Shown piece after piece: positions 1 to 25,437 of a stretch of DNA of 25,437 bases; position 1 is the first letter of the stretch, and each line of letters begins with the position of its first letter. The DNA lies in contig CAZTLH010000001.1 in NCBI GenBank assembly GCA_964614335.1, positions 1 to 25,437 on the forward strand. Direction: 5' to 3'. The translations under genes and the position numbers were made by a program. This DNA is from an uncultured Gammaproteobacteria bacterium (lineage in GTDB: Bacteria > Pseudomonadota > Gammaproteobacteria > Arenicellales > DRJH01). Below the pieces are notes generated by a model that worked only from the letters and a program-made list of their open reading frames with translations, did not search any database and had not been told where the DNA came from.

Positions 1-861
1 AACCAGCCCTGCGGCCAGCACCGATGCCACCACCAGTGCAGCCCAGATTTGTACGGTCTGGCCATAGTAGGAACCGGCCAGCAATCTGGAACCGAGTCCG
101 GCCTGGGCACCGGTAGGTAACTCTGCCACGATGGCGCCCACCAGACTGATCGCAACCGATACTTTTAGGCTGGTAAAAAGATACGGCAATGCCGATTGCC
201 AACGCAACTTGAAAAATATCTGACTCTTGCTGGCACTAAACGTGCGCATCAAATCCAGTTGCAACGGGTCCGGTGATCGCAAGCCCTTGACCATACTGAT
301 GGCGACCGGAAAAAAACACAAATACATCGATATAATGGATTTTGGAATCAATCCCTTTAAACCGATTGCACCCAGGACCACGATCACCATCGGCGCAATC
401 GCCAGGATCGGTATGGTCTGGGAGGCGATAATCCACGGCATCAGACTCTTGTCCAGGGATTTCACATGCACAATACCGACTGCCAATAATATTCCCAACA
501 GTGCACCAACCAGGAACCCGAGCAGGGTCGATGACAAGGTGACAGCGGCATGATAAATCAGGCTGCGTTTGGAGGTGATATTTTGCTGTAACACGGTCTT
601 ATTGAGCTCGACCAACACCTGATGTGGGGCCGGAATCACCGGTCGACGCTGTTGCATGGTCTGTTGCACCAGTTCCAGCGTCGTCCATTGCTTATGGGCA
701 CGTTTGAATTTATCGATCTGCCAGGGTGTATTCATGAAAACCACGGCGACATACCAGATAACAATCAGGCCGATCACCATCACAGTGACAGGCCCGGTTG
801 TGCCCGCCATCATGCGCTGCCATAACGACGGTAGCGCGTCAGATTGCATCGTATTGTTCAT
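1..861 (-). CDS. ABC transporter permease, NitT/TauT/SsuC family (probable pyrimidine uptake); partial, runs off the left edge
   Basis: Not in the ORF track because it has no stop in the window. Manual translation from ATG 861 is open to position 1 (MNNTMQSDALPSLWQRMMAG...SQTIPILAIAPMVIVVLG...LDLMRTFSASKSQIFFKLRWQSALPYLFTSLK...). Hydrophobic helices plus an EAA-like loop; starts 21 nt after the ATPase stop. Confidence 0.9.
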   Translation of the reverse strand, partial: MNNTMQSDALPSLWQRMMAGTTGPVTVMVIGLIVIWYVAVVFMNTPWQIDKFKRAHKQWTTLELVQQTMQQRRPVIPAPHQVLVELNKTVLQQNITSKRSLIYHAAVTLSSTLLGFLVGALLGILLAVGIVHVKSLDKSLMPWIIASQTIPILAIAPMVIVVLGAIGLKGLIPKSIISMYLCFFPVAISMVKGLRSPDPLQLDLMRTFSASKSQIFFKLRWQSALPYLFTSLKVSVAISLVGAIVAELPTGAQAGLGSRLLAGSYYGQTVQIWAALVVASVLAAGLV

Positions 862-882
862 GACAGGATTCGCTGGGTGGAA

Positions 883-1686
883 TCATTCATGACCGGAGCG
901 CAGCCCTTCACGTACCCGGTGGGCAATCTCGATAAATTCAGGCGTCTCCCGAATATCCAGGGTACGATCATTGGGAAAATCGGTATCGATGATATCAATC
1001 ACCCTACCGGGTCTTGGTGACATCACGACGATACGTTTTGAAAGAAAGACCGCTTCGGGGATTGAATGGGTCACAAAGACGATGGTTTTGTTGGTCTTGA
1101 CCCAGAGTTTCAGCAGTTGTTCGTTCAAATGATCACGAACAATCTCATCCAGCGCACCGAAAGGCTCATCCATCAATAACAACTCGGGTTTGACACATAA
1201 TGCCCGGGCAATCGATGCCCTTTGCTGCATCCCGCCGGACAACTGCCATGGGAATTTCTTCTCGAAACCTTGCAACTCAACCAGCTCCAGAAACTGATCG
1301 ACCCGACGACGTTTTTCCTCACGGTCGATACCGGCAATCTCCAGCGGCAGTGCTACATTGCGTTCGATGGTGCGCCAGGGATAAAGGGCGGCAGCCTGAA
1401 ATACATAACCATAGGCCCTGGAAAGTCGTGCTTCATGTGGGCTGACACCATTGATCTGGATGTTGCCATCGGTCGGCTGTTCGAGATCGGCGATTACCCG
1501 CAGCAGGGTCGTCTTGCCACAGCCCGATGGGCCAATAAAAGAGACAAAATCACCACGCTGAACTTCCAGTGAAACCTCATGCAAGGCATTGACCGGGCCA
1601 TCGGCCGTCTTAAAGACCAGTGAAAGATCATGAATATCGATGACCGGTGAGGACTGGGCGCTAGCCGTTTGTGCATTCGTCTGCAA
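883..1686 (-). CDS. ABC transporter ATP-binding protein, SsuB/TauB family
   Basis: Walker A GPSGCGKT, signature LSGGMQQR, Walker B LLLMDEPF, H-loop FVTH. TTG start with AAGGA Shine-Dalgarno. Confidence 0.95.
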   Translation of the reverse strand: MQTNAQTASAQSSPVIDIHDLSLVFKTADGPVNALHEVSLEVQRGDFVSFIGPSGCGKTTLLRVIADLEQPTDGNIQINGVSPHEARLSRAYGYVFQAAALYPWRTIERNVALPLEIAGIDREEKRRRVDQFLELVELQGFEKKFPWQLSGGMQQRASIARALCVKPELLLMDEPFGALDEIVRDHLNEQLLKLWVKTNKTIVFVTHSIPEAVFLSKRIVVMSPRPGRVIDIIDTDFPNDRTLDIRETPEFIEIAHRVREGLRSGHE

Positions 1687-1725
1687 GCGTTAATTTCCTT
1701 TTTCTTGATGAAAGACCAGTGGCAA

Positions 1726-1743
1726 CCCGGCCGCAAGGCCGGG
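1726..1743. other. Intra-operonic GC-rich hairpin between nitrilase and ABC ATPase genes
   Basis: CCCGGCC-GCAA-GGCCGGG, perfect 7-bp stem; only TTGC follows on the transcribed - strand, so not a clear intrinsic terminator. Confidence 0.5.
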
Positions 1744-1767
1744 CGTCACCACATTAGTAATCGAGGA

Positions 1768-2631
1768 TCAGAGTTCGGTCAAAATGCCATAATTTTCCGG
1801 CCGTCGATCGCGGAAGAACTGCCAGGTGTTACGTACTTCACGAACCATATCCATGTCCATATCATGCACGATCAACTCGTCCTGGTCACGGGAAGCGATT
1901 TTCTCGATCTGACCACGTGGATTGACAAAATAACTCTGGCCATAAAACTCACCGATATTCCACGGCGCTTCGGTACCGACCCGGTTGATGGCACCGATAT
2001 AACAACCATTGGCAACAGCCGCAGCAGGTTGCTCCAGTTTCCACAAATATTCGGATAATCCGGCGACCGTCGCAGATGGATTGATGATGTATTCTGCGCC
2101 ACTGAGGGCCAGTGCACGCCAACCTTCCGGGAAATGACGGTCATAACAGATATAAACCCCGAGCTTGCAATAGGCAGTATCAAAAACCGGCCAGCTGGTA
2201 TTTCCGGGTTTGAAGAAAAACTTCTCCCAGAAACCGGCCACATGTGGGATATGGGTCTTGCGATATTTGCCCAGATAGGAACCGTCAGCATCGATTACGG
2301 CGGCAGTATTGTAATAAATTCCGGTGATGTGCTCTTCATAGATCGGCACCACAATCACCATACTGTATTTTTTCGCGTACTCCTGCATCAGCTTCACGGT
2401 CGGACCGTCCGGGATACTTTCGGCAGCAGCATACCATTTGGCATCCTGACTGGGGCAAAAATAAGGCTGGGTGAATACTTCCTGAAAACTCAACACCTGC
2501 ACACCCTGTTTGCCTGCTTCCTCGATATACGGGATGTGGGCTTCGATCATTTTATCGCGAATCTGTTTGGGGCTCATCGAAGCATCTCCCTTCAGACTCA
2601 TCTGGATCAAACCACCTTTCAGTTTTGCCAT
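1768..2631 (-). CDS. Nitrilase-superfamily amidohydrolase, probable beta-ureidopropionase
   Basis: Catalytic triad motifs FQEVF (Glu), YRKTHIP (Lys), ICYDRHFPE (Cys). Substrate inferred from context (RutR, MmsA, ABC transporter). AAGGAG SD. Confidence 0.85.
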   Translation of the reverse strand: MAKLKGGLIQMSLKGDASMSPKQIRDKMIEAHIPYIEEAGKQGVQVLSFQEVFTQPYFCPSQDAKWYAAAESIPDGPTVKLMQEYAKKYSMVIVVPIYEEHITGIYYNTAAVIDADGSYLGKYRKTHIPHVAGFWEKFFFKPGNTSWPVFDTAYCKLGVYICYDRHFPEGWRALALSGAEYIINPSATVAGLSEYLWKLEQPAAAVANGCYIGAINRVGTEAPWNIGEFYGQSYFVNPRGQIEKIASRDQDELIVHDMDMDMVREVRNTWQFFRDRRPENYGILTEL

Positions 2632-2674
2632 CTTCTACTCTCCTTAATATTTACAGAACGAAATTTTGCTTGCA

Positions 2675-2704
2675 AGCACCTGCAGCCCCCCAACCGCAGG
2701 TGCT
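2675..2704. other. Intergenic hairpin between mmsA and the nitrilase gene
   Basis: AGCACCTGC-12 nt-GCAGGTGCT, perfect 9-bp stem, no U-tract on the transcribed strand. Confidence 0.5.
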
Positions 2705-2737
2705 ATCAGTCATTTACCGCCGTATTACTCCACCAAA

Positions 2738-4237
2738 TCACTCCAGGGTAGGGAAATTAAATTGCGCGCCGGTACGGATTCCTGCCGGCCAACGAGTGGT
2801 GACCGTTTTCAGACGGGTATAAAAATGCACCCCTTCCGGCCCATAAATCGAGTGGTCACCAAACAGTGAACGCTTCCAGCCACCGAAGCTGTGGTACGCC
2901 ACCGGTACCGGTATCGGGACATTGATACCGACCATACCGGCTTCTACGGCATTGGCAAAGGTGCGGGCACTATCCCCGTCACGGGTAAATATCGCTGTAC
3001 CATTGCCATATTCATGAACATTGACCATCTCCAGCGCCGTGGCAAAACTGTCTGCGCGCACCACAACCATCACCGGACCGAATATCTCGTCCTTATAGAT
3101 CGACATGTCTGTGCTGGCATGGTCAAACAGGGAGCCGGCGATGAAATAGCCGTTGTTCCAGGCCGCCTGTCGCTGTTTGCGGCCATCGACCACCAGGGTG
3201 GCGCCTTCTGCAACACCCTGATCCAGATAACCACTGACCCGATCCAGACTGGCCTGTGTAATCAATGGGCCCATTTCGGAGCTGGCATCGGTAGCTGGCC
3301 CGACCTGCAGGGCCTCAATTCTCGGTTTCATGATTTCAATCAAACGATCTGCGGTCTCTTCACCGACCGGTACTGCCACAGAAATCGCCATACAACGCTC
3401 ACCCGCCGAACCATAGACTGCACCCATCAGGGCATCGGCAACCTGTTCCATATCGGCGTCAGGCATGATGACCATATGATTCTTGGCCCCACCCAGGGCC
3501 TGAACCCGTTTGCCATTGGCCGTACCGGTGCGATAGACGTATTCTGCAATCGGGGTCGAACCAACAAAACTGACCGCCTTGACATCAGGATGGGTCAACA
3601 GTGTATCGACCGCTTCCTTGTCACCCGTCACCACATTGATGACACCGGCAGGGAATCCCGCCTCGGCAACCAGCTCCTGAACAAACAGACCCGAGGAAGG
3701 ATCACGTTCGGATGGTTTTAAAACAAAGGTATTTCCACAAGCGACCGCCACCGGATACATCCACATCGGCACCATGACCGGAAAGTTGAACGGGGTTATG
3801 CCTGCAACCACACCCAGGGGCTGACGATCGGAATAGGTATCGACACCGGTACCGACATTGCGACTGAATTCTCCTTTGAGCAAATGCGGTATACCACAAC
3901 AGAAATCGACTACCTCAATACCACGTGACAGCTCACCCATGGCATCATCGACAGTTTTGCCATGCTCTTCACTCAATAGGTGGGCGATTTTATCTGCATT
4001 CTGTTCCAGAAGTACCTTGAATTTGAACAGACAACGGATCCGTTTCATCGGCGGTGTCGCCGCCCAGCCCGGTAAAGCGGCCTTGGCAGCAGCTACTGCA
4101 GCGGAAACCTCTGCAGCTGTGCACAGATCTACCTGCCCGGTTTGTTCACCCGTTGCAGGGTTGAATACAGCATGGAATCGACCACTCGTCGAGGGTTGGC
4201 TGACGCCATTGACAATGCTGTGAATCTTTTTTGGCAT
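2738..4237 (-). CDS. mmsA: CoA-acylating (methyl)malonate-semialdehyde dehydrogenase
   Basis: ALDH motifs GITPFNFP, LKPSERDP, FVGSTPIA, ALGGAKNH, GSAGERCMAIS (catalytic Cys), EIFGP. ATG 4237 has AGGTGA SD; GTG 4246 is the alternative start. Confidence 0.95.
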   Translation of the reverse strand: MPKKIHSIVNGVSQPSTSGRFHAVFNPATGEQTGQVDLCTAAEVSAAVAAAKAALPGWAATPPMKRIRCLFKFKVLLEQNADKIAHLLSEEHGKTVDDAMGELSRGIEVVDFCCGIPHLLKGEFSRNVGTGVDTYSDRQPLGVVAGITPFNFPVMVPMWMYPVAVACGNTFVLKPSERDPSSGLFVQELVAEAGFPAGVINVVTGDKEAVDTLLTHPDVKAVSFVGSTPIAEYVYRTGTANGKRVQALGGAKNHMVIMPDADMEQVADALMGAVYGSAGERCMAISVAVPVGEETADRLIEIMKPRIEALQVGPATDASSEMGPLITQASLDRVSGYLDQGVAEGATLVVDGRKQRQAAWNNGYFIAGSLFDHASTDMSIYKDEIFGPVMVVVRADSFATALEMVNVHEYGNGTAIFTRDGDSARTFANAVEAGMVGINVPIPVPVAYHSFGGWKRSLFGDHSIYGPEGVHFYTRLKTVTTRWPAGIRTGAQFNFPTLE

Positions 4238-4271
4238 AATGCTCACCTGTGGAATATATCGTGAATAGGAG

Positions 4272-4287
4272 CAGATCTCATGGTCTG
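4272..4287. promoter_or_regulatory. Possible second, degenerate RutR operator
   Basis: CAGATCTCATGGTCTG, 12/16 identical to the site at 4354 and partly palindromic; in the mmsA leader. Confidence 0.4.
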
Positions 4288-4353
4288 CCAGATCCTGAAA
4301 TCAACACTAAAATCAGTCGCCGGTTACGCTCTCTCCAGTGTTCTGCTACAATC

Positions 4354-4369
4354 TTGACCTAATGGTCAG
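4354..4369. promoter_or_regulatory. RutR operator
   Basis: TTGACCTAATGGTCAG versus the E. coli RutR consensus TTGACCAnnTGGTCAA; lies between divergent rutR and mmsA. Confidence 0.75.
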
Positions 4370-4425
4370 CATAATACAACAAGCGGAAGTATTGCAACCG
4401 TTATACCTGCGGTTATTGATAATAT

Positions 4426-5058
4426 ATGAGTGAAGCCGTGATAAAAAGAAGCAAGGCGGCCATTCGGGAAGAAAATCTCGAAACCATACTGCGCGCTGCG
4501 GAAAGCGTATTCGCTGAACGTGGTTACAAAGGCGCGACAACTACGGAAATTGCCCGCCGCGCAGCAATACCCAAAGCCAACCTGCATTACTATTTCGACA
4601 CCAAGGAACTGCTGTATCAACAGGTATTGGGCAATGTCGCCGAAGCCTGGTTGACGGCGGCCAACACCTTCGACACCATAGATCAACCTGTTGAAGCGTT
4701 AACACGTTATATCCATGCCAAGATGGACCTGTCCCGGTCCCGCCCGAATGGATCCAGGGTCTGGGCCAATGAAATCATGCGTGGTGCGCCGTTGATCCAG
4801 CACTATCTCGAAACCACCCTGCAGGAATGGACGGTCAGTCGGGTGCGGTGTATACAGACCTGGATCGAAAAAGGCTCGATACGCCCGATTGAACCGCACT
4901 ATCTACTATACATGATCTGGGCCACGACCCAGCACTATGCCGACTTCGCCCAGCAAATCACCACATTAAACGGTAATCAACCACTTGATGATGAACAATT
5001 CAGTAGAGCCAAACAGCAGGTCACCGAGATCATCCTGCGTGGTATTGGAGCCGTGTAA
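4426..5058 (+). CDS. rutR: TetR-family regulator, RutR-like (pyrimidine utilisation)
   Basis: TetR HTH (AAESVFAERGYKGATTTEIARRAAIPKANLHYYF); RutR-type C-terminal motifs (SRVWANEIMRGAP, IWATTQHYADF); divergent from pyrimidine genes with a cognate operator. Confidence 0.88.
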   Translation: MSEAVIKRSKAAIREENLETILRAAESVFAERGYKGATTTEIARRAAIPKANLHYYFDTKELLYQQVLGNVAEAWLTAANTFDTIDQPVEALTRYIHAKMDLSRSRPNGSRVWANEIMRGAPLIQHYLETTLQEWTVSRVRCIQTWIEKGSIRPIEPHYLLYMIWATTQHYADFAQQITTLNGNQPLDDEQFSRAKQQVTEIILRGIGAV

Positions 5059-5121
5059 CACTGAATCTCAGCATAAATGCAATTTCAATCTGTGCTGAAG
5101 GCATGATTTAGCCTGGAGCCC

Positions 5122-5598
5122 TTAGATGACATCTATAACAGTTCCTGCGGTCAGAAGTTGTAATTGTTCGGGTGTCAGTGAGAAGACAGCATGTGGCGTC
5201 CCGGCGGCTGCCCATAATGGATTCAGTGCTAAAAGCTCTCGGTCGATGTAGATCTGCAACTTTGTACTGTGACCACAGGGTGGCACGCCACCGATGGCAT
5301 AACCGGTCGAATTCCGCACAAAATCGGCTGTTGCTTTTTCAATCGGCTCAGCAAGATGTGCTGCAATCTTTTCTTCGTCGATACGGTTTATACCACTGGC
5401 CACGACCAGCACCGCTCGACCCGTATCGTGGACCCTGAAGACAATACTCTTGGCAATCTGGGCTACAGAACAGCCAATCGACGTCGCTGCCAGCTTTGCT
5501 GTTCTTGCTGAATCGGGCAATTCAACAATCTGACTGGAGACACCAGCCGCAACCAGCGCCGCCTCGACAGCCGGTTTTCTGTGCGGATATTTTTTCAT
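5122..5598 (-). CDS. YbaK/EbsC-family aminoacyl-tRNA deacylase-like protein
   Basis: QIAKSIVF, TGYAIGGVPPCGH, LWAAAGTPHAVF motifs. Start at MKKY (5598) preferred over the track start 5634. Confidence 0.88.
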   Translation of the reverse strand: MKKYPHRKPAVEAALVAAGVSSQIVELPDSARTAKLAATSIGCSVAQIAKSIVFRVHDTGRAVLVVASGINRIDEEKIAAHLAEPIEKATADFVRNSTGYAIGGVPPCGHSTKLQIYIDRELLALNPLWAAAGTPHAVFSLTPEQLQLLTAGTVIDVI

Positions 5599-5734
5599 GC
5601 CATTCTTGCGCCAGGAGCCTGTCCGAGATAACACATATTGATTACTTTAATGCTCATATGAGTGCTATAAAGTACACCTGACCTCCAATTTTTTCAAGCA
5701 GTGTTCACGGTTATGATTGCTGACTCATGAGGTC

Positions 5735-5763
5735 TTGTGACAAGGTCGGCATCTCCATATAAT
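5735..5763 (+). promoter_or_regulatory. Putative sigma70 promoter for the peroxiredoxin-like gene
   Basis: TTGTGA-17 nt-TATAAT, 46 nt upstream of ATG 5810. Confidence 0.5.
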
Positions 5764-5809
5764 CGACTGGTCACGATTTTCATCCACCCCACACCAAGAG
5801 TACACCAAC

Positions 5810-6364
5810 ATGCCAACCATCCAATCCCTTTTCCCGCGCCAGCCGGTTCCAAAACTCAGCGTCCCAACTGTAGATGGTGAACAATGGGATCTTCAGGAAC
5901 ATTTGGGTGAGAACTTCACCCTGGTGGTGTTTTACCGCGGCCTGCATTGCCCGATCTGCAGCCGTTATTTGGGTGATCTGAATAAAAAACTCGAAAAATT
6001 CCATACACTGGGTACAGAAGTGATCGCGATCAGTGGTGATGATCGCGAACGTGCCGAACAAACCCGTGCAGATTGGCAACTGGATCGGCTGACTGTAGGT
6101 TATGATTTTAGTTTGGAAGAAGCCCGTAAGTGGGGCTTGTACATCTCCAGCAGCCGCGGTAAAACTTCTACCGGACACGAAGAACCGGCTCTATTCTCCG
6201 AGCCGGGAATGTTTCTGGTACGTAATGATGGAACTTTATATTTCGGCTCTGTACAGACCATGCCCTTCGCCCGCCCTTCATTTGCCGAAGTTCTGGGGGC
6301 ACTGGATTTCGTGCTTAAAAATGATTACCCGGCTCGTGGCGAAGTGCTCGATCACAACATCTGA
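5810..6364 (+). CDS. Peroxiredoxin-like protein (AhpC/TSA, redoxin family)
   Basis: Thioredoxin-fold pattern LVVFYRGLHCPICSRYL (CxxC), VIAISGD, FSEPGMFLV. Confidence 0.85.
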   Translation: MPTIQSLFPRQPVPKLSVPTVDGEQWDLQEHLGENFTLVVFYRGLHCPICSRYLGDLNKKLEKFHTLGTEVIAISGDDRERAEQTRADWQLDRLTVGYDFSLEEARKWGLYISSSRGKTSTGHEEPALFSEPGMFLVRNDGTLYFGSVQTMPFARPSFAEVLGALDFVLKNDYPARGEVLDHNI

Positions 6365-6671
6365 ACGGAAATTACATGTTACCCGGACGCTTCCCCTGGC
6401 ATTCTTTTAACCACTAAAGGGTTTTGGAACAGAAGTTTTCTATAGAGTACCGGGTGCTGATTTATAGCAAACCCATACAAAATTAACTCTGGGCGAAGGT
6501 GGAATTCTGGTCGAAAAGAGGCGATTATTTCAATAGGATAGAGCATAGTTACCATGTTACCACAAAATCAAAAGTGTGAAACTTGAGCCCTTCTTTATTG
6601 CTCAGTACTATAAACGATCCAGCTACTGGAGTCGAAAACTGCAGTTTGGATTGTCTTGAGGATCTTTCCAT

Positions 6672-7247
6672 ATGAAAGTGTTTCACCAGTGCCTTGGTGC
6701 GGTGTTGTTATTGTTCGCAACACTCGCCACAAGTGCTGCAGAATTAAGGAACCTGCAGTGGAAGCAATATCAACTCTCCTTTCCTGCAAGTTGGTCTGTA
6801 GTCAGAAATGAGCTCAAAAATAAAGTTCGTTTTATCGAAATACTCCCTTCTTCACGTTGGCCAGTTCACCTGCTGCTGACCCTGTTTGGTAATGCTCCCG
6901 AGCCGGATCAAACGTATCGCAACAAACCTGCCATGGCGGGTTTATCGATATGCCTGCCGATGGCATTGCAACTGGCCGGTCAGGCCAAAGGCAAGGCAAT
7001 ATCCATCAGTCTGGGCAGTATTGAGCTCAATGCCGGACCACAACCATCATCAAGATTGCGGGTGTTACTCCCGGATGGTAAACATGCTGTTCATCTCGAG
7101 TGTTTCCTGTACGCACAGCAAGGTGCTGCCTACAGCGGTATTGTCCGAACCGATACGACACTGGGTGATCTCATTGATGACCAGGCTTATCAAGATCTGG
7201 CACCAGAAATTTATTCCACCATACACAGCCTGCGTATACGGCCATAG
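6672..7247 (+). CDS. Exported hypothetical protein, possibly PsbP/DcrB-like fold
   Basis: Sec-type signal peptide ending ATSA-A; GAGGA SD; YQLSFPASW near the N-terminus and IHSLRI at the C-terminus. Confidence 0.7.
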   Translation: MKVFHQCLGAVLLLFATLATSAAELRNLQWKQYQLSFPASWSVVRNELKNKVRFIEILPSSRWPVHLLLTLFGNAPEPDQTYRNKPAMAGLSICLPMALQLAGQAKGKAISISLGSIELNAGPQPSSRLRVLLPDGKHAVHLECFLYAQQGAAYSGIVRTDTTLGDLIDDQAYQDLAPEIYSTIHSLRIRP

Positions 7248-7302
7248 CCTTCATGTTCCTGTCCCCGCTCTTTTTCAAAACTAATGGGCAATCCGATACG
7301 TC

Positions 7303-7965
7303 ATGTCTGAAAAGCCAAAAGACCATCCTGTGATCGTCGTCAATAACCTCGACGTTGAACTCGATGGTGTCCGGCTGTTGGATGATTTCTGCCTGCATCT
7401 GGATCAAGATGAGAAAGTGTCGATATCCGGGCCATCGGGTTGCGGGAAATCGACCCTGTTGCATTGTCTGCTCGGATTCATCTTGCCACAACGCGGTTCG
7501 GTCAAAATCCTTGGCCGGGAATTGACCGACCGTTCTGTATGGCAACTTCGTCCGCTGATCGCCTACGTACCACAAGAACCCATGCTCGGCCAGGGCTCGG
7601 TAGAGCAAATATTACAACGACCATTTTCTTTTAAAATCAATCGATCACAGCAATATAACCTGCAACGCATTCCTGGATTACTGGAACACCTTTTATTACC
7701 ACAAACCCTTTTGCAGCGGACTATGGAACAACTTTCCGGTGGTGAAAAACAACGTGTCGCATTGATACTGGCCTTATTGCTGGAACGAAAAATCCTGCTG
7801 CTTGACGAAGCGTCTTCGGCTCTGGATCAGGATGCCAAAATGGCCGTCATCGATCTGCTTCGAGACTCCGGGAATCTGAGTGTGCTTTCTGTTTCCCACG
7901 ATCAGGAGTGGCATGGATTTTCCAGTCGAAAAATTACTATGACAACAACGCGACCGGGCCGGTGA
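7303..7965 (+). CDS. ABC ATP-binding protein, FetA/YbbL-like
   Basis: GPSGCGKST, LSGGEKQR, ILLLDEASSALD, SVSHD; coupled to a UPF0014 membrane gene. Confidence 0.9.
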   Translation: MSEKPKDHPVIVVNNLDVELDGVRLLDDFCLHLDQDEKVSISGPSGCGKSTLLHCLLGFILPQRGSVKILGRELTDRSVWQLRPLIAYVPQEPMLGQGSVEQILQRPFSFKINRSQQYNLQRIPGLLEHLLLPQTLLQRTMEQLSGGEKQRVALILALLLERKILLLDEASSALDQDAKMAVIDLLRDSGNLSVLSVSHDQEWHGFSSRKITMTTTRPGR

Positions 7966-8759
7966 TGAATATCGTCGATATCAATCTTTGGGGTCTTGCT
8001 GCCGCCTATCTGTTACTTGTCTTTCCCCTTGGGATTATTCTCTGGTTGCGCATTCCGTTACTGGGGCAAACCTTCACAGCACTGGCCCGAATGACCCTGC
8101 AGCTGTTGTTTGTCGGGTTTTATTTACAGCTGATTTTCGATCGCAACAGTCCCTGGCTGACCGGCATCTGGATACTGGGCATGGTTATCGTGGCTGATGT
8201 ATCAATCGCCCGAGGCTGCAAACTGCATTTGCGGCGAATGGCAGCAGGCCTGTTCTTCGCCATGCTGGTTGGTGCGCTGATCCCGTTATTGTTTCTGCTG
8301 TTTGTGGTATTGCAAGACACATCCGTACTTGCAGCGCAATACATTATTCCGATTGCCGGAATGATCCTGGGAAATTGCCTACGGGCGAATATCATCGGTT
8401 TGAGCCATTTCTATCAGGCGCTCCACGACAACGAGAGATTGTATCAACTCACGCTGGCACAGGGTGCAACTCTCAAAGAAGCCCTGGCACCATTTGCCCG
8501 TGACGCCTGTCAGGCCGCTCTGGCACCGACTGTTGCGACGATCTCCACCGTCGGTCTGGTATCACTGCCAGGCATGATGACCGGCGTTATTCTCGGTGGT
8601 GGCAACCCGATGACTGCGATCAAATATCAACTGGTCATCATGATTGCCATATTCTCCGGCACCGCATTAACCGTGTTAATGGCCATTCTTCTGACCACCA
8701 GAAACAATTTTACCGTTCAGGGAACCCTGAAAAAAGGTCTTTTCCACGCCGATCGTTGA
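7965..8759 (+). CDS. ABC membrane subunit, FetB/YbbM (UPF0014) family
   Basis: RMTLQLLFVGFYL, YIIPIAGMILGN, GLVSLPGMMTGVILGG.NPMTAIKYQLVIM. ATG 7965 overlaps the upstream stop (TGATG), preferred over track start 7908. Confidence 0.9.
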   Translation: MNIVDINLWGLAAAYLLLVFPLGIILWLRIPLLGQTFTALARMTLQLLFVGFYLQLIFDRNSPWLTGIWILGMVIVADVSIARGCKLHLRRMAAGLFFAMLVGALIPLLFLLFVVLQDTSVLAAQYIIPIAGMILGNCLRANIIGLSHFYQALHDNERLYQLTLAQGATLKEALAPFARDACQAALAPTVATISTVGLVSLPGMMTGVILGGGNPMTAIKYQLVIMIAIFSGTALTVLMAILLTTRNNFTVQGTLKKGLFHADR

Positions 8760-9716
8760 TTAAGTCTCCCTGAATTCAGGCTCTTGAGTTAATCGACTGG
8801 AACGGATCTTCAGCCTTCCAGGCCAGGAGATCAGGAATACGGCACTGACAACCAGAATGGCGCCAATAATCTGAGATTGACCCAATTGCTCTCCGATCAG
8901 GATGATCGCCAGACTGATTGTAAATAGCGGCTCAAAATTCATCAACATGGCGCCGAGCAATGCACCGGTATATCGCACACCAATAAACATGGCCAGTTGT
9001 GCCACTGCGACTGTTAAACCAACAATACCCAATTTTCCCCAGACCACCGGCGTCTGCGGCATTGTCAAGTCGCCGGATAACAAAACAACGATTACGAAGA
9101 GAAAGCTGGCAATAGCCAGCATATGGATATTCACGGCTACACTGTCATAAAGATGGCCTTTCCTGGCACTCAGGAGAATCAGTGTGGCCAGTGAGCCACC
9201 GGCCAGCAATGCAAAGCCAATTCCTGCCAATGACAAATGAATATCAGCTGACAAGTTCAATGCCAGAGCCAGACCGGCGAATGCTGTCATCAGGGCAATC
9301 ATCTTGCGGCCGGACAATGGCCGGTGTTCAATAAAACGCACCGCGAGTGCCACAAAGAATGGTGCCGTATAAAACAATAAAACAGCCAGGCTAACGGGGA
9401 TGTATTGGGTTGCAGTGAGGTAACCGAAACTGATAAAGAATCCACAAACGCCCAGCTGCAAGGCATACCGCAGACCATCTGCCGGCAAACCTATGGGGCG
9501 TTTGTGAAATATTTGATAACCCAGCAGCACCACGGTCGCCAGCAAAAAACGACCGGCGTTGGAAGTATTGACCGAAATCCCCTCTTGAGAGATCAAAAAG
9601 GCTGTTACCAGGCTGGTGCTCCAGCACAAGGCAGACAGCAGCAGCAAGGAAATACCAAATAATCGTTGCGAAGACACCAACCCGGGCCCAGATCCCTGAG
9701 GGGATTTTATCTGCAT
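8760..9716 (-). CDS. EamA/DMT-family transporter
   Basis: About 10 hydrophobic helices in two repeats; LLFYTAPFFV and MNFEPLFT motifs. Confidence 0.88.
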   Translation of the reverse strand: MQIKSPQGSGPGLVSSQRLFGISLLLLSALCWSTSLVTAFLISQEGISVNTSNAGRFLLATVVLLGYQIFHKRPIGLPADGLRYALQLGVCGFFISFGYLTATQYIPVSLAVLLFYTAPFFVALAVRFIEHRPLSGRKMIALMTAFAGLALALNLSADIHLSLAGIGFALLAGGSLATLILLSARKGHLYDSVAVNIHMLAIASFLFVIVVLLSGDLTMPQTPVVWGKLGIVGLTVAVAQLAMFIGVRYTGALLGAMLMNFEPLFTISLAIILIGEQLGQSQIIGAILVVSAVFLISWPGRLKIRSSRLTQEPEFRET

Positions 9717-9731
9717 GGAGCACCCCCCCTT

Positions 9732-9765
9732 CTTAAGTGTGCCTTAAGCAATCCATCAGTATGAT
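9732..9765 (+). promoter_or_regulatory. PmrA/QseB-type box plus -10 for the repeat lipoprotein gene
   Basis: CTTAAG-TGTGC-CTTAAG (9732-9748), then 11 nt, then TATGAT (9760-9765). Confidence 0.65.
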
Positions 9766-9809
9766 GCTCGTCACTCATTGATAATCTCTCAAATCAGGAA
9801 AAACAGACC

Positions 9810-10814
9810 ATGAAAACGACACACCGTAACTTACTCTCCCTCGCAATTGGATTAACCCTGGCTGCATCACTCAGTGCCTGTTCTGGTGGTGGATCGACAT
9901 CAGGTGGTGGATCTGTTTCCACGGCCAGTTTAGGCAAAACCACGTTAACAGGAAATATCACTGCTTTAGGTTCAAGTCCGGTTGCCATGAACCAAGGCAT
10001 CGATACGCAGATCGCACGCCTGGCAGTCCGCCAACTCTTCGCCGGTAATAATGCTCAGGCGCTGGATTGTACGTCGATTACAGCGTCAGTGGGAAGTATT
10101 TCAAAACGTGTCAGCTCTTCTTGTGACTTCAGACTGGAAGGCGTGCAGGAAGGCTCTCAAACCCTTGTACTGACTTCCTCAGCCGGAACAGCAGCAATCC
10201 CGGTGCACCTGAATCGAAATGAGACAACGCACTTGGACAATATCCGGATTACAGGAAGCACTGCCAGTTCAGATGGTCATACCATCACAAACAAAAAAAC
10301 AGGGACTACTCGTCATGAAACAGGCGAACGTAGTAGGCCTGGCCAAAACAACGATGTAAATCATGTCAGTAATGATACCAACCATAACAATACCCATGCC
10401 AGCAATGACGCCAACCATGTCAATGACAACTCCCATGCCGGCAATGACGCCAACCATGTCAATGACAACTCCCATGCCGGCAATAACATCAACCACACCA
10501 ATGACAACTCACAGACCGGCAATGACGCCAATCATGTCAATGACAACTCCCATGCCGGCAATGACACCAATCACGCCAATGACAACTCCCATGCCGGCAA
10601 TGACGCCAACCATGTCAACGACAATTCTCATGCCGGCAATAACACCAACCACGCCAATGACAGCTCTCACACCGGCAACGATGGCAACCATACCAATGAC
10701 AACTCTCACGCCAGTGACAACTTCCAAGCCGGCAATGACAGCGGCCATGCAAGCCACGGGAATGATAACGGCAATCAATGTGATCATTCTGTAGGCGTTT
10801 GCACGGCCGGTTAA
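9810..10814 (+). CDS. Lipoprotein with a small beta-rich domain and a His/Asn/Asp-rich repeat tail; function unknown
   Basis: Basic N-region, hydrophobic core, lipobox LSA-C24, Gly/Ser linker; in-frame 13-aa repeats; followed by a terminator. Confidence 0.85.
   Translation: MKTTHRNLLSLAIGLTLAASLSACSGGGSTSGGGSVSTASLGKTTLTGNITALGSSPVAMNQGIDTQIARLAVRQLFAGNNAQALDCTSITASVGSISKRVSSSCDFRLEGVQEGSQTLVLTSSAGTAAIPVHLNRNETTHLDNIRITGSTASSDGHTITNKKTGTTRHETGERSRPGQNNDVNHVSNDTNHNNTHASNDANHVNDNSHAGNDANHVNDNSHAGNNINHTNDNSQTGNDANHVNDNSHAGNDTNHANDNSHAGNDANHVNDNSHAGNNTNHANDSSHTGNDGNHTNDNSHASDNFQAGNDSGHASHGNDNGNQCDHSVGVCTAG
10404..10715 (+). repeat. Eight tandem 39-bp coding repeats (consensus NDANHVNDNSHAG)
   Basis: Units start at 10404, 10443, 10482 ... 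10677, for example AATGACGCCAACCATGTCAATGACAACTCCCATGCCGGC; degenerate half-units on both sides. Confidence 0.95.
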
Positions 10815-10865
10815 ACTGCACGCCGTCATACTCATATATTATTGGATTATCGCAACCTCTTATTG

Positions 10866-10892
10866 AGCGCAGGCCTCGCCTGCGCTTTTTTT
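10866..10892 (+). terminator. Rho-independent terminator after the lipoprotein gene
   Basis: AGCGCAGGC-CTC-GCCTGCGCT stem running into a T7 tract. Confidence 0.85.
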
Positions 10893-10976
10893 GTCGTGAC
10901 AAGACTGCATGGACAGGACAGACTGCAGGTTGTAAAGTGTCGTGGCTCTTCAACGATACATTTTGGGAAATACTCT

Positions 10977-11492
10977 ATGAAAATTCGATTTACAATCGTT
11001 TCTACTATCGCTGCAATGCTCTCACTTCTCTCTTCAGTCAGTACAGCGGAAACCTTCCCGGTAATCAAAAACAAAACCGTGCTGGCCGAATGCACCGATT
11101 GTCACATGGCTTTCCCGCCACAGACGCTCACAGCAAAATCCTGGCGCGACATGATCAGTCATTTGTCAACACACTTTGGAGAAAGCATCACACTGGATGC
11201 TGCAATAACCAAAAATATCACCGCTTATTATGTAAAATATTCAAGTGACAAGAGCAATATTCATGCGGCAAAAAAATGGCGCCAAAAAACCAGGGCTACC
11301 CGTATCACCGAAGCAAGCCGCTTTATCAAGAAGCATCGTAGTTGTGCCAAGGCGGTGTGGACTCAACCCGAAGTAAACTCCAGGGCCAACTGTCAAGCTT
11401 GTCATAAAACCATGCAAAAGAATGGCAGCACCCGGGTGAACTTATCATTTTTACCGAAAAAATTGCGCAATAGCTGCGACAGCGGCGAATAA
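10977..11492 (+). CDS. Diheme cytochrome c (DHC family), paralog 2
   Basis: Signal peptide from MKIRF (10977); CTDCH and CQACH heme sites; DHC motifs HFG and FIKKH supply the distal His. Track start 10842 crosses the terminator. Confidence 0.88.
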   Translation: MKIRFTIVSTIAAMLSLLSSVSTAETFPVIKNKTVLAECTDCHMAFPPQTLTAKSWRDMISHLSTHFGESITLDAAITKNITAYYVKYSSDKSNIHAAKKWRQKTRATRITEASRFIKKHRSCAKAVWTQPEVNSRANCQACHKTMQKNGSTRVNLSFLPKKLRNSCDSGE

Positions 11493-11513
11493 AGCCTGCA
11501 ACGAATATTTTTC

Positions 11514-12845
11514 TTAATTTGCAGGTCGAATTGGTAATGCAATTTCGACCTGTAATCCGTGCAGTGAGTGTGAATTTCTGAATATCATACTCCCACCATA
11601 ATGCTTGACAATATCACTAACAATCGACAAACCAAGGCCATGACCTTCTACAGTTTCATCAAGACGTTGACCGCGTATTGCCAATTTATCTAGTGTCGGA
11701 GCATCGAGTTCGTCGCCGTCATCCTCTACATGGATCTCGATCATGTCACCATGATGTATTCGACACAACACCCGGGAGCGGGCCCATTTAACCGCATTGT
11801 CCAGCACATTCCCGAGCAATTCCAGCATATCTTCGCGCTCACCAAATTTTGGCAAGTCAGTATCGAGATCCAGTGAAATGTCTATTGTTTTGTTCCGATG
11901 CATGGCCCGTAATGCCGACACCAGATCAGGCAGCTCTTTACGGGCATCAAACGGTGCAATAGAACTACCACTGCCAACAATTCTGGCTCGCTTCAATTCG
12001 CGCTGTATCAACTGCTGGATCCGACTGGCCTGTGTGGTCGCTATAACAACCTCAGATACTGACATTACTTTGTTGCGCTCAAGAATTTGCATCAATAACG
12101 CCAATGGTGTCTTCAAGGCATGCGCGAGATTACCCAGCGCATTGCGCGAGCGCTTCTGACGATCGCGCAACATACCCAATAAATGATTGATTTCGCTAAC
12201 TAACGGCTGGACTTCAGTGGGGACATGCTGGTTTAACTGTTCTTTTTCCCCACTGGACAAGGCCAGTATATCCTTTTGAATTTCCCCCAACTTGCGAACC
12301 GTGGTCCTGACCACCAACCGCTGTAACAATAGCAACAACAACAGTCCCGCCACAGACAAGATCGCAAAATAACGCACGAACACATTCGTTCGGTCATGAA
12401 AAGGGATCATGTCCTCGGCCACAGCAATGGTAAGATTTTGGCCCTTTCGAACAAAACCACGTGAAATCAATAATAGTTCCTGCCGCTGCGGCCCGGCCAC
12501 GGTCCTCGTTTGACTCTGCCCCGGTGCAAGATCAGAAACGGTCAGTGTAAAATCCCAGAGGGATCGGGATGTAAATGCGGTATTACCTGGATAATGAACA
12601 ATATAATAGTGGCCAGAAAAAGGCTGGCGATAGACCGCAGGCATGTGCTCTCGGACCGGACCTACATTTCGCTGCTGCAGATCGATGGAGGCTAACAGAC
12701 TTTCAATATCGTGATTGAGTTTATCTGCGACGAACTGTTGGGTTAGTGATGAAACGGCAAAGTGTCCCAACATCCAGACCGATGTCAAAACAATGACTAC
12801 ACCAATGGTCAGACTTAAATGCAGATACGATGCCAGTGACCTCAT
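11514..12845 (-). CDS. Sensor histidine kinase, PhoQ/FeuQ-like
   Basis: Two TM helices, HAMP-like region, H-box LAHALKTPL, N-box ELLGNVLDNAVKW, G2 GHGLGLSIV; start overlaps the regulator stop (ATGA). Confidence 0.93.
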   Translation of the reverse strand: MRSLASYLHLSLTIGVVIVLTSVWMLGHFAVSSLTQQFVADKLNHDIESLLASIDLQQRNVGPVREHMPAVYRQPFSGHYYIVHYPGNTAFTSRSLWDFTLTVSDLAPGQSQTRTVAGPQRQELLLISRGFVRKGQNLTIAVAEDMIPFHDRTNVFVRYFAILSVAGLLLLLLLQRLVVRTTVRKLGEIQKDILALSSGEKEQLNQHVPTEVQPLVSEINHLLGMLRDRQKRSRNALGNLAHALKTPLALLMQILERNKVMSVSEVVIATTQASRIQQLIQRELKRARIVGSGSSIAPFDARKELPDLVSALRAMHRNKTIDISLDLDTDLPKFGEREDMLELLGNVLDNAVKWARSRVLCRIHHGDMIEIHVEDDGDELDAPTLDKLAIRGQRLDETVEGHGLGLSIVSDIVKHYGGSMIFRNSHSLHGLQVEIALPIRPAN

Positions 12846-13510
12846 GTTACAGTATCAACCAGCTGGTAACCTCGGCCACGATGGGTGTGGATCGCATTCG
12901 TATGCAGTTTCTCGCGTAAATTATGAATATAAACTTCAAGAACATTGCTGTCACCGGAACCTTCATCATCGTACAACAACTCAATCAAACGGGTTTTCGA
13001 GAGGATTTTACCGCTGTTAAGCATAAAGATTTTTAGTAATCGAAACTCCATCGCCGTCAGTCGCGTTGCGTTCCCATTCCTGTCGATGACCTGATACTGG
13101 TCTTCATTAAGGGTCAGACCGGCAACGGTCAGGTGTTGACCTGCCTGACCGGCGGCTCTTCGTAGCAAGGCCTCCACACGGGCTTTAAGTTCTTCAAAAT
13201 GAAAGGGTTTGCCCACATAGTCATCCGCGCCAGCCTGCAGGCCGGAAACCCGTTCTGACCACCCATCTCTTGCCGTCAGAATAATGACCGGTACAGCATT
13301 TTCGTTGTTACGCCAGTTTTTCAGCACTTCCAGACCACTGCGACCCGGCAAGCCGAGGTCAAGAATAATGGCAGCATAACCGACTTCATCACCCATAAAT
13401 TGGGCATCAATGCCATTGTCCACCACATCCACTGCGTAACCGCATTGCTGCAATTCATTACTCAGCACATCGGACAGCCCCTTGTCATCCTCTGCCAGTA
13501 GAAGTCTCAT
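12842..13510 (-). CDS. OmpR-family response regulator (PhoP/FeuP-like receiver, PmrA/QseB-like recognition helix)
   Basis: LLAEDD, ILDLGLP (phospho-Asp), ILTAR, GADDYVGKPF, winged helix SNVLEVYIHNLREKL...RGRGY. Confidence 0.95.
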   Translation of the reverse strand: MRLLLAEDDKGLSDVLSNELQQCGYAVDVVDNGIDAQFMGDEVGYAAIILDLGLPGRSGLEVLKNWRNNENAVPVIILTARDGWSERVSGLQAGADDYVGKPFHFEELKARVEALLRRAAGQAGQHLTVAGLTLNEDQYQVIDRNGNATRLTAMEFRLLKIFMLNSGKILSKTRLIELLYDDEGSGDSNVLEVYIHNLREKLHTNAIHTHRGRGYQLVDTVT

Positions 13511-13534
13511 ATTCGAATCTTGTTTCGTACCCTA

Positions 13535-13746
13535 GGAGGCTGTCCGAGAACAGGAGCCGACCGGTTTGTTGCTCCTGCAAAACCGGCACTTCCGCCATCC
13601 ATGGCGGTCGTAGCGAGGGAAAGCGGATTTGAGGACATTTTTTCGATCCTTTGAGGCGAATAGTCATTCTATTTAACGAAAATGAGCGGAAAAATGGACC
13701 AAAGCCCGATTTTCCGCAGTAGGCTCTCTGTTCTCGGACAGCCTCC
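13535..13746. mobile_element. 212-bp MITE with 19-bp perfect terminal inverted repeats and TA target duplication
   Basis: Left end GGAGGCTGTCCGAGAACAG (13535-13553); right end CTGTTCTCGGACAGCCTCC (13728-13746); TA at 13533-13534 and 13747-13748; internal hairpin CCGCCAT-CC-ATGGCGG (13592-13607); no transposase. Confidence 0.88.
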
Positions 13747-14042
13747 TAATCAGTTTCAATTTTTTGTTTAATGATTGTACCACTAGATGCATCGACCTCG
13801 ATCTCCAGCACTTCCCCGCCAGGGTTTACAAAATCCAGTTCATAAACAGGCAAATCATATTTGCTTTCAAGCTTGACTTTGAGCAAGTGATACCCCGGCA
13901 ATTCTTTTTGAAGAGCGGATAATATCTTGTCAAGGGACAAAATTTTTCCACTGGCGAGCATTTCGCGAACTTCCAGCTGTTCCTGATTGAAGTCGTCCGC
14001 CACACTAACCTGAACTGCCAGCATGATCAAAAAACCGATCAT
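13746..14042 (-). CDS. PepSY-domain periplasmic protein
   Basis: Hydrophobic signal; ILSLDKIL...LKVKLE...VYELDFV..GEVLEIEVDASSGTII PepSY pattern; usual neighbour of this TCS type. The frame is open upstream to 14075, so the start is uncertain. Confidence 0.85.
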   Translation of the reverse strand: MIGFLIMLAVQVSVADDFNQEQLEVREMLASGKILSLDKILSALQKELPGYHLLKVKLESKYDLPVYELDFVNPGGEVLEIEVDASSGTIIKQKIETD

Positions 14043-14068
14043 GCCGACAAATTTCAGTGGTACAGCAA

Positions 14069-14581
14069 TCAGTCGTCACCACCACGGCTACGCCCTGGAA
14101 TTCGGACACCGTGCTCACTAAATACACCCTGCTTTGCGCCTGTGTGGCAGGCATCGCAACGAGCAAAGGTTTTGACCTTTGGATTGCCTGTTACCCACCG
14201 TGAAGGCACTTCATTATGGGCCCGATGAAACCAGGTAGTATCGGTAATCCGGTTTGACTTTGATGTCGCTGACGAGAACCAGCGACGACCCGAGGCATTT
14301 TTTTGTAAATACTGGCTGATTAATTTTGACGTTTCAGGAGACAACTCTGCGTTATCACCGAAATGGTCGGCTAAATTACTCATAATCCCTTTCCAGCTTT
14401 TAGAAGACAAACCTTTTGTTGGATAGGCAACGTGACATGCACTGCATTCAGTTTGATATGCCTTTGAACCTTGACTGGCCAGTGCGACACCTGATTGCGC
14501 CAGCCATAAACTGACGGTCAACATCAGCAAGCCGGTTAAGCCGGTTAAGCCGGTTAAAGAGGACTGAATTTTTTTCATCAT
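14069..14581 (-). CDS. Diheme cytochrome c (DHC family), paralog 1
   Basis: Signal peptide; ECSACH, SWKGIMSNLADHFG, RITDTTWFHRAH, RCDACH; AAGGAG SD. Confidence 0.92.
   Translation of the reverse strand: MMKKIQSSLTGLTGLTGLLMLTVSLWLAQSGVALASQGSKAYQTECSACHVAYPTKGLSSKSWKGIMSNLADHFGDNAELSPETSKLISQYLQKNASGRRWFSSATSKSNRITDTTWFHRAHNEVPSRWVTGNPKVKTFARCDACHTGAKQGVFSEHGVRIPGRSRGGDD
14531..14557. repeat. Three perfect 9-bp tandem repeats (GCCGGTTAA)3 encoding LTGLTGLTG in the DHC signal peptide
   Basis: Direct reading of the sequence. Confidence 0.9.
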
Positions 14582-14626
14582 AAAAGCTCCTTATTTAAAT
14601 ATTAATGTATGGTGACCGAGAAACAC

Positions 14627-15028
14627 TTATTGAGCGGACAAAAATTGTAATACATCACCTTTTTCCTGTGCTGTACACACACGTCCGAGAACCCACTTGC
14701 AATTACGCCGGAACCATTTTTTCACCTTTTTGGCTTCGGTCAAACGAGCTGGATTGACTGATGGTGCCATAGGCTTGATCACCTTCCCCGTCTTGACATG
14801 CTTGCCAGACACCTTCAGGTTCCTGGTATGACAGCCAGTACAATCACGTTGTTTGCCCGCTTTCGCGTTGTTGTGTTTGGTATTCCAAAAAGTCTGCCCG
14901 GCGGCTGCCGTGAAAGGGCCCGCACCGGCTGCCTGGTACTTGCTTTGCAAATCGGATACCACACTCGCAGATGCCAGCAATGGCATTGCAGTCAATAACA
15001 GGACTACAGGTAATTTGAATCGTCGCAT
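14627..15028 (-). CDS. SHP-type (Sphaeroides heme protein, DUF1924) monoheme cytochrome c
   Basis: Signal peptide; CTGCH; GKVIKPMAPSVNPARLT; KWFRRNC...LGRVC with the family's axial Asn and C-terminal disulfide pair; adjacent to DHC. Confidence 0.9.
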   Translation of the reverse strand: MRRFKLPVVLLLTAMPLLASASVVSDLQSKYQAAGAGPFTAAAGQTFWNTKHNNAKAGKQRDCTGCHTRNLKVSGKHVKTGKVIKPMAPSVNPARLTEAKKVKKWFRRNCKWVLGRVCTAQEKGDVLQFLSAQ

Positions 15029-15086
15029 AGTAAAACTCCTGGTTATTTATGAAAGAATATTCCTGACACGAAAACGTATGACACCC

Positions 15087-15119
15087 AGCATACACCGGGA
15101 TACTTAATTAAGGCTTAAG
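15087..15119 (-). promoter_or_regulatory. PmrA/QseB-type box plus -10 for the SHP-DHC-PepSY-TCS operon
   Basis: On - strand CTTAAG-CCTTA-ATTAAG (15119-15103), then 10 nt, then TATGCT (15092-15087); overlaps the DsbA-like stop codon. Confidence 0.6.
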
Positions 15120-15744
15120 AAAACAGCAAAGTTACGCATTGATTTAACATCGCTTGTGGATCTGTATACTGCACTGCAATCGGATTCGTGGCACCGTCAT
15201 GTTCCAGAACGAGACCGGGAAATCCACCGACTCCCAATTCTCCAACACGGTGAAACTGTCGCGCCATCTCGACCCGGACCTGTTCAGAATGCAAACTTTC
15301 GGTATAGGCAACAGCATCGATATCAAGTTGCGTGGCCAGAGCCACCAGCACTTCTTCATCGGATGGATTGCGGGCCTGAAGATAATAGGCTTGTTGTATG
15401 GCATGGGTCATTTCATCTGCCTTTCCCCAATGTGCCGCTGCAATGACCGCCCGGCATGCCGGGTAGGTACTACGTCTGGGAAGACATTGTTCCCAGAAAT
15501 CATAGTTAAAGCGGGTGCCGGGAATTCGCTGTTCGATGGACTGCCATGTTTGTCGTAGATAGTGCTGCATCTGTAGCGGCATCGGCTGATCTGAATCCGC
15601 AGCCAAACCACCCACCAGTTTCACGACCCTGACTATATCAGGCAATAATAGCTGCAGCTGTATCCAGGCAGGGCGAAATCCCCAGCACCAGGAACACATC
15701 GGATCGTGTGCGTAATATAATATTGAATGCTTTTCCTTCATCAT
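15115..15744 (-). CDS. DsbA/FrnE-like thioredoxin-fold protein, no signal peptide
   Basis: YAHDPMCSWCWGF (CxxC), STYPACRA, cis-Pro loop GFPGL. Confidence 0.88.
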   Translation of the reverse strand: MMKEKHSILYYAHDPMCSWCWGFRPAWIQLQLLLPDIVRVVKLVGGLAADSDQPMPLQMQHYLRQTWQSIEQRIPGTRFNYDFWEQCLPRRSTYPACRAVIAAAHWGKADEMTHAIQQAYYLQARNPSDEEVLVALATQLDIDAVAYTESLHSEQVRVEMARQFHRVGELGVGGFPGLVLEHDGATNPIAVQYTDPQAMLNQCVTLLFS

Positions 15745-15974
15745 TTTATTACCTTACCAAACAGATCAACACGGGAGCTCCGACCAGGATTTGCTGATTG
15801 TTTTCTCGCTCGATGGCTATTTGGCCAACTGGCTCATAAAGGCGACAAACAAATCTTTATTATCGCATTTCCGGTGAGTGCTGCTGATATCACCAGGTCA
15901 TTGCGCATGCCAGGCAGCGTGTGTGATAGCATATGGATCGCTTTTCAACACACATCTACCCACCCGGAACAACA

Positions 15975-16772
15975 ATGACTGTTACCATTAAAACTGCGCT
16001 CGAAATCGAAAAAATGCGTATTTCCGGCCGACTCGCCTCCGAAGTACTGGACATGATTACACCACATGTTCTGCCCGACGTCACTACCAATCATCTCAAT
16101 CAACTCTGTCATGATTATACTGATAGGGAGCAAAAGGCGATTTCGGCTCCATTAAACTACCACGGGTTCCCGAAATCGATTTGCAGCTCGGTCAATCATG
16201 TCATCTGTCACGGTATACCCGGTGATAAAAAACTCAAAAATGGTGATATCGTAAATCTCGATATCACCGTTCTGAAAGATGACTATCACGGCGACACCAG
16301 CCGTATGTTTTATGTCGGCCAGCCATCGATCCTGGCAAAAAGGCTGGTGGAATGCACCTTTCGCTGCATGGTCGAAGCAATCAAAATGGTCAAGCCTGGA
16401 ACCCGACTTGGTAATATCGGTCATATTATCCAGACCATCGCCGAACAGCAAGGATTTTCAATCGTTAGGGAATATTGTGGTCATGGCATTGGCAAAGGTT
16501 TTCACGAAGACCCCAAGGTTCTGCATTATGGTAAACCCAATACCGGAATGGCACTGGAACCGGGGATGATTTTCACCATTGAACCCATGATTAATGCCGG
16601 TCGTAGGAATTCCAAAATGTTAGGTGATGGCTGGACTGTTGTCACGCGTGACCATAGTTTGTCTGCGCAATGGGAACATACGCTGCTGGTCACCGAAACG
16701 GGGTATGAAGTTTTGACCTTGAGCAATAACCGTACGGTTGCAGATTATCCATTAGCAGAAATGTCAAAATAG
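15975..16772 (+). CDS. map: Methionine aminopeptidase type I
   Basis: GFPKSICSSVNHVICHGIP, LDIT..DDYHGDT, YCGHGIG..FHEDP, FTIEPMIN, SAQWEHT. Start MTVTIK (15975) preferred over 15933. Confidence 0.97.
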   Translation: MTVTIKTALEIEKMRISGRLASEVLDMITPHVLPDVTTNHLNQLCHDYTDREQKAISAPLNYHGFPKSICSSVNHVICHGIPGDKKLKNGDIVNLDITVLKDDYHGDTSRMFYVGQPSILAKRLVECTFRCMVEAIKMVKPGTRLGNIGHIIQTIAEQQGFSIVREYCGHGIGKGFHEDPKVLHYGKPNTGMALEPGMIFTIEPMINAGRRNSKMLGDGWTVVTRDHSLSAQWEHTLLVTETGYEVLTLSNNRTVADYPLAEMSK

Positions 16773-16780
16773 GATGCCAG

Positions 16781-19435
16781 GTGGCTTACCTGTCTAAACA
16801 CAACCTGCTGGACACTCTGCAGATACGTAATTGTATCGAAGCCGGTGAAGATCCTGTTCCCTTATTGCGTAACACGCTGGCCCAGGTTCACAAACTCCTA
16901 TACGAGTGCCATAAGGAGGGAACTTCTTCCCAGGAAATCGTCAGTCTGCGTGCCTGGGCCGTGGATCAGGTGCTGGATATTGTCTGGACCCGCCAGCATC
17001 AACGAACCCCTGGTGTCGTCAGCACACTGACCCTGGTTGCCGTTGGCGGTTACGGTCGTGCAGAGCTGCAACCACACTCCGACATCGATTTATTACTTTT
17101 ACACCAAAGCAAACTTGCCGCACCGGATATCGACTTCATCGAACAACTGATCCGACTGCTCTGGGATATCGGCCTCGAGGTGGGGCATAGCGTACGTACG
17201 GTAAAACAATGCATTGCTGAGGCCAAGGCAGATATAACGGTCATCACAAACTTACTGGAAGCACGTCTGCTGCTGGGTGACGCTGCATTGTTTGAGTTAC
17301 TGAAAACAAAGATCGAACCACAACGAATCTGGCCGACAAAAGCCTTTTTCAAGGCCAAAATGGCGGAACAACAACAACGGCATGCCCGTTTTAATGATAC
17401 CGCCTACAATCTTGAGCCAAATATCAAGGAAGGGCCTGGTGGCTTGCGTGATATCCAGATCATTGCCTGGGTGACCCGGAGACATTTCAACAGTCATAGT
17501 CTGGCTGATCTGGTAACACACGATTTTCTCACCCAAAATGAATATCGCTCATTGATTCGGGGTAGAAATTTCCTCTGGCGTTTGCGCAACAGCCTGCATT
17601 TTCTGACAAACCGCAGTGAGGACCGTCTACTATTCGATCATCAGCTCACAATTGCCCTGGAATTTGGCTATCAGGACAAACCCGGCTATCTGGCCGTCGA
17701 ACAATTGATGAAACGGTATTACCGGATCATCAAGGAATTGAGTATTCTCAACGAAATACTTCTTCAACATTTTGAGGAAATCCTGCTGGCCCGAAAATCC
17801 TGGGTGACACACAGGATCAATCGACGTTTTCAGTCACTTGGCGGCATCCTTGAAGCTGTTAATGAGCAGATTTTCGAAAACACACCGTCTGCCATGCTGG
17901 AAATATTCTTGCTCATGGAGCAACACAAGCTGAAAGGTATCAGGGCCACCACACTACGGCAGTTACGTCAAAATTTGCACCGAATCGATCATGATTTTCG
18001 AAACAACACTGAATCACATCGACTCTTCATGCAGATCCTTCGTCAACCACAGGGAATAACACACGCTCTTCGCAGAATGAACGCTTATGGGGTGCTCGGA
18101 ACCTATATACCGGCATTCGGCCGGGTCGTTGGACAAATGCAATATGATCTATTCCACGCCTACACCGTCGATACCCATACCCTCTTTGTACTCCGCAATC
18201 TGAGACGGCTATGTATCCCAGAATTTCGTCATGAATTCCCCATTGCCAGCGAATTAATTACCGCCATCGATAAAAAAGAACGTCTCTATCTGGCTGCGAT
18301 ATTTCATGATATTGGCAAAGGCCGTGGTGGTGATCACTCGGTACTGGGTGAACGGGATGCTGAGGATTTCTGTCAGCAACACGGTCTCAATGAATATGAC
18401 ACCCTGTTGGTCGCGTGGCTGGTTCGCAACCATTTATTGATGTCATGGACCGCGCAGCGCAAGGACACCAGCGATCCGGAGGTAGTCAATGAATTTGCAA
18501 ATATCGTGGGCGATCATGAACATCTCGACCATCTTTATTTGCTGACCATGGCGGATATACGTGGCACGAATCCAGGCATATGGAATACCTGGAAAGCCAT
18601 GTTACTGGAAAAGTTATACAATGCCACGCTGCGGGCGTTACGTCGTGGTTTGGGCACACCCATTAACCAGGATGTCCGAATCAAAAACCTCAAGCAGGAA
18701 ACTCTCACGCTATTGGGCCCAAAATTTAACCACACCATGGTTGAGAAGTTTTGGCAACAAATGGCCAATGACTATTTTATTCGCCATGATGCCAAAGCGG
18801 TGGCCTGGCATACCCGGGAGATTGTAACGGCCAGGGTTGTGGAGCTGCCACTGGTCAATGCCCGTTACAACCCGGATTTTGCCACCAACCAGTTGCTGGT
18901 TTATGCCCCGGACTTCGATCACCTGTTGCCATTGGTTGCTGGTGGTGTCGAACGACTCGGTCTCTCTGTCGTCGATGCCCGGATCCATATTACTACCAAT
19001 GGTATGGCGTTATATCTTTTTGCTGTACTGGCAAGAAACGGTGTCATTACCGACCATAGTGCTCTCGACCGGATAGCCGAACGTATCCATCAGGATATAT
19101 TTTCGCAAAGCCGCCCCAAGGCTCCTGGCAAGATCCGTATAACCAGGGTTGAAAAGGCCTTTCCAATTGCCACCCAGGTTGATTTTATCGAACCTGATGA
19201 CAGCCCGCACACGATATTGGAGCTCATTGCACAAGATCGGCCCGGCCTGTTACATCATATCGCCGAAGCCTTGCTGGAATGCAAAATCCGTTTGGTCAAT
19301 GCCCGTATCGCAACCATTGGAGAACGTGCAGATGACACTTTTTATCTCACCAACAGGGATGGTGCTCCGGTATCCGATACCACACAACGGGAATGTTTGC
19401 GTCGACAAATACTGGCACGACTGGGTGAGTTCTGA
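16781..19435 (+). CDS. glnD: Bifunctional PII uridylyltransferase/uridylyl-removing enzyme
   Basis: NT motif AVGGYGRAELQPHSDIDLL, LEPNIKEGPGGLRD, HD domain (YTVDTHT...FHDIGKGRGGDHS), C-terminal ACT (DRPGLL); follows map. Confidence 0.97.
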   Translation: MAYLSKHNLLDTLQIRNCIEAGEDPVPLLRNTLAQVHKLLYECHKEGTSSQEIVSLRAWAVDQVLDIVWTRQHQRTPGVVSTLTLVAVGGYGRAELQPHSDIDLLLLHQSKLAAPDIDFIEQLIRLLWDIGLEVGHSVRTVKQCIAEAKADITVITNLLEARLLLGDAALFELLKTKIEPQRIWPTKAFFKAKMAEQQQRHARFNDTAYNLEPNIKEGPGGLRDIQIIAWVTRRHFNSHSLADLVTHDFLTQNEYRSLIRGRNFLWRLRNSLHFLTNRSEDRLLFDHQLTIALEFGYQDKPGYLAVEQLMKRYYRIIKELSILNEILLQHFEEILLARKSWVTHRINRRFQSLGGILEAVNEQIFENTPSAMLEIFLLMEQHKLKGIRATTLRQLRQNLHRIDHDFRNNTESHRLFMQILRQPQGITHALRRMNAYGVLGTYIPAFGRVVGQMQYDLFHAYTVDTHTLFVLRNLRRLCIPEFRHEFPIASELITAIDKKERLYLAAIFHDIGKGRGGDHSVLGERDAEDFCQQHGLNEYDTLLVAWLVRNHLLMSWTAQRKDTSDPEVVNEFANIVGDHEHLDHLYLLTMADIRGTNPGIWNTWKAMLLEKLYNATLRALRRGLGTPINQDVRIKNLKQETLTLLGPKFNHTMVEKFWQQMANDYFIRHDAKAVAWHTREIVTARVVELPLVNARYNPDFATNQLLVYAPDFDHLLPLVAGGVERLGLSVVDARIHITTNGMALYLFAVLARNGVITDHSALDRIAERIHQDIFSQSRPKAPGKIRITRVEKAFPIATQVDFIEPDDSPHTILELIAQDRPGLLHHIAEALLECKIRLVNARIATIGERADDTFYLTNRDGAPVSDTTQRECLRRQILARLGEF

Positions 19436-19446
19436 ATCATTACTCT

Positions 19447-19806
19447 TCATTTGTCTGTCCAGACAGCGTATTCATTACCAACAGGATCACAGAAATGAAA
19501 GCGGCGACCACCGGGAAATACAAACACCGGTTTGACAATTTTTCCACCTGCCTGTTCGATCTTGCTACGGGTTTGTTCCAGCCGTTCGCTGTAAAACACC
19601 AATAAAGCACTGCCATTCACGGTGCTCGAAGCTTTATCGGCATAATAAAAACCGCCGTCGATACCCTGGTTTGTAAAAGCCGTATAATTGCTGCCAAAAT
19701 CAGTAAATTCCCAACCAAACACCTGTTGAAAGAACATTCTCGTTGCCTTCAAATCATTCGATGGAAGTTCCACATAATTTATTTTTTCATGAACATGCAT
19801 GATCAT
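19447..19806 (-). CDS. VOC/glyoxalase-bleomycin resistance family protein
   Basis: INYVELP..DL....FFQQVFGW, IEQAGGKIV, FPGGRRFHFCDPVGNE. Confidence 0.88.
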   Translation of the reverse strand: MIMHVHEKINYVELPSNDLKATRMFFQQVFGWEFTDFGSNYTAFTNQGIDGGFYYADKASSTVNGSALLVFYSERLEQTRSKIEQAGGKIVKPVFVFPGGRRFHFCDPVGNEYAVWTDK

Positions 19807-20135
19807 TTATCCCGATTCCTGACTACACTATTTATTCACACCCGGACTCACACCAGACTACTGCAAAAATTCGGACTTACCCACCCATAATACAGAAACT
19901 ACTGTAACAGGGGCTCCCGCTAGAAATTCAATAACAGGGATTTATTGGCTGTTTTAGTGTGTTTCATGCCGCCTTGCGAAACCCTGTCATAGATCAACAG
20001 AATCGGCCGCTTAGAATTTTGTTATCCATATCCAATAGCTCATTGATGGTCGTCAATCAAAAAATAGTCAGCAAATTCTTGGCTGGTGGAATCTTCTAAA
20101 AGATCGGTAACGTTGTCGTGTGACCAACCAGCTGG

Positions 20136-20831
20136 TTAAAAGAGCCACCACTTGCTATTAAAGAATCGTGACAACCAACCCATAATATTGGAATCAGCCA
20201 GTGTGCCTGCACCACGATATTCAATATGTGCATCTGCGACCTGGGTAGAATTAATTTGATTGTCCGGCGTTATGTCTTCTGGGCGGACAATACCGGATAT
20301 CCGGACAAATTCAGCACCCTGATTAACAGCCAGATATTTCTGGCCACGAATCACCAGATTTCCATTTGGCAATACATCATTCACAATAACGGTAACCGTA
20401 CCAGTCAGGGAGTTGCTTTGTTTGCTTTCACCTTTACCAGCAAAAGAACTACCTGATTTAAGTGTTGTCCCCAAAGTAAATTTGGACTTTGAACTGCTTG
20501 GCAATGAATATCCCAAAACATTGGCATTCTCGATGCCGACGTTATTGTCCTTTGATGTTGTGGTTTCTGCCTTCTTATTGGCATTCGTGTCTTCGACCAG
20601 CAACACCGTCAAGACATCACCACGTCGAAAAGCCACCCGGTCCCGAAACAAACCAACGTGCGAGATATTCTGGTACAAGGACCCATTACGATATACCGGG
20701 ACCGTTGGCTGGACCGGGTCAACAGGAGCATAGGCAGGATCAAGTGGCACTGGTGTTGTAACACAACCACTCAACTGCAGCAGCAGCAAACCACCAAGAC
20801 TCGTCATTAAAACTTTTTCAAGAGCCATCAT
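20136..20831 (-). CDS. flgH: Flagellar L-ring protein
   Basis: Lipobox LSGC; LFRDRVAFRRGDVLT, VLPNGNLVIRGQK, RISGIVRPEDI, GWLSRFFNS; follows flgG. Confidence 0.96.
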   Translation of the reverse strand: MMALEKVLMTSLGGLLLLQLSGCVTTPVPLDPAYAPVDPVQPTVPVYRNGSLYQNISHVGLFRDRVAFRRGDVLTVLLVEDTNANKKAETTTSKDNNVGIENANVLGYSLPSSSKSKFTLGTTLKSGSSFAGKGESKQSNSLTGTVTVIVNDVLPNGNLVIRGQKYLAVNQGAEFVRISGIVRPEDITPDNQINSTQVADAHIEYRGAGTLADSNIMGWLSRFFNSKWWLF

Positions 20832-20885
20832 TCTTTCCTCTGAAAGCTTGTCAATCCACTTCGAAGATACGCATCAGGGAAACCT

Positions 20886-21671
20886 CTACAAGTTGTTACT
20901 GACATAGGCCAGCATTTGGTCGGTCGTCGATATTGCTTTTGAGTTCATTTCGTAGGAACGCTGGGTTTCGATCATATTGACCAGTTCCTCGACAACATTG
21001 ACATTCGAACTTTCCAGAGAACCCTGCACCAACGAACCCAGACCACTCAAACCGGGTGTGCCGATCTGTGGTGAGCCACTGGCGGAAGACTCCAGGTACA
21101 TATTTTCGCCAACCGGTTGCAACCCTGCCGGGTTTATAAAATCTGCGGTCTGGATTGAGCCAACCTGTGTTGCCGCTGCCGTACCTTGCGTGGTCACTGA
21201 GACAACACCGTCAGATCCAATCGTAATACTCAGTGCACTTGTGGGCACGGTGATCGCAGGTTGCAACAAATAACCCGAGGCATTGACCACCTCACCGTTG
21301 GAATTGACCTGAAAAGATCCATCGCGCGTATAGCCCAGGGTTCCATCTGGACGGAGTATCTGAAAAAAACCGCGCCCCTGTACCGCCATATCCAATGAAT
21401 TACCAGTCTGTACCAGATTTCCCTGGGTAAACAGCTTCTCTGTGGCAACAACACGCACACCCGTACCAAGCGACAAACCAGAAGGCAGTTGCGTATCCTG
21501 GGAGGATTGGGCGCCAACCTGACGAACATTTTGATACAGCAAGTCTTCAAAAACCGTTCTGCTGCGTTTATAGCCCGTGGTATTAACATTGGCCAGATTA
21601 TTGGATATTGCCGCCATCCGGGTCTGTTGTCCATCCAGACCGGTTTTAGCTATCCATAGGGCAGGATTCAT
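20886..21671 (-). CDS. flgG: Flagellar distal rod protein
   Basis: [50 protein letters not shown]. Confidence 0.97.
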
Positions 21672-21714
21672 CTGTAATCTCCTTTAGTAAAGACAATAGC
21701 TAACAATGGCCTGA

Positions 21715-22452
21715 TTATGCCAATGTCAACATCCGGGCATTTTCACGTTCCGTTTCACGCGTCGTGCTCATCATCTTGATATTCATTTCATATTGACGTG
21801 ATAGTTCAATCATTTTGACCAGGGCACCGACCGCACTGACATTGCTGTGTTCCAGTGTGCCTTTTTCCACTGTTACCCCGGCATCAGGCGACTCCACTCC
21901 GGCACTGGTTCGCAGCAAACCATCAGGACCTTTTTCAAGAGTATTTTCAGCTGGGTTAACCAGCTTGATACGATCGAGTACCGCCAATGTTTCCGGGCCC
22001 TGACCTTTGGGTTGAATAGAAATCGTACCATCATGAGCAATTTCAATTTTCTCGGCGGGTGGAATCGCTATCGGACCAGCATTACCGATAACCAGATTTC
22101 CCTGCCCGGTTTGCAACAGACCGTTGGGTGAAACTCGCAAACTCCCATTTCTGGTGTAGGCTTCGCCACCTCGTTGATCCTGAACCGCAATCCAGCCCCG
22201 GCCTTTGATTGCTATATCAAGGTCTCGGCCAGTGGCTTCATTGATCCCCGGTTGAAAATCAACACCGGGTCTTTCTGCCATGGCATAAACCCGGGTCGGA
22301 TAACCATCGCCAAAAACAGGCTGGCTTCGAAACTGTGATAAATCTGCACGAAATCCAGAGGTGCTGATATTGGCCAGATTATGACTATTCGCAGCCTGCG
22401 CCAACATAATTTGCCTGGCACCTGACATCGCTACATATAGCATTCTATCCAT
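21715..22452 (-). CDS. flgF: Flagellar proximal rod protein
   Basis: MDRMLYVAMSGA, HNLANISTSGFR, LEHSNVSAV. Confidence 0.96.
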   Translation of the reverse strand: MDRMLYVAMSGARQIMLAQAANSHNLANISTSGFRADLSQFRSQPVFGDGYPTRVYAMAERPGVDFQPGINEATGRDLDIAIKGRGWIAVQDQRGGEAYTRNGSLRVSPNGLLQTGQGNLVIGNAGPIAIPPAEKIEIAHDGTISIQPKGQGPETLAVLDRIKLVNPAENTLEKGPDGLLRTSAGVESPDAGVTVEKGTLEHSNVSAVGALVKMIELSRQYEMNIKMMSTTRETERENARMLTLA

Positions 22453-22480
22453 ATTTTAACCCTTGATTAAGAAACCTGAA

Positions 22481-23776
22481 CTAACGTAACTGAACAATGG
22501 TCTGGTTTATCTGGCTGTCCGTGCTGATCACTTGTGCGTTGGCCTGAAAATTTCTTTGCGCAACAATCAGCGCAACCAGTTCTTTAGTCAAATCCACATT
22601 AGAATCCTCCAATGCACCGCCCTGAATACCACCGAGGGTTGCGGTGCCCGGCGTGCCGACCAGTGGTGAACCGGAATCTATGGATTCGGTCCATAGCGAA
22701 TTACCTTGAGAGATCAAGCCTTCAGAATTGGCAAAAGCAGTTAATGCTACCTGCCCCTGAGTCAGTGTTTGGCCATTGGAATAGGTACCGGTAATTGTCC
22801 CATCCTGACCAATATCAATACTCGTCAGTTGTCCGGTCGCATAACCATCCTGGGATAGCAGCGTAACCCCGAAAGGACTGCCATACTGTGTCAATCCGGA
22901 CTGATCGATCGTGAAGTTCATCGCCGCAGCACCACCACTAACAGCCACAGCGGCATAAGTCATCAAACCCACAGGTGGCCCGACGGGGGCGGTAATGGTG
23001 CCCGTACCATCAAAGGTCAATGCGGTACCCGCAGCCGGGGCAGAAAAAGCCTGATTATCCACTGACATTTCCTCAGTCCAAGCGTTGTCGGCGGTTTTTT
23101 TGAAATACGTCGTTGCTGTATGTGATACTCCCAATGAATCATAAATGGTAGCAGAGGTGGCGTGACTATAACTTGCAGGATCAGGAGGCAAAAAGCGTGG
23201 CGGCACGTACGCCAAACCCGTGTTTGGGTCGAGCACTGCCGCACCCATCGCCAAGGCTGGTGCTGTTCCACCAATAATCGGATCACCAGCATTCAGATTC
23301 GCTGCCATCGTGACCGTTGAAGTGGTTTTAGGACTCGATGCATTATTGGAAATCTGCAAATCACCTAATGCACCGGTTATATTGTTGTTAGCATCGGCTT
23401 GATAACCCGTCAACCTCAAGCCGTCTCCATTAACAATATAACCATTTTCATCCAACCCAAATTGACCGTTCCGCGAATAGAAGAGTGAGCCACCATCATT
23501 CATGCGAAAAAAACCTTTTCCGGACACAGCCATATCAAGATTGCGGTTAGTAAATGTGACGCTGCCCTGGATGAAGCTCTGGCGTACTCGTGCCACTTTG
23601 ACCCCTTGCCCAACCGTATTGGCTGCAGTACCAAACTGTCCTGATGGAAATACATCTGCGAATTCCGTACGTGATGACTTGAAGCCAGTCGTTGCACTAT
23701 TCGCGATATTATTCCCGATAGACTCAAGGTTTTTCTGGGCCGCATTCAAACCAGATATTCCGGTACTAAATGTCAT
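22481..23776 (-). CDS. flgE: Flagellar hook protein
   Basis: GISGLNAA, GNNIANSATTGFK, YSRNGQF, IYDSLG, LEDSNVDLTKELV, QRNFQANAQVI. Confidence 0.97.
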   Translation of the reverse strand: MTFSTGISGLNAAQKNLESIGNNIANSATTGFKSSRTEFADVFPSGQFGTAANTVGQGVKVARVRQSFIQGSVTFTNRNLDMAVSGKGFFRMNDGGSLFYSRNGQFGLDENGYIVNGDGLRLTGYQADANNNITGALGDLQISNNASSPKTTSTVTMAANLNAGDPIIGGTAPALAMGAAVLDPNTGLAYVPPRFLPPDPASYSHATSATIYDSLGVSHTATTYFKKTADNAWTEEMSVDNQAFSAPAAGTALTFDGTGTITAPVGPPVGLMTYAAVAVSGGAAAMNFTIDQSGLTQYGSPFGVTLLSQDGYATGQLTSIDIGQDGTITGTYSNGQTLTQGQVALTAFANSEGLISQGNSLWTESIDSGSPLVGTPGTATLGGIQGGALEDSNVDLTKELVALIVAQRNFQANAQVISTDSQINQTIVQLR

Positions 23777-23806
23777 GATATCTTCCTCAATGTGATGCTG
23801 TTTCGA

Positions 23807-24481
23807 TTACTGAATTTTTCTGACATCAGCCAATGAAATGGCTCGATTTCCAGCCAAATTAAGTTGCGTATCAAGTTTGCCACTACCGAGACTGACACTT
23901 TCAACCTTGGCTGTGAGCATCGGTTGCAACTCCTGCGATTGTCCATCCAGCAACGCCTGCACATGAATAGTATAGGTTCCTGGTGTGGCAGCTTGCCCAC
24001 CGTCATTGATGCCATCCCACCGGAACTGAGCTGTGCCGGCCGGCTGAGCTCCCAACGAAAGATCGCGGACTAATTGGCCAGCTGAGTCTGTAATTTTGAC
24101 CGCCAACCCGGTGGTATCTGCAGGTAAATCGACCTGCCCTGCGATCGACCCACCTGCAGCCAGGTCAGCAGTATTGCCTGGTGCAAGCACTTCACGACCA
24201 ACCAATGCTGATGCCTGCAAAGCCTGATTGGACTGCAACGTACTGGATAACTCGGTAAAGGATTTTTGCAGATCCTGCATGCCAGCTGCTGTCTGAAATT
24301 GTGCCATCTGCGTAATAAACTGTCCGTCGGTCATGGGCTTCATTGGATCCTGGTGCTGCATCTGAGCCAGGATCAACTTCATGAAAGCATCCTGGCCCAG
24401 TTCATTATTTGTATTCGCCTTCTTGTCAGGCAATGTGACGCCGGGTAATTGATTCAGGTTTGCTTTATCTATTGTGTTCAA
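23807..24481 (-). CDS. flgD: Flagellar hook capping protein
   Basis: LGQDAFMKLILAQMQHQDPMKP, FITQMAQF, ASALVGREV. TTG 24481 has a GGAGG SD 8 nt upstream, preferred over TTG 24499. Confidence 0.95.
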   Translation of the reverse strand: MNTIDKANLNQLPGVTLPDKKANTNNELGQDAFMKLILAQMQHQDPMKPMTDGQFITQMAQFQTAAGMQDLQKSFTELSSTLQSNQALQASALVGREVLAPGNTADLAAGGSIAGQVDLPADTTGLAVKITDSAGQLVRDLSLGAQPAGTAQFRWDGINDGGQAATPGTYTIHVQALLDGQSQELQPMLTAKVESVSLGSGKLDTQLNLAGNRAISLADVRKIQ

Positions 24482-24520
24482 CTGTATTCCCTCCTGCAAT
24501 AGTAAGTATATTCATTTTCA

Positions 24521-24955
24521 TCACTGTCCCAAAGTCAGGGTTCTGAGCAATAGTTGCTTTGAAGTATTAAAAACCTCAATATTACTGGAATAGGAACGTG
24601 AAGCCGAGATCATATTGGCCATCTCTTCAATTGGGTTAACATTTGGCAGAAATACATACCCATCCTTGTTGGCCATCGGATTCTCCGGATGATATTCCTT
24701 ACGCAATGGTGCTGCACTCTCCACCACACCAGCGAGTCTTACACCACGACCGATTTCACTCATTACATCGCCAAATTCAGCGCCTTCAGAATTCCCGGAT
24801 AGAGTTGTGAAAACCGGATGTCTGCCACGATAAGTCTGGTTAATACTGCTACTGGCACTATTGGCATTTGCCAAATTGCTGGCGGTGAGATTTAGACGAT
24901 ATGACTCAGCGCTCAAACTACTCCCGGCGATATTCATGGTACTGAGTAATGACAT
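24521..24955 (-). CDS. flgC: Flagellar proximal rod protein
   Basis: ASNLANA, YHPENPMANKDGYV..PNVNPIEEMANMISASRSY. Confidence 0.97.
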   Translation of the reverse strand: MSLLSTMNIAGSSLSAESYRLNLTASNLANANSASSSINQTYRGRHPVFTTLSGNSEGAEFGDVMSEIGRGVRLAGVVESAAPLRKEYHPENPMANKDGYVFLPNVNPIEEMANMISASRSYSSNIEVFNTSKQLLLRTLTLGQ

Positions 24956-24957
24956 AA

Positions 24958-25335
24958 TTACTGTCCTCTAATTGCTTTCATCAGACCCTGAATACGGCCT
25001 GTCATAAATTGCAGTGTGGTCATATACCCGATCGCATTTTTCGCAAATGCACTATGCTCCAATTGCGAGTCAACAGTATTGCCATCGAGCGAAGGCTGCA
25101 TAGGCTGGCGGTACAGGATTTCAGCATTGGCTACAGCCCCTTGATCAGAAACGAAGTGACGTTTATTCGTCGCAACTAAAGACACTTTTTGTACCCCAGG
25201 TTTCTGTTGATCCAGGCCAGAGACATCTGCCATTACAGCCTGAAAATTGATGTCACGCGCCTTGAAACCAGGTGTATCTGCATTAGCCAGGTTATTTGCC
25301 AATATCTCGGCCCGCTTGCTGCGTATCAGTAGTGC
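24958..25335 (-). CDS. flgB: Flagellar proximal rod protein; 5'-truncated at the contig end
   Basis: RAEILANNLANADTPGFKARD, SLDGNTVD motifs. Sequence from 25336 on is adapter, so the GTG start at 25350 is not genomic. Confidence 0.93.
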   Translation of the reverse strand, partial: ALLIRSKRAEILANNLANADTPGFKARDINFQAVMADVSGLDQQKPGVQKVSLVATNKRHFVSDQGAVANAEILYRQPMQPSLDGNTVDSQLEHSAFAKNAIGYMTTLQFMTGRIQGLMKAIRGQ

Positions 25336-25437
25336 CTGACTCTTATACACATATACGAACCCACGAGACTAAAGCGAATAACGTAAGCCGGCTCTACATG
25401 AAAAAAACAAACACACACAACAAACAGCACAAAACGA
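25336..25437 (+). other. Untrimmed Illumina Nextera adapter read-through (artefact)
   Basis: 25336-25369 matches CTGTCTCTTATACACATCTCCGAGCCCACGAGAC at 30/34; 25370-25377 TAAAGCGA matches index N701 TAAGGCGA at 7/8; 25378-25400 is a degraded ATCTCGTATGCCGTCTTCTGCTTG; then an A/C-rich tail. Confidence 0.95.

Follow-up and report, generated by a model that had tools for sequence, protein, structure and literature searches.

A BqsR-type box precedes both an SHP operon and a His-rich lipoprotein gene in an uncultured marine gammaproteobacterium

The locus described here belongs to an uncultured marine gammaproteobacterium, and the whole stretch analysed, called the window below, covers 25,437 nucleotides. 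Between two BqsR-type boxes lie seven genes (Table 1): an orphan lipoprotein and a diheme cytochrome (DHC2) on the left, and SHP, a second diheme cytochrome (DHC1), a PepSY protein, a response regulator (RR) and a sensor histidine kinase (HK) on the right, the last two forming a two-component system (TCS). An earlier interpretation of the DNA letters, hereafter the sequence-only reading, had placed these genes and boxes at positions that the open reading frames and Pfam matches bear out throughout. It had also attributed an export signal to every non-regulatory product. The lipoprotein, DHC1, DHC2 and SHP do show N-terminal signal sequences; that of the PepSY protein is a short one, lacking the basic n-region and ending in the A|DD motif conserved in its family.

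Table 1. Features of the locus, with positions counted from the first nucleotide of the window.
Feature	Position	Strand	Characteristics
BqsR-type box 1	9732..9748	+	CTTAAGTGTGCCTTAAG; exact TTAAG-N6-TTAAG; divergent region between EamA and lipoprotein
-10-like hexamer TATGAT	9760..9765	+	11 nt past box 1; promoter alignment
Orphan lipoprotein, 334 aa	9810..10814	+	lipobox LSAC, Gly/Ser linker, beta-sandwich domain, Asn/His/Asp-rich tail
Tandem repeat, 39-nt (13-aa) unit	10393..10712	+	8.2 copies, 82% matches; codes for the His-rich tail
Intrinsic terminator	10865..10895	+	stem GAGCGCAGGC/GCCTGCGCTT then T-run; ends lipoprotein transcript
Sigma-70-like promoter candidate for DHC2	10910..10938	+	TGGACA-17-TAAAGT; consensus match only
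DHC2, diheme cytochrome c, 171 aa	10977..11492	+	PF09626, two CxxCH; start per JGI gene call
Sensor histidine kinase, SK1 type	11514..12845	-	FSGHYY 76-81, SRSLWD 93-98; cytoplasmic part PhoQ-like with HAMP
Response regulator, OmpR/PhoB family	12842..13510	-	DNA-binding domain closest to BqsR/CarR (Pseudomonas aeruginosa)
Hairpin element, 216 nt	13533..13748	.	21-nt perfect terminal inverted repeats; between PepSY and RR
PepSY protein, small, periplasmic	13746..14042	-	Orf1 of Meyer et al.; DbfQ/BqsQ analogue
DHC1, diheme cytochrome c	14069..14581	-	PF09626 E = 1.1e-32
SHP (DUF1924), monoheme cytochrome	14627..15028	-	PF09086 E = 1.3e-38; distal Asn N109, Cys110/Cys118
-10-like hexamer TATGCT	15087..15092	-	10 nt past box 2; promoter alignment
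BqsR-type box 2	15103..15119	-	CTTAAGCCTTAATTAAG on minus strand; exact TTAAG-N6-TTAAG

SHP, a class I c-type cytochrome with a single CxxCH, finds its best PDB match in 1dw0 (R. sphaeroides SHP, E = 1.3e-19), and the alignment pairs N109 with Asn88 and C110/C118 with Cys89/Cys97; these three residues are invariant across 37 homologues. DHC1 starts 46 nt downstream of SHP, and 73 of the 75 downstream DHCs of other SHP loci score higher to DHC1 than to DHC2. The 216-nt hairpin element inserted between the PepSY and RR genes looks like a MITE or REP element; it could break the link between the SHP promoter and the TCS genes. Upstream of SHP, the window and three related loci (L012, L015 and L016) carry a DsbA-like gene. 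The cytochrome b that the sequence-only reading had cited within the known operon is missing here, no open reading frame of the whole 25-kb window matching the queries at E <= 10.

Among solved structures, the DNA-binding domain of the RR is best matched by CarR/BqsR (9yfa, E = 1.4e-21, 79.8 bits), followed by PhoP (52 bits) and PmrA (42 bits), and a BqsR-like DNA-binding specificity is predicted for it. The full-length protein is closest to BasR/PmrA and the CarR receiver domain, BasR being its top PDB match. In the kinase, the SK1 motifs FSGHYY and SRSLWD are conserved with those of 29 SHP-linked HKs. The Fe2+ motif of BqsS is R44-E45-x-x-E48-N49 (PMC4358008, PMC12424716); no RExxE motif was found in residues 35-155 of the window HK, whose residues at the BqsS motif numbers, compared by residue number only, are N44-H45-D46-I47-E48-S49.

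The BqsR box has been defined as TTAAG(N)6TTAAG, a motif overlapping the site of RNA polymerase (PMC4358008, PMC13522522). Exact TTAAG-N6-TTAAG loci number two in the 25 kb, versus 0.04 expected by chance, a count reached by none of 100 shuffled windows. If the motif is read as CTTAAG-N5-CTTAAG, box 1 is exact and box 2 carries one mismatch. Box 2 shares nucleotides with the stop codon that ends the DsbA-like gene. Because TATGAT starts 11 nt after box 1, this box occupies the -35 region. The box upstream of SHP is kept in the three relatives L012, L015 and L016, where it is the sole match per locus; the two close lipoprotein homologues, P0001 and P0002 (loci L003 and L010), which lie in a MacB/M16-peptidase neighbourhood, likewise have a box upstream, and box 1 can be aligned with theirs. 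Furthermore, 79 other SHP loci contain 21 exact boxes (about 1.9 in shuffles), 11 of these 21 being located at the starts of SHP-cluster genes; most of the distant SHP loci with linked PepSY-RR-HK genes have no exact box. Since the same box precedes the SHP operon and the lipoprotein gene, one regulator most likely controls both. The co-control advanced by the sequence-only reading is thus probable, the same box/-10 layout being found at both promoters and kept in relatives.

Could this regulator be encoded elsewhere? The half-site and spacing of PmrA/BasR boxes are nearly those of the BqsR box. Given this close similarity and the palindromic nature of CTTAAG, a PmrA/BqsR-like RR encoded elsewhere in the genome could use the boxes of the window, in which case the lipoprotein gene, and possibly SHP too, would escape control by the adjacent TCS. 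The BasR match of the full-length RR points in this direction, as do the several SHP loci with a box and no TCS beside them (L048, L051 and L094 are examples) and the lipoprotein homologues, whose box lies far from any TCS. However, the DNA-binding domain of the local RR is far nearer to BqsR than to other solved structures, and the box stands upstream of the RR-encoding operon in four related genomes. Moreover, a box before the regulator's own operon is the usual autoregulatory layout: in bqsPQRST of Pseudomonas aeruginosa it precedes bqsP, with which the operon begins (PMC4358008), and positive autoregulation is suggested for dbfQRS by signs in the DbfR levels (PMC12714742). We regard control by a regulator encoded elsewhere as quite unlikely and retain the adjacent TCS as the probable reader of both boxes.

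The lipoprotein gene is a complete unit, with its box, -10 hexamer, open reading frame and terminator. The latter (10865-10887 plus the T-run) reaches -18.6 kcal/mol (z = -4.2), and a homologous terminator, GCGCAGG..CCTGCGC+T8, lies 3' of the lipoprotein homologues at L003 and L010, so that all three loci keep one. Because the terminator separates the lipoprotein gene from DHC2, the left arm consists of two transcription units. The arms do face inward between matching boxes, as the sequence-only reading had described, but the operon that it drew from box 1 through the lipoprotein gene to DHC2 has to be abandoned: the terminator conserved with the lipoprotein cassette ends the transcript, and the BqsR box is absent from the DHC2 promoter candidate. 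DHC2 shares only 28% identity with DHC1 and falls in a clade whose usual partner is a cytochrome b561-like protein. It is a transcription unit of its own, of the membrane/cytochrome-b-partnered DHC type, acquired in the lineage.

These data bear on the central proposal of the sequence-only reading, namely one co-inherited, self-contained module in which the TCS would induce a lipoprotein-DHC2 operon together with SHP-DHC1, combining an expanded periplasmic heme chain with a metal-binding lipoprotein. Adjacent genes facing inward between two matching boxes are what such a module would look like, and DHC2 is likewise convergent with the HK gene in L016. This last locus, however, lacks the lipoprotein and the full left-arm box, and in L012 EamA comes directly after the HK gene, with neither the lipoprotein nor DHC2. 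The two close lipoprotein homologues (L003 and L010) are found in an unrelated neighbourhood, with no cytochrome and far from any TCS, and the neighbourhood search yields a comparable His-rich lipoprotein near none of the 80 other SHP loci. The strong terminator between the lipoprotein gene and DHC2, which accompanies the lipoprotein cassette at other loci as well, weighs on the same side, as do the low identity of DHC2 to DHC1 and its place in a cytochrome-b-paired clade. A single inherited module is therefore most improbable.

In the lipoprotein, the AF2 prediction places the beta-sandwich at about residues 85-172. The tail, predicted to be disordered, contains about 9 repeats of NHxNDNSHAGNDx and is rich in Asn (28%), His (13%) and Asp (13%), with about 21 His in 159 residues and two His per repeat unit. 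The protein has no match in Pfam or NCBIfam; PF13620/PF13715 (CarboxypepD_reg) matched neither it nor P0001, and a Foldseek search with its model gave no significant fold match. Only two close homologues were detected among 5.8 billion clustered proteins, and the 13-residue repeat is unique to the window lipoprotein. PF13620 is matched, however, by two distant relatives, P0173 and P0174 (phmmer against the window domain, E about 1e-6), which consist of a CarboxypepD_reg domain with Asp/His-rich tails; their gene neighbours encode a CzcCBA-like RND pump as well as a heavy-metal P-type ATPase. Tail sequences differ among the relatives, an acidic/His composition alone being common. On the ground of its tail composition, the lipoprotein is a probable cation binder.

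The regulon link could nevertheless be real and the lipoprotein not bind metal. Its tail would then act as a disordered spacer in the envelope or at the surface, an adhesin or a coat interacting with mineral surfaces, and the TCS would sense envelope damage or cationic stress. The predicted disorder and the tails of the relatives, alike only in composition, are consistent with such a role; so are the activators of DbfQRS, which are polymyxin, thymol and LPS defects and not iron (PMC12714742), and the BqsR regulon, which supports cationic-stress tolerance (PMC4358008). The His content of the tail, the two His that recur in each unit of its regular repeat and the metal efflux genes beside the distant relatives argue for metal binding instead, and we consider a lipoprotein without affinity for metals unlikely.

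The model we propose, to which we give moderate confidence, is that of an envelope-signal TCS of the BqsRS/DbfQRS family that autoregulates the SHP operon and activates a likely cation-binding lipoprotein. The PepSY protein, the HK and the RR (the 'Orf1 + SK1 + RR' of Meyer) would constitute the signalling pathway, in which, if the DbfQ-DbfS pair is taken as a guide, the kinase would be tuned by the periplasmic PepSY protein. The phosphorylated RR would bind the tandem TTAAG-N6-TTAAG, standing in for the -35 element as the promoter sequences suggest, and would thereby activate its own operon, SHP-DHC1-PepSY-RR-HK, in a positive autoregulation, as well as a second promoter, that of the monocistronic lipoprotein cassette. 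SHP and DHC1 would act as a periplasmic heme redox pair for a small ligand (O2/NO). The window contains no cytochrome b to feed this heme chain, which counts against the model. To judge from its tail, the lipoprotein would most likely bind or buffer divalent metal cations on the inner side of the outer membrane. The signal is the least secure step; it would most plausibly be a cation in the periplasm, such as Fe2+ or a different divalent metal, or a cation/envelope stress.

Several known systems can be compared with this locus. His-rich metal binders that are periplasmic or lipoproteins include the ZnuA-type His-rich loops, the Hpn-like proteins and the CarboxypepD_reg lipoproteins found near Czc/Cus systems. 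The window lipoprotein resembles them by its lipobox and beta-sandwich followed by a low-complexity Asp/His-rich tail, and by the genes of P0173 and P0174, which adjoin the RND metal efflux pump and P-type ATPase; it differs from them by its lack of a Pfam/NCBIfam match and its own unique repeat.

The right arm is an SHP operon of the SK1/Orf1 type minus cytochrome b. Meyer, Kyndt and Cusanovich described in 2010 the six-gene arrangement CytB-SHP-sDHC-Orf1-RR-SK1 in Shewanella oneidensis, Mariprofundus ferrooxydans, Magnetococcus and Reinekea, with an SK1 kinase known by SGVYWQ / RSRSLWD variants of its periplasmic motif and an Orf1 that is always present (PMC2909971). The gene order SHP-sDHC-PepSY(Orf1)-RR-HK is common to both and is found at 30 of the 80 surveyed SHP loci; the window HK has FSGHYY and SRSLWD, and the window SHP has the Asn ligand and the disulfide. 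This arm is thus not novel, SHP-sDHC-Orf1-RR-SK1 operons with one or two DHCs being already present in the 2010 paper. On the other hand, the lineage of the window (the window, L012, L015 and L016) has a DsbA-like gene instead of cytochrome b, DHC2, instead of lying upstream, is found on the far side in convergent orientation, a lipoprotein cassette with a shared box is added, and no DNA box is defined for such regulators in PMC2909971.

In BqsRS/CarRS as in the window, the RR and HK genes are preceded by PepSY gene(s), and an identical TTAAG-N6-TTAAG box overlaps the -35 region, including that of the first gene of the regulator's own operon. The DNA-binding domains of 9yfa and of the window RR share about 55% identity (estimated by eye over 90 residues), and the regulon takes in small exported proteins encoded elsewhere. 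The differences concern the HK, which in the window lacks RExxE and whose periplasmic domain is larger and of SK1 type, the cytochromes of the window operon, of which the bqs operon has none, and the lipoprotein, for which the described BqsR regulon offers no counterpart.

DbfQRS controls biofilm genes, answers envelope damage and has no cytochromes in its operon, which distinguishes it from the window system. BqsS is treated as a DbfS ortholog (PMC12714742), and Vibrio possesses SK1-type kinases according to Meyer et al. (PMC2909971). By gene layout the two systems are alike: in a single operon, the gene for a small periplasmic PepSY protein is followed by those for an OmpR-type RR and for the HK. 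Autoregulation, suggested there by the DbfR levels, would be indicated in the window by the box. Finally, the genetics of V. cholerae DbfQRS, in which DbfQ biases DbfS toward phosphatase activity (PMC12714742), provide the working model that we borrow for the modulation of the window kinase by its PepSY protein.

The model we favour as the most likely combines a known operon with one additional target: a two-component system (TCS) of the BqsRS/DbfQRS family, formed by a response regulator (RR) and a histidine kinase (HK), would autoregulate an SK1-type operon for SHP (sphaeroides heme protein) and, through the same DNA box, would control a separately transcribed His-rich lipoprotein. The seven genes concerned, namely the lipoprotein and the diheme cytochrome DHC2 of the left arm and SHP, a second diheme cytochrome (DHC1), a PepSY protein, the RR and the HK of the right arm, are all present in the order and orientation described by the sequence-only reading, as judged from the open reading frames and Pfam, and its observation of these genes with matching boxes is confirmed. 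Its interpretation is partly right: it is probably correct for the box and regulator shared by the SHP operon and the lipoprotein, and is not supported for DHC2 and for the self-contained module. Common chromosomal genes border the cluster on both sides, with a FetAB-like ABC pair, AhpC and EamA to the left and a DsbA-like protein (cytoplasmic), map, glnD and flgB-H to the right. The segment just past EamA encodes an AhpC/TSA peroxiredoxin, a 191-aa family-less protein and a FetA/FetB-like pair (ABC ATPase and UPF0014); the top NCBIfam match is the iron efflux permease FetB, with a score under the family cut-off, and this neighbourhood is not kept in L012, the SHP locus of a close relative.

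Positions of the genes and sequence elements of the cluster and its surroundings
Feature	Positions	Strand	Remarks
AhpC/FetA/FetB-like neighbourhood	5810-8759		
Box 1	9732-9748		ahead of lipoprotein
-10-like hexamer	9760-9765		TATGAT
Lipoprotein	9810-10814	+	lipobox LSAC; below threshold for every Pfam and NCBIfam family
Terminator	10865-10887		
Palindrome	10891-10902		12 bp, TTGTCGTGACAA
Sigma-70-like site	10910-10938		ahead of DHC2
DHC2	10977-11492	+	PF09626; start as called on L001, an identical contig
Histidine kinase	11514-12845	-	cytoplasmic part PhoQ-like
Response regulator	12842-13510	-	OmpR-type
Hairpin element	13533-13748		216 nt
PepSY protein	13746-14042	-	98 aa
DHC1	14069-14581	-	PF09626
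Tandem repeat in DHC1	14529-14557		9-nt unit AAGCCGGTT, 3.2 copies
SHP	14627-15028	-	PF09086/DUF1924, E = 1.3e-38
-10-like hexamer	15092-15087		TATGCT
Box 2	15103-15119		ahead of SHP
BqsR-like site	22456-22471		one mismatch, TTAACCCTTGATTAAG

The two boxes follow the form CTTAAG-N5-CTTAAG, exactly for box 1 and with one mismatch for box 2, and both are exact when read as TTAAG-N6-TTAAG. Published work on Pseudomonas aeruginosa defines this motif as the BqsR box and places it over the site where RNA polymerase binds (PMC4358008, PMC13522522). Within the 25-kb window it occurs at only these two loci, where 0.04 are expected, and the observed count was reached by 0 of 100 shuffles. At both promoters the -10-like hexamer lies 10-11 nt past the box, which therefore occupies the -35 position. 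Over its full length the RR most closely resembles BasR/PmrA and the receiver domain of CarR (= BqsR), and its DNA-binding domain alone matches the CarR/BqsR DNA-binding domain 9yfa with E = 1.4e-21 and 79.8 bits, against 52 bits for PhoP and 42 bits for PmrA; such a regulator would fit the BqsR box. The BqsR-like site in the short flgF-flgE gap is probably fortuitous, since about 0.9 one-mismatch sites are expected by chance in the window.

Among 5.8 billion clustered proteins, the lipoprotein has only two close homologues, P0001 and P0002 (54-56% identity), both of which are flanked by a MacB-type ABC transporter and an M16 peptidase and have neither a cytochrome nor a TCS nearby. Each is preceded by the box, 93-101 nt upstream of the start and the sole match in its locus, with a -10 element that aligns too, and is followed by a terminator (stem GCGCAGG..CCTGCGC and T8) homologous to that of the window. 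Box, -10 element, lipoprotein gene and terminator thus form a conserved monocistronic unit, kept in a different neighbourhood. The box travels with the lipoprotein gene and not with the neighbourhood, and these homologues are stronger evidence of a shared regulon than the conservation of the SHP promoter box. Upstream of P0001 lies a 55-aa ORF (locus L003, 5462-5629) whose N-terminus, MQMKTATRNLLVIVLGL..., resembles the lipoprotein signal peptide, MKTRTRNLLSLAIGL..., and which may be a duplication remnant.

The SHP promoter box itself is kept in 3 of 3 close relatives, L012, L015 and L016, whose SHPs are respectively 84%, 79% and 85% identical to that of the window; in each locus it is the sole match, and 71-76 nt separate it from the SHP start downstream. 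In 79 other SHP loci (956 kb) we counted 21 exact boxes, against about 1.9 in shuffles, 11 of them between -250 and +60 relative to the start of an SHP-cluster gene. This zone makes up 8.5% of the sequence, so that BqsR-type control of SHP operons seems to recur. The exact box is found in just 16 of these 79 loci and is absent from most distant TCS-linked SHP loci. That it would be universal in TCS-linked SHP loci is rejected: the enrichment is real yet partial. The SHP locus of Candidatus Parabeggiatoa (L047, 5889-6649) contains four identical copies of GTTAAGAAAACGTTAAG, 120-168 nt apart, and a fifth variant, which form an array of BqsR-type boxes that begins shortly before the annotated cytochrome b ORF and continues into it.

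DHC2, which had been taken as part of the lipoprotein unit, has no box upstream in the window, and the terminator and the sigma-70-like site that follows it make this gene a separate unit. The palindrome directly after the terminator, upstream of that promoter-like site, could be an operator for some DHC2 regulator. Neither is the module self-contained: in L012 EamA comes directly after the kinase, without lipoprotein or DHC2, and in L016 the only gene between EamA and the kinase is a DHC2 (64% identical), again without lipoprotein and with only a degenerate half-site upstream, TTCTTAAC...CAAGAT. The EamA-DHC2 intergenic regions of L016 and of the window do not align. In the window, the lipoprotein cassette is placed between these two genes. 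The co-occurrence of a His/Asn/Asp-rich lipoprotein with SHP elsewhere was found in 0 of 80 loci (80 genomes) within 8 kb of SHP. DHC2 was considered as a recent duplicate of DHC1, and this is rejected on their 28% identity. Its other relatives (about 50% identity) directly follow a cytochrome b561-like gene, without SHP, and 29 of 33 larger DHC-like genes found upstream of SHP elsewhere lean toward DHC2. The gene cluster is a lineage-specific mosaic around a known operon.

The C-terminal 159 residues of the lipoprotein (28% Asn, 13% His, 13% Asp) contain about nine copies of the 13-residue NHxNDNSHAGNDx; the Pfam match of these repeats to 'Lysostaphin_N' (29.7 bits against a cut-off of 60) is rejected as a repeat and composition artefact. 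AlphaFold2, run on an alignment of six sequences, reached a mean pLDDT of 46.5, with a confident beta-sandwich at residues 85-172 only and a disordered tail, and Foldseek found no match to the model in the PDB below E = 0.1. Four more relatives, all faint, came from a full HMMER scan that covered 1.84 billion representatives; among them, P0173, P0174 and P0175 (E from 1e-6 to 2e-4) share an architecture of lipobox, Gly/Ser linker, beta-sandwich and Asp/His-rich low-complexity tail, P0173 and P0174 matching CarboxypepD_reg. P0173 adjoins a CzcCBA-like RND efflux system and P0174 a heavy-metal P-type ATPase, which supports, without proving, a cation-related role for the lipoprotein. No BqsR box was found upstream of the distant relatives in L101 and L102; there, each relative (L101 6001-7305, L102 5733-6941) precedes an uncharacterised protein (151-152 aa), with which it may form a conserved gene pair.

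On the right arm, the SHP is a genuine SHP and not a cytochrome c'': its closest solved relative is R. sphaeroides SHP 1dw0, whose distal ligand Asn88 aligns with N109 and whose Cys89/Cys97 pair aligns with C110/C118, all invariant in 37 homologues. DHC1, which outscores DHC2 for 73 of 75 DHCs downstream of SHP in other loci, is orthologous to the soluble DHC found after SHP everywhere. Its signal peptide contains a perfect tandem repeat coding for LTGLTGLTG, and DHC1 length ranges from 165 to 188 aa among relatives. The space between the PepSY stop and the RR start contains an element with 21-nt perfect terminal inverted repeats (TAGGAGGCTGTCCGAGAACAG), whose fold is a single long hairpin (-108 kcal/mol, z = -8.8). 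L015 has a related copy at this position, bearing the same repeat, whereas L012 and L016 lack the element. The Rfam scan of the window matched no family, so the element does not correspond to a known RNA; it resembles a MITE or REP insertion and could affect the coupling of the TCS genes to the SHP promoter.

To our knowledge, no physiological role of SHP has been established since 1985, nor has the signal sensed by SK1, its commonest partner kinase, been identified. Could SHP operons commonly be outputs of periplasmic cation or envelope sensors of the BqsR/DbfR type, the sensor of this vent-associated host also deploying the expanded His/Asn/Asp-repeat lipoprotein as a periplasmic metal sponge? 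We hold this wider proposal to be rather improbable. If true, it would tie SHP function to Fe(II)/metal exposure, for example with SHP removing O2- or NO-derived oxidants as reduced metals flood the periplasm, and the BqsR box would become a handle to predict SHP-linked regulons in uncultured sulfur and iron oxidisers. The orphan His-rich lipoprotein, as a probable second regulon member, hints at a metal or cation theme.

The system is not of a new kind, and its right arm is already known. SHP belongs to operons of 3-6 genes that also encode cytochrome b, a single DHC or two, and a sensor kinase/regulator pair of one of three types, and the SK1 kinase, with its diagnostic motif variants SGVYWQ and RSRSLWD, is always accompanied by the periplasmic Orf1, as in the six-gene form CytB-SHP-sDHC-Orf1-RR-SK1 of Shewanella oneidensis and Mariprofundus ferrooxydans (Meyer, Kyndt and Cusanovich 2010, PMC2909971). 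In the window HK the corresponding motifs read FSGHYY and SRSLWD, and 29 SHP-linked kinases conserve both; the PepSY protein is Orf1, and SHP, DHC, PepSY and RR share one direction in 30 of 80 surveyed loci; the right arm is therefore the known arrangement minus cytochrome b, which is encoded nowhere in the 25-kb window. The same PepSY-RR-HK triad constitutes DbfQRS of V. cholerae, in which DbfQ drives DbfS toward phosphatase activity by genetics, a direct DbfQ-DbfS interaction is reported and the operon shows signs of positive autoregulation; the P. aeruginosa BqsS system, with the PepSY proteins PA2658 and PA2659, is treated as its ortholog (PMC12714742). For PA2658 with BqsS, complex prediction is reported to give a high ipTM. 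BqsS binds Fe2+ via E45 and E48, R44 and N49 also being important (PMC4358008, PMC12424716), whereas the window HK is devoid of RExxE in its periplasmic domain (residues 35-155) and presents N44-H45-D46-I47-E48-S49 at these places, as matched by residue number, within a conserved stretch of consensus RL.HD.ESLL. DbfQRS does not respond to iron and responds to envelope damage (PMC12714742). Our literature search returned no paper joining SHP ('sphaeroides heme protein') with BqsR, BqsS, DbfS or PepSY. The locus joins the SK1/Orf1 regulators known from SHP operons with the BqsRS/DbfQRS family, which has been studied by experiment, and with a defined DNA box. Its main use is that it gives the SHP/SK1 systems, still poorly understood, this box and a probable second regulon member.

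Follow-up and report, generated by a model that had tools for sequence, protein, structure and literature searches.

The stretch of DNA analyzed here, referred to as the window (25,437 nucleotides of contig CAZTLH010000001.1, assembly GCA_964614335.1, from an uncultured gammaproteobacterium of the Arenicellales, DRJH01), encodes a lipoprotein with a long C-terminal tail rich in Asn, His, and Asp and built in part from a tandem repeat. The question this locus raises is whether such a tail is an ordered rod, a disordered segment that binds a ligand, or a low-complexity expansion with no ligand at all. The original prediction, made from the letters of the DNA alone, put forward a β-solenoid or amyloid-like rod and, as an alternative, a disordered tail. 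The features of the locus are collected in Table 1.

Table 1. Positions, strands, and basis of assignment of the lipoprotein gene, its parts, and its neighbors in the window
Feature	Position	Strand	Basis or remark
Direct repeat CTTAAGtgtgcCTTAAG; exact BqsR/CarR box TTAAG(N6)TTAAG, equally a PmrA-type box	9732..9748	+	Exact match; covers the -35 region of the promoter of the lipoprotein gene
-10-like hexamer TATGAT, 11 nt downstream of the box	9760..9765	+	Sequence reading
Shine-Dalgarno-like AGGAAA, 10 nt before ATG	9796..9801	+	Sequence reading
Lipoprotein gene, 334 aa + stop	9810..10814	+	ORF list; homologues P0001, P0002, L011
Signal peptide, lipobox L-S-A-C, Ser at +2	9810..9881	+	Regex match at residues 21-24
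Gly/Ser-rich flexible linker SGGGSTSGGGSVSTASLG	9882..9935	+	Translation; follows the (predicted) lipidated Cys
Folded domain, aa 43-175	9936..10334	+	AlphaFold2, profile search
Asn/His/Asp low-complexity tail, aa 180-323	10347..10778	+	Composition; predicted disordered; net charge about -20
Tandem array, nine 39-nt units, consensus D-N-S-H-A-G-N-D-A-N-H-V-N, higher-order 78-nt period	10386..10736	+	TRF, unit identity matrix, codon analysis
Terminal Cys324-x6-Cys331 loop	10779..10802	+	Alignments, sequences
Intrinsic terminator, 10-bp stem, 7 G-C pairs, T-run	10865..10897	+	Terminator scan; 50 nt past the stop codon
Second dihaem cytochrome c gene DHC2, 171 aa	10977..11492	+	Pfam DHC 4.7e-29; own promoter-like site
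PhoQ/BqsS-type sensor histidine kinase	11514..12845	-	Pfam, NCBIfam, family alignment
OmpR-family response regulator	12842..13510	-	PDB sequence searches
Small secreted PepSY protein	13746..14042	-	Pfam PepSY 38.8 bits vs cutoff 24; immediately upstream of the regulator
DUF1924 (14627-15028) and DHC1 (14069-14581), first genes of the operon, both for periplasmic c-type cytochromes	14069..15028	-	Pfam
Second exact box cTTAAGccttaaTTAAG	15103..15119	-	TATGCT follows after 10 nt; DUF1924 starts about 75 nt downstream

The repeat array and the constraint on its positions

Nucleotides 10347 to 10814 encode residues 180 to 334 and the stop codon, and this 155-residue segment does contain the 21 His first counted, together with N45, D20, A16, S15, G14, T9, V8, Q3, C2, I1, and F1 and without any L, M, W, Y, K, R, E, or P. 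Asn accounts for 29% of the residues and His for 13.5%, the Shannon entropy is 3.0 bits versus 3.8 bits in the folded domain, and the compositional bias is far beyond chance. The reported scarcity of large hydrophobic residues is borne out, with 10 residues of the L, I, M, F, W, Y, V set, eight of them Val. Successive His residues are spaced by 7, 4, 7, 6, 7, 6, 7, 13, 6, 7, 6, 7, 6, 7, 6, 7, 6, 13, 3, and 10 positions, and the predicted alternation of 6 and 7 holds except where Gln or Ala replaces His. The ND-x-x-H half-units are present as described (16 counted), as are the eight 13-residue units, delimited here as eight to nine units of a 39-nt tandem array, and the terminal C324-x6-C331 cap and the C87/C105 pair were both correctly placed (Cys occurs at positions 24, 87, 105, 324, and 331).

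Tandem Repeats Finder returns the 39-nt period over 10393 to 10712 (8.2 copies, 82% matches, no indels, score 409), and the 78-nt double-unit period scores higher (85%, score 451). Unit-to-unit DNA identity spans 72 to 97%, with a longest exact repeat of 44 nt, and the description of the units as near-identical DNA is thus only partly right. Many of the differences are synonymous, and the array is therefore not very young; what stands of the proposed recent expansion is that it is specific to this lineage, but its units have diverged since. At repeat positions 5, 9, and 12, which carry small apolar residues, we find 0 synonymous and 12 nonsynonymous changes, versus 15 synonymous and 7 nonsynonymous changes at the polar Asn/Asp/Ser/His positions (Fisher p = 1.4e-4). 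His is kept at each of its two repeat positions in eight of nine units, with 5 synonymous changes. Purifying selection holds the Asn/Asp/Ser/His positions, with the small apolar positions free to vary.

The concern that the repeat number could be an assembly artefact is lessened by an array that is identical in three assemblies, those of the window, L010 (100% identical), and L009 (99.9% identical, with nine SNPs, none in the gene). Because the latter two are independent metagenome assemblies that carry the same 334-aa gene, the array length is no obvious artefact. Overlapping open reading frames across the array (10363 to 10794 on the + strand, 10509 to 10835 on the - strand, and others) were attributed to the repeat itself and set aside; conservation of the N-terminal domain and of the terminal Cys loop settles which frame is read.

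The tail grew in the lineage of the window by amplification of the 39-nt (and 78-nt) unit from a seed corresponding to the ND-x-N-H-V-ND stretch, which is found once in homologue P0001. Such growth could have been neutral or diversifying, leaving a slippage product or a variable surface epitope against phage or grazers without ligand function, and a unit length that is a multiple of three, the confinement of the array to the window lineage, and tail lengths of 48 to 155 aa among four close homologues are consistent with this. We nevertheless consider it improbable, given that the array is unchanged in a strain that differs by SNPs elsewhere, that the synonymous excess at the polar positions is clear, and that Asn/Asp/His character and the terminal Cys loop are kept across homologues.

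Lipoprotein architecture and predicted disorder of the tail

The N terminus matches the lipobox pattern [LVI][ASTVI][GAS]C at LSAC, behind an n-region containing K/R and a hydrophobic h-region, and Cys24, invariant in 20 of 20 aligned family members, is the predicted lipidation site. In E. coli, Ser at position +2 directs sorting to the outer membrane, and the Ser found here suggests the same destination. The linker that follows is conserved in the family and has an AlphaFold2 pLDDT below 50 over residues 25 to 39. As modeled, the N-terminal half is a carboxypeptidase-regulatory-like β-sandwich, a fold of seven strands, in which a strand (residues 44-54) and a helix (66-78) precede the sandwich itself (aa 90-171; residues 90-170 are all-β at pLDDT 92-96) and which harbors the Cys87/Cys105 pair. 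The window protein has no Pfam match to CarboxypepD_reg (PF13620/PF13715) even at E ≤ 1; a profile of its domain retrieves CarboxypepD_reg lipoproteins, with PF13620 matched by 13 of 20 aligned members (best E 7.9e-11), and also retrieves P0003, a protein with eight tandem PF13620 copies. Foldseek against the PDB gives only weak matches to the folded domain (best E 4e-3), all of them generic β-sandwich modules, with no enzyme and no known metal-binding fold among the matches. At the opposite end of the protein, a C-x5/6-C spacing is kept in all close homologues and in the remote member P0014.

Pfam and NCBIfam searches with the lipoprotein return nothing beyond a subthreshold match to Lysostaphin_N (PF25533; 29.7 bits over residues 203-301, below the 60-bit gathering threshold), which we reject as a coincidence of two 13-residue periodicities. 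Bacterial N-glycosylation was likewise discarded as an explanation: D/E-x-N-x-S/T occurs only once, and the GN[IV]x motif, although conserved, does not consistently form a sequon.

Two AlphaFold2 runs, with 3-sequence and 19-sequence alignments, return residues 175 to 334 as coil at a pLDDT of about 38 to 51, values to be read with the method's blindness to metal-induced or oligomer-dependent folding and a shallow alignment over the tail. In a charge-hydropathy plot, the tail lies at 0.318 versus a boundary of 0.46, deep in the "natively unfolded" zone. No hydrophobic core was found in the tail, whose candidate apolar positions are the variable ones. These results, with the aperiodic tails of the homologues, leave the proposed Asn/His rod without support; the coil predictions and the charge-hydropathy plot favor the disordered alternative. 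In a β-solenoid or functional-amyloid-like rod, each 13-residue unit would supply one rung, Asn and His would stack into ladders, and metal or heme might be bound all along the structure. The very regular period and the conservation of Asn, Gly, and Ser at fixed positions would suit such a rod, as would the Asn ladders and short rungs that occur in some antifreeze β-helices and the fact that metal- or oligomer-dependent folds are invisible to AlphaFold2. Against this, each half-unit offers one small apolar residue, at the most variable positions of the repeat, disulfide rungs and RTX or EF-hand motifs are absent, and twenty uncompensated negative charges would oppose stacking. Since the homologue tails are short and aperiodic, no fold is conserved. 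RTX β-rolls and insect or bacterial antifreeze β-helices resemble the tail in having short-period repeats with conserved Gly, Asn, and Asp, but the GGxGxDxUx motif of β-solenoid proteins and their hydrophobic or disulfide core positions are missing from the tail (zero GG.G.D matches to the RTX nonapeptide in the lipoprotein), and a rod is in our judgment very unlikely.

Recognizable ligand motifs are also lacking in the tail: a search for HH, HxH, HxxHxH, CxxC, CxxCH, Met-His, RTX, and EF-hand patterns found none, and HxxHxH, the motif of the histidine-triad (Pht) zinc-binding lipoproteins, has zero matches. Heme binding, suggested at the outset, has no sequence support, with zero CxxCH motifs in the lipoprotein; the neighboring DHC genes have this motif.

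Homologues, remote relatives, and habitat

A full-length protein search returns only two homologues (P0001 and P0002). The tail alone, searched against 5.8 billion proteins, gives 470 word-sharing candidates and none at E ≤ 10, and the repeat is unique at the search sensitivity used, composition filters limiting searches of this kind. A first metagenome scan with the whole protein gave no match, and a second one, together with a genome scan, added a single further variant (L011, the same as L012) and no array copy-number variants. The tails of the close homologues are short, nonperiodic stretches of Asn, Ser, Asp, and His, with 5 to 8% His and a net charge of -7 to -13. Remote relatives share the lipobox-linker-sandwich plan of the window lipoprotein and end in Asp/Glu-, His-, or Cys-rich tails. 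Metal-related neighbors are found for only some of these remote relatives: a CzcCBA-type RND pump immediately precedes P0005, and the locus of P0006 includes a heavy-metal P-type ATPase. Neither the operator box described below nor the neighbor genes of the window were found with remote family members. Four remote members are followed by a conserved secreted partner of ~151 aa, which is absent from the window.

SRR6114197, which samples a hydrothermal Fe microbial mat at Loihi Seamount and is the one sample accession that could be linked to a habitat, yields a contig encoding the exact P0001 protein, and another homologue occurs in a hydrothermal-vent MAG and in a marine sediment assembly. An iron-rich seafloor habitat, taken from these homologue sources, would support a metal-related role.

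A BqsR/CarR-PmrA-type operator and the adjacent two-component operon

BqsR recognizes TTAAG(N6)TTAAG at a position that overlaps -35, and the genes under its control promote tolerance of cationic stress (PMC4358008). Using the box definitions of PMC4358008 (BqsR/CarR) and PMC3973317 (PmrA), we find an operator of the form TTAAG(N6)TTAAG / CTTAAG-N5-xTTAAK overlapping -35 before the lipoprotein gene, and the corresponding box of the two-component operon in three genomes. The absence of a recognizable -35 hexamer suggests that the lipoprotein promoter is activator-dependent. A CTTAAG-N5-CTTAAG box with the same 11-nt spacing to the -10 hexamer lies upstream of all three homologues, which are at another locus, and the hexamer TATAGT stands at equal distance from the box in L001, L007, and L011. 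The box of the DUF1924 operon, a putative autoregulatory site of the two-component operon, is conserved in L021 (at 7926) and L023 (at 6990) with a 10-nt spacing to TATGCT/TATACT. Across 84 kb of nonredundant related DNA there are seven exact boxes versus 0.2 expected, every one of them upstream of a lipoprotein gene or a DUF1924 operon at a fixed 10 to 11 nt from the -10 hexamer. The direction of control is inferred only, because boxes overlapping promoter elements can reportedly repress (2026 study). From the position of the terminator after the stop codon, the lipoprotein gene is monocistronic; no Rfam family was found in the window.

The gene order PepSY-regulator-kinase is that of a BqsRS/CarRS-type module, with the PepSY gene directly before the regulator as in the BqsPQRS and DbfQRS modules (PMC12714742). 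The closest solved relative of the regulator is P. aeruginosa CarR/BqsR in both domains: the receiver domain matches CarR 8gc6 (132 bits, about 59% identity) and the DNA-binding domain matches 9yfa (80 bits, about 51% identity; next match 52.6 bits). Its best NCBIfam match is PmrA, below cutoff. In the kinase family alignment, which does not include PaBqsS, an invariant H45-D46-x-E48 directly follows TM1; RExxE, the periplasmic Fe(II)-sensing motif known from BqsS of P. aeruginosa, was not found, with HDxE in its place.

The DUF1924-DHC1 order is repeated in L021 and L023. The lipoprotein gene and DHC2 are absent from the junction of the kinase and EamA genes in both, and because the kinase there abuts EamA, we take these two genes to be a lineage-specific insertion. 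DHC2 was considered as a second target of the lipoprotein operator and rejected, the best site having four mismatches and a terminator lying between the two genes; nor is it a recent duplicate of DHC1, with which it shares only 30% identity.

Discussion

We propose that the tail is a stress-induced, disordered, polyanionic, and putatively metal-binding His/Asp segment, and we place the probability of this reading at about 0.5. With its gene placed downstream of the control element of an iron/cation-stress sensor, the most likely role of the tail is to bind metal ions, not to form a rigid rod. The conserved PmrA/BqsR-type operator, the cognate two-component neighbor, the metal-efflux neighborhoods of remote relatives, and the iron-mat habitat favor the metal-sponge option. 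The signal that the kinase would sense in the periplasm may be Fe(II), some other cation, or stress on the envelope, and the phosphorylated regulator would then bind the box and switch the lipoprotein gene on. The product would be exported, lipidated, and, from its Ser at +2, probably sent to the outer membrane, where the flexible tail, with about 16 Asp-x-x-His pairs, could bind divalent metal cations, either on the periplasmic side or on the cell surface. A combination of His and carboxylate ligands would suit Fe2+, Zn2+, Ni2+, Co2+, and Cu2+, and the tail may serve as a high-capacity, low-specificity buffer that possibly compacts on loading, with the terminal Cys loop capping it or contributing a ligand pair. 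Several points count against this reading: Asn, the commonest residue of the tail, is a poor transition-metal ligand, the canonical metal motifs searched for are absent from the tail, disordered low-complexity tails can be mere spacers, the kinase has HDxE in place of RExxE, the orthologous module of V. cholerae gave no response to iron, and metal-related neighbors are confined to some of the remote relatives. A more elaborate form of the idea, which we regard as a long shot, is a metal-templated repeat in which the two Asp-x-x-His pairs of each 13-residue unit become an ordered stack of sites on loading with Fe(II) or another metal. This would create a protein-bound metal "wire" or a nucleation or anti-nucleation surface on the envelope, controlled by an iron-sensing two-component system and serving to cope with toxic Fe(II) or with encrustation by iron oxide in hydrothermal iron mats, with the co-inserted dihaem cytochrome as a conceivable redox partner.

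A different reading of the same charge, somewhat unlikely in our view, is that the tail serves an envelope-stress lipoprotein as a generic polyanionic shield or spacer, binding Ca2+/Mg2+, polyamines, or cationic peptides or acting as an entropic bristle that positions the β-sandwich or the Cys loop, with His incidental or pH-titratable. Asn and Asp are classic Ca2+ ligands, and the tails of remote relatives, rich in Asp/Glu, Ser/Gly, or Pro/Thr, contain little His or none. CarSR is also reported to respond to Ca2+. The BqsR regulon, moreover, is described as protective against cationic stress in general, its top gene being thought to bind positively charged molecules (PMC4358008), and the orthologous module of V. 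cholerae shows no iron response and answers to membrane integrity (PMC12714742). What speaks against a shield is the His: synonymous changes preserve it at each of its repeat positions, it is nearly twice as frequent as in the homologue tails, and it is not a ligand for Ca2+ or Mg2+. These two ions are also unlikely as an inducible stress, because their levels in seawater are constant.

The proposed metal-binding tail can be set beside several known systems. SilE and PcoE belong to silver and copper resistance operons, in which a metal-responsive two-component system encoded beside their genes regulates them. SilE acts as an intrinsically disordered sponge for metal in the periplasm (PMC5008109), and the likeness of SilE/PcoE to the lipoprotein extends to periplasmic export, disorder when metal-free, many regularly spaced His, and high-capacity binding (PMC5008109), the last of these putative for the lipoprotein. 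There is no sequence homology, however, and SilE is a small soluble protein that uses His and Met (HxxM/MxxH) for Ag+/Cu+, motifs absent from the lipoprotein; it is without the lipid anchor, β-sandwich, DNA tandem repeat, and Asn richness that the lipoprotein combines. Plasmodium HRP2-type proteins have short His/Asp-rich tandem repeats, are disordered, and bind Zn2+ and heme; they differ in being eukaryotic, unrelated, built on His-His pairs, and free of a lipid anchor, and the lipoprotein has no heme-related signal. The His-rich Ni/Zn tails of cytoplasmic metallochaperones (Hpn, the HypB N terminus, the SlyD and UreE C termini, CooJ; PMC12284835) are likewise disordered, low-complexity His/acidic segments on a folded domain and bind several ions each (e.g., PMC12284835), but they are cytoplasmic, with clustered His (HH, HxH) and no tandem 13-aa repeats, whereas the His of the lipoprotein are isolated at 6/7 spacing.

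On the regulatory side, the BqsR/CarR regulon of P. aeruginosa (PA14_04180/CarO, a periplasmic OB-fold; PMC4358008, PMC13522522) likewise places an envelope protein gene behind a -35-overlapping TTAAG(N6)TTAAG, with an autoregulated operon of PepSY, regulator, and kinase genes and a proposed role in Fe(II)/cation stress. The protein fold and family are different, the window kinase has HDxE rather than RExxE, and the window operon adds two c-type cytochrome genes. The operator of PmrA/PmrB (BasRS) in Enterobacteria, CTTAAG-N5-xTTAAT, is almost the same as the box found here; the system reacts to iron and acid and brings about envelope remodeling (PMC3973317). The DNA-binding domain of the window regulator scores 80 bits to CarR/BqsR versus 42 to 44 bits to PmrA/BasR. 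No such lipoprotein is known in the PmrA regulon.

Bacteria that live where Fe(II) is abundant have to avoid toxic effects of iron as well as encrustation by minerals, a task for which few envelope proteins are known. A small uncharacterized lipoprotein family now has a concrete, testable placement. What is new here is the regulatory result, a BqsR/CarR-PmrA-type box before the lipoprotein gene, its homologues, and the adjacent DUF1924-DHC-PepSY-regulator-kinase operon: the genes of all four close members follow the operator of a cation-stress system of the BqsRS/PmrAB type, and in one member the His/Asp tail has tripled and the gene has moved beside the sensor. If the tail binds nothing, the array would be an ordinary low-complexity expansion. 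If it does bind metal, SilE and the other metal sponges of the periplasm would have a lipid-anchored analogue in this protein, the BqsR-type regulon would reach beyond Pseudomonas to sulfur- and iron-associated marine gammaproteobacteria, and the natural, highly regular His/Asp repeat would offer a scaffold for multivalent metal binding by disordered proteins.

Organization of the lipoprotein gene and its repeat tail

The lipoprotein gene is preceded by a Shine-Dalgarno-like sequence (see table). A strong intrinsic terminator lies behind it, and the gene is therefore monocistronic. Its product has Cys residues at positions 24, 87, 105, 324, and 331 and ends in a tail (residues 180–334) comprising 45 Asn, 21 His, 20 Asp, 16 Ala, 15 Ser, and 14 Gly, with the remainder made up of 9 Thr, 8 Val, 3 Gln, 2 Cys, 1 Ile, and 1 Phe. 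The His residues alternate at intervals of 6 and 7 residues, and the tail harbors 16 ND-x-x-H half-units and ≈16 Asp(i)–His(i+3) pairs. Composition, spacing counts, and Tandem Repeats Finder thus bear out every factual element of the original prediction, i.e., the 21 His, the 6/7 spacing, the half-units, C324-x6-C331, and the C87/C105 pair. At the DNA level, Tandem Repeats Finder returns a 39-nt period (8.2 copies, 82% matches, no indels), outscored by a 78-nt double period, and the in-register 13-residue unit reads D-N-S-H-A-G-N-D-A-N-H-V-N. The units had been described as near-identical; the repeat itself stands, but this similarity was overstated, as units are 72 to 97% identical and no exact repeat exceeds 44 nt. 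The repetition itself accounts for the ORFs that cross the array in other frames.

The same 334-residue gene is found on two independent metagenome contigs, L010 (100% identical) and L009 (99.9%; nine SNPs relative to the window, none in the lipoprotein gene). The array has the same length on both, and this length is thus reproducible. A motif search of the window lipoprotein for HH, HxH, HxxHxH, CxxC, CxxCH, HxxM, RTX GGxGxD, and EF-hand gave no matches; with CxxCH among these, nothing supports the heme binding suggested previously.

Features of the window and of related loci
Feature	Coordinates	Strand	Remarks
Peroxiredoxin/SelL-related redox gene, 191-residue no-family protein, FetA/FetB-like (UPF0014) ABC pair	5810–8759	+	upstream of EamA
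Box CTTAAGtgtgcCTTAAG	9732–9748		exact match; 62 nt 5′ of lipoprotein ATG
Shine-Dalgarno-like AGGAAA		+	5′ of lipoprotein ATG; sequence reading
Lipoprotein ORF	9810–10814	+	334 aa
Signal peptide with lipobox LSAC		+	N terminus of lipoprotein
39-nt array	10393–10712
Strong intrinsic terminator	10865–10897		3′ of lipoprotein stop codon
DHC2, dihaem cytochrome c	10977–11492	+	own promoter-like site, 10910–10938
Histidine kinase	11514–12845	−
DHC1, dihaem cytochrome c	14069–14581	−
DUF1924 and DHC genes	14069–15028	−	start of BqsRS-like operon
Perfect 9-nt tandem repeat AAGCCGGTT ×3.2	14529–14557		DHC1 signal-peptide region; encodes LTG-LTG-LTG
Second exact box	15103–15119	−	10 nt from TATGCT; heads DUF1924-DHC-PepSY-RR-HK operon
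One-mismatch box TTAACCCTTGATTAAG	22456–22471	+	flgF–flgE intergenic; strand opposite to genes
13-nt tandem repeat AAAACAAACAGCAC ×2.4	25404–25435		extreme window end, upstream of flgB
55-residue ORF	L001 5462–5629		also L002–L005; ≈320 nt 5′ of P0001 gene
Secreted ≈151-residue protein	L015 6847–7305; L016 6486–6941; L017 841–1296; L018 3048–3521		after remote family member

Predicted fold and selection within the repeat

An AlphaFold2 model based on a three-sequence alignment (mean pLDDT 41.6) returns the tail as coil. With 19 sequences, residues 90–170 form an all-β sandwich (pLDDT 92–96) accompanied by a strand (44–54) and a helix (66–78), and residues 175–334 are still coil at pLDDT 40–51. 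Foldseek against the PDB gives weak matches only, to generic β-sandwich modules (X-modules, EMC7, the teneurin carboxypeptidase-like domain, and the SusC N-terminal extension). For a chain with the net charge of the tail, the boundary for folding lies at a mean normalized hydropathy of 0.46; the tail has 0.318. The tail is thus probably disordered rather than a solenoid.

Codons were compared with the consensus position by position over nine repeat units. The polar positions D1, N2, S3, H4, N7, N10, H11, and N13 carry 15 synonymous and 7 nonsynonymous differences versus 0 and 12, respectively, at the small apolar positions 5, 9, and 12 (Fisher p = 1.4e-4 for the contrast). The side chains that are kept are potential ligands and not a hydrophobic core, the reverse of what a β-solenoid leads one to expect. 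The proposed ladder of stacked Asn and His finds no support in this pattern or in the coil of both AlphaFold2 runs, and a solenoid or amyloid rod, despite the regular spacing of the units, is very improbable. A neutral or variable repeat, against which the same codon pattern speaks, is also improbable, if less so.

Relatives of the lipoprotein

Among 5.8 billion proteins, P0001 (237 residues) and P0002 (223 residues) are the only homologs that score; genome and metagenome scans add one of 236 residues from the MAG “Gammaproteobacteria bacterium HyVt-412,” with an identical copy in a marine sediment assembly. These proteins are 54 to 60% identical to the window protein over residues 1–175, and their tails of 48 to 60 residues are Asn/Ser/Asp/Gly-rich with 5 to 8% His, carry a net charge of −7 to −13, and all end in C-x5/6-C. 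As an alternative role for the window tail, the most credible is that of a nonspecific polyanionic shield or a spacer, dealing with hard or organic cations; we regard it as unlikely, and the His of the window repeat lie among the kept positions. P0001 holds NDSSH and NDSNHVND once each, apparently the sequence from which the repeat unit of the window gene was amplified. The 55-residue ORF (MKTATRNLL…) near the P0001 gene resembles the lipoprotein signal peptide (tblastn E = 0.002 versus window 9810–9875) and may be a remnant of an older duplication.

The repeat search proposed earlier was fruitless, with the tail alone as protein query finding nothing, and the companion domain search was productive: a profile of the N-terminal domain run against 1.84 billion representative proteins recovers 22 further weak relatives. 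Most of those examined are lipoproteins of 170 to 350 residues that share the plan of the window protein, i.e., a lipobox, a GGGS linker, a “TVxGN[IV]xS” strand, a β-sandwich, and a variable low-complexity tail that is Asp/Glu-, Pro/Thr/His-, Asn/Gly-, or Ser/Gly-rich, some with Cys/His modules. Pfam CarboxypepD_reg is matched by 13 of 20 aligned family members and gives no match to the window lipoprotein itself. In the remote relatives P0011 and P0018, one to five modules of the form C-H-x(n)-H-x-x-H-G-D-x-x-G-x-C replace the low-complexity tail and look like a candidate metal-binding cassette. Four remote members are followed by a secreted ≈151-residue protein (37 to 59% identical to one another; no Pfam match above threshold for the one representative scanned), and in two loci two small membrane proteins precede the pair. 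This conserved, uncharacterized gene pair is absent from the window.

A conserved operator and the neighboring two-component system

The box upstream of the lipoprotein gene has a TATGAT 11 nt to its 3′ side and no −35 hexamer. CTTAAGtgtgcCTTAAG fits exactly the BqsR/CarR box TTAAG(N6)TTAAG of Pseudomonas aeruginosa, which BqsR binds in induced promoters where it overlaps the −35 site (PMC4358008; PMC13522522), and fits equally well the Salmonella PmrA box, CTTAAG-N5-xTTAAT (PMC3973317). Every homolog locus (L001–L008, L011, and L012) has the box upstream, 11 nt from TATAGT, in flanks that have diverged from the window; the second exact box is kept in place in two related genomes (L021 and L023). 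In 84 kb of nonredundant related DNA, seven exact boxes are observed versus 0.2 expected (maximum of two in 200 shuffles), and all seven lie in two promoter contexts, lipoprotein genes or DUF1924 operons. The one-mismatch box is probably a chance match.

The closest solved relative of the regulator is CarR/BqsR for both the receiver domain (8gc6, 132 bits, ≈59% identity by hand count) and the DNA-binding domain (9yfa, 80 bits versus 52.6 for the next match), and BqsPQRS and Vibrio cholerae DbfQRS have the same succession of PepSY, regulator, and kinase (PMC12714742). From these sequence comparisons we conclude that the lipoprotein family belongs to the putative regulon of a BqsRS/PmrAB-type system, with the window gene under the adjoining one; control of this type is likely. 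Alignment A6 of the kinase family reveals an invariant H45-D46-x-E48 directly after TM1 and, within the periplasmic domain, the likewise invariant SGHYY and SRSLWD, whereas P. aeruginosa BqsS has the Fe(II)-sensing R44-E45-x-x-E48 at about this position. Regulator binding, direction of control, and inducing signal are what we infer only, because the kinase has HDxE and not RExxE, V. cholerae DbfS gave no response to iron (PMC12714742), and such boxes give both activation and repression in a 2026 study (PMC13522522).

The BqsRS-like operon (window, L021, and L023) starts with two periplasmic c-type cytochrome genes, with a DsbA-like gene just upstream of its box; the PepSY-RR-HK module as described is without cytochrome genes (PMC12714742). 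These genes may point to redox as an input or output of the system.

Genomic history, habitat, and proposed function

The nearest kinase homologs (69 to 74% identical) lie on contigs that lack the lipoprotein gene and are ordered GlnD-Map-DsbA-[box]-DUF1924-DHC-PepSY-RR-HK-EamA; those at 45 to 50% identity are from sulfur-oxidizing gammaproteobacteria (Sedimenticola, a Solemya symbiont, Ca. Thiodiazotropha, and Chromatiales). The window has the same order but with ≈1.7 kb extra between kinase and EamA, consisting of the lipoprotein gene and DHC2, which is only 30% identical to DHC1 and at which a search found no BqsR/PmrA box. Absence of the lipoprotein gene from this position in relatives argues that the tail-expanded copy is a lineage-specific insertion, which would have put it beside its presumed regulator. 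The homolog genes are flanked by LolC/LolD-like ABC transporter genes on one side and an M16 peptidase on the other, and this lolCD–M16 locus appears to be the ancestral location. L021 and L012 are both marine sediment assemblies whose contig names give nearly equal coverages (4.1 and 4.06), and they may therefore derive from a single organism.

The exact P0001 protein is carried by a contig of SRR6114197, a Loihi Seamount hydrothermal Fe microbial mat according to the FeGenie paper (PMC7005843), and the window protein and P0001 co-occur in two JGI samples. Seven remote-member loci were examined: one directly follows a CzcCBA-type RND efflux system, another has a heavy-metal P-type ATPase, and the others are short contigs or have uninformative neighbors. 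In the window, the cluster upstream of EamA, whose ABC pair is best matched by FetAB below NCBIfam cutoffs, may be an iron-efflux/oxidative-stress module.

Our main reading, with a probability of about 0.5, is that stress would induce the lipoprotein at the envelope, where its disordered, polyanionic His/Asp/Asn tail would bind and buffer divalent metal cations at high capacity; that the tail functions in transition-metal binding has about even odds. The proposed action is like that of SilE/PcoE (PMC5008109) and of the His-rich tails of Ni/Zn chaperones, neither of which is homologous to the window tail. Disordered His-rich metal-binding segments are already known. Metal buffering as the putative central function is a clean and cheaply testable hypothesis. 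What is new is the lipoprotein/β-sandwich architecture, a strictly periodic ND-x-x-H repeat that has no counterpart in the databases searched, the operator conserved across the family, and the apparent relocation beside a sensor in a bacterium of iron-rich marine habitats.
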